From the NCBI GenBank assembly GCA_951406725.2, contig OX597814.1:73532001-73596000 (forward strand): DNA of 64,000 nt, written 5' to 3'. A program made the translations under genes and the position numbers. The DNA is from Octopus vulgaris. Lineage: Eukaryota. Position 1 is the first letter of the stretch; the number at the start of each line of letters is the position of its first letter. The notes beneath the pieces were generated by a model. The model had not been told where the DNA came from. It did not search any database and saw nothing but the letters and a program-made list of their open reading frames with translations. Of the stretch, positions 1-64,000 are shown piece after piece.

Positions 1-25
1 TAGTGAGTCACCCTGGAAAATGCCA

Positions 26-173
<148 letters not shown>

Positions 174-199
174 TAGTTAGTTAGTTAGTTAGTAAGTTA

Positions 200-1325
200 G
201 TTAGTAGTCTTATTTTTTATCACGGGCTTTCACTGTACTACTGAGCGCAGCTCTGTGAGCCTTGGGTCTGTGCTGTGGTTTGTTGTGATGCTCTTACTTT
301 TACTGTATTGAATGTGATTTGCGTAGGAAGCGTGCGTGTTTAGTACTATTTTCTGCATGTTATATATACTATATATATTAGTCCTAGTGTTTTTGTTATG
401 TATTTGTCTGGATAAATTTTTATCATACCTAATGCACCTACTATGATAGAAATTGTTTCTGTTTTTAGATTCCACATTCGAGTTACCTCTATTTCCAGAT
501 CTTTGTATTTTGAAAGTTTCTCCGTTTCTTTTAGAGAAAAATTGTCATCGATTAGAAAGCATTTTTTTCTTGGTGATCTCTGACAACTATATCCGACATT
601 GGCCTTAATTTCTCTATCTGTGTGTATTAGTATATCCCAGAGTATGGTTGCTTTCTCATTTTCTGTGACCTTTTCTGATGTGTACCTATACCACTTTTTC
701 CTGTTATTATTTCATAGTGTTGGCATAGTTTCCAGTGTATATCGGTCCCGACTCTGTCGTGTCTGTGATTGGGTCTGTACTAGGGCAACCAGGGACAATA
801 TGATTCATTATTTCTTTCCATCTCCAAATATTCTTTATATATTGCATTTCTTCTCATTACATGTTTCTGGTAATTTATGATGGGAACGTTTTGATCTGCT
901 GCAATTAAAAATCCTTCAGTCTTTGCTTTGAGTCCTGAGCTTCTCAGCCATTCCTGAGATTTTGCTTTGTCTATTTCTTTTCTGTTTAGTTTAACCTAAT
1001 ATCTGACATGAAGGGGCTTTTTCTTGCCATCGTTTTATTATGATCCGTTGCTGTTCCTGTTTTGGCTTGGATTTCTGTTGTTTTACAGCTTTTGTTGTTT
1101 CTTCTTTTTCTTCATAGTTGTTAGGGGACTATGACTTCTTTTTTGTATTTGTCAGCTTCCTTAAAAACTGAAAACAGTCTTTTTTGTTCGAGTTTTGAGG
1201 CTATTTTAATTAGTTTTCTTTGCTTCTGATGTAGGTATTTCTGTAGTCCTATGGTGGTTATTTTGTAATAGTTTTCTAGCTGTGTAAGGACTCAAGCACC
1301 TTCGATACATTGTATATATAACCTT
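200..1325 (-). mobile_element. 3' fragment of RLE-type (R4/Dong-like) non-LTR retrotransposon, decayed
   Basis: Minus strand ~570-670 reads VTENEKATILWDILIHTDREIKANV.DIVVRDH (PD-(D/E)xK restriction-like endonuclease region); frameshifts and stops; bounded by microsatellites. Confidence 0.85.
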
Positions 1326-1328
1326 TAC

Positions 1329-1461
1329 CTTCTTCTTCTTCTTCTTCTTCTTCTTCTTCTTCTTCTTCTTCTTCTTCTTCTTCTTCTTCTTCTTCTTCTT
1401 CTTTCTTCTTCTCCTCCTCCTCCTCCTCCTCCTCCTCATTATTATTATTATTATTATTATT

Positions 1462-1554
<93 letters not shown>
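1329..1554. repeat. Compound (CTT)n-(CCT)n-(ATT)n-(GTT)n microsatellite
   Basis: Direct sequence. Confidence 0.95.
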
Positions 1555-1556
<2 letters not shown>

Positions 1557-1745
1557 AGCAGCGAGTTGAGAGAACCGTTAGCACAAAGCCAGCATTTTCG
1601 GGGGAGAGGGCTTGTTGATTACATCAAACCCAGTACTCAACTGGTACTTATTCTATTGAGCCGAAATGCTGAACGGTATAGTCAACCTCGGCGGAATTTG
1701 AACTCAGAAAGTTTAAACGGACGAAAGGCCACTAAATATTTTGTT
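1557..1745. mobile_element. Rearranged fragments of tRNA-derived SINE family A
   Basis: Plus-strand head (gcgagttgagagaaccgttagcac) followed by reverse complement of the SINE core (gtcaacctcggcggaatttgaactcagaa) seen at 7905. Confidence 0.7.
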
Positions 1746-1874
1746 CGGCGTACAGACATTCAAATGCAAATGACTGAAACCTGCAGGAAAAGATGTGAAG
1801 GCCACTAAATATTTTGTTCGGCGTACAGACATTCAAATGCAAATGACTGAAACCTGCAGGAAAAGATGTGAAGG
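1725..1874. repeat. Near-perfect 73-bp tandem duplication
   Basis: aaggccactaaatattttgttcggcg...aaagatgtg occurs twice (1725 and 1798). Confidence 0.9.
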
Positions 1875-1899
1875 TCACTGAATTCTTGTCACCGTATCT

Positions 1900-4060
1900 T
1901 TATATAGCGAACTGAATTCATTGAACAGGTGGCCCTGCTTCCACGATGTTCACCACTGCCTATTCTGAATATGGCCATATTTGACAAGAAGGAAGAAAGG
2001 GAGAAGGACATTTTCCCTTATTTCTCTGAGAGGACAGGTGTTCCGTCCTTTCAGCTATTTGTAACTGTACAAGCAGATCTTTATAAATTATTTTATTAAT
2101 AGTGCCCTGGAAATCTTCCATTTCCTTGAGACATTCTGTTTTCAATGTCGCAGGCTTCGAGTCGTTCGCATTCCAGGTCTTCCGAGATGGGTGAGTTGCT
2201 GTGTTGTTTTGGAAAGGGCTGGATCTTGGAATACGGATTACTAAATACTGAAGATAAATCGAACTTTTTTTGGGCGTGCCCGGTAGTGAAGCTCAAACAT
2301 TCACACAGGAACGGGTGGCCAGTTTTATTTTTCAGCAAGCTAAAGATGTGTCGCTCTTTAGTGCTAGTGATTGATTGGAACAGTATCTTGAATGTACAAA
2401 GGGGCTGTGGTGGAGTTGGCCGATAGGGGAGGTGAGTGTAAAAGTCTCGCAAACTTGCTCAGACGTTTTCAACTGTCAATAGACTGATCATAGTACCCGA
2501 AAACAAACAATACTGGATCATCTATATCGTATCTTAATAGATTTTAATGTAAGCCAATAGAAGGAATAGTATAAGTTGTTCACAATGTAAAGTTGTCCGA
2601 TACAAAGACAACAAATTTGAGATATGTACGGTCGATCTTGGTAGACTTCATTGACAGAGACTTACTTACTAGAAGGTGAATGCTTCTTTCCTGGTCCACC
2701 AAGCTTACAGAGACCGGTTTAGCAAATTAGTCAAGCAGGCGGTTATGGGAGTCAATCGTTAACAACAATTGGTGGTTAGCCCTGAAAAAGGGTATTGAAT
2801 AAGAGTTGATAAGGTGCAGTAAGGAAGTAGTAGTACAGAAGTTTAACGGGAGGGGGATCTAATTAGGAATGTAGAAGAAGCACTAAGGAAATGTATCGTG
2901 ACTGACGTGCTCGAAGGGAACCCTTGACAAATATTTCAACGCGAAGCATGAAGGTTGCAATATCAAAGTTGGGGAGTGTGGTCTAAGACACGAGGAAACG
3001 AAAACCGTTCTTGTGGTCCTGATTGAGGCATAACGAGGCGGCAAAGTCACATTACAGTCTTTGATGGGCCGGGATGGACGTGTGGTGCTCGATCTCAAGC
3101 AGATGTACGTGGCTTTTCAGTGGCGTTTTGCTCAACTGCTTGGGGTACAGCGTCGGTGACGTAGGTAGATTTTACTACGTTCCTCCATACCGTGCCACGG
3201 CTCTCGGTATGGTCAATTTAGATCAAACGAAATCTTTCAGTAGGGTCGGCCGTCAATACTTATTGACTGTTTTCAAGGCAACTAGTTTTGAGCCCATCTT
3301 CAGAAGCAATGTACACTGACATTTCCTTGGTGGTTAAAGTAAATGGCTATCTAATCGGAACTGTTTAGTATCATGTGTTCACTACGTCATGGATACCCAC
3401 TCCCTTCTCTTTCTGTACGTGCTGACTCCGGAGTCACAGCTATAGAAGTTGGTGACTTCGAAGGTCATCCCTTGCGAACTAGAATGCGGAAGATCCGTGT
3501 TTGCATATACGGACTACGTCACTGTAATATTGTCACTTTATAAAAACACTGAGTTAGCATTGCGCTAAAAGAGTACGAGGCCATGACTGAAGCAAAAATT
3601 AAATAAAAGCAAAAATTAAATAAAATTAAATAAAAGCTGGACGAAAGGAAAACTGCTCGGTGTTTGATTTGGTTCAGACTCCCAATTTGACAAATATTGG
3701 GAAGAGTCTCACCCAGAGGAAAACGACCCAGAAGGTTCGGATGGAGGTAATAAATGACATCACATCCGTATTCTACTACTGCCTGACTGTTGTGCATTGT
3801 TCTGGTTCATGGCTGACCAGAATGGAACGCTTACATTTACGCTTACTGGAGGTGGGGTACCTTTGTTAGACACGCTTTTTCACAACTTATTCGTTTGGTA
3901 GAGCTACGGTCGTGGATGAGACATAGACAGAGCTATGGCGCCTCGTATGTAGAGTTTCGTCAGGCAGTCACGTCCCTCCACCGTTCGGACTGTATAATCA
4001 GTGGATATTTTAACTATAGTGTTCTACAGGGGACTCGTAAGAAGACTGCAACATAAGAAT
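1900..4060 (+). mobile_element. Decayed L1/Tx1-clade LINE ORF2 (APE endonuclease + RT)
   Basis: Motif remnants in order: SLVLVIDWNSIL (GDWN), WKLN-like ~2670, NNWWLALKK, VNLDQTKSFSRV (DQxKAFDRV), SLRHGYPL (QGCPLSP), AYTDYVTV (YADD), YYCLTVVHC; many disruptions. Confidence 0.85.
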
Positions 4061-4069
4061 TTTGACCAC

Positions 4070-4280
4070 ATGGGAGCTTCTATGTGGTTGCTCAACCTGA
4101 TAGAAGTAGCAATTAAATCTCTCTCAAAGTGTATCCTACCGTCTTAAAGAAGGAAAGAATACATTAGAAATGTAGTTCCATATACTCTTAAAAGGGTGAA
4201 GTGATTATAATTGGAATGCTTTTCATCATACTTCTGCTCGATTAGGACTGGTGTGGAAATAAACATCAGCAACGACAACT
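4070..4280 (+). mobile_element. Short dispersed repeat family B (unclassified); related copies at ~10250-10430, ~27920-28130, ~46565-46745
   Basis: Shared motifs ctagaaa(t)agca..aaat.tc.ctc, tgtagtcctagatac and ttgg aatgc ttttgat.atagg, seen by eye. Confidence 0.6.
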
Positions 4281-4699
4281 GCAGTAAGAAAAGGAAAGAA
4301 ATGAGCTATATTTGATGAATGATCAATTTTGCTAACTATCGTTTGCTACTAAGCTATTCCTTCATTATCGCATTGTTTCTTTTACTTTATGAGGTTCAAG
4401 ATAATTTTGAGCTGGTGGTGGGTGGACTTGGAAGAGTGAACCAGTCCCAATATATTATGGATACTTATTGACTAAACACCCATGTAAGTGAAAGTTAAAT
4501 GTAAAAGATCGAAAGTATGTGTTCAATTAGATGTTTTTCTATCCGAAGTATATTTATCATAACTTTCTTTAGTTTGACTGGCGATTTACTTTAATATTTC
4601 ATGAACTGAAAGTGTTGATATACTTTCAAATAGCTTCAGCTGAGCTATCACTATAATCGTTCATATTCGTCATTTTATGGTTTTGAAAATTTATATGAA

Positions 4700-5144
4700 A
4701 CTAGCAGTATCGCCCGGCGTTGCTCGGGTTTGTAAGGGAAATAACTATATAAGCATTTTTAGAGAGTTACTTCCCTTATAGATGCCAATTCGGGCTTTCT
4801 TAGCCATTTCTGTTTTGGTGTCTTCAAGCCATGAAGTCGTTGTTCTAAAGGAACGCTGGTCTCCTTGACAACGCTTTACGACGTTGATTTCCTTACACTC
4901 CCTTCCCCACAGCTTCACGAGGGAGGGAAGAAGGGGGAGAAGCAAACAGGTGCAGGTGTGACTCCGCCGCCATCGACACACGAAAAGTTATGCATTAAAG
5001 TGGAATAAAAAATGATGTTAAATTATTTTTAAAATCGTAGACTCATCATAGACGCGTGCTAATACTCAGACGGGCTCGATATGAATCACGACTATAAGAT
5101 ACCCGAATTTGGTTAAACTGCACCGCAGTTTTATATATATAGAT
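4700..5144 (+). mobile_element. Non-autonomous Helentron-associated/DINE-like element
   Basis: Starts ACTAGC...CCCGGCGTTGCTCGGG (short hairpin) and ends TTTTATATATATAGAT, termini typical of HINE/DINE-like elements. Confidence 0.65.
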
Positions 5145-7177
5145 TAGCCGCTATCATTTCAAGTATACATTCAATTATGTCATGTCAACCCTCTTTAATC
5201 ATCTTACTGAAGATTTTATGTTTCTATGAACTTAGTTATTGGCAGGTTATTAGACAAATAATCATATCCGTGTTACTTCATCAAGGCGTTTTCCGCTTGA
5301 GAATGTCTGAGCAACGGTCACGGACAAATTAGAAATTTCTAAAGATGTCAGTAGAGAATTTCTTTTCTGCATTTACTTGTTTCTGTTGCTAACATATCCG
5401 GCTTTCATAAAGCAACAAAAAGAATGTTTAAACATAACTTTATTGTTCTAGAGAAAACATGCTAATAACTAGCCAACCAATCATATTATGAATTTAATAT
5501 CTAAGAAGGAACAAAAGGAACATTCTGACATATTTTAAAGAATAAATAACTTGGAAGAAGAATCTTTCTGCTTTTTAATTTACCAAGACATATTTAACAT
5601 TTCTTAGAGATGATTGGCTGACATATAACCTATCACAGATTATATATTTACAAAAGAAACATATCCATATCTACATAAGACCCTAACAAAGGATATCCTT
5701 TACAACAATATGAAATATTTGTTTGCTTTGAATTCACAATAATAAAACAGTTATTTAGATTTATCTGGAAAGTGTTATTTCTAACTGACCAGAAAGTAGA
5801 GCGGTAGAAAGCAGATTGCTGGATTACATTCCCTATGTTATGTAGTTACATTCTTTTACGTTGTGAGTTCAAAACCAGCCATTGTAGATTTTGTTTTTCA
5901 TCATAGTACCAGATATGTACTTGGGTTATGTTACTAAATCTTGCCCATTTCAGTTAAGAAGAGCATCCGCCGGACAGATTTGGTTAGATATATTTTCAGA
6001 TTTGAGTAAGGCTTTTTTAGTGCAAGACTAGAATTTACCCATACCGACAAGTCTCTTATTCTTACACTACTGATGTCTAAAGGAATGATTGCCGCATTAG
6101 AACCAATAGAGTTTGGCAGCAGTGTTGTCACAATGTCAGACTATAAAGAGCCTGAATGGATATCGCAAACCTCCACTGGTTTCAATAATCTACAGTAATC
6201 GACTGACACTTTTTGACTTAGTTTTCCAGAAGTTAATAAGATAAGAATAGAGTATAACATGGTCGACTAAATTGATTATATCGTTCCCTTATCAGTTAGT
6301 CTATTATTGTCCTTAGATGGGTAAGTGCGGCAAAATTGACAGGGAAAATGGTTGGAATCTAAAGATGTCTTTCATATTGCTGTAGTGATTATATGACACA
6401 TAATTTGGCCTTCGAGATGCATCACTCAATGGAATATTAAGGCTATATTACTTACATGAGATGTGTATTTTAATATGAGAAACCATTATTTTAGAAGTGA
6501 CAAAGTGGAAGAAATGGTATAATATCAATAACTTGTTTGAAAGTTTTCCGTAAAGAAATTTATGAATGGAGGTGTATATTCGTCCCCCGTAGAATTAAAC
6601 ATGATCAAAACAATCAAATATATAAGAAGTAATGTCGCACAAATCACGAAAAATCTTGAAAAGATGCAATGTTTTTGGCATTCGTTATATTTCATCACAT
6701 CATTAAAAAGTGTGAAATTTAAGATTATTGATTTTGGTAATCCAGGAAAACCAAGTTATTTTTTTATTTCTTGTTATTGTTTCTTTCATTGTTAACAATG
6801 CCTCTTCCACAAAGCTGTTCCATTACAATCAGCACTGAGTTATATAATTGAAGCAACTGCTGAGGTTTCTTTTCAATGACACTGACTCGTGGCATAACAA
6901 CCACGTCTTCAATTGTGTTATTACAACTACCGCCAGGCTGTTTCATTACAATCATCACCTAGGTGCGACTTCACAAACAATTTTAAGATCTTATTACAAT
7001 TAGCATTGAGTTACTTTATTTCAACAACTTGGCAGTATGATTACAACCAACGTTGATCTATATCATTCCAAATACGACTAAATGATTTTTATACAATCGG
7101 CACTGAGCTTCAAATGTACTCGTAGATACAGTATGGCAGGGGAAATGGGATTGTGACAATTAGAATGTCTTTGATAA

Positions 7178-8617
7178 TAGGTCCACTTCATCAAGGGACC
7201 AACAACAACATACGTAGTTACAGATCATTGTTTCAATAGTCAGAAACACAGTATAAAGTTAACAAGTATTTCATTTCTGAGTACTGAAATACCCAATTCT
7301 ATCGCTACGAGCTTAGTTGCATTTCATCTATCTGTAAAATTCTGCCGAAGTCTACTTAGCCTTTCATCCCTTTGGTGCCAGTTGAAAACTGGGGTCGATT
7401 TTATTGACTTATCCCCTCTCCGAAATTGCTGGCATTGTGCAAAAATTTGGAACCAATAACATTTTGGTAATGGAAATATGTTCTTTTTGGCTAGATACGG
7501 CATCTCATAATTATTTTCTTTCTTAGTAAAGGGCATTGGTTAAGAGATGTGAAATCGATTCAACCTGGAATGAAAATAATTTTCCCTTTTTGTTTTATTT
7601 TTCTATTCCTTTGTTTCTTTGTAATTAAATGTTATAATTCAAAATGAGTTGGTTTTAAAAAACAAAATAGTTTAGGTTTCGTACTGACCTACAACGACGT
7701 GCATTTATTTCCGAGACCCTGTTGAGTTGAGGCTGACTGGTTATGATGCGACTGCAATTGATGCGAACTAAGAACCTACCAATTAATAACCTTAGTACAT
7801 TGTCAATTCGGTCATTTCACAAAGCAAAATGGCTTATAAATCTGAAAGAATGCAAAAGCAGAGTAAACATTCAGTTTTATATATTATTATTCACAAGAAG
7901 TGAAGGCGGCGAGTTGGCAGAAACGATAGCACGCGGACGAAATGCTTTGCGGTATTTCGTCTGCCACCACGTTCTGAGTTCAAATTCCGCCGAGGTCGAC
8001 CTTGCCTTTCATTCTTTCGGGGTCGATTAAATAAGTACCAGTTACGCACTAGGGTCGATATAATCGACTTAACCCGTTTGTCTGGCCTTGTTTGTCCTCT
8101 CTGTGTTTAGTGTGGGTAGTAAAGAAATAAGTATTTCGTCTATTTCGTCTTCCGTTACGATCTGAGTTCAAATTCCGCCGAAGTCGACTTTACCTTTCGG
8201 GGTCGATAAATTAAGCACCAGTTGAGTTCTGGGGTCGATGTAATCAACTATCCCCACCCCCAAATTTCAGACCTTGTGCTTATAGTAGAAATAATTATTT
8301 ACAAGAAGTAAATAAAGCTATTGGAGTTTCCTAATAATATCATTAATTAATAACTATCTTTACGATTAATCAAGCCAAATTCTATATATGTTGACACTGA
8401 ATATTATTATTAACGAAAGAGTCACCGTTCATCTCTAGTCGACTTTGGTGTATTGATGAAAGTGTCAAAGGTTGTAGCAATGGAGTTGGGTAAAATTCTT
8501 CAGTACTCAGAAATGAAATACTTGTTTACTCTATACAATGTTTCTGACAATTGAAACTGATCTGTAACTACGTATGTTGTTGTTGGTCCCTAGGTAAGCT
8601 TTGATGAAATGGACCTA
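7178..8617. repeat. Inverted duplication, ~130-145 bp arms (7178-7309 / 8472-8617)
   Basis: gggaccaacaacaacatacgtagttacagatca...tatttcatttctgagtactgaa is reverse-complemented at 8499-8590. Confidence 0.85.
7905..8292 (+). mobile_element. tRNA-derived SINE family A, dimeric core
   Basis: A-box-like GGCGAGTTGGCAG, B-box-like GAGTTCAAATTCC, core ccgaggtcgac...ggggtcgat present twice; many copies in window. Confidence 0.85.
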
Positions 8618-9595
8618 AATGGTTGTACTTAAAGTCAATTAAGTTTGTTACTTATACTTGTTAAATATATTTCTGTAAATATATATTCTATTTCCTCTCC
8701 CCCAATATTTCTGAAGACTTGTGGTTAATCAAAACTAATCAATATTTACTCATTATTAACGCGATGAATTTGGCTTCGACTTAAGAGAATTGTATTAATA
8801 TTGCAGGGTATTTTGCGGATGACACCTTATTTGCAAGTGAGGAAAATTGCTAAAAGTTAAATACCGTCAAACAAGGACTTATGGTTGCGATTTTGTTCTC
8901 GATTACAGTTACTTCAGTTTGCCAAATTAAGAGAAAGCACAATGTTTTTACGCACGTGTACTATCTGTATATAGGTTACGGGAATATGTGTTAGATACGT
9001 ATGTATTATTAATGAGCTATTTCTCAGCTATGTCTGACAACAATAAATTACATTTTCCATGGGACATTAGATAAAATAAATATGAATAATTGAAACTGTA
9101 GAATATTAAATTTGATATGAGTTTACTGAAATTACTATGCGATCTGTACAATTCTACTCAAGATGTATTAGTTAAAAAACAGAAGACAAGTGTATAAGTA
9201 CCAGCTTCCTTTTGCTAACAGAATTAGTGCAAATTATAATCATTTAAAAGGCGACTACAAATGATTGTTGGTATTAACTGGCCAACCTCTTTTGCCTCCT
9301 TATGGCACACTAAGGTCCCAAAACATAAATTAATTACTTGGTTTCTTCTTTGCTTTATAGATGTTTATTTAACTGAATGTAGAACGTAAAATATTTCCTG
9401 CTACTTGAGACGAAGCAGCCTGTTTGGCCCAAGTGTTTAAGTTTATATAAAATAGATTACGCTGACATTCCAGATATTGACAAAGTAATAAGTTTTCTAG
9501 TGTAATTTAATAGAATTCTGTTTACAAAACAATTTATTTACAAGATAGCAAGTATCATCGTTCATAATAAAAGTTAATATTATTTCATTACTCAA

Positions 9596-9812
9596 GGCGG
9601 CGAGCTGGAAGAATAGTTACCGCGCCAAGTAAAATGCTTAGCGGCATTTCCTCCTTCTTTACGTTTTGATATCAAATCCCTCCAACGTCGACTTTGTTTT
9701 TCATATCTTTTGGAGATTGACAAAATTAGAACCAGTTGATCACTAGGATCGATGTAATCGACTTAACCTTTCCCTCAGAATTCCTGGTCTTGTGCCAAAA
9801 TTTGAAACTAAT
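9596..9812 (+). mobile_element. SINE family A copy
   Basis: ggcggcgagctggaagaatagttac... similar to 7905. Confidence 0.8.
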
Positions 9813-12149
9813 ACTATTCCATAACATTTCGACGGTAGATTTTTCGAATTATCAGATCGTTGGATACAATGATACACAGTTATTATTGTTCCTCCGTTTT
9901 GAGTTCAGATCGCACCGAGAGCAGTCCTTTGGCTGTTTTTTTCTTCTTTCCGGAGTTGGATAACAGCCGAATAATGTAGTTTTCATTTTAATTTTATTCA
10001 AGTGATAAGATCGAGCTAAGGCATTTCTATAGTCGGATTTGATTTCTGCTTGAAGCTAATTATTCCACATACGTAAGTAAAAAGGAAGAGATAAATGTAA
10101 TTTGCCATTCCCTCTTTCAAAAAATTCAGGGTTTGGAAAATCCAGAGATAACATTTTCTATTATTATGTTACCAATTTAGAATGTGGTGTCTGATGTAAG
10201 ATGTTTTCGTATTAATCTCAAAATATTCACAACTGATGTGAACTTTGATAGCACGATATGCTAGAAATGTAAGTAAAATTTTCCCTCGAATCACTCTCTA
10301 CTGTTACATTAGATAATGTAGTCCTAGATACACAATATCTGAAAAGAAGATGGGATCCTCACGATTGGAATACTTTTGATAATAGGTATGATGGATCAGG
10401 GTTGATACGGAGCTAAGTAATAGCACCCAAAATTGATGTAAAATAAAACATCCGATTTATATTATAAATTAATGGTTGGTAATGACATATGAGTTACTTT
10501 TTACATACAATTCGGACTTATATAACTTTAAAAATGATTTAGATAGTTTTTTATGCACTATGCTTTAAATTCATTATCATCACCTAAACTGCAAATGGCG
10601 TTTCATTTATTATCTAAGAATTCAGTAAATTTACACATTTACTTAGAGATTCTTCTATCATCCCTTCGGCATGTATTAATAAAGTCTATATTTTGTTAAG
10701 GAAGTCATAATAAAGACCGAAGTTGTCAGTTTTATTTGCTGAAATAAAGAGCTGTATACATTGATGCTCATTGTTGTTCTTTGCATGCTTGTTGTTGTTG
10801 TTGTTTCGATCGAGACTTTTACATACCTTTTTATTTGTGATATTTTCCTCAGTATTGTTGTTATCGACATTTCTATAATTGTTTATACATTCCCTGTTTA
10901 CAGGTAAAATTGGGAAATTAGTATTGTATTGGTTGCACGAATAGCTAACTGCTTCATGGATTTCAGAAGCCATATTGTCTTTTTGCCACATTCATGAAAC
11001 TCACTATATATATTTAAAAAAAACCCCAGAAAAATAACCACCAGCATTCGTCCCGAAGGGACAACAATTTTACAAAGCGGACTCATTTAAGATAATGCTG
11101 GTTGGCTTGATAACAAAATGGTACAACAAAAAACAAAATTACATTCTACAAAACAACAAAGTTCAATAACAATTTACGTGCTCCAAAACGATGCTGTTCA
11201 TTTGCAAATACAGCAACAACAACAACAACAGCAACAATAATAAGATGAAAAAGGTAATAAGATAATAATAAAAAGATGAAAAGTCCCAGCTAAATCTCAA
11301 ATCCAAAATGGAAACAAAACATAAATAAAATTAAGAAACAAAAGGAAGACTTATCCCTACTCTGTGGATTAGAGAAAGAGGGATTAAACATGAAAAATAT
11401 AAAGAAGACTTATATACCAAAACAATTCAACATAAAAAATATCGAAAATACTTGGGAGGTAAAAGAAAAAATTAGCAGGGCTTAGGATCAAAAACGTGCC
11501 GCATATAGCCGTACGAAAAAAGTGAACGCTTCTCCCAAGAAAACAGAGAATCTAAAATAAACTCGAACAGATTTTACAGAAAGTTAAACAAGAGGAAAAA
11601 AACCCTAAATAAATAACATGCCAACAACATCAGCGATTCAGTCATACTGAGGAAAAATATGGAGTAAACAAGAACAACACAGCAAAAATGCTCAATGGAT
11701 AAATAGGAAAAGGAAAGGAAGAGCAAAATAGCACCACGGGTATGTCCCACCGTCACAAGCCAAAAGATCACGGAAACACTGAGGACTACCAGTAACTAGA
11801 AAACTCCCGGGATAGACACAATTAGAGTTACTGCTAGGGATTCGCAATATAAATGAGAGAGACTATTCAGGTAGGGAGTGTCCTCGGGTTCAATTCACTA
11901 ACAGGCACTCCTTTACTCAAGGTCTGAAGCGTTTCGGTTTTTCATTCCATCAAACACTGCTGGTAACTCATTATACCATTTAATAAAACACACGTAGACG
12001 CTTTCATAATTTCAACATAACTTTCCTTACTTATTTATGTATAACTACACAGATATAAACATTTTTATAGCTTTATCTTTGCTCACATTTTATTACATAG
12101 TTGACATAGGAAGGTTACTACCCTTGCTCGCCAAAAGAAAGCACGCGTT

Positions 12150-12365
12150 CTCTGAAGATAAAGAATTCCTTTGACATTCATAGCTAGCGTATATACACCA
12201 TACAAACACACATTAAAAGCCATTCGATATATTGCTACAAACCAGCGATTGACGGTCAATGAAAAAATGCATAGAAAACAGTATCATCCCCCTACACAAA
12301 CCACTCCCACAGTTTTCTATGCCTATTGAGCTTATCTCGAACAACAACACTCACTTTTAACAGCG
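12150..12365 (+). mobile_element. Possible highly decayed Penelope-like RT remnant
   Basis: Fragments resembling HTLKAIRY and LIELI..NN..TFN of PLE RT; weak. Confidence 0.3.
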
Positions 12366-13599
12366 CTGTTAAGTCAAAGATTTTTGGAAATAATCTATAA
12401 TCCAAAAATGAGATTTAAAAAAAAAGAGAAAAAAAAAACGAAGAATTATTTTCATGCTCTTTTGCATACCTGTTGTATGCACTCCATTTGTTTTGAACAG
12501 TATTGTTTTTACATGAATGCAAAATTTTGATGTGGACGTATTATTTTGACTGTGTAACTCTCTTCATTAATATTGTGTGTCGTATCATGTTCAATAAACG
12601 ACAGTGTTTTCATGCCGCTGAAACATTGCTTTGTTTTTCATTTCTCTTCTTCTTCATAATTGCATTGTCTTTGAAGCTAATTTTTCACTCTCTTGCTTGG
12701 TAATATGAGAAATTTGCGAAAAACGGTCGATGCCATCAGAAAAGAAGTTGTAGTTCTCTTTTATTTCAACCTATATTACTAAGGAAACCACTAACAAACT
12801 GTTATATATTTATAAATAGATAACCTTTTTCTTCCTTCAATATTTTTTGTCTTCATTTCACCCCTGTGTTTTACCTATTTACTTGCTTCTTGAGGAAGTA
12901 TTTGAAGCGTGTATTTGTGTGTGCTCTCATCTATTTAGTAACGTAATTATGTATTTATGTAAAGAAACTAATATTCTCTTTTTACTCACGTCCCATTGAG
13001 AGCAGCTCCTGCCGAGACAGATGTGTTCATGCACGCTAATGTAGTTTAACCGATTAATTGTGCCATCCTGTTTTTTTTCTTTAATGTTGATAAGCAGAAA
13101 CGTATTCTTCCACCCAGAGTACAAAGTCCGGACTAAACCAGGTTAGGGATTAACTTCTGTAAATGTATTACATTTTTCTCAGCATGATAATGATGTAATC
13201 TAACTGCAAGTGTCTATATACACTGGCGTCTGTGGATCACTAGACAAACCCGACAAACTGCTTCAATTTAATAAATTAAGGATATATCTAACGTTGGTAA
13301 GGGTGCTTTGTAGCTTCTATATTAAACCAAATATAACTTGGTGTTATTTTTTTGGAAAACGTTATCTTATTTACCTATGCATTGATGAATAAATGGATGT
13401 TCATAAGCATGTACAATGTGTATCTCTTTAATAGCACAAAGAAATATATGGAAGAGTGCATAAGCCATCTGCATTAAGTTCTGTTGATCAATGTTTTGTT
13501 TGCAGCTTTTTGTTCGCGACCATTCTGTCATTCATTCGTTTTGTAAGTTATAAATGTAAAATATATAACAATTTATACCACCAACAATAAATATCCAAC

Positions 13600-13785
13600 A
13601 TAAATACAAGGTCGAACTGGAGAATGGTTTAGTCGATTAAATTGGCTCCTGCATTTGAGTGGTATCTTTATATCGACCTCAAAAAGACGAAAAGTGAAGT
13701 TGACCTCGGCGGGATTTGAACACAGATCGTAAAAAGTTGGGGGAATGCACTACATCTGTCTAGTGCTCTAACGCTCCCACCAATC
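13600..13785 (-). mobile_element. SINE family A copy (diverged)
   Basis: gttgacctcggcgggatttgaacacaga is the reverse complement of the core. Confidence 0.7.
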
Positions 13786-15587
13786 CATACTTTTCTACGG
13801 TTCATCTACTACAAAATATATATATTTTGTCTTCATAGGTTGAAGTTGAATTGGGATAAATTAATTGAAGAATGTTTCGTATGTACTTTGATGAAGGCTG
13901 CAGAATAGCTATTTTATACGACAACATAAGAATGCATTATAAAAGGGTGTGTTTGATATAGGAAAGATAACATAAACTGGGACGCACCTAGTCAAAATGT
14001 TATGAAGTAAATGTTATCATGACATCACATGGTCGACAATCACAGTGTATCTAAGAATGTTTCGGTACAACAAATCAAATCTTTATCAGATTCCCTAAGT
14101 TATGAAGAAAATAATCATCACACGTTATGTATGTATGTATGTATGTATGTATGTATGTATGTATGTATGTATGTATGTATGTATGTATGTATGTATGTAT
14201 GTATGTATATGACCGCAGTTGCATGGCTGAAACGAGTAAAAGAATAAAACAATCGGTGTGTGATATATGTATACATATGCAAGCACGCACATACACACAC
14301 ATGCACACACACACATATATGAAAATGTGTATGCATATTATATTCTATTATATTCTTATATACAGCCTAGAAATAAGACAAGTCATTGATAAGTTAAATA
14401 ATATTTCATATCCCACACACAGACAAACACATATATCTTGAGGGCCACTTTTGGCAGTAATTATATGCAATTTTGTTGGGGTTGATTTGTATATACTATA
14501 ACCGTGTGATTGTTATGACGGCTGTATCTTATTTATATGCTTTCTACTGGGAAAGATAAAAAAATATATTTTATTTCTTGAGTAAGAATCTATATTGATA
14601 AACCCGTCACTTATAACTTAATTATAAGTGTTATCACTATATATAAATCTTAACTCAAGCTACATAAACGCCGTAGTGATATATATATATATATATATCA
14701 AAACGCTTAACGGACATGTTGAATGTGCATGTATGTTGAAGATAAGTTCGTGTTCTTTTTCACTGCTATGAAAAAAAAAAAAAACAGTTTCTTAATTGCA
14801 GAAATAAATTTCATTAACAGGTTGGAAAGAAGTGAAGAAAAAGAAAATATTTACTACATTGGTTTGTTTATTTACAATTAATATTTACAGTACATTTAGA
14901 AGTAAGGCAATTTGCCGTAGAGAGTTACGACCAACGAACAGTGTCGTGAAGTCTAGTGATAACCAAAAATCACTAGCATGAGTGTCGTGGAGTTTAGTAA
15001 AAACCAACGATCACTGATTAATTCTCAAGAAATGAGGGTTTTTATAACTGCTCATACCTGAATTCTAAGAACCGTATTTCGTGAAAGAATTCTCTTTGGC
15101 GAAAGTTTAGAATTCAAAGATGGGCAGTAATTTTAACCAATGGGAAACCAACAATTATACTTTTATGACTTGCTTGCTGCTCGCTATAATACCTTAATTA
15201 ATTAATTGTTTTCAAAGTTTTTCATCAGAGAAATGCGATCTTCTCAACGACCTCATGCACAACCTGTCTGTTTGTGTCTGGTAGTATACATTTATGTAAG
15301 TTTGTTTGTAAATGAGACTGTGTGGCTGTGTGGTGAGTGTCTTTGTGTTTGGTTGAGTGGGTGTCTATGAGAACATTTTGGTTGATTTTGTTTGCAGACG
15401 TACACATGCACAAATGCATATTTATAGACGTGCATCTGTTATGGGATATAAGTATACATACACGCATACACATGTGTATGTTAATATACATCTATCGATC
15501 AATATATCTATATCTATCCATGTATCTAACATGCTAGCTAGCCACCTGTCTATCTGTATATTTGCTTTTTTCTCTCCTCCTCTATGA

Positions 15588-15654
<67 letters not shown>

Positions 15655-15854
15655 TACACCCATATACATTATACATATAAACCCCGTCTAGTGTGATAGA
15701 GAGCTTGTCATAGAATCTCGAGGATTCCGAGATTGGTACACGGAAAGAGACTCTGTGAGGTCCTTGACAACAGGTTGTTGTTCGCTTTTACAGAATTAAC
15801 CGTGGCAAGTGAAATCTAGAGCTCTGTCAGGTGAAATGGAAATAATAATAATAA

Positions 15855-16300
15855 GCATCACAGCAACAGTACACATTATCCAAAAGGTAGCTATGCTAGG
15901 AACAGCCTACATCTTGCGCACTACACTATTAAGTCAATAGAATGGCTAACGATTCAACAGAATTACACAACTAGAACAATTTTCACACACTAGTCACCCT
16001 ATACAAGCACCTAACTAAATAAAACAATACAGCTCAAGCAGTATGCACGATACAAGATTAAGGCCCAATAAAAGAGCACAACTCGTATTACACATACAAC
16101 AGAACATATACTAATATAACAAGAAACAAGAAATTAAATCCTATAACAAAACAAACTGGAGAAGTACACAAACCGGAGGAATCTATACCCTCCCAATTCT
16201 TACAAAAATAAGAATATAATATCGCACAACCTCAGGAATACGGAGCAGCGCTAGAGACTAACATGAAATTACCTAAGAAAAACTTTTCATAATAATAGTA
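15855..16300 (+). mobile_element. Extreme 3' end and 3' UTR of RLE-type LINE
   Basis: IQKVAMLGTAYILRTTL resembles the C-terminal LQKSALLGTARIL of the 30180-33847 element; ends in (TAA)n. Confidence 0.65.
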
Positions 16301-16309
16301 ATCCTTACT

Positions 16310-16730
16310 ACTAAAGGCACGAGGCTTGAAATTTGGGGGGAGGGGGGATAGCAGAATCGTTTACTTGCTGGACGAAATACTTTTCGCCCGTTACTACGTT
16401 CTGAGTTCAAATTTCGCCGAGATCAACTTTGCCTTTCATCCTTTCGGGGTCGATTAAATAAGCACCAGTTACGCCCTGGGGTCGATATAATCGACTTAAC
16501 CCGTTTGTTTGTCCTTGTTTGTCCCCTCTGTGTGTAGCCCCTTGTGGGCAGTAAAGAAATAGGTATTTCGTCTGCCGCTACGTTCTGAGTTCGGATTCCG
16601 CCGAGGTCGACTTTACCTTCCATCCTCTCGGGACCGATAAATTAAATAGCAGTGAAACACTGAGGTCGATGTAATCGACTAGTCCCCTCTCACCAGATTT
16701 GAGGCCTTGTGCCTTTGGTAGAAAGGGTTA
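16310..16730 (+). mobile_element. SINE family A, dimeric
   Basis: Same two-core structure as 7905-8292. Confidence 0.85.
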
Positions 16731-17452
16731 CTATAACTTACAATTCTCATAAAGAATATAAGAATCCATCCTCAGTAGTGCGCGGTTTCTAAGAATCCTT
16801 TAGTTTGGATGCATGTCTCTTGCTCTTGGAATTCCTCATTTATCACGAAAATAAAAGCTATTGGATTCATATATTATCATGTAATGTTGCCAGAATATAT
16901 AAAATCGCTTTTTTTTTGTATGCGTGCGTGTAGGTGTGTGCTGTTACAGAAAACGGAAGTAATGCTTTCTTTCATATGTAAAATGATACAGAAATAATAT
17001 TAGGAAAGAATGTTTAGCTTCCTATATACGAGTCTTTAATCGTATCATTAGCAAGAATTGAATCACTTGGTGATCACGGAGCCTTTCCTATCTGTTCCAA
17101 AACATACAGTAGGGCCTCACATATTTCAGATAACTTTGAACCACCTGATTATGCCATTAAGTTTGTGAAGCTAGTGAAGCTTCCCATGTGTATCCAATGT
17201 TAATAACTTTGCCAGGGAGGATAAAACACAAAAATAGCTAAATTCATGCATGCATACATACATACAGACAGACAAATGTGTATGTATGTATGTTTGTATG
17301 TATGTAGGTATCTCAAATAACACTCCTTACTCTCCCTCAATCTTCTGTTTGTATATATATATGTATAGATATGCATGTATACACACGCACACACACATAC
17401 ACACATATATACACAAAGAAAAAAGTGTGAGAGAGAGGCAGAAACAGAAACA

Positions 17453-17498
<46 letters not shown>

Positions 17499-18099
17499 GA
17501 CAAACAGATAGATAGATAGATAGAAAGACAGACATATAGATAGATAGATGTCTACTCACATACATACACACACGTAAATTGTTAACTTATTTAACCAACG
17601 CTTACTTGGTTGGCACAAGCGCCAGATAAAAAAAAACATGTAGCATAATCCATCTCATCAACTAAACTCTTCAAGAGGTAAGTTGCTTCATTGGAGAAGA
17701 ATCTACACGCGCGCTCACACAGTGTGACTGGCTTTCACTAGTGCAATCACCACAAAAAACTTAAACCTCATTCTCCACAACGTTGCCATGAACCACTACA
17801 TTATTTGTACAATTTGAAAATATTCCATTAATACTGTCCAAATGACGACGGTATCAAGTTCAAGTTTGGTCTCAGAACTATACGCCATCTATGAGAACCG
17901 AGCTCATATAACAAAACATTGCGACAACTTTTTTTTATTGTTGTTATTCCGAAAGAAATTAAAACAGAAAAGGAGCTATAACATTGAAATGGTACCTCGC
18001 TATATACATCCTTGAAATATCAGACAAACCACCGAATCCTAGATACATTTCGGCAAACAACAGTTCCTACTTCAGAATCTGGTCTAAGGTGCTACAATT

Positions 18100-18139
<40 letters not shown>

Positions 18140-18233
18140 ATACATCAAGTACAGGACATCACCAACGAGTGAAAAATATGTAAACACACGAGAGGACAAA
18201 ATACAAAAAATATACAATAAGAACAGGACATCA

Positions 18234-18282
<49 letters not shown>

Positions 18283-18288
<6 letters not shown>

Positions 18289-18888
18289 TTATCGCCATAC
18301 TAATATGGCATTCTTATAAAAATAAGAATAAAGCTGACCGCTTATTAGCTCCATGAGGCCATCGCCTTAAGTTAGCTATTTGATACACAAACTGTATCCA
18401 TATAACCTTTGAACAAGGGAGGTCAGTCGCTCCACACTACTTGGCCGGCAGCTACAGACGCGTTTCGGGGTATTGCCCCTTTTCAATGCAGCGTAGCCAA
18501 ACCAGTAGGTGTCGCTTCTGACAATCTCTGTTCAAAGGTTTTATTTACCTAGCTTCGGTGGAATACATCCACTTGTTTTCAATAATAGAAATATTAAAAT
18601 TACTAAGTCTCTCTAAAAGAGAACAACGGCAGCGTTCCCGGAAAATATTAGTTATCGCCATACTAATATGGCATTCTTATAAAAATAAGAATAAAGCTGA
18701 CCGCTTATTATATGGATACAGTTTGTGTATCAAATAGCTAACTTAAGGCGATGGCCTCATGGAGCTAATAAGCGGTCAGCTTTATTCTTATTTTTATAAG
18801 AATGCCATATTAGTATGGCGATAACTAATATTTTCCGGGAACGCTGCCGTTGTTCTCTTTTAGAGAGACTTAGTAATTTTAATATTTC

Positions 18889-18894
<6 letters not shown>
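18283..18894 (-). mobile_element. Non-coding hammerhead mini-element (363-bp monomer + partial tandem + inverted segment) in (TA)n
   Basis: 18283-18347 = 18646-18710 (period 363); 18711-18894 is an inverted copy; (TA)n on both sides. Confidence 0.85.
18451..18492 (-). ncRNA. Minimal type-I hammerhead ribozyme, U3-A8 core variant
   Basis: Minus strand GCTGCA-TTGAAAA-GGGG caata CCCC-GAAA-CGCG-TC-TGTAGC: 6-bp helix I, 4-bp helix II, palindromic helix III ACGCGT, GUC site. Confidence 0.85.
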
Positions 18895-18943
<49 letters not shown>

Positions 18944-19264
18944 TATATGTGTGGGTGTGTCTGTTGCAGTACCTCAATTGATTCACATGTAAATTCCACA
19001 ATGTACTTTTTGTCCTCAAGTTACTTCACTCAAAATCTTAGAAAATACAAAATTATTTTATTATAATTATTTTATCATAATTATTTTATCATTACATCTC
19101 TCCATTTTCTAATTTAATAATATTTGATATTTGCATAATACATTGATTGAAGAATTATATCTTCAAAATATAATATGTTAAACCAGTGCATCTTGGATAA
19201 AACTATCCATGTAAGAGGTTTATATATCCGCATAATGACTGAATATATATCTATCTATCTATCA

Positions 19265-19411
19265 ATCAATAACATAGAAATTAAAATATTATCCACACAT
19301 AGATCAGATGCAACAATTAGACAAATTACAGAAGCTACACACATAATAGAAAATAAACCTAGCCTGAATAGAAAACTAGAATGGAGCACTAACACACACC
19401 ACAACATATGA
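19265..19411 (+). mobile_element. Penelope-like GIY-YIG endonuclease C-terminal remnant
   Basis: IEIKILSTH...RQITEATHIIENKPSLNRKLEW fits the R..xEA..I....P.LN end of PLE GIY-YIG. Confidence 0.7.
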
Positions 19412-19856
19412 TAATAGAGGATCCTGAAAACATAATAAATACACAGATAAATAAACTAATAGAAATAAATAACTATATATATATATTTTTTTTCGATTCG
19501 ATTTATTATTGTTATTACTAGTATTGTTGTTATACATACATACATACATACATACATACATACATACATACATACATACATACATACAAGCATATGTAAT
19601 GATAATAATAAGTGGATGTAAACACATGAACAAAATAAGAATAAACATAAACAAAAACAACAAAAGCAAAATACAAATTACATAAACATATATCAACAGA
19701 AGATACAAATATTACAGGCATCCCCCCACTCACACACACTAAATAAATATAAACGCACATAGAGATATAAGCATGCGCAAATGAAGTCATACAATAGAAA
19801 TAGAAAATGGCTGACGGTTAGTAAGGAGAGACACAAATAAGTAAGAAGAAAACAAA

Positions 19857-19901
19857 GGACCACTGATGCGGTCACAGGAGTGTGACGAAAGAACTCTGGC
19901 C
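19857..19901 (+). ncRNA. Degenerate minimal hammerhead downstream of the GIY-YIG remnant
   Basis: GGACCA-CTGATGC-G-GTCACA ggag TGTGAC-GAAA-GAAC-TC-TGGCC. Confidence 0.65.
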
Positions 19902-19992
19902 GAAATAAGATTAAGATTAATGTAAAAAATAAATAACACTGAAGCAAAATAACACATATATATATATACATATATATATATACACACACACA

Positions 19993-20460
19993 TGGGCATC
20001 CTTGTTAATGCCTCATTTATACCTGCCTTTATGGCTTATAGGTTAAATGAGGTATGACTGTCCTCACTGCCGAAACAGCTGTCAGTTTTGATTTATTTGC
20101 ATATTATATTTGAAATTTTTTACTTATATCTCTTTATCTTTTTACTTTTACTATTACTGTATATCTCATTTCATTTTATATATTGCCTTTACTCATATGT
20201 AATGGTGTATTAAAGTATGGATTGAGTATCATCGGATAGTTGATGTTTTACTGATTTAAGTATGTTTCTCCATTCTCTAATTTTGTAGTATTAATTTACG
20301 GTAATATTATTACCTTTACCCATTTAATACAATAGATGAACTGATTGCTTGACAATTTTTAACATCTATGTATTATTTTTGTTGGGTACCTATCTAGCAG
20401 TATATTGGATATATATTATCCCATGGTGGGTTGAATTTTCAACCCCTATCTCATTTTATA
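19993..20460 (+). mobile_element. 5'-truncated copy of long-helix-II hammerhead element (related to 57016-57570)
   Basis: ttgttaatgcctcatttatacctgc...ggttaaatga...gccGAAACAGCTGTCagtt matches the reverse complement of 57205-57295. Confidence 0.65.
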
Positions 20461-20461
20461 A

Positions 20462-20500
<39 letters not shown>

Positions 20501-20581
20501 CTGGTACAACAATGCACCAATATTTACTGGAAATAGCAGTCGATATATATATATATATATATATATATGTCTGTCTGTCTG

Positions 20582-20694
<113 letters not shown>

Positions 20695-21659
20695 TATGTG
20701 TGCGTGTATGTATATGAATGAATGTACACATTCGTTTAGTATGATATACAGTGATTTAATGTTGTTTGAATTGCATTCACCGAGTCTTTCACAGCTCAGC
20801 AAGCTTTTCGCAATGCCAGTGAATGTATTTTTCTCTGTTTCCTATATATTGAAATGTGAATTTTTTCTTGGTAAGTGATAAACAGGTCCACGGTATTGAC
20901 AGGTCCCCGAGTAGGCCAAAAGACGTCTGTTGTTCTTGTGAATCACTGTTGCGATGATGTTCGTCTCGCTCCAAAACATACTGAGAAAATTTGTTTATGA
21001 AGAGATTTTCTCTTTGAAATTCGCCGCCTTCTTCGGATGCATAACACCTTAAGAGAAGGACGTGCAACAAAAACAGTGGTATGCTTCAAAGTTAAGGTTA
21101 ATCCTAAAAAGGTTGGGGTGGAGCAGAGATACGACTAATTGTCATCAAAATAGAAGCTATTCTTTATTGAAGCATGTTCTCATAGAATGCAATTCGTATC
21201 TGGCAGGAAATACTTGACAAAATAACTAAGATTTGAATATCTTAATTTACTAAAAAATGTCGTTCAGCCGCAACGTTGTGATAAGAAACCATCTGAAGAT
21301 GCACTTAACTGTTTTCCACGTGAATGCGAGAAGAAGTAATGCAAAAATAGTGGCTATCAGAAAAATAAGTGTCAGATAACTGAATGATGGTAATAACAGG
21401 AAAGTAGAAGTGGATTTGGAGAACGAGCTTGTTTCCCCCAGTCATATTGCAATAACAATTTCCCCGTCCATTTTTATACGCAAGGCTATGCCTTTCGTAT
21501 CAAAAATGACCTCATTTTCGAATTGAGGATGCCCTAGGAAAATAGAAGTTGGTACGTGACATGAAGTACCTACTAAAATACAGGCTATTTGTTGCACGTG
21601 GATGGCAGTATAAAGTACTCACAGTTGATGTGAGATATGATTTTGCAGCTAGACCACTT

Positions 21660-22305
21660 CTAGGTGCATTAAAAAAGTATCCGATTTTACTTTTCCTTGT
21701 CAAATCTAATGCCGTGTGGGCAAAATCCTTTGGGCGGGAGGTGATACTACCCTTTATGCGAATGTGTGAACATTTTCACGCCAGTCAGATCTTGGCTGTT
21801 ACGCCTAGAGCTCAGTCGTATAGTGCGCACTCGTCGGATTTTTGCTTTCACGCAAGATGACTTAATGCATCGAGCCGAAACCATATACGCATGTCTCATC
21901 ACCAGTAATAATGGTCCTCATGAAATCTGGATCGTGGTTTGTACATTTCAACGTCTTGAGCGATTTTCATGTGGATTTGCTTCTGATGCTCCTCTAGCAC
22001 CATGGGGATGTGTTTCGCCGATACCCTCCGCCTGCATAAATACCCCGCTAAAACGGAATGCTCTGAGCATGTGCTTCTCATTTCGTGATCAATTTCCTGG
22101 ATTGTTACACGACGGTCGTTCATGGCTATTCGCTGATACTTCTTAATCGGCTCTTCATTCCGGCTTGTGGATGCAGCCTACATGCGCAAAAATTTTCCCG
22201 TATGCACACGAGGGGTGGCGTCACCTCCCACTCAAAGGATCTTGTCCCCGCGACATTAGTTTTGCGAGGAAAAAAATAGTCGTGTACTTTCTGAACACAC
22301 CTTGT
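21660..22305 (-). mobile_element. Internally deleted mariner element
   Basis: DRRVTIQEI...RRVSAKHIP...QKQ..KIAQD...(ITGD)ETCVYG remnants; imperfect TIRs aggtgcattaaaaaagtatccga / aggtgtgttcagaaagtacacga. Confidence 0.85.
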
Positions 22306-22721
22306 GTATTCTTGAATGTTACAAGATGTGAGAGGAATATCAGAGCAGTGAATAGCGAACTGTAGAGGGAAGCAGAAGCCACTTCATCGTGGATATAGTA
22401 AGAATATATAATATAAAGAAAACGTTGGAGAGGAAGAACTCAACAAATAGTAAAACAAACAACTGCTTCAAACATGGCCGCATCTCAGTGGAGAGCGAGA
22501 GATAGGTGGGGCTGCGAGTATAAAAGAAGAAAAAAGTTAAAGCGTGCTACTTCGTGGGCCAGAAGAATGTAAAAAGATTTTCTTTGTTTACATTAAAGAT
22601 TACTCGGCGACGAGGAAGAGAGAAATACTGCCTTAAGATATATACATGTTTTAACATTTGATGAAGGAAATGTGTCACAGTGTTACTTGTGTATAAAATA
22701 ATTATAATAATTATTTCATAT

Positions 22722-22985
22722 TTTGGCACAAGTCAAGCAATTTTGAGAGGAGGGTTTAGTCAATTACATCGACCGCAGTAACTCGAATGGTATTTATTTT
22801 ATAGACGTAAAAATGATGAAAGGCAAAGATGACTTCGGCGGAAATTGAACTCAGAATGTAAAGAACCCGAAGAAATACCGACACACATTTTGTCAACGCG
22901 ATTCCAAGGACTCTGCCAACAGAAAATAATAGTAGCCCTTTTTCATATAGGCACAAAGCCTGAAATTTTGAGGGAGGGGGCTAAT
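22722..22985 (-). mobile_element. SINE family A copy
   Basis: aaggcaaagatgacttcggcggaaattgaactcagaatgt is the reverse complement of the core. Confidence 0.75.
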
Positions 22986-23023
22986 TAACGAGAGGCAGGG
23001 AAGAACTCATAACATAAAGGCAG

Positions 23024-23653
23024 ATTAATGACCTGTAGGCACGCAGTATTTCGTTATGCAACCATAATACACTATAAAGTATATCAAATGTTTTTATAAG
23101 TCACCACCATGTCCTACTGCGTTAGCAGTGCTTTTTACATTATTTTGTTAAGGTTATTTCTATAGAAATTATAGCCAGCTCTGACGTCTCGATACGAAAC
23201 GTTGTAGCAAAAAAATCAGTGCTGGCTATAATTTCTGTAGAAATAACCTTAACAAAATAATGTAAAGAGCACTGCTAACGCAGTAATACGTGGTGTTGAC
23301 TCATAAAAGTATTTAATATACTTTATAGAAATTATGGGTGCATAACGAAATACCACGTGGCTATAAGTCACTAATGTTTACATACCAGCTCGAGGAATGC
23401 ATTTAATATGTAAACTGGTACAGCCAATAACTTAACACCACTATATGCGGTGGCTATATAAGCAATGTGTTCGGCGGCGAGCGTGAGTTAGATGGGTGCT
23501 GGTGAAGAGCCAAAACTCCACGAAATATGGCATAAGCACTCATTATCCATTTTTATGTTTGGTCTCATTGTTTGTTTACATCTGACGACTCGATACGAAA
23601 CGTTGTGGCAAACAATCTGCGCTGGATATAATTTCTGTAGAAATAACATTAAC
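23024..23653 (+). mobile_element. Non-coding hammerhead-like mini-element (inverted segment + 401-bp monomer + partial tandem) with 13-bp TSD
   Basis: IR arms 23024-23184/23216-23375; ctgacg.ctcgatacgaaacgttgt at 23181 and 23582; AACATAAAGGCAG at 23011-23023 and 23654-23666. Confidence 0.8.
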
Positions 23654-23770
23654 AACATAAAGGCAGTATATATACCACTAAGTATCTTTTACGACACAGA
23701 TCGCCAACAGTGTATGTATGTATTTTTATATATACATATATGTATATACATGCACCTATCTATCTATATA

Positions 23771-24910
<1,140 letters not shown>

Positions 24911-25941
24911 TGTAACAATGCACTTATTTCCACGACAGGAAATTATCTTCGCACAAGCTTCTGGCTCAATCCACCTACACTCCAACCTAGAGGAAATACA
25001 TATTTTACCATATCGCAATATTTCTGCTTCTTAAGATGTATCTTTTACCTTATTGTTATTTTACTATGTAGTTATGTTAACACATACATATTTCACTTTG
25101 AGTATTTCTTACGAAGCGTATCTTGCCATATGTATGTTCTTCCATGTTCATATCAAAACATACCTGTATGGTACCATGTAGCTATTTTAACATACGGAAG
25201 AATAATAAACTTGGCACAAACTTCACTGTATCATGCAACATATTTTGCAGTGTCTACATTGGTATCCTCCAGCTTTCAGTTCAATTTTTGCCGATGTCGA
25301 CTTTTGGATTCTATATTTAGAGTTCACTGAAATTAATTATACTAATAAATTTGATGAATTCAAGTGATTCTATCTAATCGGATGTAAATCACTGTTTATA
25401 ATTATTTTACCAGAGTAGCTTGGTAGTAAATATCCGTTTATGCATATATTATTATGTAGTATCATTATCGTGAATGTATCAAAGTATAAGAATATATTTC
25501 GATGCATAATTAAGATTGCAGAACGAATTGGAATAATTTAAAATCTATAGCCATTTTCAATAAACATAATTTTTTAATCTCGTGTAAAGACAGCGAAAAA
25601 AGTGTTTTCACTATTGGTTTAATGTCTCTGTAGAAAGAAAAAAAAATAGCATAAATCGGACTGGTCTCCGTTACACTTTTAGCGTAGGAATAATGCTCGT
25701 GTTTTGACCAGAGAGAGAGTAGTAGCTTTAACAATTTATATTGTATACAAACTCAGACTCAGACAAATTGATCAATCTAATTTGCATGCCCTGGCTAAAA
25801 GACAGATATTCTTTTTTTTTAATAAAGATCTCACAAAATTAGAAACGTGTTAGATCGATCATTTATTTTCTACTCACGGCTAGAAAAAACCCACTTGTAT
25901 AACAATTTCAATACTTTTCCCAGTTTGACGGAAGTTGGATG

Positions 25942-25991
<50 letters not shown>

Positions 25992-26548
25992 TATAATATA
26001 ATATAATATAATATAATATAATATAGTATAATATAATATATTATTTCAGCTTGTCTAAAAACAATGTGTAGTGCAGGACGAATGAATGGATAAGCTTCAA
26101 CTTCTCAACAAATACCCTCTTATGTAAATCAGATCGACCAATTTAGCTGGGCCATAGCTGTATAAACTACAAAGTGTAATAAGTTGATAATCTCTTTGTG
26201 AAAAATGGCTATTCATTCTAATTTGTATTTGTGTACCATTTCGCCGTTCTTTTCGTTCTTGTTTTCGTATGCATTCGCTTGCTTTCTTCCAAAGAATCTA
26301 GTACTCTTAGCTTAGATTTTCTTGGGTCAGCCAGATTAGAGCAGTCTCGATTGTAACCGGCCGAAACTGCTGCAAAGATCTGGAACTCGACTGACGAAAG
26401 AAAGCTCCGAATGACCTATCCTTATTTTTTCCTGTCTTTTTTTGTATCGTCTAAATGCCCGGATGTTTTGTTGTCGCCTGTTACGTTCTTGTTCCATTTT
26501 TTGTTTTTTTTCCTATACATATATCGGCGTACGTACACTTTTGGTTGC

Positions 26549-26608
<60 letters not shown>

Positions 26609-28125
26609 GTGTGTATGTGTGTGTATATATATATATATACGTATATAGATGTAAGCATATTTGCATATATACCTGCATACATATATACAAACACATACAC
26701 AAACAGCACACACACGCGCATACACATCACAAATGCAGGTATGCCTGTTCACTTTCCTAGGTTTATGTAAGATGAAACCTAGACATTTTATTCTCTTTCT
26801 CTTTATTTCTCTCTGTCAGGAGAAACGCATTTATCTTCTCCTTCACTTATGGGTTTTAAAATATCCATTGGGACTTAATTGAAGGTAGGGTAATTTAGGT
26901 GAGTATTCTCAAAGTGCAAGAAGGAAATATTTCACTTTCTCTGCAGGAGAATACAGTCATTCTGAGGTCTCTGACATCTCATTTCATCTTAATAACTTTC
27001 CCCGTTTTATTTTTTTTATATTTGTAAGCAAAGGTTTTTTGTTTCTAATAGTTATCTAGTTTCATTTAGTTTTTCTCTTCTTTCTTTATTTAGTTTACTT
27101 CGATGGTAGGGGGCGTTGTGTTAGCCTTAGAACACCTTGATAAAAACGAGTGGCAACCAATTTGCTAAATATATAAAACAGCTGTGCACCTTTTTTCTCT
27201 TCGATGCATGGGAATAATAATTTTTCTTTCTTTCTTTCTTTCTTTCTTCTCTTTTCTTTCTCTTCACCCTTTGCTCACATTCTCTTTATGTACGTCTGTA
27301 ACTGCATGCGCGAAAGACATATAGCGCATGATTAAGATGGAAGGAAAACGCTACAAAGGTATACACAGGCACCCATACACACACCCAACAGACACAAACT
27401 CCTCTTCATTATCACTCTCTGTCTTTCACACTCTTTATCTCTCGTTCTAAGAGATACAGTGAGAGAAAGGTTAGAGAAAGAGTATAAGATAGAATGGAAT
27501 ATCAAGTGCGCGCGCACGAAAGAAAGAGAGAAAGAGTGAGAGAGAGAGAGAGAAAGGTGGAGAAAAGAGATAGAAAGATGAAATATATAAACCAGGTTGG
27601 TACTAACTATTTAATCTGCAAAGCAGCCAAATATTATCGCACATACAAGCACATAATCATACACATGTGGTTGTATAAGTGTATGTGTATGTATCTATAT
27701 AAACGTGTATATATCAATTGCATATAAAACATATTCACGTACACACATACGTGCATACCTATCTAAATACATACACTATGAGAAACACCTCCCACCGGAT
27801 AGTTTTCTCTTAGTTTATATGATAAAAAAGAATATTAGTTCATTTTATTGTACATATAGGACTACATAGCTCAATGCACCTATTCTAATTTAAGAGAGTA
27901 AAGTTTGATTTGAGAAAATTTTAGATGCTAGAAATAGCAGCCAAATTTCTCCCTAAGTTTACTTCGCTAGTTCGAAGTAAACTTGGCAGTGATTATTTAG
28001 TCTCAGGTCAGCTCTAAACGAACACGCATATGATGAAAGGCATTTCACCTGTGACCATCCCATCTGTTTGTACATCAGGGACTCTTATCCAATATATACT
28101 TTACCTCAAGGTGTGATTTGAAGTG

Positions 28126-28193
<68 letters not shown>

Positions 28194-28369
28194 GCACTTT
28201 CTGCCTCAGTCCTTCATTGATGTGGTTGGTATAGGAATTGTTTTGGGAATGTTTTGGGAATGGTGACTAGCAGGGTTGGCACTGTTTTGGTAACAAGCAT
28301 AGACAAGCATAAGCTCAATTATAATAATGTATGTATGCATGTATGTATCCCCCCTCTCTCTCGCTATCT

Positions 28370-28557
28370 ATTATCTTTTACTTGTTTCAGTCTTTAGATT
28401 GCGGCCATGCTGGGGCACCGCTTTGAAGAGTTTTTAGTCGAATGAATCGACCCTAGTACATATATTTTTTCTAAACCAAGTACTTACTCTATCGGCCCTA
28501 TGCCAAACTGCTGAATTACAGGGAAGTAAACACGCCAACACCGGTTGTCAAGCAATG

Positions 28558-28600
<43 letters not shown>

Positions 28601-28698
28601 CGACGGGCTTCTTTTAGTTTCCGTCTACCAAAGCTGCTCACAACTCTATGGTTGGCCCGAGTGCAGAAGTAACCTTACCACACAGCCACATCCCGGCC

Positions 28699-28700
<2 letters not shown>
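28370..28700 (-). mobile_element. SINE family C pieces
   Basis: gcggccatgctggggcaccgc and cgacgggcttcttttagtttccgtctaccaaa match the reverse complement of 58718-59170. Confidence 0.75.
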
Positions 28701-28779
<79 letters not shown>

Positions 28780-29079
28780 ATGTGTGTGTTTATGTATGTG
28801 TGTGTATGAATGTGTCCCTATTATACTGTCCGCTAAATCCATATTATGGCTTAAAGTACATATCTAAATGAATATCAAAGTTGGGTTTCTCGCTACATGC
28901 CTCTCTGTCTCACTCCTCCGATCGCTCCATGCGCACGCGCGCGTATGTATACTCACTATAACTGGGTTGATTAAGGGAAAGCTCTTTGCAACTATACATG
29001 AATATACATAAGTTAAAAAAAATGAGTTATTTTATTCAACGTTCTATATAATAGTCGCCTTGTTTTGTGATAAAGTACT

Positions 29080-29900
29080 AATAGCGTTGTACGAATGCAT
29101 ATATGTAGTTATATTCGGAGGAAATTGGACTTGTAATAGAGATCTGGGGCTAGATATGCGTCTTGGTGTTTGGAGATATTTGAACATATCATAGGGAGTT
29201 GGAGGGTTGGAATGTACTGTTGCAACTGAAAGTGCTCGTCAAGAGACTAGGAGTCTTTCATTTTGAGAATTGTACACTCAAATTATACGCAGTGTGCCTT
29301 TTCTTCACCTTTGTTGTTTGTTAATAGTTTCTCGCAATGATTTTGGGGCCTACATAGGAATGTATTAATCAATGATGATGTATTACATTGTTTTGTATTG
29401 ATCTTTCTGCCCTTAGTTCGAATTCCACAGAGGTGTTGGTCTTTAAAGAATCTTGCTTATTCTTTTTCATTTCATTATTTCATTATTATTTTTTACTGTT
29501 ATTTAACAGAAATTAGGAGTGATACTCATGGTCTAAGTAGAAGGTTTGCATCTTGAGTATTGTGATTTGTCTTTTCCCCCCAATTTTTGCGTTTGTGCTT
29601 AATTTTGGGAAAAGGTTTGATGTGTTTATATGATGTATGGCACTGGTAGTTGTTATGTTGTGTAATGGAAGTATGGTTGTAAAGAGTTTAGTGACTAATT
29701 ATGCCAGAAACAAATGTTTAGAAGATCCAGCTTTCTTTGGTTTATTTTCTTTGTCATTTCTTATTTCAGCTGTATGATGCTAGGTTTTGTTCCCGTTACC
29801 TTCTTTCTGGGGTTGCTGTCTAAGGTTATCCTTAGTCCCATCCACAATGACAATTTATGGCTTGTAATTTGGGTTATATTTTCACATTGCTTTGTGGGGG
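29080..29900 (-). mobile_element. Decayed Penelope-like element (post-RT linker / GIY-YIG region)
   Basis: Minus-strand remnants RP.KSLRKLLTN (RQPKSL..LLT) and STFSCNST; strong strand skew. Confidence 0.45.
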
Positions 29901-30179
29901 ACACACACACACTTACACAGTAACATATCTATGTATGTATTTATGTATGTATGTATGTATGTATGTATGTATGTATGTATGTATGTATTTGTGTATAAAT
30001 GTAACCACACGTGTCCACGTGTATAGGTACGCACTGATCTATACGCACTCAAACGTCTACGTGTGTATAGATCATGGTGTACCTATACACACGGACACGT
30101 GTGGGTACATATATGCATAAATACATAGATATTCGACTGTGTACGTGTATGTGTGTGTGTGTGTATGTGTGTGTACAGT

Positions 30180-33100
30180 GATGGATTCGAGGGTTTCGGT
30201 TATTTATGAAATGATTTCGCCAAACCAGCAGGAGAAGAGTGGGAAAAGGTGAGTAACTGGCGCCTTCAAATAACCGTGTATGTTGTATTCGTTAGCCTTG
30301 GATGGCAAGCAGCCTAGGAGAAGGAACACTCTGAGTTCGAAACGTGGGGATCTAGGGCCTTGCTACCTTGGCAGACTACCTTGATAGAGATGGTGTCCCG
30401 AGTTACAATGCCAAGCAAAATAAATGACGATGACGGTGTGAAGGGGACTGCAACCAATGGTGAAGGTGCCACAAGCGACAAGTGTTCCACTGTGTAGTAG
30501 AGTGGGCCCGGTCGTAATCCAGCAACTGCTATCCATACTACAAGACATAAGTGGATTAAACAAGTAAACATGATGGCTATGGAGTGTTACTACCGGAGCA
30601 CTTCAGAAAACGAATGCACAGTGAATGGATGGCAATGGAACTGTTCGAAATTATTGAACAGAGATTGTGTGACCAAGCAAGATCAATACGAAGGATTGGA
30701 TGGTTAACAGTATTGGAGCTAGAAGCTATTAAAAGAAGGATATCGGGTGAGGCTGGGCATGCGAGAAATGAAAGACGGATAGAAGAGGAAATAAACAACC
30801 GTGGCGGAAGAGGAGAATTTCTGAAATGAACAATTGTTCGAAAGAATATATACCGTGAATTGTGAAAGAATTGAGATCGGTGACTACTCAAACAATGAAT
30901 ATCGATTAATAATAGACAGAATTTTGGATCTATTAAATACAGAAGGGACAGAATTTATGTACGACTTTAAGAAGGCTAACCAATGGAAGCTAAATCAGGA
31001 GGCGAATAAGGTCAATAATTTACTGAGACACGTTGAAACAAAGAACATCACACAAACAAATAATCTTATCAAGGCTGCTAGTAGGATTGTGGCAGAAAGG
31101 ATAGGACTGAGAACTACTGAGAACAGAACAGCGACGGATAGACGAGAAAATAAACAACCGTGATGGAAGAGGAGAATTTCAGAAGATATGAACTCCTTGA
31201 ACAGTGTAGCGTCAATACTTGCCAGGAAAAGAAATGGAGAACTTCAGAATGAATGGAAATTCGAAAATGTTAGGAAGAAGTATGGTGTAGATACAAAAGG
31301 CCTGAATGTTGTAGTTGAAGAACTGAAGCAGCGCATACATGCAAAAGAAGCAAAGCTAACTAGGTTTGAACAACGGATTAAGTAATGCCAGCAAAACAGA
31401 TTGTTGTAAAATCAGCGAAATTTTATAGAACCGACCAGGAAAGATTTTACCAAGAGATTAATGACGATAAAAAACGTGAAAGATTAGTCCCTAATGCTGA
31501 TGAAAGTCGATTTAGCTGGGGTAAGATATGAGGTAAGCAAGAACAACATAAGTCTACATGTGAATGTCTCTACAGACTGAAGCAAACAGCTTCTTATCCC
31601 CGACAAGAAGCTATCCACTTCACAGAAGACATTATCAGAAATATGAGTCAAAAGATAAGCAATTGGACAGCTGCGGGACCTGATGGTGTACAGGAATTTG
31701 GGATACAAAAATTCAGTATTTAACATAAATTGATCGCAGAGCAATTTAATGCATTATCAATGGAGGAAAAAAATCCGGGCTGGTTGACGAACGGTTTTGT
31801 GTCTGAAGGATGCATCAAACGGAAATGCTGCTGACAATTACAGACCAATCTCCTGCCTCCCATTAAAGTGGAAGTTATTGTCAGGAGGAATTGCAGAAGA
31901 ACTGCAAAAATTTCTTGATGAGAATGATATATTACTGCCGGAACAAAAAGGCTGCAGAAGGAGATACAGAGGTGCGAAAGATCAACTATTGATAGACATA
32001 ATGATAATGCAAGATTGTAAACGAAGGAGAACAAATCTGGGAATGGTCTGGATTAACTATCGCAAACTTGTGATATGATTTCACATTCGTGGATCATCAA
32101 ATGCTTAGATCTGTTTGGAATTGCGAGGAATATAATGTGTTTCCTAAAGGGAAGTATGGTGGGATGGAAAACTGAACTGACATCTTATGGATAAAGGTTG
32201 GGTACCCTGGGTATCAGAATAGGGATTTTCCAGGCTGATAGCCTATCTCCGTTGCTTTTCATACTCTGCATGATACCCCTAACCGTGATACTTAGGAAAA
32301 TGAACCTGGGGTACCAACTAAAGGGAAAATCCCAAACAGTCAACCACCTCCTCTTCATGGATGATTTGAAACTGTATGGCGAACACGAGACACAAATGAT
32401 TTCTTAGTGAACACGGTCCACTGTTTTAGTACGATATTGGAATAGTGCGGAATAATCTGCCTAAAAAGAGACAAAGTACAGTGCCTAGCACGGATAGAAT
32501 TACCGAATATAGACTTGATTAAGCAAATTGAAACGAAAGGATGCAAATACCTCGGTGTACTAAAGTTCAACTAGATAATGGAGAATAAAATGAAAGAGGA
32601 ACTGAGGATGGAGTATTTCCGATAGGTGAGGTTGGTCTTGCACTCAAAAGTGACTGGATAAAATAAAATCCAAACAGTTAATACGTGGGTGATAGCATCA
32701 CTTCTGTATGGAGCGGGAGTTATAAAATGGCAAAAGAAAGAAATGAAGAAAATGGATACCAAGACCAGAAAAATGTTGACAGCATACGGATCCTTCCACC
32801 CTAATAGTGACACCGATAGGCTGTACTTGTCCAAAAGAAAGGGTGGTAGAGGTTTGAGCAGTTGCGAGGACTGTATCGAAGCAGAGGAAAACAGCTTAGG
32901 GTGGTATAGAAAAAATGCTGTGGAGCCACTGTGAAACACATGAAGAAGTCCAGCATCATGAAAACTGACAACTGTGTAACTAAAGAAAATTTTAAACAAG
33001 AAATGAACAAAAAGAAACAAAAACGAAAAAGCATGGAAGGAAAAGAAAATGTACGGTCAGTTTGCAAGAGATGTGAACGCCAAGACAGATATAGAGGACC

Positions 33101-33847
33101 GGTGGCTATGGATGAGGAGGAGTGACCTGAAGATAGAGATAGAAGCACTCATATGCGGAGCTCAGGAACAAATGCTAAGGACCAATTATATGAAGCGCAG
33201 TATAGACAACACTATCGATATCGACAAATGTAGAATGTGTGGTGAGAGGGTTGAAACGGCATGGCACATGTGAATGCCCGAAATTGGCACAACACGAATA
33301 CAAAAGACGCTATGACAATGGGGTAAGAATGATCCATTGGGAGCTCTGTGGAAATCATGGCCTACAAAGAGCAAAGACGTGGCATGAGAAAATTCCAGAA
33401 AATGAGAATTGCAAAATCCAGTGCGATCACCTGACCAGACGTCGGAAACTGGACATTGTTGTGGTGAGTAAAAAAGAGAGAACATGTATGATAATCGACA
33501 TAGCATGCGCCAGTGACAACAGGATCAATGTGAAAGAAGAAACAATAAACAACTATGATGATTTGAAGTGGAATATACAAAGTTTTGGTCACTGAAGAGA
33601 GTATACATGATACCAATAGTAATTAGTGCACTTGGAAGTATCAGCACACAACTACCAACATGGCTGAAAAAGATCGGTGCAAGTGTGAAGGTAGAACACC
33701 TACAAAAATCAGCATTGCTTGGAACTGCAAGAATTCTTCTCAGGGTTCTTGAAATATGTCCAGTAAACAGGTGTCACCTTAGTCTGCTGGCTGTGGACCC
33801 AGCAAAATAAGCTGTTTTCATATAATGATAATAATCATAATAATAAT
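30180..33847 (+). mobile_element. Near full-length, decayed R4/Dong-like non-LTR retrotransposon (RT + CCHC + RLE)
   Basis: EQRLCDQARSIRRIGWL; NYRPISCLP; EQKG; GIFQADSLSPLLF; HLLFMDDLKLYG; GGRGL; CRMCGERVETAWH...CP; LDIVV...IIDIAC; IPIVISALG; (TAA)n tail; multiple stops and frameshifts. Confidence 0.92.
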
Positions 33848-34238
33848 GTGTGGAAGCACTCCGTCGGTTACGACGACGAGGGTTCCGGTTGATCCGAATC
33901 AACGGAACAGCCTGCTCGTGAAATTAACGTGTAAGTGGCTGAGCACTCCACAGACACGTGTACCCTTAACGTAGTTCTCGGGGATATTCAGCGTGACACA
34001 GAGAGTGACAAGGCCGGCCCTTTGAAGTACAGGTACAACAGAAACAGGAAGTAAGAGTGAGAGAAAGTTGTGGTGAAAGAGTACAGCAGGGATCACCACC
34101 ATCCCCTGCCAGAGCGTCGTGGAGCTTTTAGGTGTTTTCGCTCAATAAACACCCACAACGCCCGGTCTGGGAATCGAAACCGCGATCCTATGACAGCGAG
34201 TCCGCTGCCCTAACCACTGGGCCATTGCGACTCCACTC
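33848..34238 (-). mobile_element. tRNA-derived SINE family D
   Basis: Minus head ggcccagtggttagggcagcggactcgctgtcataggatcgcggtttcgattcccagaccgg (A and B boxes, tRNA-like), GC-rich body, flanked by (TAA)n. Confidence 0.85.
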
Positions 34239-34254
34239 ATAATAATAATAATAA

Positions 34255-34316
<62 letters not shown>

Positions 34317-34317
34317 A

Positions 34318-34755
34318 AAGATGTGCTACAGCAAATAATCTGCTCAATACCCCGGATTTGCTTGTCAACTAGTTGAGCATGTCCCTTAGTGGCTGACGAT
34401 GTGTGCATCTCTGATCTTGAACAGAAGTAGTGAGTGAGCATCATAGCCGTGTGTTAAAAGGAAGTCTTAGAGGTTTGGATACTTCACCTTTGGAAACATC
34501 CTCAAACAATCCTTATTCGGGGACCTTTTGAGCAGGATGGGCTACTCGATCAGAAGAAAATTCTAACTGGGCCCCACCTGCAAGGTTATGCGCTGTTTAT
34601 CTTGATATGAGATCACAATGCCGCGCACATATGGTTGTGATGCATGTGCCTGGTGTATCCTTATCAGACGGGTAGTCATGATGGGTATACTGGGCTTCGC
34701 ATATTTTACCCCAGTGTTACTATGATGACATGCACTGCTCTCTCACTCAATAACG
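34318..34755 (+). mobile_element. Dispersed ~440-bp repeat family E, copy 1, ending in (AAT/AAC)n
   Basis: Colinear with 35365-35822 (aaata.tctgctcaatac...cactgctctctcactc). Confidence 0.8.
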
Positions 34756-34775
34756 ATAATAATAATAACAATAAT

Positions 34776-34823
<48 letters not shown>

Positions 34824-35049
34824 AATAATAATAATAATAATAGAGCATTATCGCTGTGAAAACAACATCCATTCATGAATTTATTTATTTATTAACTTTT
34901 TTAAATGCATATTTTACCTGTGGATTTCCGTGTGTAATCTGAGTATGCATACAATAAGCTTCTCTGCCCTAGGTGTACGGAAAACACTCGGCGAGAAATG
35001 GAAGAAAATTTGAAGAAAGATGGAAAAATAATAATAATAATTTTAAAAA

Positions 35050-35194
35050 ACGAAAGAACATGCATGATAATCGACATAGCGTGTCCGGGTGACAACAGGA
35101 TCAAAGTGAAAAAAGAAGAATAGAACAATTACGACGATTTGAAGTGGGAAATACGAAAGTTGTGCTTAATGACGATGACGGTGTGAAGGGGACT
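35050..35194 (+). mobile_element. RLE-domain fragment of the same R4-like LINE family, fused to a piece of its 5' region
   Basis: agaacatgcatgataatcgacatagc...gatttgaagtgg matches 33480-33571; 35168-35194 = 30423-30449. Confidence 0.8.
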
Positions 35195-35350
35195 ACGACG
35201 GGCTTCTTTCAGTTTCCGTTTACCAAATCCACTCACAAGGCTTTGGTTGACCCGAGGCTATAGTAGAAGACAGTTGCCCAAGGTGCCACGCATTGAGACT
35301 GAACCCGGAACCATGTGGTTCGTAAGCAATCTACTTATCACACAGCTACA
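35195..35350 (-). mobile_element. SINE family C copy
   Basis: Reverse complement of 58725-58884. Confidence 0.85.
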
Positions 35351-35364
35351 TTTTGTCTTGGTAT

Positions 35365-35822
35365 AAAGGATGGGCTGCAGGAAATATTCTGCTCAATACC
35401 ACAGATTTGCTTGTCACTTGCTCGACCATAACCAGTTGAGCATGTCTCTTAGTAGCTGATGATATGTGCTTCTCTGATCATGAGCAGAAGTAGTGGGGGT
35501 GCATCATAGCCATGTACTGGGAGGAATTATTTGGAATTTGAATAATTCACCTCTGGAAACATGGGTGTTTCATTCATCATCCTCAAACAATCTTTATTCA
35601 AGAAACTTTTGAGCAGGATGGGCTACTCGGCCTGGAGAAAATTCTAACTGGACCCCACCTGCAAGGCCATGCGTTGTTTATCTCGATATGAGATCACCAT
35701 GTTGCGCACATATGGTTGTGATGCATGTACCTGGTATACCCTTATCAGATGGGTAGTTATGATTCGTGTATTTGTACCCCAGTCTCACTTCGAGGGCATG
35801 CACTGCTCTCTCACTCGATAGT
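35365..35822 (+). mobile_element. Dispersed repeat family E, copy 2
   Basis: Colinear with 34318-34755. Confidence 0.8.
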
Positions 35823-35839
35823 AATAAAAATAATAGAAA

Positions 35840-36225
35840 ATACATGACAACCTTGGGAGAATAATACACATGGAGTTATGTAGGAAACTAAGGTTTGATC
35901 AAATAGTATGAATATAAATCTAGTAAAACGTTAGAAAAAAAGAAATATAAAATGTGTGATTTTGATATTCAGACTGACAGAGTAATAGAAGCTAGCAGGC
36001 CTGATTTAGTAGTAGTAGACAAAGAGAATAGAAAATGCCAGGCATTTGACTTTACAGTCCCAAATGATGAGAAAGTAAATATGAGAGGTATAGAGAAAAC
36101 AGCAAAGCCATAGAAATGCAGAGGCTATGGAAAGTGCGAACAAAATGTATCCCTGTAGCTATAGGCGCATTAGGAACAATCCCAAAAGATTTGGACAGAT
36201 GGAGAGAAGAAATAGGTACAATAAC
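35840..36225 (+). mobile_element. RLE-domain fragment of another R4-like LINE
   Basis: DFDIQTDRVIEASRPDLVVVDKENRKC and EMQRLWKVRTKCIPVAIGALGTIPK. Confidence 0.85.
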
Positions 36226-36934
36226 AACAACTACAACAACAACAATAATAATAATAACAACAACTATTATTATTATGTTGAGATGCAAAAGACACATCAT
36301 GAGTGGAACCCTAGTCCGTTCTTGATTGTTTACAGCCGTTGACTCAAACTTTAGCAGCACAGAAAGCAAATACTGTGCTAATATACCAAAGGAGACCGTT
36401 TTAATTTTCAAGTACAAATGTGCCACTTGGGAAAAAGCTTATTTATAACATTGGTGGCATTCAATTTTCCATGTCACACTCCCTTAAGAGCAGTGATCAT
36501 CATCCAACTCGTTCGACTGATTTTATGAATATATATGCAGTCGTCTTTTTAGGATCTAATACATACAACAATTAAATTTATTGATAAAAAATGGCATGCA
36601 AAATATAGCGCTTACTCTCTTTTGTTTCTTTTCGAAAATGTTACATTTGTAATCACGCTTTAAAAGTACATTCATACGTGTTTACTACGTTTGTCGCCAC
36701 TCACATGAGTATCATACACACACACACACACACACGCACGCACGCACGTACGCACGCACGCACGCACGTACGCACACACGCACGCACGTAGTACGTATGT
36801 ATGTACATACAAGAATGATATATCTTAAGCATAAACGTACATAGAAACATACATGCGTGTATGTGTGTATATATATTCACATATATATTCATATATATAT
36901 ATACATATATACATGCATTTCCTTTCTCCCCTCT

Positions 36935-36973
<39 letters not shown>

Positions 36974-38291
36974 TACACACACGCGCACGCACACATACAC
37001 ACACACACACACAAACAATGCTCGCTCTTTCACTTTTACTTCCTAGTTTGCATCCCAAATTACAGGAAGTCTTTCTTTGCTTGTTATTTTTATCTGTGAT
37101 AAAAATGTTTAACAATTTAAATGTAATCTCATCTTAGGAGGAGCTCGACATAGCATTACAGTCACCGACCGCCACTAAGTAAATAAAATATTGTGTTTAT
37201 GCCAATAGAGAATCATCAACAGAAACTTTATATGATCTGTTTGAGGGCGAATTTTAAGAGACTACGGGAAATAGCAACATAATGACATTGGAAAAAAATA
37301 TTTACAGTGCCAATTAACTTAACTTATTCGGTAAATATTTCTTTAAAAATCATGAAAAACTATTCTAAATGAATTATTCATGCATGCAGTATATTCTAGC
37401 CAGTTTGCCTCACATTTACCTTCTTGCATACTTCCTAAACATTAATTAGAACGGAACAAAATTGTCGCATTGTAAGTAACGGATTTGTTGCGATTCAACA
37501 TTTTTTTTTTATCTACAGCATTGAGTTGTAAATAGACCAGTTTCGTTTTTTGTTTGTCATACTTCAAGAATATTATAATTTTCTCTCTGGTAAGGAAATA
37601 GGTGACTACCGGTTGAAAAGGAAGTAGGTTAACTGTCGTACCCATAACGCAATGAGAAATCTAGGCTTTGCCACAGCTGAAACAAATGAAGAAGTAGGAG
37701 TGCTTGATTTAGTTTGGTTGCAGTGGCGTCATTAGCATAATTGTTACAAGTACTAATTTCTTGCTTAAGAGTATGTAGCACTTGTGTTTTGTGTAAAGAA
37801 AACAATATCCATATTATTCTAACAAGTAAATGCATTTTCGAATTTTCGATAAGTATTAATTCTTCAAAGGGATAACATTTTGGTACATTAGAGACTACGT
37901 CTTATTTCAGCATAGAAACATCTAAAGATGTCTATAAATACTCTTGTCTTGATTTAATAGGGGAAACTTCAAGACGTCGACCAGAAATAAATTTCGGTTT
38001 TGTAGGGATTTACCTTTTTTTTTTTGTCCCTTTTTCACTTATTTAACAAGTTAGCAACTTATATCTTGGAAAGGAATCTGATCAGAGTCTTAACTTATTA
38101 AAAATGTAGCTCTTATTCTACAACCAATATATTTACCTAGATATGTTACAATTAATTGATCTTTTGTAATATTTATCCTTATAGAGTCTTCTTTTCCACC
38201 AGATCAGCTCCTATATAAGTATGGAGTAGCGCTAAATAACACCAATACATATTAAATTTGATACTCGATTATTTTAATTAATATTTTATTA

Positions 38292-40468
38292 TAGTCATTT
38301 TCATACGTTTGTCATTCAATTTGATAATCGGGTCATTCAAAGTCGCGAAAAAATCTAACCCCTTGACGTTAGTCATTCAAATTCCTTTTTCGATCATTCA
38401 ATTTCGCACTTCGGTCAAAGAATTTAGCTTTTACACCATTCAAATTAAAATGCCCGTCGAGAGTATTCAAATAAGTCGGAATGAGAGGAAGCGTCTTTTC
38501 GAGCATTCAAATTCGCACGTGAGCATTCGAGTTCGGAATAAGTTTATTCAATTTAGCACTAATTTTATATGTGTGTTCTTACTCACATTCTTAGAAATGA
38601 ATATTAAAAATGATAAATTTAAATGACGTGTTTTGTCATGCAAATTTTATCATGTTGTTATAGCTACAAGGAAGAAATGAATTTCGTGATTCTTCTGTCC
38701 ACGAAAATCTTTTTCATTGCAACATTCGTAACCGGTCGGTATCAGTTGTATTTAAATGACGTCCCTTTCTCTTACAGCAACTTGTAATCATCGAGCTACA
38801 CGTAAGGTAGATGCGTATATCGGACGCAGAAAAGGCAAAGCTAGCTGATGCCTTCGAGGGGCATCAAACCGATTACCTGCAACTAGCAGATACACTTGGC
38901 ATTAAAAGGAGCACTGCTCGATCCATAGTAGCAACCTACCGATGGCCTGGGAAGCACCACAAGTTACCCGGAAGTGGTGCCCACCACATTATGGTTGATG
39001 AGGAAATGCGAACCGGGCTTCAGGTGATTATTGATGCCAACCCACTCGCAACCCGTCAACAGATGAAGAGGGACTTAGAGTAAGCATTACCCGGAAAGCC
39101 ACCTGTTTCTGTGTCTGCAATCTCACGAGCTCTAGATGGGATGTTGATAACTATGAAGTTGGCCGAAGACGTCTCAGATGCAAGAAATGCCTCAAGAACT
39201 CTGTAAAAGCGTTATGAGTACTCGCATTGGTTCATGGAAGAGGGTCATTGCGCATTCATTGATGAATGTGGGTATAATATTTGGACCAGGTGGTCTTTGG
39301 ACGAGCCCATTGAGGCGTTCCTGTTCGCCGAGTTGTTAACAGTTAGCGTGGGAAAAACTGCAACGTCACTTTCGCGGTGTCGGAAGAAATCGGCCTGGTT
39401 CACCTCTCCATTGCGAACGATACCGTTACATGAAACTCTTTCGAGGAGTTCTTGGCGGAGACAGTCCGAGCATGTGCCGACATGTTCCCAGCGGATGTAT
39501 CCGTCTACTTGATCTACAACAACACGCGGCCACTCGTTCGTGCCGAGCTCCCAGCTGACGCCGACCAACGGATCAGTCTGAAACTCCTACTTCCCAACTC
39601 GCTGTTTCTTAATTGTACAGAAATGGCGCATTCTGCCTTTAAGGCGGCTGTCAAGTGGGGCCTCGCTCGAGCTGAGTTGCAGCAAGGTGTTGGTGACCGG
39701 GCAGCTGCTGAAGAAGCACGTTATACAACGGGTCACAAAGTGTAACATCCATGCTATCACTCCAGAAGATTGTGTTCGTTGGTATAGACACACCCAGACT
39801 TACCTTCCGAGATGCCTCGACCGCCAGGAAATAGACGGCTAAATCCTCTCAAATGAACTCTCCTTATCAAGACTGTAAATCAATAATTACCTTAGTGTAC
39901 ATAACACTCTTTCCCCGATGAAAGAAAAAATCCAAAATTCAAAGAAATATATACTTTTCCCAAAAAGATATATTAAACAACATAATGTATTCAAAATCAA
40001 AGAAAATGAGCATTTGTTGTAATTGTGAGTTTCTTTAAAAATATTGAAAATGCTGGAGTGCGATTAATAAATACATGTACCTATGCAAAAATAAAAGAAT
40101 ACATAGGAAAGACATGGACACGATAGAGTGCTTAAAGCATAAACAATGGATGAAAACACATGATTATGATAACAAATGTCATGTGATAAAACCAAAACAG
40201 CTATCATTCTAATTTGATTGCACGAAGTGTGAGATTGTCCCGAAACGAATTTGAATGCTCGAAAAGACGTTTCCTCTCATTCCGACTTACTTGAATGTTC
40301 TCGACGGGCATTTTAATTTGCATGATGTAAATGCTAAATTCTTTGACCGAAGTGCGAAATTGAATGATTGAAAAACGAATTTGAATGACTAACTTCATGG
40401 CGCTAATTATTTTGCGACTTTGAATGACCTGATTATCTAATTGAACGACAAATGTACGAAAATGACTG
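38292..40468 (+). mobile_element. IS630/Tc1-superfamily DNA transposon, full length (2177 bp), ~224-bp TIRs, TA target duplication
   Basis: TIRs 38292-38515 / 40246-40468; TA on both flanks; disrupted transposase inside. Confidence 0.93.
38811..39842 (+). pseudogene. IS630-like DDE transposase with stops and frameshifts
   Basis: HTH (LADTLGIKRSTARSIV), VSVSAISRAL, FIDECGYN, LIYNNTRP (D>N), LPNSLFLNCTE (LPPYSPxLNPxE), W..H...YLPRCL. Confidence 0.88.
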
Positions 40469-40734
40469 TAAAAAACCTATATTATTTAGTTTATTCTTTG
40501 AGGAGTTTTTCAGAGGTTCCTCTAATCATCTCGGTTCTCCATATAACTTGCAAGCCTGCTAGTGGTTTTCACTCCTACATTTTTTTTTCAGCATTTCTAT
40601 TTATGTTAGTATGGAACTTTGACACACACGTGTTTTCTCCAGTAGCACCAGCTGCCTGGAAGTTCCCAGTGTCCCTGGCAGTGACTGGCTAATCTTATTC
40701 TTGTCATTGCTATTATGTCACTTAACCCTAGTAA

Positions 40735-41170
40735 CCCACTATACTAATGTTTCTTGCTACAGTGCTCTTTCTGTTTGGTATTAAGTACTGTACATAGCAT
40801 TCTGGTGGAGTACCCGCCTGGAGATGTCTTCTGGAAAAGCTTTGGCGTCAAGCATTCGTGGTCATAAAATAGAACAGTCTCTAAAGTTGCAAGTGGAGTT
40901 CCACACACACTGGTTTTGCCAGTCAGAGCTTTCAATGCACATGTCCACTTCACTTTGATGTTTTGCTCTTACGAGTTGTCTGATGATTGCAGGTATTTGA
41001 AGGTTTTGACTTCCTTCAAGGCAGTGCTTCCCTTTGCTATTTGTGAAGGATGATCCGGGACGATTTTATAGATGATGACATCTGTTATTTAGCCTAAAAT
41101 CTTCAGAGCCCCCATGCTTATTTCACGTGGTCAGACATCAGGCTGGTACTATCTGCATATTTCAAGTCCG
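40735..41170 (-). mobile_element. Old RTE-like LINE remnant
   Basis: EVKTFKYL, ATLETVLFYDHE, GYSTRMLCTVLN resemble the RTE post-RT region. Confidence 0.6.
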
Positions 41171-43779
41171 TTAGCACATCAAGAGTCGTGTAGATCACCG
41201 TTTCTCATAAGAAGTGGGGCTGTAAGAATTAAAAAGGAGACAAACAAGTTGTCATGTTTAACACAAAATTAAAGATGGTTCTAAACTTGCCTAACGCTAT
41301 GGCGGAGAAACAATAATTACATACGTGCAAGCTTTAGAGGAGTGGCAAACTAATTCACTAATATTTGGGGGACGGAGAGTGTAATGCTGATATTTCTAAA
41401 TTTAAGAACCATTCATATAGACATATAAAAATGAAACCAAGTTCTTACTACCATTTATTGATAGGCTGTGGGTAGTAGAGGCTATAATAAAAAGGAAGGG
41501 ACGGGCGAGAGTAACTCTTTGTCACACCTCTACTAACTTGTTAAATAGAAATTTAATATTGATCTCATTTAAACCTATGCAACTAGGGTAAGCCAATACA
41601 TTTTAGGAAATATATCTCACAAATAATAATTTTATGATGGTTAGAAGTGTTTGTAACATCTGTAATTGGGATAATAGATTTTCACAACCATCACCATCAT
41701 AGCAATATTATTTACACGATATATCTACTAGAACGTATCAAAATATTTCAAATTCATATATTTAAATGTGATCGAAACTAAATCTCTATTTAAAGAGATA
41801 CACAAAATTTCAGCTTAAACCAGGAATCGAGCGTCTTTTTTATCTCTCTTCTGATATCATTCCTATATAAAATGTATGCCATATTGCATTTTCAAGTAAA
41901 TCAACCAAACCACAACATGTATATAAGACTATTACTATAGTATTGTAGGATGTTTCTTTTGCTCCAGATTGATATTTAGAGATGCTACAATATATTGTGC
42001 TAACCTACCGGATTTACGGGCAATATTTCATATATCCGTTAATACTTTAGTATACACTTAGCACTCAAAAGTCTACAACCGCTAATTGTAAATGAATACA
42101 GCTTACTAACCTAAGCAATTGGTGTTATATAACTATTGAACGTTTCGTTAGGTTTCAGGATTTAATGAGTTCAGATACATCGAAATGCGTGAAAACAACA
42201 GGGAATCTCACTAGCCTAACCTTAATTGTATAAAGTCGTAGCAATTAGTTGTGAATAAACCTATAAATGCCAGTGTCCATGTACTAAATAATTTACGAAG
42301 AAAAATGCAAAATTCTGTGAATATTTCAATATCTGTCACTTTTTAAGATTCTGCTGTACTTTCGCTAATCCCAGTTACGAAATAGAAAAATATAACAAAC
42401 CATTTAAGCGAAAATATAGTGTGGCACACATTTTGCATTGTATTTATGAGGTTAAAGTTTAATACATGACTCCGGATTTGGAAAGATAATCCAACACCGC
42501 TGATGACTTCTATAAGAAGTGGACGTGAAAGGTCAAACGAACATATCGGAAGTATGTGTATTTTCCATTTTCAATACTTCTACTGAAGAAAATAACATCT
42601 TTGAACTGTACAACCTATAAATATATTCAAGTACCTTCCATATGAATCACTGTGTTGAGACTTTGCATTGATGTCATTTAGCAAGCACGAATCATTTCTT
42701 TTAATTTTGTTGCTTTGTCTACTATAACAACCACTTCGATAATTACCCGATTGAAGTTTGTCTTTTCAATGTTGAGAAACACTAATAAATGCCATTATTT
42801 TAATCTTACCTTTATTCTTTAATTCTTTCATACGTTATCCCCCACTCCATACTTTTTCCTGCAGTTGAAAAAAGAATCGATTGCCATCAGCTTCGACTAT
42901 CTAAGACGATCTGCGGTGGAGCCACCGGGATAGACTCCACTTCACTTCCAAACCAATCAAAGTATTTATATCTATCATTCAAAGGTAAAGTAATATTTAA
43001 TTACTCTAGATCGAATCCCCTATTGTATGCGAGACATGGTTATTAGTGACGGCAGTAGATTAATGCAGATGGAAGAGTTTTCTCCTGTTGCTTAACCAAG
43101 ACTATCAAACAATTAACTGTGTAGTAATAATATTAGTAATAAGGAAACAACAGTTACAATATTAGTAACAACATTATCTTTTACTGAAATGGTTACTTAA
43201 CATACACCGCATTATTATAAACAACAAAGCAAAATAAGAAAAAAATTAAGTAACAACACTTTAACAAGCCAGTTAATTCATATCCTTTTTCAGGATTTAT
43301 ATTTTAATGGTATACAATGTGAATAATTTGACATGGTACAAAAATAAACATTAATATCTCGGAAATATTTGGGTGTGTCTGTGTGTGAGCGTGTGTGAGT
43401 GTATACATTTTCTCTCGTTTTGCCTTTTCCAGATTTTTGTCATTTTTTTTGTAAGTAAATTTGTGTGTTAAACGACAGCCCGAATGCAATATCCTGCAAA
43501 GTCATTGAAATTCTCATAAGTCTCATAATGAAATTTTTTTTATCACAGAATGCCACTTACTTTTTAGACGTTCGTATCCTGTTTGAAAAAAAAACATATA
43601 AAAAGACCCACTAAACGTTCGATATATTGAAATAATTATCTATGATTACCTCTTCTTTTCTGTCAGAAAGTTAATACAAATTTTAGTGACTTCATTGAAG
43701 GCAATTACTATTTGAAGCAAATAATTTTGTTTTAGGAGCTGGTTGTCTTTGTTGTGTCGACCCCGTGGCAGTAAGAAAC

Positions 43780-43863
<84 letters not shown>
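43780..43863. repeat. (ATT)n microsatellite
   Basis: Direct sequence. Confidence 0.95.
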
Positions 43864-44677
43864 CGCTTTAGAAGATGTGGAAATGGAAAAAAAATAACAG
43901 TGTATGATTTTGATTATTGACATTATAGGGACAAAAGTCTAACTGAATGAATCTATGCCAAAATTTATTTTATCATGCTGCCGAGCGTTGAGCTCTAGGG
44001 TGAAAGGAAGCAATTAATATCAAAAGGCGTTTTTGTAAAAGCACATTGCCAATTCTGATCTTCATAATAACAATGATGTATAACCTTAGCAGAAGACCAC
44101 ACACTCGGAGTTATTAAGATAGTTGACTTAATCGACCACGGTATTCGATTAGTACGTTTTATCGACTACAGAACTGAAATGAGACTGATAGAATTTGAAC
44201 TCCAGGGGCAAATAGATGTGATTAAATACTGCAAGACATTTTATCTAGTGTTTTACTGATTCTACCATCTATGATAATAATGATTTCGTATATATGCGCA
44301 ATCACGAGGTCACACCTTTGGAGGAAGAGTACCACCGACTTAATGTCCTCTACTGCATAACTGGAAGATATTTTATCGATCCAGGAAGGTTGAAAAGTAA
44401 AGTCGAATTGGTGGGATTTGATTTCTGAGCATGAAGAGACAAAGCTACATACCACTGAGAATCCTGCTAATCTATGCACTCTCTATCAATAAAAAATATA
44501 TATAATAAAGGTTGTGGACATAAGGCCTAACGTTTCTTGGGAGAGTGGTAACGGAGGCTGTGAAGCTTATTAAATTCTCAAGAGCATTATCTACTTTTTT
44601 TCTGAGGACAGTTTCAAGATAGTTTGCGTTTAGTTTATGCACAGGATATATAGAACATCACAGCGTGCGTTACAAAA

Positions 44678-44715
44678 ATGATGTTGATGACGACGATGAA
44701 ATTGATGATGATGAC

Positions 44716-44756
<41 letters not shown>

Positions 44757-44799
44757 CGACGACGACGACGACGATGATGATGATGATGATGATGATGAT
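44678..44799. repeat. (GAT/GAC)n microsatellite
   Basis: Direct sequence. Confidence 0.95.
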
Positions 44800-46964
44800 A
44801 GTATTAATAAAAGGCAAAGTTGACGAGTTTTCAACTCAGATCGTAAATGGACGTAACTAAACAATGTTACTGCTGTGTTGCTGGTGCAATAATTGTTGCT
44901 ATTATTATATTACAATAACTGTACCCAATGAAAGAAACCTTATTCTTATTGCTTGTTGCTGTTGCTGTTGTTATTGTTGTTGTTGCAGTTAATTGCTTTA
45001 TTTTTTACATTTTCTTCAGGTGGTTCACTTGTTTGCTTTTATTTTTGTCATTAGGATATTTATGTCATGCTTTTATACGTACGTAATTATGTGGACACTC
45101 ACATAAACAAACATATATACGTTTAAAACGTAACAAGTTTTAATACAGGGCAAGTAAGGATAACAGAATTGTTGCTGTTCATTTTCAAACCTGTGTTTTT
45201 GATTTTACATAGAACTCTAACACTAACTACGTTTAACTGTAAACTTAGCTCAAACTTGCTCCCAAATAGAACACCTCGAGGGGAATTACATATACTAGAA
45301 TTACCAATATACATATAAACGGTAAGCAAATTGAGACGACAGAATATATACAAAACAGTATAAACAAACAAAAAGGAGAAGCGTGTTGGAAAAATATTTA
45401 TATAAAATGCCCTTCTTTCTTAGATAGACAGAAAGTCAGAAATCACACCGAATGAAATAGATTTTGTAAAGTATATATGCCTTTCCCACAGGTGATACAT
45501 GTAAATGAAGCCAATGGTCTTCAACTAGGAATATAAATGAGGCTGTTGAACCTGCCATTATGCAACAACTGGTAATTATATTGATTGTATGGATAGCCTT
45601 GGGAGTTTGAGAAAAAAAAGAAGACTGACTTGTAAGAAGGAGAAAGATATTGTGGCGCTCACATTTTTTACAAGAGCTTTAGCGACTACACTGAAGTTAA
45701 ATAGCATTTTGTAAGGGTCAAAACCCAATCGAAGTTTCAATTTACTTTGTACATTATTAAATACATTAAATATATTTACGGTAAATATGCAACATCAGTC
45801 TATAGCTATAATGAAATATGAAAGAGAGAGAAAAAAGAGAAAGAGAGAGAGGGCTTGACGATGAGAAATAGAGAGAAAAAAGTACTTTTATAGTGAAATA
45901 AGGAACTTTAGATTTCTCTCTTAGATTACTTTCTATTGCATTCTATTTTGATTTCTTTCAAAGATAATTAAGAAAATTTGCCTTTGAAATAGCTAAAATA
46001 CTTATTGTATGTTTTCTTAATCATATTAATGTGTTAAGTCACCATGCTACATCTGATAATTTTCTAACCAATGTAAGTTAGTCAGATCTTGCTCATGTCT
46101 GTTCATAACATATTTCAAATACATTCTAGTTTAAGTATGACAAATATAAACAGAGCAGGAGAGGTACGTTTGTATGTATGTATGTATGTATGTATGTATG
46201 TATCTGTCTATTTCTCTCTTACTCTCTCTCTCTCTCTCTCTCTACACACGCACACACTTACACACATATATACATGCACATATATTTACACATATACACA
46301 TGTGAATGTGTGCATATAAAATAGCAAAAATATGCATATGTATCTACAGAAATGGATAAATATAGAAACGCTTTGATGCAGTTTAATGTTTCTTTTCTTA
46401 GTTCCGAGATCTAGTGTTAAAATTGAGGAGCAATTCTTGTAAAGAACCGTATATATTTATTTGTTGCTCATTGCCTCAAATAAGGTGGCTTAAATAATAA
46501 TGAGAGGGATTTGGAATTTGGGGTACGAAACAACCGACAACAAAACTTTAATGAGACAATGAGAGAGCTAACGTGATCGCTCGATCTGTTTGAAATAAAA
46601 GTCAACTATCCCTAGGAAATACACATGTTATAATATTGACCTAGATTCACTATGTCTTATAACGAAAAAGACGGGATAGTCTCAGCTTGAGTGGTTTTGA
46701 TTATGGGTTTCCTTCATCGGGATTGACCTTGAGCTAAACAACAATACATCAGAGAGAAATTTACTGACTGGACGTTATCTTTTGACAACAGGACCACTTA
46801 TCAGAAGGTAAAAAACCGGAACAAATACCTAAGACATTTTGCCCGATACTCTAACGATTCTGCCAATCCACTATATAAAACAATAAACACAGTAACGACT
46901 CAACAATAACAATTACAACAACAGCATAAGCAACAAAACAACAATAAAACGAGCAACAACAATC

Positions 46965-47372
46965 ATCCTTTCAATTGTTGGTGTAAGAACTGAAATTTGG
47001 AAAAAAGGTCTAGTCGATTGCACAGACCCCAGTACTCGACTGGTACTTATTTTATCGACCGCGAAAGGACGAAGTTAACCTCGGCAGGATTCCAAATCAG
47101 GATGGAACATCTTTCGTATGTCTCTCTATTGGGTCATGCATAATAAATACATGTTGGTTTCAAATTTTTGCACAAGGCCAGTAATTTTGAGGCAGGGATA
47201 AGTCGTTTACATCGACTCCAGTGCTCATCTGGTATTTATTTTATCGACTCCAAAAGGATGAAAGGCAAAGTCGACCTCGAAGAATTTGAACTCAGAATGT
47301 GAAATATCTTTAATAATGAAATATATTTAAGCATTTTGCTCGCCGTACAAATGATTGTGCCGACTCGCCGTT
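46965..47372 (-). mobile_element. Two SINE family A copies
   Basis: aaggatgaaaggcaaagtcgacctcgaagaatttgaactcagaa...gactcgccg is the reverse complement of 7905-8060. Confidence 0.8.
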
Positions 47373-47789
47373 TTATAATGGCTTTGGTATAATGGCTTAG
47401 GTTTGGTATTACCAAACCTATGAATGCTGTTGTAGGTAATGGTGACAGCGGAGATGCTTGCGCTAGTTATGTTGGTAGATCTAGAAACAAAACTATGGTT
47501 AGTGGACGGTCAATTGGAGTAAGTTAACTGGCAGGAAGAACTCGTCGATATTATTATAGCTTCTTATTAAGACTGCTAATTCACAGCAATCATTTGTATA
47601 CAATACATTAATAGCTGTGTGTGTGTGTTGTATGTGTGTGTACGAGAAAGTGTTTATAGTATATATATATACATACATGTATGTGTGTGAGAGAGAGAGA
47701 GAGAGAGAGAAAGAGAAAGAGTATGTGCGTGCTTGTGTATATATATATATATATATATACATGCGCATATAAATACATAGATACATATA

Positions 47790-47879
<90 letters not shown>

Positions 47880-48212
47880 AATATGTGTGTGTGTGTGTTT
47901 TCTTGTATGTATACATACGCGCACATACATTCGTAATACATCTGTTTGTTTCCCGTACTAGGATCTACAACCATAGAAACATACTTAGGATTTATAAGTA
48001 TATATTTTAATCAATTTGTCAACACTATATACAACGAAAGACCAACAACAATTTTAATCTCTCTCTCTTTCTCTTTTATTACCATTTGTCTTCTCCTTTC
48101 GTACACACTCACATACACATACACACATATATACCAGCATAACGGTATGTAAATAAGAAATCTCGTTTCAATTTGTTCCTTACTATATACATGATATAAA
48201 TATTGCCTGCGT

Positions 48213-48280
<68 letters not shown>

Positions 48281-48331
48281 TAATAATAATAATAATAATA
48301 ATTATTATTATTTATTTAAGTAAAATTAATG

Positions 48332-48381
<50 letters not shown>

Positions 48382-48920
48382 CGTTTTTGATCTGGTACTG
48401 GACTAAATTCAAAATCTTTCTCTACCGTCTCGAGTATGTCCATGATTTTACTTAAATAAATAAGATATCTCTTTCAGTTATAAATAGGGACATTGTTGTG
48501 GAGAGAAACTGGAAATAGGTGTGTTTTGCCTTTTGAAAAATCTATTAAACAATTTCGGTTAAAATATGTTTTAACAGGCAAATAAACTAAGTTGCAGATC
48601 CGTGTAGTAATGTATTTACCGGGTAATAATCTACAGTATGCATCAATAAATACCTCACAGAGAGAAATAATTATCAGATTGGGAGTTAGAATACTTACGG
48701 CATTTCTTCCTATTAAGAATATTTATGTTGCGTCTTCATTGAAATACGCTGCGTGTGACAAATTAATCACATGCATATTATATTGATTTTATATTGCGAA
48801 AAAAAAAGGCATTGTATTTTCACTGTAACAATTATATGGGCTCAATGGCGTAGATTTAATTAATAAGTGTTCATATGAATTAATTTCTTTTTTTTTTGGG
48901 GGGGGGGTTAATAATAATAC

Positions 48921-48964
<44 letters not shown>

Positions 48965-49114
48965 TAACAAGCCGTCTGCCAGTTTTCTCCTCACCAGTAC
49001 TTGTATATTTTCAGCACAATCAGTCAATTAACAATATGCGTGCGTGTCTATTTATGTATATATATATATTATATACATTATGTATATCATATATATTTTA
49101 TGTAGTTATTATAC

Positions 49115-49164
<50 letters not shown>

Positions 49165-50231
49165 ATATATATATATATATATATATAAATACACATGCAT
49201 ACACATACATGTACACATACATTCGTACATGCACATACACACACGCACAGATGTTCATTTGTGTGTGGGTGTCTCTAGCTGTAGTGTATATGTCTACGCA
49301 CGTGTCAGGCGGGCATAAATGTATCATTGCGTGACTTAATGAGATTGATTATGTGTAGGCTTTAAAAAAGTGTACTTCACGTTTATGCGTGGTTTCTGAC
49401 TTTGTCGCACGGGAATGACATCCAGATTGAATATAATCTATATTTAGTACATTGACAACAACTCATCTGACGTCATAAGTGAAGGTAATATATGAGTAAA
49501 ATGCTTAGAAATATAAATAAGATTTCAAAAGTAGTAGAAGCCTATAAATATTGATAATGATGGAAATGATGTCGGCTTTTCCGCGATAATGAAGACGTTA
49601 GTTATGATAGTATGATAAACATGACAGTATAAAAAGGTATATAACAACAACAATATAATAATGTTAATTGTAGTGATGATAATGGGGATGAAAATCGGAC
49701 TGTCCATTCATACTTGAAAAAAATCATTCATATAAAGTTTGATTTTCTTCAATAACAAAAGAAAAAGTTAAGAAAAATACAAGAATACGAAACATAAACA
49801 AAAACAAAAACAAAACAAAAAGAGTTTTGTTTTTTAGAGTCAGTTAATTTCTTTTGGTTAATGGTTCCAAAACACATGGTATCTGTTGATAACAGATTTG
49901 TTCCCATTTTGGTAGTTTTATTTGTCCAAATATAGTTAACAAGTATATGCCAAACTTCATGATATTTGGGCTTCACCTCTTTTTATTCTTTTTGCACATC
50001 CGTTGATTTTAATTCTTAAAATGCACGTAGGAATTCTATTTGCTTCAGTCACAATGCTCATTTGATTTCTTAGATTGAATTTTCAAACAATATCTTCGTG
50101 GTTTTCGGTCGATTTAAATAAAGGATCTGTCCCATATTACTGCGATGGATGACCTCACCTAAACTCTAACCGTAAGAAATTATTTGCGCTTAGAAATGTG
50201 TTTCCCTCCTTGTTATCTTTTTTTTAATCAC

Positions 50232-51830
50232 TCAAGGAATTTTGCGGGAATCATGGGACGGAGTCGAAGAAGTTTGTTCATGTATTACTTCCGGTTCATT
50301 ATTTTGTGGGATTCCATAATAAAGAAGAGCTTCTTCGAAGCGTCTTTGTTTAGAGTTTCGATTTTTACACCAAGACCTAAATGCTTTACGGAAGTCACTG
50401 TTGCAGAGACCATAAAGGAAAGGATTGATGGCAGAGTTGGTGGCGAGAACCCAATAACTTATTGTCATAGCAAGAGACGGTATATACCAACTCCCGTAGG
50501 CAGATCTCAGAATGCTGCACACGGTGTATGGTGTCCAACAAAGTGTGAAAACTAGTACAAGAAAGCCCAGCGAGCAGGCAGCTTTCTTGTCCTGTTTGAC
50601 GAACATGTCTTTAACCAAATCATCACTTTGACGGCGCAGAGCCAAACCACTACGGCTACCGGAGCTGGAGGAACCGCTACTGCTGCTGCTGCTATTACTA
50701 CTGGTGCTTCCACCCTTGGTTAACCCAATAATAGAGTATCGCTTCTGTTTTGTAACAGGCATCATCATTCCAGTAGCATCGAAAGAAACATGTCTCTTAT
50801 GTTGAATGATTCGAGCATATTGTGCGAATGCTGAGGTATTCGATACATAGTGACTTAGTGGATTTCGTCTCGTTGATAAAGGACCCACAAAAGAGTTTCT
50901 TTTTTCATCACATATTAACATACCACCAACATTGCTTCCTTTCCGATGAATATTTGGTAGCATGTTGTCAAGAAACTCTTCCAGCTGCCCCATAGTATCC
51001 GATTCTGAGGATGATTTTCGGTAATTGAGGAAGAAAGTGTCCGATGTGCTTAGAGATCGTCGAATTTTCATTCCTTTCCGCTGACTAATCTTAAAATAAA
51101 TACTAGCGTTAATTATCCACAAAGCTAGTAACGGTAACAAATATAAGATAATAGAAGTCAACGCAATGAAGATTAGATTATTTTCAAATGGGGCATGGCA
51201 AGTCACTTGGGTACTATCAATGGAGATTACAGGTTGTGAAGGTGTAGTTTCAGAAGCAATTGGTCCAACGGTAGATGATAATATAGAAAACAATGTTTTT
51301 GGTGTGACAACTACTTGGTTTTTACTATGGTCGACATCATTCCATCCAAGTGTTGGTGGAGCATAAATAGCAAAGCTAAGTCCCCAGCTGAACAAAACAG
51401 ACCAGAGAGCAAGTTTTCTGCTTTGACGGACTCGATAGGAAAATGGGTGGTTTATAGACCACCATCGATCTACAGATATCAGCATGATACTAAGTAGAGA
51501 GATATAGAACAATGAATATCGAAACATGAGGAACACCCTGCAGAAAGGCCCTTGTATTGACCATAATCTTCCTCCTAGTTCTTCAAGTATGTAAACAGGC
51601 ATCGTACATCCAATGAGAAAGTCAGCAAATGCAAGGCTGACAATGAAAATGTTCTTACATTTCCGAAGTTGTTTGTAGCGAATAAACATTATAGTGACCA
51701 GTCCGTTACCAATAAGTGTAATTAAAGTTAGAGTAATGACTGGTAATACTTTTAGATATTTCCAAAACTCCACGCTATCTCCACCGACAGGAGATGGTCC
51801 CATCAAAATATCTTTGGAAACATTTTCCAT
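50232..51830 (-). CDS. Class A (rhodopsin-like) GPCR, aminergic scaffold (histamine H3/H4- or muscarinic-like), 532 aa, intronless CDS
   Basis: Intact ORF; GN (TM1), SLAFAD (TM2), C3.25, ISVDRW, W4.50, LLP (TM5), long Ser-rich ICL3, CWTPY (TM6), NSAINPFLY (TM7), helix 8 DFRKAF. Confidence 0.95.
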   Translation of the reverse strand: MENVSKDILMGPSPVGGDSVEFWKYLKVLPVITLTLITLIGNGLVTIMFIRYKQLRKCKNIFIVSLAFADFLIGCTMPVYILEELGGRLWSIQGPFCRVFLMFRYSLFYISLLSIMLISVDRWWSINHPFSYRVRQSRKLALWSVLFSWGLSFAIYAPPTLGWNDVDHSKNQVVVTPKTLFSILSSTVGPIASETTPSQPVISIDSTQVTCHAPFENNLIFIALTSIILYLLPLLALWIINASIYFKISQRKGMKIRRSLSTSDTFFLNYRKSSSESDTMGQLEEFLDNMLPNIHRKGSNVGGMLICDEKRNSFVGPLSTRRNPLSHYVSNTSAFAQYARIIQHKRHVSFDATGMMMPVTKQKRYSIIGLTKGGSTSSNSSSSSSGSSSSGSRSGLALRRQSDDLVKDMFVKQDKKAACSLGFLVLVFTLCWTPYTVCSILRSAYGSWYIPSLAMTISYWVLATNSAINPFLYGLCNSDFRKAFRSWCKNRNSKQRRFEEALLYYGIPQNNEPEVIHEQTSSTPSHDSRKIP

Positions 51831-52285
51831 GTTTTGTAAAATATGTAAGAAAGCTCAAAATAAAATATATGTAATTTAAAATAGAATTGGAAAGTCAAAA
51901 ATAGTGAAAAAATTAATTCACACATTCATGGGCACATGAAAACAAAAACAAGTCAAAACAGAGTGTTTAAACTGAAAACCTCCGCTTGATGACAGCGCAC
52001 TTGGCTCGTCTCTGAGTTTTCTAATCATTCCAGGTAAAATCCAAAGAAGTACCGTCCTGTTTTAGAGTCAAAGACAAAAACATAACAAAAGGAAAGAAAT
52101 CGAAGGTTGTCTGAGTTGTTCAAAATATTTCAACATATTTCGTTTAGTAATAGTTCTTTAGAATTCATTTCATGTAGTGTCACTTCCAATATCTCGAATG
52201 GTAACACGAATAGTCGTCCTGTGTAAAGTTTTCAGATTTCAGAAAATATTAATTTCCACCGTTGAATAATCTTCCTCTTCGTTTT

Positions 52286-53190
52286 CTGTAAATAAATTGC
52301 AATGTGCGAGAAATGAATATTTGTCTGTATAAATATATGAATTGGTAGATAAATATAGAAATAAATGTATATTTTGTAAAAAAAAATCGATGATTTTTTT
52401 TCTGTTGAAATGTCATTAAAATGTTCATGAAGTGTATGTATATTCTGATATGCTATCTCTTAGACTGACTGAAGAGACATGTGTTCATTACAGAATATAA
52501 ATATTAAATGGCAGCTATACTGATTAGGTGTATAAATATATACGCTTAGTACAATACCATATCCTGTCAGTGTAATAAGTTTCCTACACTGATCTTGATG
52601 AAGCAACTACAACGGAGAATGTTGCCAGTCAAGTTTGCTGCAAAACTGAAGTTGCTCATTTGTTGATAGCAAGCTTGTACTATTTGTATTTCATCCTCTT
52701 TCCTTTAATTATTTGTGACTGCGCGTGTGAGTACGCGTGTGAGTGCGCATGTATAAGGGCGGTAATGTATGTGTTTGTGGGTGTATTTCTCTCTCTCCCA
52801 CTTTCTCTTTTGCATCTAATCTTCCTCTCCGCCTTACCACCTCACTTCCTGCTTTGGTTTCTGCTCGTCTGTCTTCATCTCTAACTGACTGATTCTCTCT
52901 CACTGAAAAACTAAAGGTGCTACTATATCAGTATGTGAAGAATGTGCCAGATGGTTGTAATATGTGAGGCAGACAAGAGCGTCGTTAAGTCTGTATATGG
53001 TGACCACATCAGCGTCTGCAGTTGGTGATGCCGCGTGTGGTAGTGGGTGGTTGTTGGGGGTTAGCAGAGGGGGTAGAAATAATAGAAGGGTTGAAAAAGA
53101 GTTAGAAATGAAATAAAAGTGTAACAAAATAAACAAGAAAAAAAGAACAGAATTAGAAAGATGAAAACAAGAAGAATCAAAATAACGTAC
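52286..53190 (-). other. Possible 5'-UTR intron of the GPCR
   Basis: Minus-strand donor-like CTG|GTACGT near 53190 and acceptor-like tttatttacag| near 52286; no transcript evidence. Confidence 0.3.
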
Positions 53191-53252
53191 CAGTTCCGAG
53201 TCGCTAATTTGTGTTGTGGAGAGAGAGAGGGAGAGAGAGAGGGGGGAAGGTA

Positions 53253-53283
<31 letters not shown>

Positions 53284-53815
53284 GCAGAGAAAGAAAGAAA
53301 GAGGGAGAGAGAGAAAAGGAAAAGTGAGAAATTTAAAGAATTAAAGAAAGACTTGCCGGTTGGCTATTTCATTAGCAAAAAATCAACTGTCATGTATGTG
53401 TGTGTGTGTGTGTGTGTGAAACAAGTTGGGGTGGAGGAGGAGTTGCTGGACATGGGTGATACAGAGAGGAGGATAAAGGTGCGGGTTATCGGGAACAGAA
53501 ACAAAGCGTTTTGTAAATATTTTGTCATTTATTTTCCCTCTTTATTTCTCCCCTTTTGACAATTCTCCTTTCTTTTCTCCCTTCCTCTCTCTTCTCTCTT
53601 CACTCTCTCCCTCTACTTCGCCATCTCCCTCTTCCTCTCTCTCACCCCTCTCTCGCCAAAACATTTCATTTCTTTTCTCATTCGCTTCATTATTGTAAAT
53701 ATACAGTAATCAAAACAATCCTCTCGCTATATGTGGAGTCGGTTTCTCTATAGCTCTATGCTTGTAGTTCCAGCAATATTAGTCGATCATAACAATAAAT
53801 GTATACATACATGTT

Positions 53816-53846
<31 letters not shown>

Positions 53847-54069
53847 CTGTCTGTCTGTCTGTGTAAATCCCTCCATAACAACGAAAAATTTTATCCTGTT
53901 TGTTGATATTTCTGTTAGCTCCGCTCCTTAAACAGCAACTTATTAATACAAGCAATAGTGTTAGATTTAAGACTTCGGATTTAGCTGCTTTACAATCGAT
54001 TCGTTGTTCAAATGTAACAAATGTCATGTTTGACTTATCAATTTGACGCCGAAAATATCGTTGCTATTA

Positions 54070-54104
<35 letters not shown>

Positions 54105-54185
54105 GTATGTATGTGTGTGTGTGTGTCTATATATATATGTATATACATATATATATATATACACATGCATATATATGCTGGTATT

Positions 54186-54237
<52 letters not shown>

Positions 54238-54460
54238 TACACTAATTGTCAGATATATTTATTGATAAATTCCCCTATTTTACATAATACCGAGGTCTCA
54301 TTCATTCTTTTCTTGTCATATAATAATAATAATTGTTATTATTAATAATGGTATATGTGTGTGTGTGTGTTACATCATATGTAAAGAAGCATACGTTTGT
54401 TTTTGAAGCGTTGAAATGTTTTGTAGAACAAGTAGAAAGATATATTTGGTTTTCAAAACG

Positions 54461-54574
54461 TAAACACTGAACAGTATATATAAAGGATAAAATTCTTTTT
54501 AAGAGCAGAGAAATTTGCCGGCAAACTTTTCTGCTCTTAAAAAGGATTTTATCCTTAATACTGTTCAGTATTTA
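54461..54574. repeat. Imperfect spacerless palindrome centred on TTTGCCGGCAAA
   Basis: Arms ~55 bp, complementary with a few mismatches and one indel. Confidence 0.85.
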
Positions 54575-54658
54575 TGTGTTAAAATACATATATATATGTA
54601 CATACGTACATACATGCATACATACATACATACATACATACATACATACATACATACA

Positions 54659-54694
<36 letters not shown>

Positions 54695-54804
54695 TGTGTG
54701 TGTATGTATGTATGTATGTATGTATGTATGTATGTATGTATATATATATATTTATATATGTATGTATGCATGTATGTATGTATGTATGTATGTATGTATG
54801 TATA

Positions 54805-54845
<41 letters not shown>

Positions 54846-54847
<2 letters not shown>

Positions 54848-55436
54848 ATAATAAAGGGTGAAATTAATTAATTTAGAAATAATCATTAATTTCACCAAGC
54901 AGAGTTCGGCATGTAAAAGACCCATTCAAGGAAGGTTTAAGTAATACTAAGTAATTAAGGCTTCAGCAACGATTTGCCTCACCACACACTGGATTTAGAA
55001 ATACCAGTCAAAACGTTTTGGCTATTCTTTCTACTTAAAAGGGAGATCCCAGTAAAACCAAAGCACTTAAAAAACAAACGACGCAGGTAAAAGAGAAAGA
55101 AATGACGAAAATCATTCTATATTAAGTTACCTACGGACGCACGTTTCGGAATTAAGTAATTGCAGAGCATAAAAATTAAATAATTATAATCAGGTAAGAC
55201 ATAATTATTTAATTTTTATGCTCTGCAATGACTTAATTCCGAAACGTGCGTCCGTAGGTAACTTAATATAGAATGATTTTCGTCATTTCTTTCTCTTTAA
55301 CCTGAGTCGTTTGTTTTTTAAGTGCTTTGGTTTTACTGGGATCTCCCTTTTAAGTAGAAAGAATAGCCAAAACTTTTTGACTGCTATTTCTAAATTCGCT
55401 GTGTGGTGAGGCAAATCGTTGCTGAACCCTTAATTA

Positions 55437-55440
<4 letters not shown>
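54846..55440 (-). mobile_element. Fold-back non-coding element with degenerate long-helix-II hammerhead, in (TA)n
   Basis: IR arms 54948-55187 / 55201-55440, 13-nt spacer; minus strand CTTAC-CTGATTA-(~39 nt)-GAAA-CGTGCG-TC-CGTAGG. Confidence 0.7.
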
Positions 55441-55480
<40 letters not shown>

Positions 55481-55484
<4 letters not shown>

Positions 55485-56835
55485 ATCTCGGCACATATTC
55501 ACTTCCTGTCCCAGGTAGACATATTCCTTTACCTCCTCTATTTCATCACTGCTGATCACCATTCGACCTGTTGGTACGTTGTCTGACCGCATGAACTGCG
55601 TTTTCATGCGGTGCATCTTGAGACCTACTGCAGAGCTTTTGATGTCAAGATCCGTCAGCATGGTCTGAAGCTGATCCGTGGTTTCAGCGATGAGTACGAT
55701 GCCATCAGCGAAACGGTGGTGGGTGAGGAGCTCGCCATTGATGTTGACACCGCCTTGCCAGTCGATGCCTCTAATGATCTGTTCGAGACATGCGGTGAAA
55801 AGTTTTGGGGAGATCGTATCTCCTTGCTTTACTCCCTTCTCGACCGGCACACGTACGGGTGATGACAGTAGAGCTATGTCGGTGGTGCATCCGGAATTTG
55901 CCTCCCTGAGCAGTTGCACATATTGCGCCTCGACTCCTTGCCTCTGCAGCGAGTTCAGCACTGCGTTGGTTTCGACGCTATCGAAGGCCTTCTCATAGTC
56001 TACAAACGCAACGCAAAGAGGCAGCTTGTACTCATTCGCTCGCTCAAGCAGTTGTGTTAGAGTAAATATATGGCCCATCGTGCTGTAGTTATTCCGGAAG
56101 CCGGCTTGTTCCCTCGGTTGTTCGTCGAGATGACGTGATAACCTGTTCAGCATTATCTTTGTAAGCAGCTTGTACACGTGAGACAGCAGGCATATGGGTC
56201 GGTAGTTCTTCTTTTCCTCTGTGACCTTCAAGAGCTTCTCCATCCGGTATGCCTCAAAGTGAATATGTGCCGAGATATCGAAAAGGAGATCTCACAGAGA
56301 GTAAGGGCCGGATGGAAGGCGTTTAATGGCATAAGGAATGTGCTCAAGGGAAAGTTGGACAGGACCACCCGCGCCAACCTCATCAACAGTACAGTTCTAC
56401 CTGCAATGTTATATGGTAGTGAAACATGGGCTACTACAAAGAGAGAAGAGCAGAGACTGGTAATGGCTCAAAGAGCCATGGAAAGGTCAATGCTTGGTAT
56501 CTCGTTGAGAGAGCACATCAGTAGTGAGATTATCAGAAAGAAGTCCGGCGTGAGGGATGTCATCGCAGAGTATACACACAGCAAGTTTAGATGAGCTGGA
56601 CACGTCGCCCGGCTCACCGATAATGGGTGGATCCGCGCAGTTGTCGAGTGGTACCCGCGCGAGCGGAAATGACCACCCAGAAGGCCTCCACGACGGTGGA
56701 GTTACGATTTCAGGAGGACGATTGGAATCACGTGGATGAGAAAGGCGCGATCCATAGAGGAGTGGACAGCGTGCTGTGACCAGCGGTGTAAAATGGACGC
56801 CTGACAGACTGGTTGGTCAAGGTGATCAAGGTGAT
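55481..56835 (+). mobile_element. 5'-truncated RTE-clade LINE with 5' inversion (55481-~56250 inverted)
   Basis: Minus ORF: NYRPICLLS, QAGFR, FVDYEKAFDSV, GVKQGDTISPKLF, RFADG, EYVYLG; plus part continues CRDIEKEISQRVRAGW...LYGSETW; tail (CAAGGTGAT)2. Confidence 0.93.
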
Positions 56836-56955
56836 ATATATATGATTGCCTCGGAGTTTTATTACGACAACCGAATAATATTATATTACAGATAAATTCC
56901 TCTATTTACATAATATCGAGGTCTCTTTCATACTTTGGTTGACTCACCATTACTA

Positions 56956-57017
<62 letters not shown>

Positions 57018-57204
57018 AAATGAGAAAATGGAGAAATATATCTAAATCATTCATCAACTAACAGATAATACCGAATCATATACTTTATTAAAACACTACA
57101 CAAGAGCATTAAGATTAGACATTAATACAGTACAATAATTACAATCAATATAATGAGATATAACTACATAAATATAACAAGATATAAAAATACATATACA
57201 TTAT

Positions 57205-57320
57205 AACTGACAGCTGTTTCGGCCATGCAGATAGGTATGTATCATTTAACCTATATTAGCCATATATTGCAGGTATAAATGAGACATTAACAAGAATATC
57301 TTACGGCCTCTTCGGAGATT
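57205..57320 (-). ncRNA. Hammerhead-like motif with ~80-nt insert in helix II, inside a non-coding element (~57016-57570)
   Basis: Minus: AATCT-CCGAAGA-GGCCGT...ATGGCC-GAAA-CAGCTG-TC-AGTT; perfect palindromic helix III ACAGCTGT. Confidence 0.65.
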
Positions 57321-57571
57321 CTAATGTAAGTATGAGTACATAGCCAAAAATCATTTACATATAAATATAAATATGAGTGCATATATACTCATATCCTTAT
57401 ATATATACACATATACACATACATAATAATATAAATAATATAAATCAATATATATCAATAAACATAATAATGTTCTATATTGAATGTTACAGTTCCTCAA
57501 CCAATGTTAAGAAATTACAACAGATATATTCATACTTAATGCAGACATATATGAACACAACATGTTGTAGT

Positions 57572-58675
57572 TGATGGAGTCCACTCAAGCCCAGCAAAAG
57601 TCACCATCGGTGTCCCCCAGGGGACTGTCTTGGGTCCGCTACTCTTCATAATTTACATAAACGACGTTTCCAGTGTCGTACATTACTGCAAAGTGAAAAT
57701 ATTTGCTGATGACACTAAGCTCCAGCAAATCGTCAATGAAGAAGCAGACCGAACTCAACTCCAGTCTGATCTATATGCTGTGAGTCAATGGGCATACAGA
57801 AACAAAATGCAACTGAACGAGGGAAAATTTGAGCTGATGCATTTTGGAAGAAATTCCTCACTAAAACAGCCATACTCTCTTCCTTCAGGGGAACCGCTCA
57901 CAGCCTCTAACAATATCAGAGACCTGGGTGTAATTGTTGATGACGATCTCAGTTGGAGTGCACACATCAACAAGAAGGTCGATATAGCTCGTAGGATGAG
58001 TTCCTGGATCTTAAGAACTTTCCGGTCCAGAGAACAAGGTGTCATCATACCACTTTTCTCCTTCTTTGTACGGCCACACCTCGAATACTGCTGCCCACTG
58101 TGGTCTCCCCATACAAGACAAAACATCTCGAGGATTGAATCACCCCAGAGGGCACTCACTAAACGAATTGAAGGCATGGCTGCTCTCGATTATTGAGATC
58201 GCCTTAAAGCCTTGAAACTTTACTCTCTCCAGCGTTGCTGTGAGCGGTACATCATTTGTACGATGTGGAGAATATACCGCCAACTTTGCCCAAACGAACT
58301 GAACATTAGCTTCAAGGTTCATCCAAGACTAGGACCACGGGTCATACGACCCCTGCCCAATTCAAGATCACAGCATACATGTACACTGCAACATAATTTC
58401 TTTTCCTCAACAGGCCCTGCCCTATTTAACATTGTCCCAAAAGAGATCAAAGAGGAAAAGGATCCCATCAATTTTAAACGGAGTCTGGATAGATTCCTTC
58501 AAAGAATACCAGATAAGCCATCCATAATTGGATACAACTCACCCAACAAAAACTCACTACTTGAAAGGACCATAAACAAAACCTGACTTAAACAGGATAC
58601 GAATAATCCTATCAGGTGGTGCTATTAAGTTAGACATGGCCTGGACCAATCTTTGGTCGAAACATATCTAAGTTT
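57572..58675 (+). mobile_element. 3' part of CR1/L2/Jockey-group LINE (RT C-terminus + 3' UTR)
   Basis: GVPQGTVLGPLLFIIYIND, FADDTKL, RDLGVIVD, VRPHLEYCCPLWSP; one in-frame stop at 58194. Confidence 0.92.
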
Positions 58676-58682
58676 ATATAAA

Positions 58683-58717
<35 letters not shown>

Positions 58718-58719
<2 letters not shown>

Positions 58720-58887
58720 CGCAGGAGTGGCTGTGTGGTGAGTAGCTTGCTTATTAGCCACATGGTCCGGATTGGTTCAGTCCCACTGCGTGACAATTTG
58801 GGCAAATGTCTTCTACTATATCCCCTGGCCAACCAAAGCCTTGTGAGTGGATTTGGTAGACGGAAACTGAAAGAAGCCCGTCGGATG

Positions 58888-58969
<82 letters not shown>

Positions 58970-59170
58970 TGTGTCTGTGTTTGTTCCCCCAACATCGCTT
59001 GACAACCGATGCTGGTATGTTTACGTCCCCGTAACTTAGCAGTTCGGCAATAGGGACCAGTAGAATAAGTACTAGGGTTACAAAGAATAAGTCCTGGGGT
59101 CGATTTGCTCGACTAAAGGCGGTGCTCCAGCATGGCCGCAGTCAAATGACTGAAACGAGTAAAAGAGTAA
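58718..59170 (+). mobile_element. tRNA-derived SINE family C with internal (TA)/(TG) tract
   Basis: ggcgcaggagtggctgtgtggtg (A box), ggttcagtccc (B box); several copies in window. Confidence 0.85.
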
Positions 59171-59179
59171 AGAGTGAGA

Positions 59180-59232
<53 letters not shown>

Positions 59233-59237
59233 CATAT

Positions 59238-59297
<60 letters not shown>

Positions 59298-59301
<4 letters not shown>

Positions 59302-59452
59302 AAGGCTACTTTCAGTTTCCGTTTACCAAATCCACACGCAAGGCTTTAGTCGGCCCCAGGCTACAGTAGAAGACATTTGCCCAAGGTGCTACGGAGTGAG
59401 ACTGAACCTAGAAGCAGGTAAGCAGTAAGCAAGCTACTTACCATAGAGCCTA
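59298..59452 (-). mobile_element. SINE family C head
   Basis: Reverse complement of 58718-58884. Confidence 0.8.
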
Positions 59453-59455
59453 TAG

Positions 59456-59943
<488 letters not shown>

Positions 59944-60694
59944 ATGATTGAACTCCACGCATTCTCTTCCAAGAAATTTTATCTTAATTCTGATGCGCCC
60001 TCTTTACGATCTTTTTACCCTTCCATTTTCTCTCTTTCTCTCTCTTATTCTTTTACTTTCTCTTCTTCCACTATTCTCTCCTATTACTCTGTCACTTTCT
60101 CTCTCTCTCACTCCTCCTCCGTTGCTCACGTGGCTCCCACGTGACCATCGGCCATCTTTCTTTCCTCCTCTCCGTTGTACCCGGAACAAGGAAGACGTGT
60201 TCTTGCTTGTCTCCTGTCCTAGATTGATTTACGCGTTCGCCACTACAACCTCGTTTAGGCTTAGTAGCCCTTCCTGTTTGTTTACACTGTCCTATTTGTT
60301 TTACATATTTTGACCCTCCGCAAAATCCCCAATTTACTTTGCTAAATGATCGAAATACGAGACTAGAGAAACAACCAACAACTGATGAAGGGTTGTTTTT
60401 TATGTTGTTTGTTTTGTTTTCCATTTGTGTCTTTCGTTGTTCGAAAGAATAGTTCATGTTCCATGAACTCGTGCTTCATACTTTTTGTTGTCCACGTTTC
60501 CTGATGCGCTATGCCCACATATGCATATATATATATATACGTATAGATGTAAGTATGTACATATACGTATGTATATGTATATATATATGCATATATATAT
60601 TATTTACATTATTACATGATTGAACACCACGCATCCTCTTTCAAGTATGTTTTATCTATCTATCTATCTATGTCTCTCCCTCTCTATATATATG

Positions 60695-60763
<69 letters not shown>

Positions 60764-60984
60764 GTATATATATACATATATATACATACATATAAATATA
60801 TATATACATACATATATATATAAATATATGTATACATATACCTACACACATTACATATATATATACATATACGTATATATATACCAGAGCAAGCGCATAA
60901 ATACGAAACAAAGTGGAAAAAAATAGTACTCGAATAGCAGAGGCAGAGTAATATGCTTTATTAAAAAGCAGCAAAAATATCACA

Positions 60985-61030
60985 AAAACTATTACTCAAA
61001 GTTTCACGTTCCCGTTTGTCGGACAGTTTT
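60985..61030 (-). ncRNA. Minimal hammerhead, copy 1 (CCGACAA core)
   Basis: AAAACTGT-CCGACAA-ACG ggaa CGT-GAAA-CTTTGAG-TA-ATAGTTTT. Confidence 0.7.
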
Positions 61031-61678
61031 GTTTAAAATGGAACAAAAATAGAGTTATAAGCAAGCATATTCAATTAGTTTAATGGATACACATTTGAAA
61101 ATGGTTTTGTTTCATTCGTTCTTTCAACTAACGGTTTTTACAATGACCGGTTGCATGCGATGAACAAAATTCGGTATAAAATCATCTTATTATAAATCGA
61201 AAGAAACCTTAAATCAAAAATAGCTTCTAAAGGACAGAGTCAAAATACCCTAGGTAAATAATTTGTAAAATATTAATTTATACATTAAAAGTTATATCCG
61301 TTTAAAAAAATTTCACGTTGGATTACATATACATTCAGCACTATATATCCTCTGAAGAAGCCAAGGGGCACATCCATTATCCAAGTCTTGTCTGTTCATC
61401 CCTGCATAACACTGAAGAGATGGAGATAACCTGGAAGATTTCGTTTCCACGTTGCAGAAAAAGCCGTATGCACCTGCATACCAATTTAGTCTTTCACCAA
61501 TCTGCTTATTTGCTCAATTATACATTTGTTTTTACATGCTTATATGTATTCACACCCTTGTTTGCAGTTACCAGTTTTCTCCACTCGCTAATCTGTACTA
61601 GTCATACATGTGCGTGTATTCATCCAATACATTATATATATATATATACTTTATTTAAAAGCAGCAGAAATATAATAA

Positions 61679-61722
61679 AAGCTGTTACTCTGAGTTTCAC
61701 ATTCCCGTTCGTCGGACACTTT
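61679..61722 (-). ncRNA. Minimal hammerhead, copy 2 (CCGACGA core)
   Basis: AAGTGT-CCGACGA-ACG ggaa TGT-GAAA-CTCAGAG-TA-ACAGCTT. Confidence 0.75.
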
Positions 61723-62485
61723 TGTTAAAATAGAACAGAAATAACGATATGATCAAAACTAGTTAAAGGATGATACACCATTAAATATGGATTTGTTTCA
61801 TTGGTCCTTTCAAATAACGGTCTTAAGCATGCGATAAACAAAATAAACAAAATAAATGAATTCAATATAAATTCATCATATTATAAAAAATCGAGGAAAA
61901 AACTTAAATCGAAGGTCGAGACGAAGTATAATGTAAACAAGGTCACATGTGTATAATAGAATATAACGCAACAGTTACAATATTTAAGTAAAAATTTACA
62001 TACAAGTAGAAAAAACCCAAAGACAACTGAACAAAGAAAAAGCATCAATCATAGACAGAACCGGTCGGTGTATTCAAGATAGTTACCTTACTCGAAAACT
62101 AGCCCGGGGCAGGGGAGACAACCAGAAAAAATAGGAGCAAAAACGAATATATGAAGGAGAAAATTATTAGAAATTGACAAGTGAAAAGACGCAGATACAC
62201 AACACGCGAGGATATACAGTCACACGCATACACAACACACACATGCATACATGCACATACAAGGGTTTAAGTGTAAGAGAAGATTCAATTAAAATAAAGG
62301 AGTACGTATTCATATAAGACTATATATATATACATACATATACTTGAATTCATACACATACACATATACATATGCATACACACATTCATATACATGTATA
62401 TACACATATAGACATAAAACATAAAATGTATTCATGCACAAACACAAAAACATACTAGTAAACACATGCATACAAACCTACATAC

Positions 62486-62519
<34 letters not shown>

Positions 62520-62523
<4 letters not shown>

Positions 62524-63230
62524 CATAAGGGACTAAAGCCATCTGAATATGGCTAGGGACAGGGCAGGGTGGTGGGGGTGTTACTGTTGCATTTAGCCCC
62601 AGGCGAACATCGACGTCACCAGAAAGGCTAGACACCGTCACGGTGTCCTTATCCTGCAAAGGGAGGTAATTCCCCGATGAAGCGGAAACCACACACGGAC
62701 CATGGTTTCAAGGTGTATTGCCTATCGTCGGCGTGTGGTAGGCTTCCGCTTCCTCGACGAATTCTCACTCTGCAGGATATTCATATATAGATTTTCAAGC
62801 AAAATACATTTGCTGATTTCGAAAATCTGTTCGAAAGCAATAATAATTCTCTTTTAGAGAATTATTATTGCTTTCGAACAGATTTTCGAAATCAGCAAAT
62901 GTATTTTGCTTGAAAATCTATATATGAATATCCTGCAGAGTGAGAATTCGTCGAGGAAGCGGAAGCCTACCACACGCCGACGATAGGCAATACACCTTGA
63001 AACCATGGTCCGTGTGTGGTTTCCGCTTCATCGGGGAATTACCTCCCTTTGCAGGATAAGGACACCGTGACGGTGTCTAGCCTTTCTGGTGACGTCGATG
63101 TTCGCCTGGGGCTAAATGCAACAGTAACACCCCCACCACCCTGCCCTGTCCCTAGCCATATTCAGATGGCTTTAGTCCCTTATGTTATCGAGCAGTTACT
63201 GTCTATATCTCTTTTAGAGAATTATTATTG

Positions 63231-63232
<2 letters not shown>
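62520..63232 (+). mobile_element. Non-coding hammerhead mini-element: 669-bp palindrome, 360-bp monomer + 25-bp tandem tail, in (TA)n
   Basis: Arms 62520-62852 / 62856-63188, 3-nt loop, no mismatch seen; tctcttttagagaattattattgct at 62848 and 63208. Confidence 0.88.
62969..63020 (+). ncRNA. Minimal hammerhead (CCGACGA core); mirror copy at 62688-62739 minus
   Basis: ACCACACG-CCGACGA-T AGG caataca CCT T-GAAA-CCATGG-TC-CGTGTGTGGT; palindromic helix III ACCATGGT. Confidence 0.8.
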
Positions 63233-63266
<34 letters not shown>

Positions 63267-63270
<4 letters not shown>

Positions 63271-64000
63271 CATAAATAAGGGCAAACGAAAAAATTTTCA
63301 ATGCCAAATATGCCGAAAAATTGTACATATTATCCATTAACCATTAATTTTTTTACAATCCGCACGCTACTCGAAAAAAGGTCGCGACAGAAATTTCTTT
63401 AAAATTCCATTATTACCATATCGGACCGATTTCAGGGTTAGCTTATAACAGCCCTCCCTTCGTCAGTGACACATGTGGCAAAAGAAATAAATGAGATACT
63501 TACTCATACCCATGGAAGAAGCAAATACTAAGTCATGAGCACAATTAAGTACCCCAGATACATCCAAAATAGAAATACTCCAGCCCATTCGGGACACGTG
63601 CGATTTGAACTGATGCTCTCACAGAGTGAAAGAGTCCGGAAGTGAACGCCTATATTTTTTCGATAAAAATTCTTTTCCAAAAAAAATTTTATCAATGGCC
63701 AGCATATTAAAAAAATACCTTTAAAGGTTAAATTCATAAACAATTCATAAATAAGGGCAAACGAAAAAATTTTCAATGCCAAATATGCCGAAAAATTGGA
63801 CATATTGTCCATTAACCATTAATAGTATCTCATTTATTTCTTTTGCCACATGTATCACTGACGAAGGGAGGGCTGTTATAAGCTAGCCATGAAATCGGTC
63901 CGATATGGTAATAATGGAATTTTTTTAGAAATTTCTGTCGACCTTTTTTCGAGTAGCATGCAGATTGTGAAAAAATTAACGGTTAATGGACAATATGTCC
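63267..64000 (-). mobile_element. Non-coding hammerhead mini-element (475-bp monomer + partial tandem + inverted segment, runs off window)
   Basis: 63267-63348 repeats at 63742-63823; 63824-64000 is the inverted copy of ~63320-63500. Confidence 0.85.
63417..63472 (-). ncRNA. Hammerhead with canonical CUGACGA core; inverted copy at 63852-63906 plus
   Basis: GTGTCA-CTGACGA-AGGG agggctgttataagctaa CCCT-GAAA-TCGG-TC-CGATAT. Confidence 0.8.

What the first reader, a model, noticed from the sequence alone, without database searches (positions are those of the whole stretch)
50232..51830. Aminergic-type GPCR with a charge-reversed pocket (Asp3.32 to Arg, aromatic 7.43 to Ala)
Seen: TM3 CRVFLMFRYSLFYISLLSIMLISVDRW aligns without gaps from C3.25 to R3.50, placing Arg at 3.32; TM7 SYWVLATNSAINPFLY has Ala at 7.43. 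Established: Asp3.32 binds the ligand amine in aminergic and muscarinic receptors and is braced by Tyr/Trp7.43. Activation motifs (D2.50, DR, CWxP, NPxxY) are intact. Inference: a functional orphan receptor repurposed for an anionic or non-amine ligand.
Basis: partly seen in the sequence, partly recalled or inferred. Interest (0 to 1): 0.75.

Follow-up and report, generated by a model that had tools for sequence, protein, structure and literature searches.

The report
Mollusc histamine-like receptor with arginine anchor
This octopus gene belongs to an old mollusc-wide family of orphan receptors, sister to the histamine H3/H4 receptors, in which the acid that normally grips an amine is replaced by a conserved arginine, so it likely senses a small acid or amino-acid-like molecule rather than histamine.

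Summary
In detail: an intact 532-aa class A GPCR with Arg at 3.32 and Ala at 7.43, spliced in its 5' leader in one assembled contig. The change is not private. Arg3.32 is in 30 of 31 close homologues that hold TM3, from chiton, bivalves, gastropods and octopods, and evolves as slowly as D2.50. Trees place the family, with an annelid-containing sister group, beside the H3/H4-type receptors (99/95); a muscarinic placement is rejected (AU p 0.017). Two corrections: the pocket is neutralised rather than reversed (net charge 0 here, about -3 in H3-type), with Glu83 a possible counter-ion; and its TM5-7 side is not conserved. All 39 family rows keep a Lys or Arg somewhere in the pocket (4 of 32 H3-type), and chiton, bivalve, limpet and abalone orthologues keep the H3 amine site Glu5.46. 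Best reading: a receptor for a small anion or zwitterion (0.5). Main rival: a self-filled, ligand-independent receptor (0.25). Extras: a family-wide TM2 deletion, a conserved RVxF motif in loop 3 predicted to dock PP1, and no Asp3.32 H1- or H3-type gene found in this genome. No ligand was tested.

The parts
50232..51830 (-). Coding sequence, one exon, 532 aa class A GPCR (P0001)
   Evidence: seven confident helices in the AlphaFold2 model, best fold match human H3R
53191..53204 (-). 3' end of an upstream non-coding exon (its start was not found)
   Evidence: 13-letter loose end of one contig at 52286 matches here once in the window, 0 in 100 shuffles
52286..53190 (-). GT-AG intron in the 5' leader, 905 bases
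   Evidence: donor GT at 53190 and acceptor AG at 52287-52286; contigs of two studies stop at 52286
51831..52285 (-). 5' untranslated part of the coding exon
51597..51599 (-). Pro78 at 2.58: one-residue deletion in TM2 shared by the family
   Evidence: Pro at 2.58 in 38 of the 41 family rows that have D2.50 and a Pro; at 2.59 in 23 of 31 H3-type rows and 93 of 113 other rows
51582..51584 (-). Glu83 at the top of TM2 (aligns with H3R Tyr2.64); candidate counter-ion of Arg104
   Evidence: Glu 23, Gln 6 of 38 rows; contact inferred, not modelled
51519..51521 (-). Arg104 at 3.32, in place of the amine-binding Asp
   Evidence: Arg 35, Leu 2, Lys 1 of 38 rows against Asp 30 of 31 H3-type rows; relative rate 0.20
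51462..51470 (-). DRW (3.49-3.51), followed by Trp and by Pro-Phe in loop 2
51144..51146 (-). Leu229 at 5.46; Glu in H3/H4 receptors and in chiton, bivalve, limpet and abalone orthologues
   Evidence: Glu in 14 of 14 non-octopod core rows, Leu in 3 of 3 octopod rows
51048..51062 (-). RRSLS motif at the start of loop 3, likely a kinase site
   Evidence: RR[SN]xS in 30 of 36 family rows, 2.3 expected, 0 of 15 H3-type; kinase label recalled
50778..50795 (-). RHVSFD, an RVxF motif in disordered loop 3, predicted to dock protein phosphatase 1
50619..50636 (-). RRQSDD basic-serine motif before TM6
50529..50540 (-). CWTP (6.47-6.50)
50442..50444 (-). Ala463 at 7.43, in place of Trp of H3/H4
   Evidence: no Trp, Tyr or Phe in 38 Arg-clade rows, aromatic in 31 of 31 H3-type rows
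50412..50426 (-). NPFLY (7.49-7.53)
50319..50339 (-). FEEALLY, a short motif of the C-tail seen by eye in many mollusc members; role unknown
   Evidence: listing, not counted

Best explanation
It is an intact orphan GPCR of a mollusc-wide subfamily, sister to the histamine H3/H4-type receptors, whose conserved Arg3.32 likely anchors the negative group of a small acid or zwitterion instead of an amine. Shown: the family, its place in the tree, the fixed Arg, the loss of the aromatic at 7.43 on the same branch, a basic residue in the pocket of every member. Inferred: in H3/H4 histamine lies with its ring at Asp3.32, Phe7.39 and Trp7.43 and its ethylamine towards Glu5.46; here the ring site is rebuilt around Arg, while chitons, bivalves, limpets and abalones keep Glu5.46 and His4.57, which would suit an amino-alkyl anion (beta-alanine, GABA, taurine, histidine or imidazole acetate type). 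Octopods have Leu5.46 and Tyr4.57, so this copy would need only the anion and a neutral or apolar tail. Binding would switch the intact D2.50, DRW, CWxP and NPxxY machinery to a G protein (type not determined; Pro-Phe in loop 2 differs from H3). Loop 3 would be tuned by phosphorylation, with PP1 predicted to dock on RHVSFD.
For: Arg3.32 in 35 of 38 less-redundant rows, one gain on the mollusc stem, rate 0.20 against 0.22 for D2.50. At least one Lys or Arg among 24 pocket sites in 39 of 39 family rows, 4 of 32 H3-type and 2 of 17 muscarinic-A rows; where Arg3.32 is missing another basic residue stands at 5.46, 6.51 or 6.55, which fits a need for a cation rather than for one fixed salt bridge. 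The H3-type acids at 3.32 and 7.36 are gone; mean net charge rises from -2.9 to -0.2. In H4R, D3.32A, D3.32N and W7.43A abolish activation by histamine (PMC10954740, passages); D3.32A does so in all four histamine receptors and Glu5.46 pairs with the primary amine in H3/H4 (PMC11437213, passages). A TM3 Arg with a TM5 acid binds beta-alanine in MrgD (PMC9287403, passages); a TM3 Arg binds carboxylates in HCA2 (PMC10516952, passages). Constraint on the protein: 10 of 193 TM against 51 of 339 other residues differ from Argonauta. PP1 with loop residues 332-366: score 0.72, best of 3 controls 0.02, contacts on 346-351; the mark was reached by 51 of 78 solved and 2 of 108 mismatched microbial pairs, and 39 of 65 and 2 of 126 eukaryotic pairs; runs share at least 52% of contacts, partner pLDDT at least 47; peptides and disordered chains are untested by that calibration, PP1 was a stand-in, and the pass may come from likeness to solved RVxF complexes.
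Against: The 24 pocket sites as a set are no slower than random TM sites in the Arg clade (1.15; 83% of random sets are as slow or slower) while they are in the H3-type clade (0.74; 1.5%) at equal tree length; the ECL2 and TM5-7 side runs at 1.41, also among the 17 core orthologues (1.47). One shared ligand would be expected to hold these sites better. Net pocket charge of this protein is 0, and Glu83 (Glu or Gln in 29 of 38 rows) or Glu5.46 could pair with the Arg and leave no free charge. The 'basic residue in the pocket' test is not specific: 14 of 14 H1-type rows pass it through Lys5.39, and vertebrate H1 binds histamine. No side-chain geometry, docking or assay was possible. The split into two pocket sides was chosen after seeing the rates.
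Confidence: 0.5

Rival explanations
1. Self-filled, ligand-independent receptor. The Arg3.32 side chain would take the place of histamine's cation in the space left by Trp7.43, paired with Glu83 or Glu5.46, and set a fixed basal activity; output would be controlled by expression and by phosphorylation of loop 3 (kinase motifs, PP1 docking).
For: Pocket sites on TM5-7 evolve faster than the average TM site. Arg gain, loss of the aromatic at 7.43 and gain of Glu or Gln at the top of TM2 map to the same branch (labels); the two rows with Leu3.32 also lack that Glu. Loop 3 motifs are better kept than TM6-7 pocket sites. Net pocket charge 0. Constitutively active orphan receptors of the amine branch exist (recalled).
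Against: Rows without Arg3.32 carry a basic residue elsewhere in the pocket, often with no acid beside it (P0108, P0109: Lys5.46, no acid); some paralogues carry up to four basic residues (P0023), which is hard to explain by one internal pair. Octopods lost Glu5.46 and kept the Arg.
Confidence: 0.25
2. Non-canonical amine (histamine) receptor. It would still bind an amine through another acid (Glu5.46 in most molluscs, Glu83, Glu84 or Glu216 in octopus), as fish clade III TAARs do with Asp5.42 and schistosome SmGPRs do with Asn3.32.
For: Sister to H3/H4-type receptors. No Asp3.32 H3-type or H1-type gene among the scored candidates of this genome, so this is the only histamine-branch GPCR found in it. 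Tyr3.33, Tyr6.51, Thr6.52 and an aromatic 7.39 are kept in octopus. Precedents: PMC4695389 (abstract), PMC3289605 and PMC13642640 (passages).
Against: The precedents given here replace Asp by Asn or move the acid to TM5; this protein has a cation at 3.32 and no acid in TM3 before 3.49, none in TM5 and none in the outer halves of TM6 and TM7. Oyster, a vent snail and Owenia have canonical Asp3.32 H3-type genes, and Owenia holds both kinds.
Confidence: 0.13
3. Lineage-variable sensor or receptor for a larger ligand (lipid acid, nucleotide, peptide C-terminus): the Arg would be the only common anchor and the rest of the pocket would be retuned in each lineage.
For: Fast TM6-7 pocket sites; several paralogues per gastropod genome with different pockets (Babylonia P0013 and P0021, Nucella P0009 and P0020); small residue at 7.43 and the TM2 deletion would open the TM2-TM7 side.
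Against: One full copy in this genome and 89% identity with Argonauta, with none of the 24 pocket sites changed, so no fast tuning in octopods. Short N-terminus.
Confidence: 0.1
4. Decaying gene or sequence artefact.
For: One unnamed close relative (P0075 with P0003, Lys3.32) is split by a frame break.
Against: Open frame, motifs intact, splice junction seen, same residues in many species, slow rate at R104.
Confidence: 0.02

Closest known systems
Histamine H3 and H4 receptors (HRH3, HRH4) and invertebrate H3-type receptors
   Same: Best sequence match (human H3R, E 1.6e-36) and best fold match (7f61); sister clade at 99/95; Tyr3.33, Tyr6.51, Thr6.52, aromatic 7.39 kept in octopus; Glu5.46 kept in many molluscs. 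RefSeq names the O. bimaculoides orthologue 'histamine H3 receptor'.
   Different: Arg for Asp3.32, Ala for Trp7.43, Leu for Glu5.46 (octopods), no Glu7.36, one residue less in TM2, DRWW and Pro-Phe in loop 2, own loop 3 motifs. It lies outside the H3 clade (96/85), on a long stem.
Muscarinic acetylcholine receptors (types A and B)
   Same: Next branch out; long third loop; several orthologues carry automatic muscarinic names.
   Different: Grouping with them is rejected (AU p 0.017); no Asp3.32, no Asn6.52, no Tyr7.43; the genome has its own type A and type B genes.
MrgD (beta-alanine) and HCA2 (hydroxycarboxylic acids)
   Same: Works-like model only: a TM3 Arg binds the carboxylate; in MrgD a TM5 acid binds the amine.
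   Different: Other branches of class A; Arg at 3.30 or 3.36, acid at 5.37. Not among the 60 best PDB sequence matches shown.
Fish clade III TAARs and schistosome SmGPR receptors
   Same: Amine-branch receptors that lost Asp3.32 in a whole clade.
   Different: They remain amine receptors through Asp5.42 or with Asn3.32. No kinship with this family was tested or is implied.

Membership tests
Class A (rhodopsin-like) GPCR | Seven TM helices, Pfam 7tm_1 over the cut-off | tested here: met
   156.7 bits against 30.5; model and fold search
Class A (rhodopsin-like) GPCR | D2.50, C3.25 with loop 2 Cys, D/ERx, W4.50, P5.50, CWxP, NPxxY | tested here: met
   D70, C97, C211, DRW, W149, P233, CWTP, NPFLY
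Class A (rhodopsin-like) GPCR | Couples to a G protein | not testable with these tools
   needs a cell assay
Aminergic branch by descent (H1/H3/H4/muscarinic group) | Falls inside the group in a tree | tested here: met
   52-row group at 100/99 against 8 other amine receptors; sister to H3-type at 99/95
Canonical amine receptors | Asp3.32 | tested here: not met
   Arg104
Canonical amine receptors | Tyr or Trp at 7.43 | tested here: not met
   Ala463
Histamine H3/H4 receptors | Member of the H3-type clade | tested here: not met
   H3-type rows form their own clade (96/85); the family is its sister
Histamine H3/H4 receptors | D3.32-Y/V3.33-Y6.51 motif and F7.39-x3-W7.43 (PMC11437213) | tested here: not met
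   R-Y-Y and Y-x3-A
Histamine H3/H4 receptors | Glu5.46 | tested here: not met
   Leu229 here; Glu in 14 of 14 non-octopod core rows, 16 of 38 clade rows
Histamine H3/H4 receptors | Activated by histamine | not testable with these tools
   needs an assay
Muscarinic receptors | One clade with types A and B | tested here: not met
   AU p 0.0166
Acid or zwitterion receptors (works-like class: HCA, MrgD) | Conserved pocket-facing Arg on TM3 | tested here: met
   35 of 38 rows, rate 0.20; facing the pocket is inferred from position 3.32
Acid or zwitterion receptors (works-like class: HCA, MrgD) | Arg free to bind a ligand, not neutralised inside the protein | tested here: inconclusive
   net charge 0, Glu83 candidate partner; no coordinates available
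PP1-docking proteins with an RVxF motif | [RK]-x-V-x-F in a disordered region, conserved | tested here: met
   RHVSF in a stretch with pLDDT under 50; exact form in 10 of 36 family rows, 0.05 expected, 0 of 15 and 0 of 92 in other groups; absent in 26 of 36
PP1-docking proteins with an RVxF motif | Binds PP1 | tested here: inconclusive
   predicted only: 0.72 against best control 0.02, stand-in PP1, may be from likeness

The most novel reading that the evidence does not exclude
A paralogue of the histamine H3 receptor was rebuilt in early molluscs into a receptor for an amino-alkyl anion such as taurine, beta-alanine or GABA (and for an amine-free anion in octopods), with its own PP1-docking loop; it marks an undescribed transmitter or metabolite signal of molluscs, and in octopus it is the last GPCR of the histamine branch, so cephalopod histamine signalling would have to run without a canonical histamine GPCR.
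Probability: 0.25. Interest if true: 0.85.

Novelty: new variant of a known kind. Interest (0 to 1): 0.62.

Why it matters
Asp3.32 is the near-universal anchor of amine receptors, and the exceptions seen in the papers read here replace it by Asn or move the acid to TM5. A clade that fixed the opposite charge there across all sampled mollusc classes is a natural experiment in how an amine receptor changes ligand class, and it gives a short, testable ligand list. These genes are now annotated as histamine, muscarinic, tyramine or serotonin receptors, so counts of mollusc amine receptors and readings of expression atlases may be wrong. If the PP1 motif is real it is a direct phosphatase-docking site on a GPCR, where one paper notes that the somatostatin receptors it studied lack such a motif (PMC3956607, passage). 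The apparent absence of canonical histamine GPCRs in this octopus genome raises a clear question for cephalopod neurobiology.

Tried and rejected
Sequence error or private change: rejected. Misalignment of TM3 or TM7: rejected, gapless to H3R and 26 residues from 3.25 to 3.50. Muscarinic origin: rejected. A third homologue search with the annelid-side alignment gave 6 hits and no new family member, so the range outside molluscs rests on Owenia and unnamed rows; the word-based search scores only part of its candidates. Run search: no RNA holder listed on record; the runs used are guessed RNA and held as contigs, so tissue and level were not obtained. dN/dS was not computed: no orthologous DNA was at hand beyond two synonymous differences in one run. 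Docking and side-chain distances were not possible: the model's coordinates are not given. A second structural comparison (pdb_via) did not run. The Atlas search added only generic amine-receptor clusters. Whether this genome has histidine decarboxylase stayed open: of two exons compared, one scored alike for DDC and HDC and one weakly best for HDC. The C-tail motif is only moderately amphipathic (moment up to 0.52 against 0.82 for helix 8); no role assigned. Earlier findings of the scan: none by sequence or words; 8 shown by place concern other receptor classes. Literature: 10 searches and passages of PMC10244343, PMC5282848, PMC6408891 and preprint 10.1101/2025.04.18.649542 showed no description of this clade; most subscription journals are not in the library. 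Preprint 10.64898/2026.08.17.745212 (passages and section 17) reports a variable number of H3-like receptors in bivalves; its supplements, not seen, may list members of this family under that name, as may the unread supplements of PMC10244343.
Full report
The gene. Window 51830..50232 on the minus strand is one open frame of 532 aa, a rhodopsin-like GPCR (Pfam 7tm_1, 156.7 bits). Its 90% cluster holds the Octopus bimaculoides protein XP_014773790.1, named 'histamine H3 receptor', so the window is from an octopus. The genome has one full copy and a partial second copy. Contigs of four runs from four studies, guessed to be RNA, cover the coding sequence; one has a 13-letter loose end at 52286 that matches once, at 53191, across a GT-AG intron of 905 bases. 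This single junction shows a spliced transcript; tissue and level are unknown.

The observation. HMMER aligns TM3 and TM7 to human H3R without gaps, with R104 on Asp3.32 and A463 on Trp7.43. The activation motifs are all present. The AlphaFold2 model has seven confident helices and a disordered third loop and matches H3R structures best. No other letter is listed at the R104 codon in the four runs.

It is a family, not a private change. Of the 35 best homologues, 31 hold TM3 and 30 have Arg3.32; named ones come from Argonauta, Patella, Lottia, Haliotis, Batillaria, Nucella, Babylonia, Pomacea, Physella, Biomphalaria, Lymnaea, Argopecten, Saccostrea and the chiton Liolophura, and later Aplysia and Sinanodonta. 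A search of 1.84 billion representatives added members and outgroups. In 38 less-redundant rows of the mollusc clade position 3.32 is Arg 35, Leu 2, Lys 1, and 7.43 is never aromatic; in 31 H3-type rows they are Asp 30 and aromatic 31. Fragments with 25% or more gaps (15 of 245 rows) were left out of the first tree, and rows at 90% identity or more were thinned for later counts (246 to 216).

Place in the tree. On 60 chosen rows and 242 TM columns, with the columns 3.32, 5.46, 7.43 and 83 dropped, IQ-TREE gives the Arg clade 100/99, with a chiton first, then bivalves, then octopods and gastropods; a sister group of five rows with Glu, Ser, Phe or Lys at 3.32 joins it at 100/99 on a long stem; the two together are sister to the H3-type receptors at 99/95; muscarinic and H1-type receptors lie outside. 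Holding the family with the muscarinic receptors is rejected (AU p 0.017). One of the five is from the annelid Owenia, the other four are unnamed; Owenia also has a canonical H3-type gene, and oyster, Gigantopelta, Lineus, amphioxus, Saccoglossus and newt stand in that clade. So the family is an old paralogue of the H3 type, and Arg3.32 was gained once on the mollusc stem, where the aromatic at 7.43 was lost. Shared marks: TM2 is one residue shorter (Pro at 2.58 in 38 of 41 rows that have the Pro; at 2.59 in 23 of 31 H3-type and 93 of 113 other rows), DRW-W, and Pro-Phe in loop 2.

What the pocket says. In H3 and H4 receptors the ring of histamine lies at Asp3.32, Phe7.39 and Trp7.43 and the amine points to Glu5.46; D3.32A abolishes activation and W7.43A lowers or abolishes it (PMC10954740 and PMC11437213, passages). 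One H4R structure has a density read as phosphate next to Glu5.46. I took 24 pocket sites from these papers and from general knowledge. R104 evolves at a relative rate of 0.20, like D2.50 (0.22) and D3.49 (0.21). All 39 family rows have a Lys or Arg among the 24 sites, against 4 of 32 H3-type and 2 of 17 muscarinic-A rows; rows without Arg3.32 have it at 5.46, 6.51 or 6.55; but 14 of 14 H1-type rows also pass, through Lys5.39. Mean net charge is -2.9 in H3-type rows, -0.2 in the Arg clade and 0 in this protein: neutralised, not reversed. Among 17 core orthologues (caenogastropods, heterobranchs, three long-branched bivalve-side rows and one unplaced gastropod-side row left out) Glu5.46 stands in 14 of 14 non-octopod rows and His4.57 in 13 of 14, the three octopod rows have Leu and Tyr, and position 83 is Glu or Gln in 17 of 17. 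Against a single conserved ligand: the 24 sites are not slower than random TM sites in the Arg clade (1.15; fraction of random sets as slow 0.83), whereas they are in the H3-type clade (0.74; 0.015), at tree lengths 16.6 and 16.5 (paired test p 0.0014); the TM2-4 side is slow (0.73) and the ECL2 and TM5-7 side fast (1.41), a split chosen after seeing the rates.

Mechanism. The reading I commit to (0.5): Arg3.32 binds the negative group of a small ligand. With Glu5.46 kept, the ancestral mollusc pocket looks like that of H3 with the ring site turned into an anion site, which suits an amino-alkyl acid; MrgD binds beta-alanine with Arg3.30 and Asp5.37 (PMC9287403, passages) and HCA2 binds acids with Arg3.36 (PMC10516952, passages). 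Octopods lost the Glu, so their ligand would need no amine. These steps are inferred; that taurine, beta-alanine and isethionate are abundant in molluscs is recalled. The main rival (0.25) is that the Arg fills its own pocket, paired with Glu83 or Glu5.46, and the receptor signals without a ligand. A non-canonical amine receptor (0.13) has precedents in fish TAARs (PMC4695389, abstract) and schistosome SmGPRs (PMC3289605 and PMC13642640, passages), where Asp3.32 was lost to Asn or replaced in function by Asp5.42; this protein instead has a cation at 3.32 and no acid on TM3, TM5, TM6 or TM7 near the pocket.

The inner face. The third loop is disordered but holds conserved islands: RR[SN]xS in 30 of 36 family rows (2.3 expected) and the exact form R[RKH]VSF in 10 of 36 (0.05 expected; 0 of 15 H3-type, 0 of 92 others), namely all five sister-group rows, chiton, limpet, abalone and octopus, and not in bivalves or most other gastropods. 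RVxF is the docking motif of PP1 (PMC3956607, passage); that phosphorylation of its Ser blocks docking is recalled. Folding residues 332-366 with a stand-in PP1 from a metagenome contig gave 0.72 against a best control of 0.02, with contacts on residues 346-351 and 353; the mark was reached by 51 of 78 solved and 2 of 108 mismatched microbial pairs and by 39 of 65 and 2 of 126 eukaryotic pairs; runs share at least 52% of contacts and the partner's pLDDT is at least 47; peptides are outside the calibration and the pass may come from likeness to solved complexes. It is a prediction, not a shown interaction.

A corollary. Three searches of the own genome with H3-type and H1-type queries returned a muscarinic gene as best hit, and none of 20 further loci belonged to either type. 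Within the limits of an exon-by-exon search this is the only GPCR of the histamine branch found in this octopus. Whether the genome has histidine decarboxylase was not settled; histaminergic neurons in cuttlefish are recalled, not checked.

Novelty and verdict. Ten literature searches and passages of four phylogenetic papers showed no description of this clade; the library lacks most subscription journals, and unseen supplements of a bivalve preprint and of PMC10244343 may list members as H3-like. It is a new variant of a known kind: by descent an amine-branch receptor, by its defining residues not a histamine or muscarinic receptor. Interest 0.62.

Noticed in passing
L002 1477-2310 (G000:C6:79587926-79591243); source window 51521-52296: A 776-base copy (768 of 776 identical) of the gene's front end lies on another chromosome between two exact 29-base direct repeats. 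It holds codons 1-103, the leader part of the coding exon and 11 bases of the intron, so it looks like a DNA-templated insertion rather than a processed copy; its frame runs into a stop soon after.
   Followed up: partly
G000, whole genome: No Asp3.32 receptor of H3 or H1 type among the scored candidates: two mollusc H3-type queries and one H1-type query had a muscarinic gene as best hit (29, 32 and 41% identity), and none of 20 further loci fell in either clade or showed their residues. The search goes exon by exon and scores only part of its candidates, so a gene in many small exons could be missed.
   Followed up: partly
window 55434-56243 (-): 269-aa reverse transcriptase fragment, Pfam RVT_1 107 bits; an ordinary retroelement piece upstream of the gene.
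   Followed up: partly
P0075 and P0003 (unnamed ENA record): A relative at 65-72% identity with Lys at 3.32, in two pieces split by a frame break after TM5; assembly error or decay not told apart.
   Followed up: no
P0130, P0146, P0173 (unnamed; P0130 from ENA): A very long-branched gastropod-side subgroup that lost D2.50 (Gly) but kept Arg3.32.
   Followed up: no
P0029, P0033, P0115: Bivalve-side members with Arg in place of Trp6.48.
   Followed up: no
P0108, P0109, P0241 (Bradybaena similaris cluster): Land-snail paralogues with Leu3.32 and Lys5.46: the positive charge has moved from TM3 to TM5.
   Followed up: partly
L024 1501-1737 (G000:C4): A divergent PP1-like exon besides two ordinary PP1 exons.
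   Followed up: no
window 24737-25330 and 59554-60144 (+): Open frames made of simple AT-rich repeats; not genes by their look.
   Followed up: no
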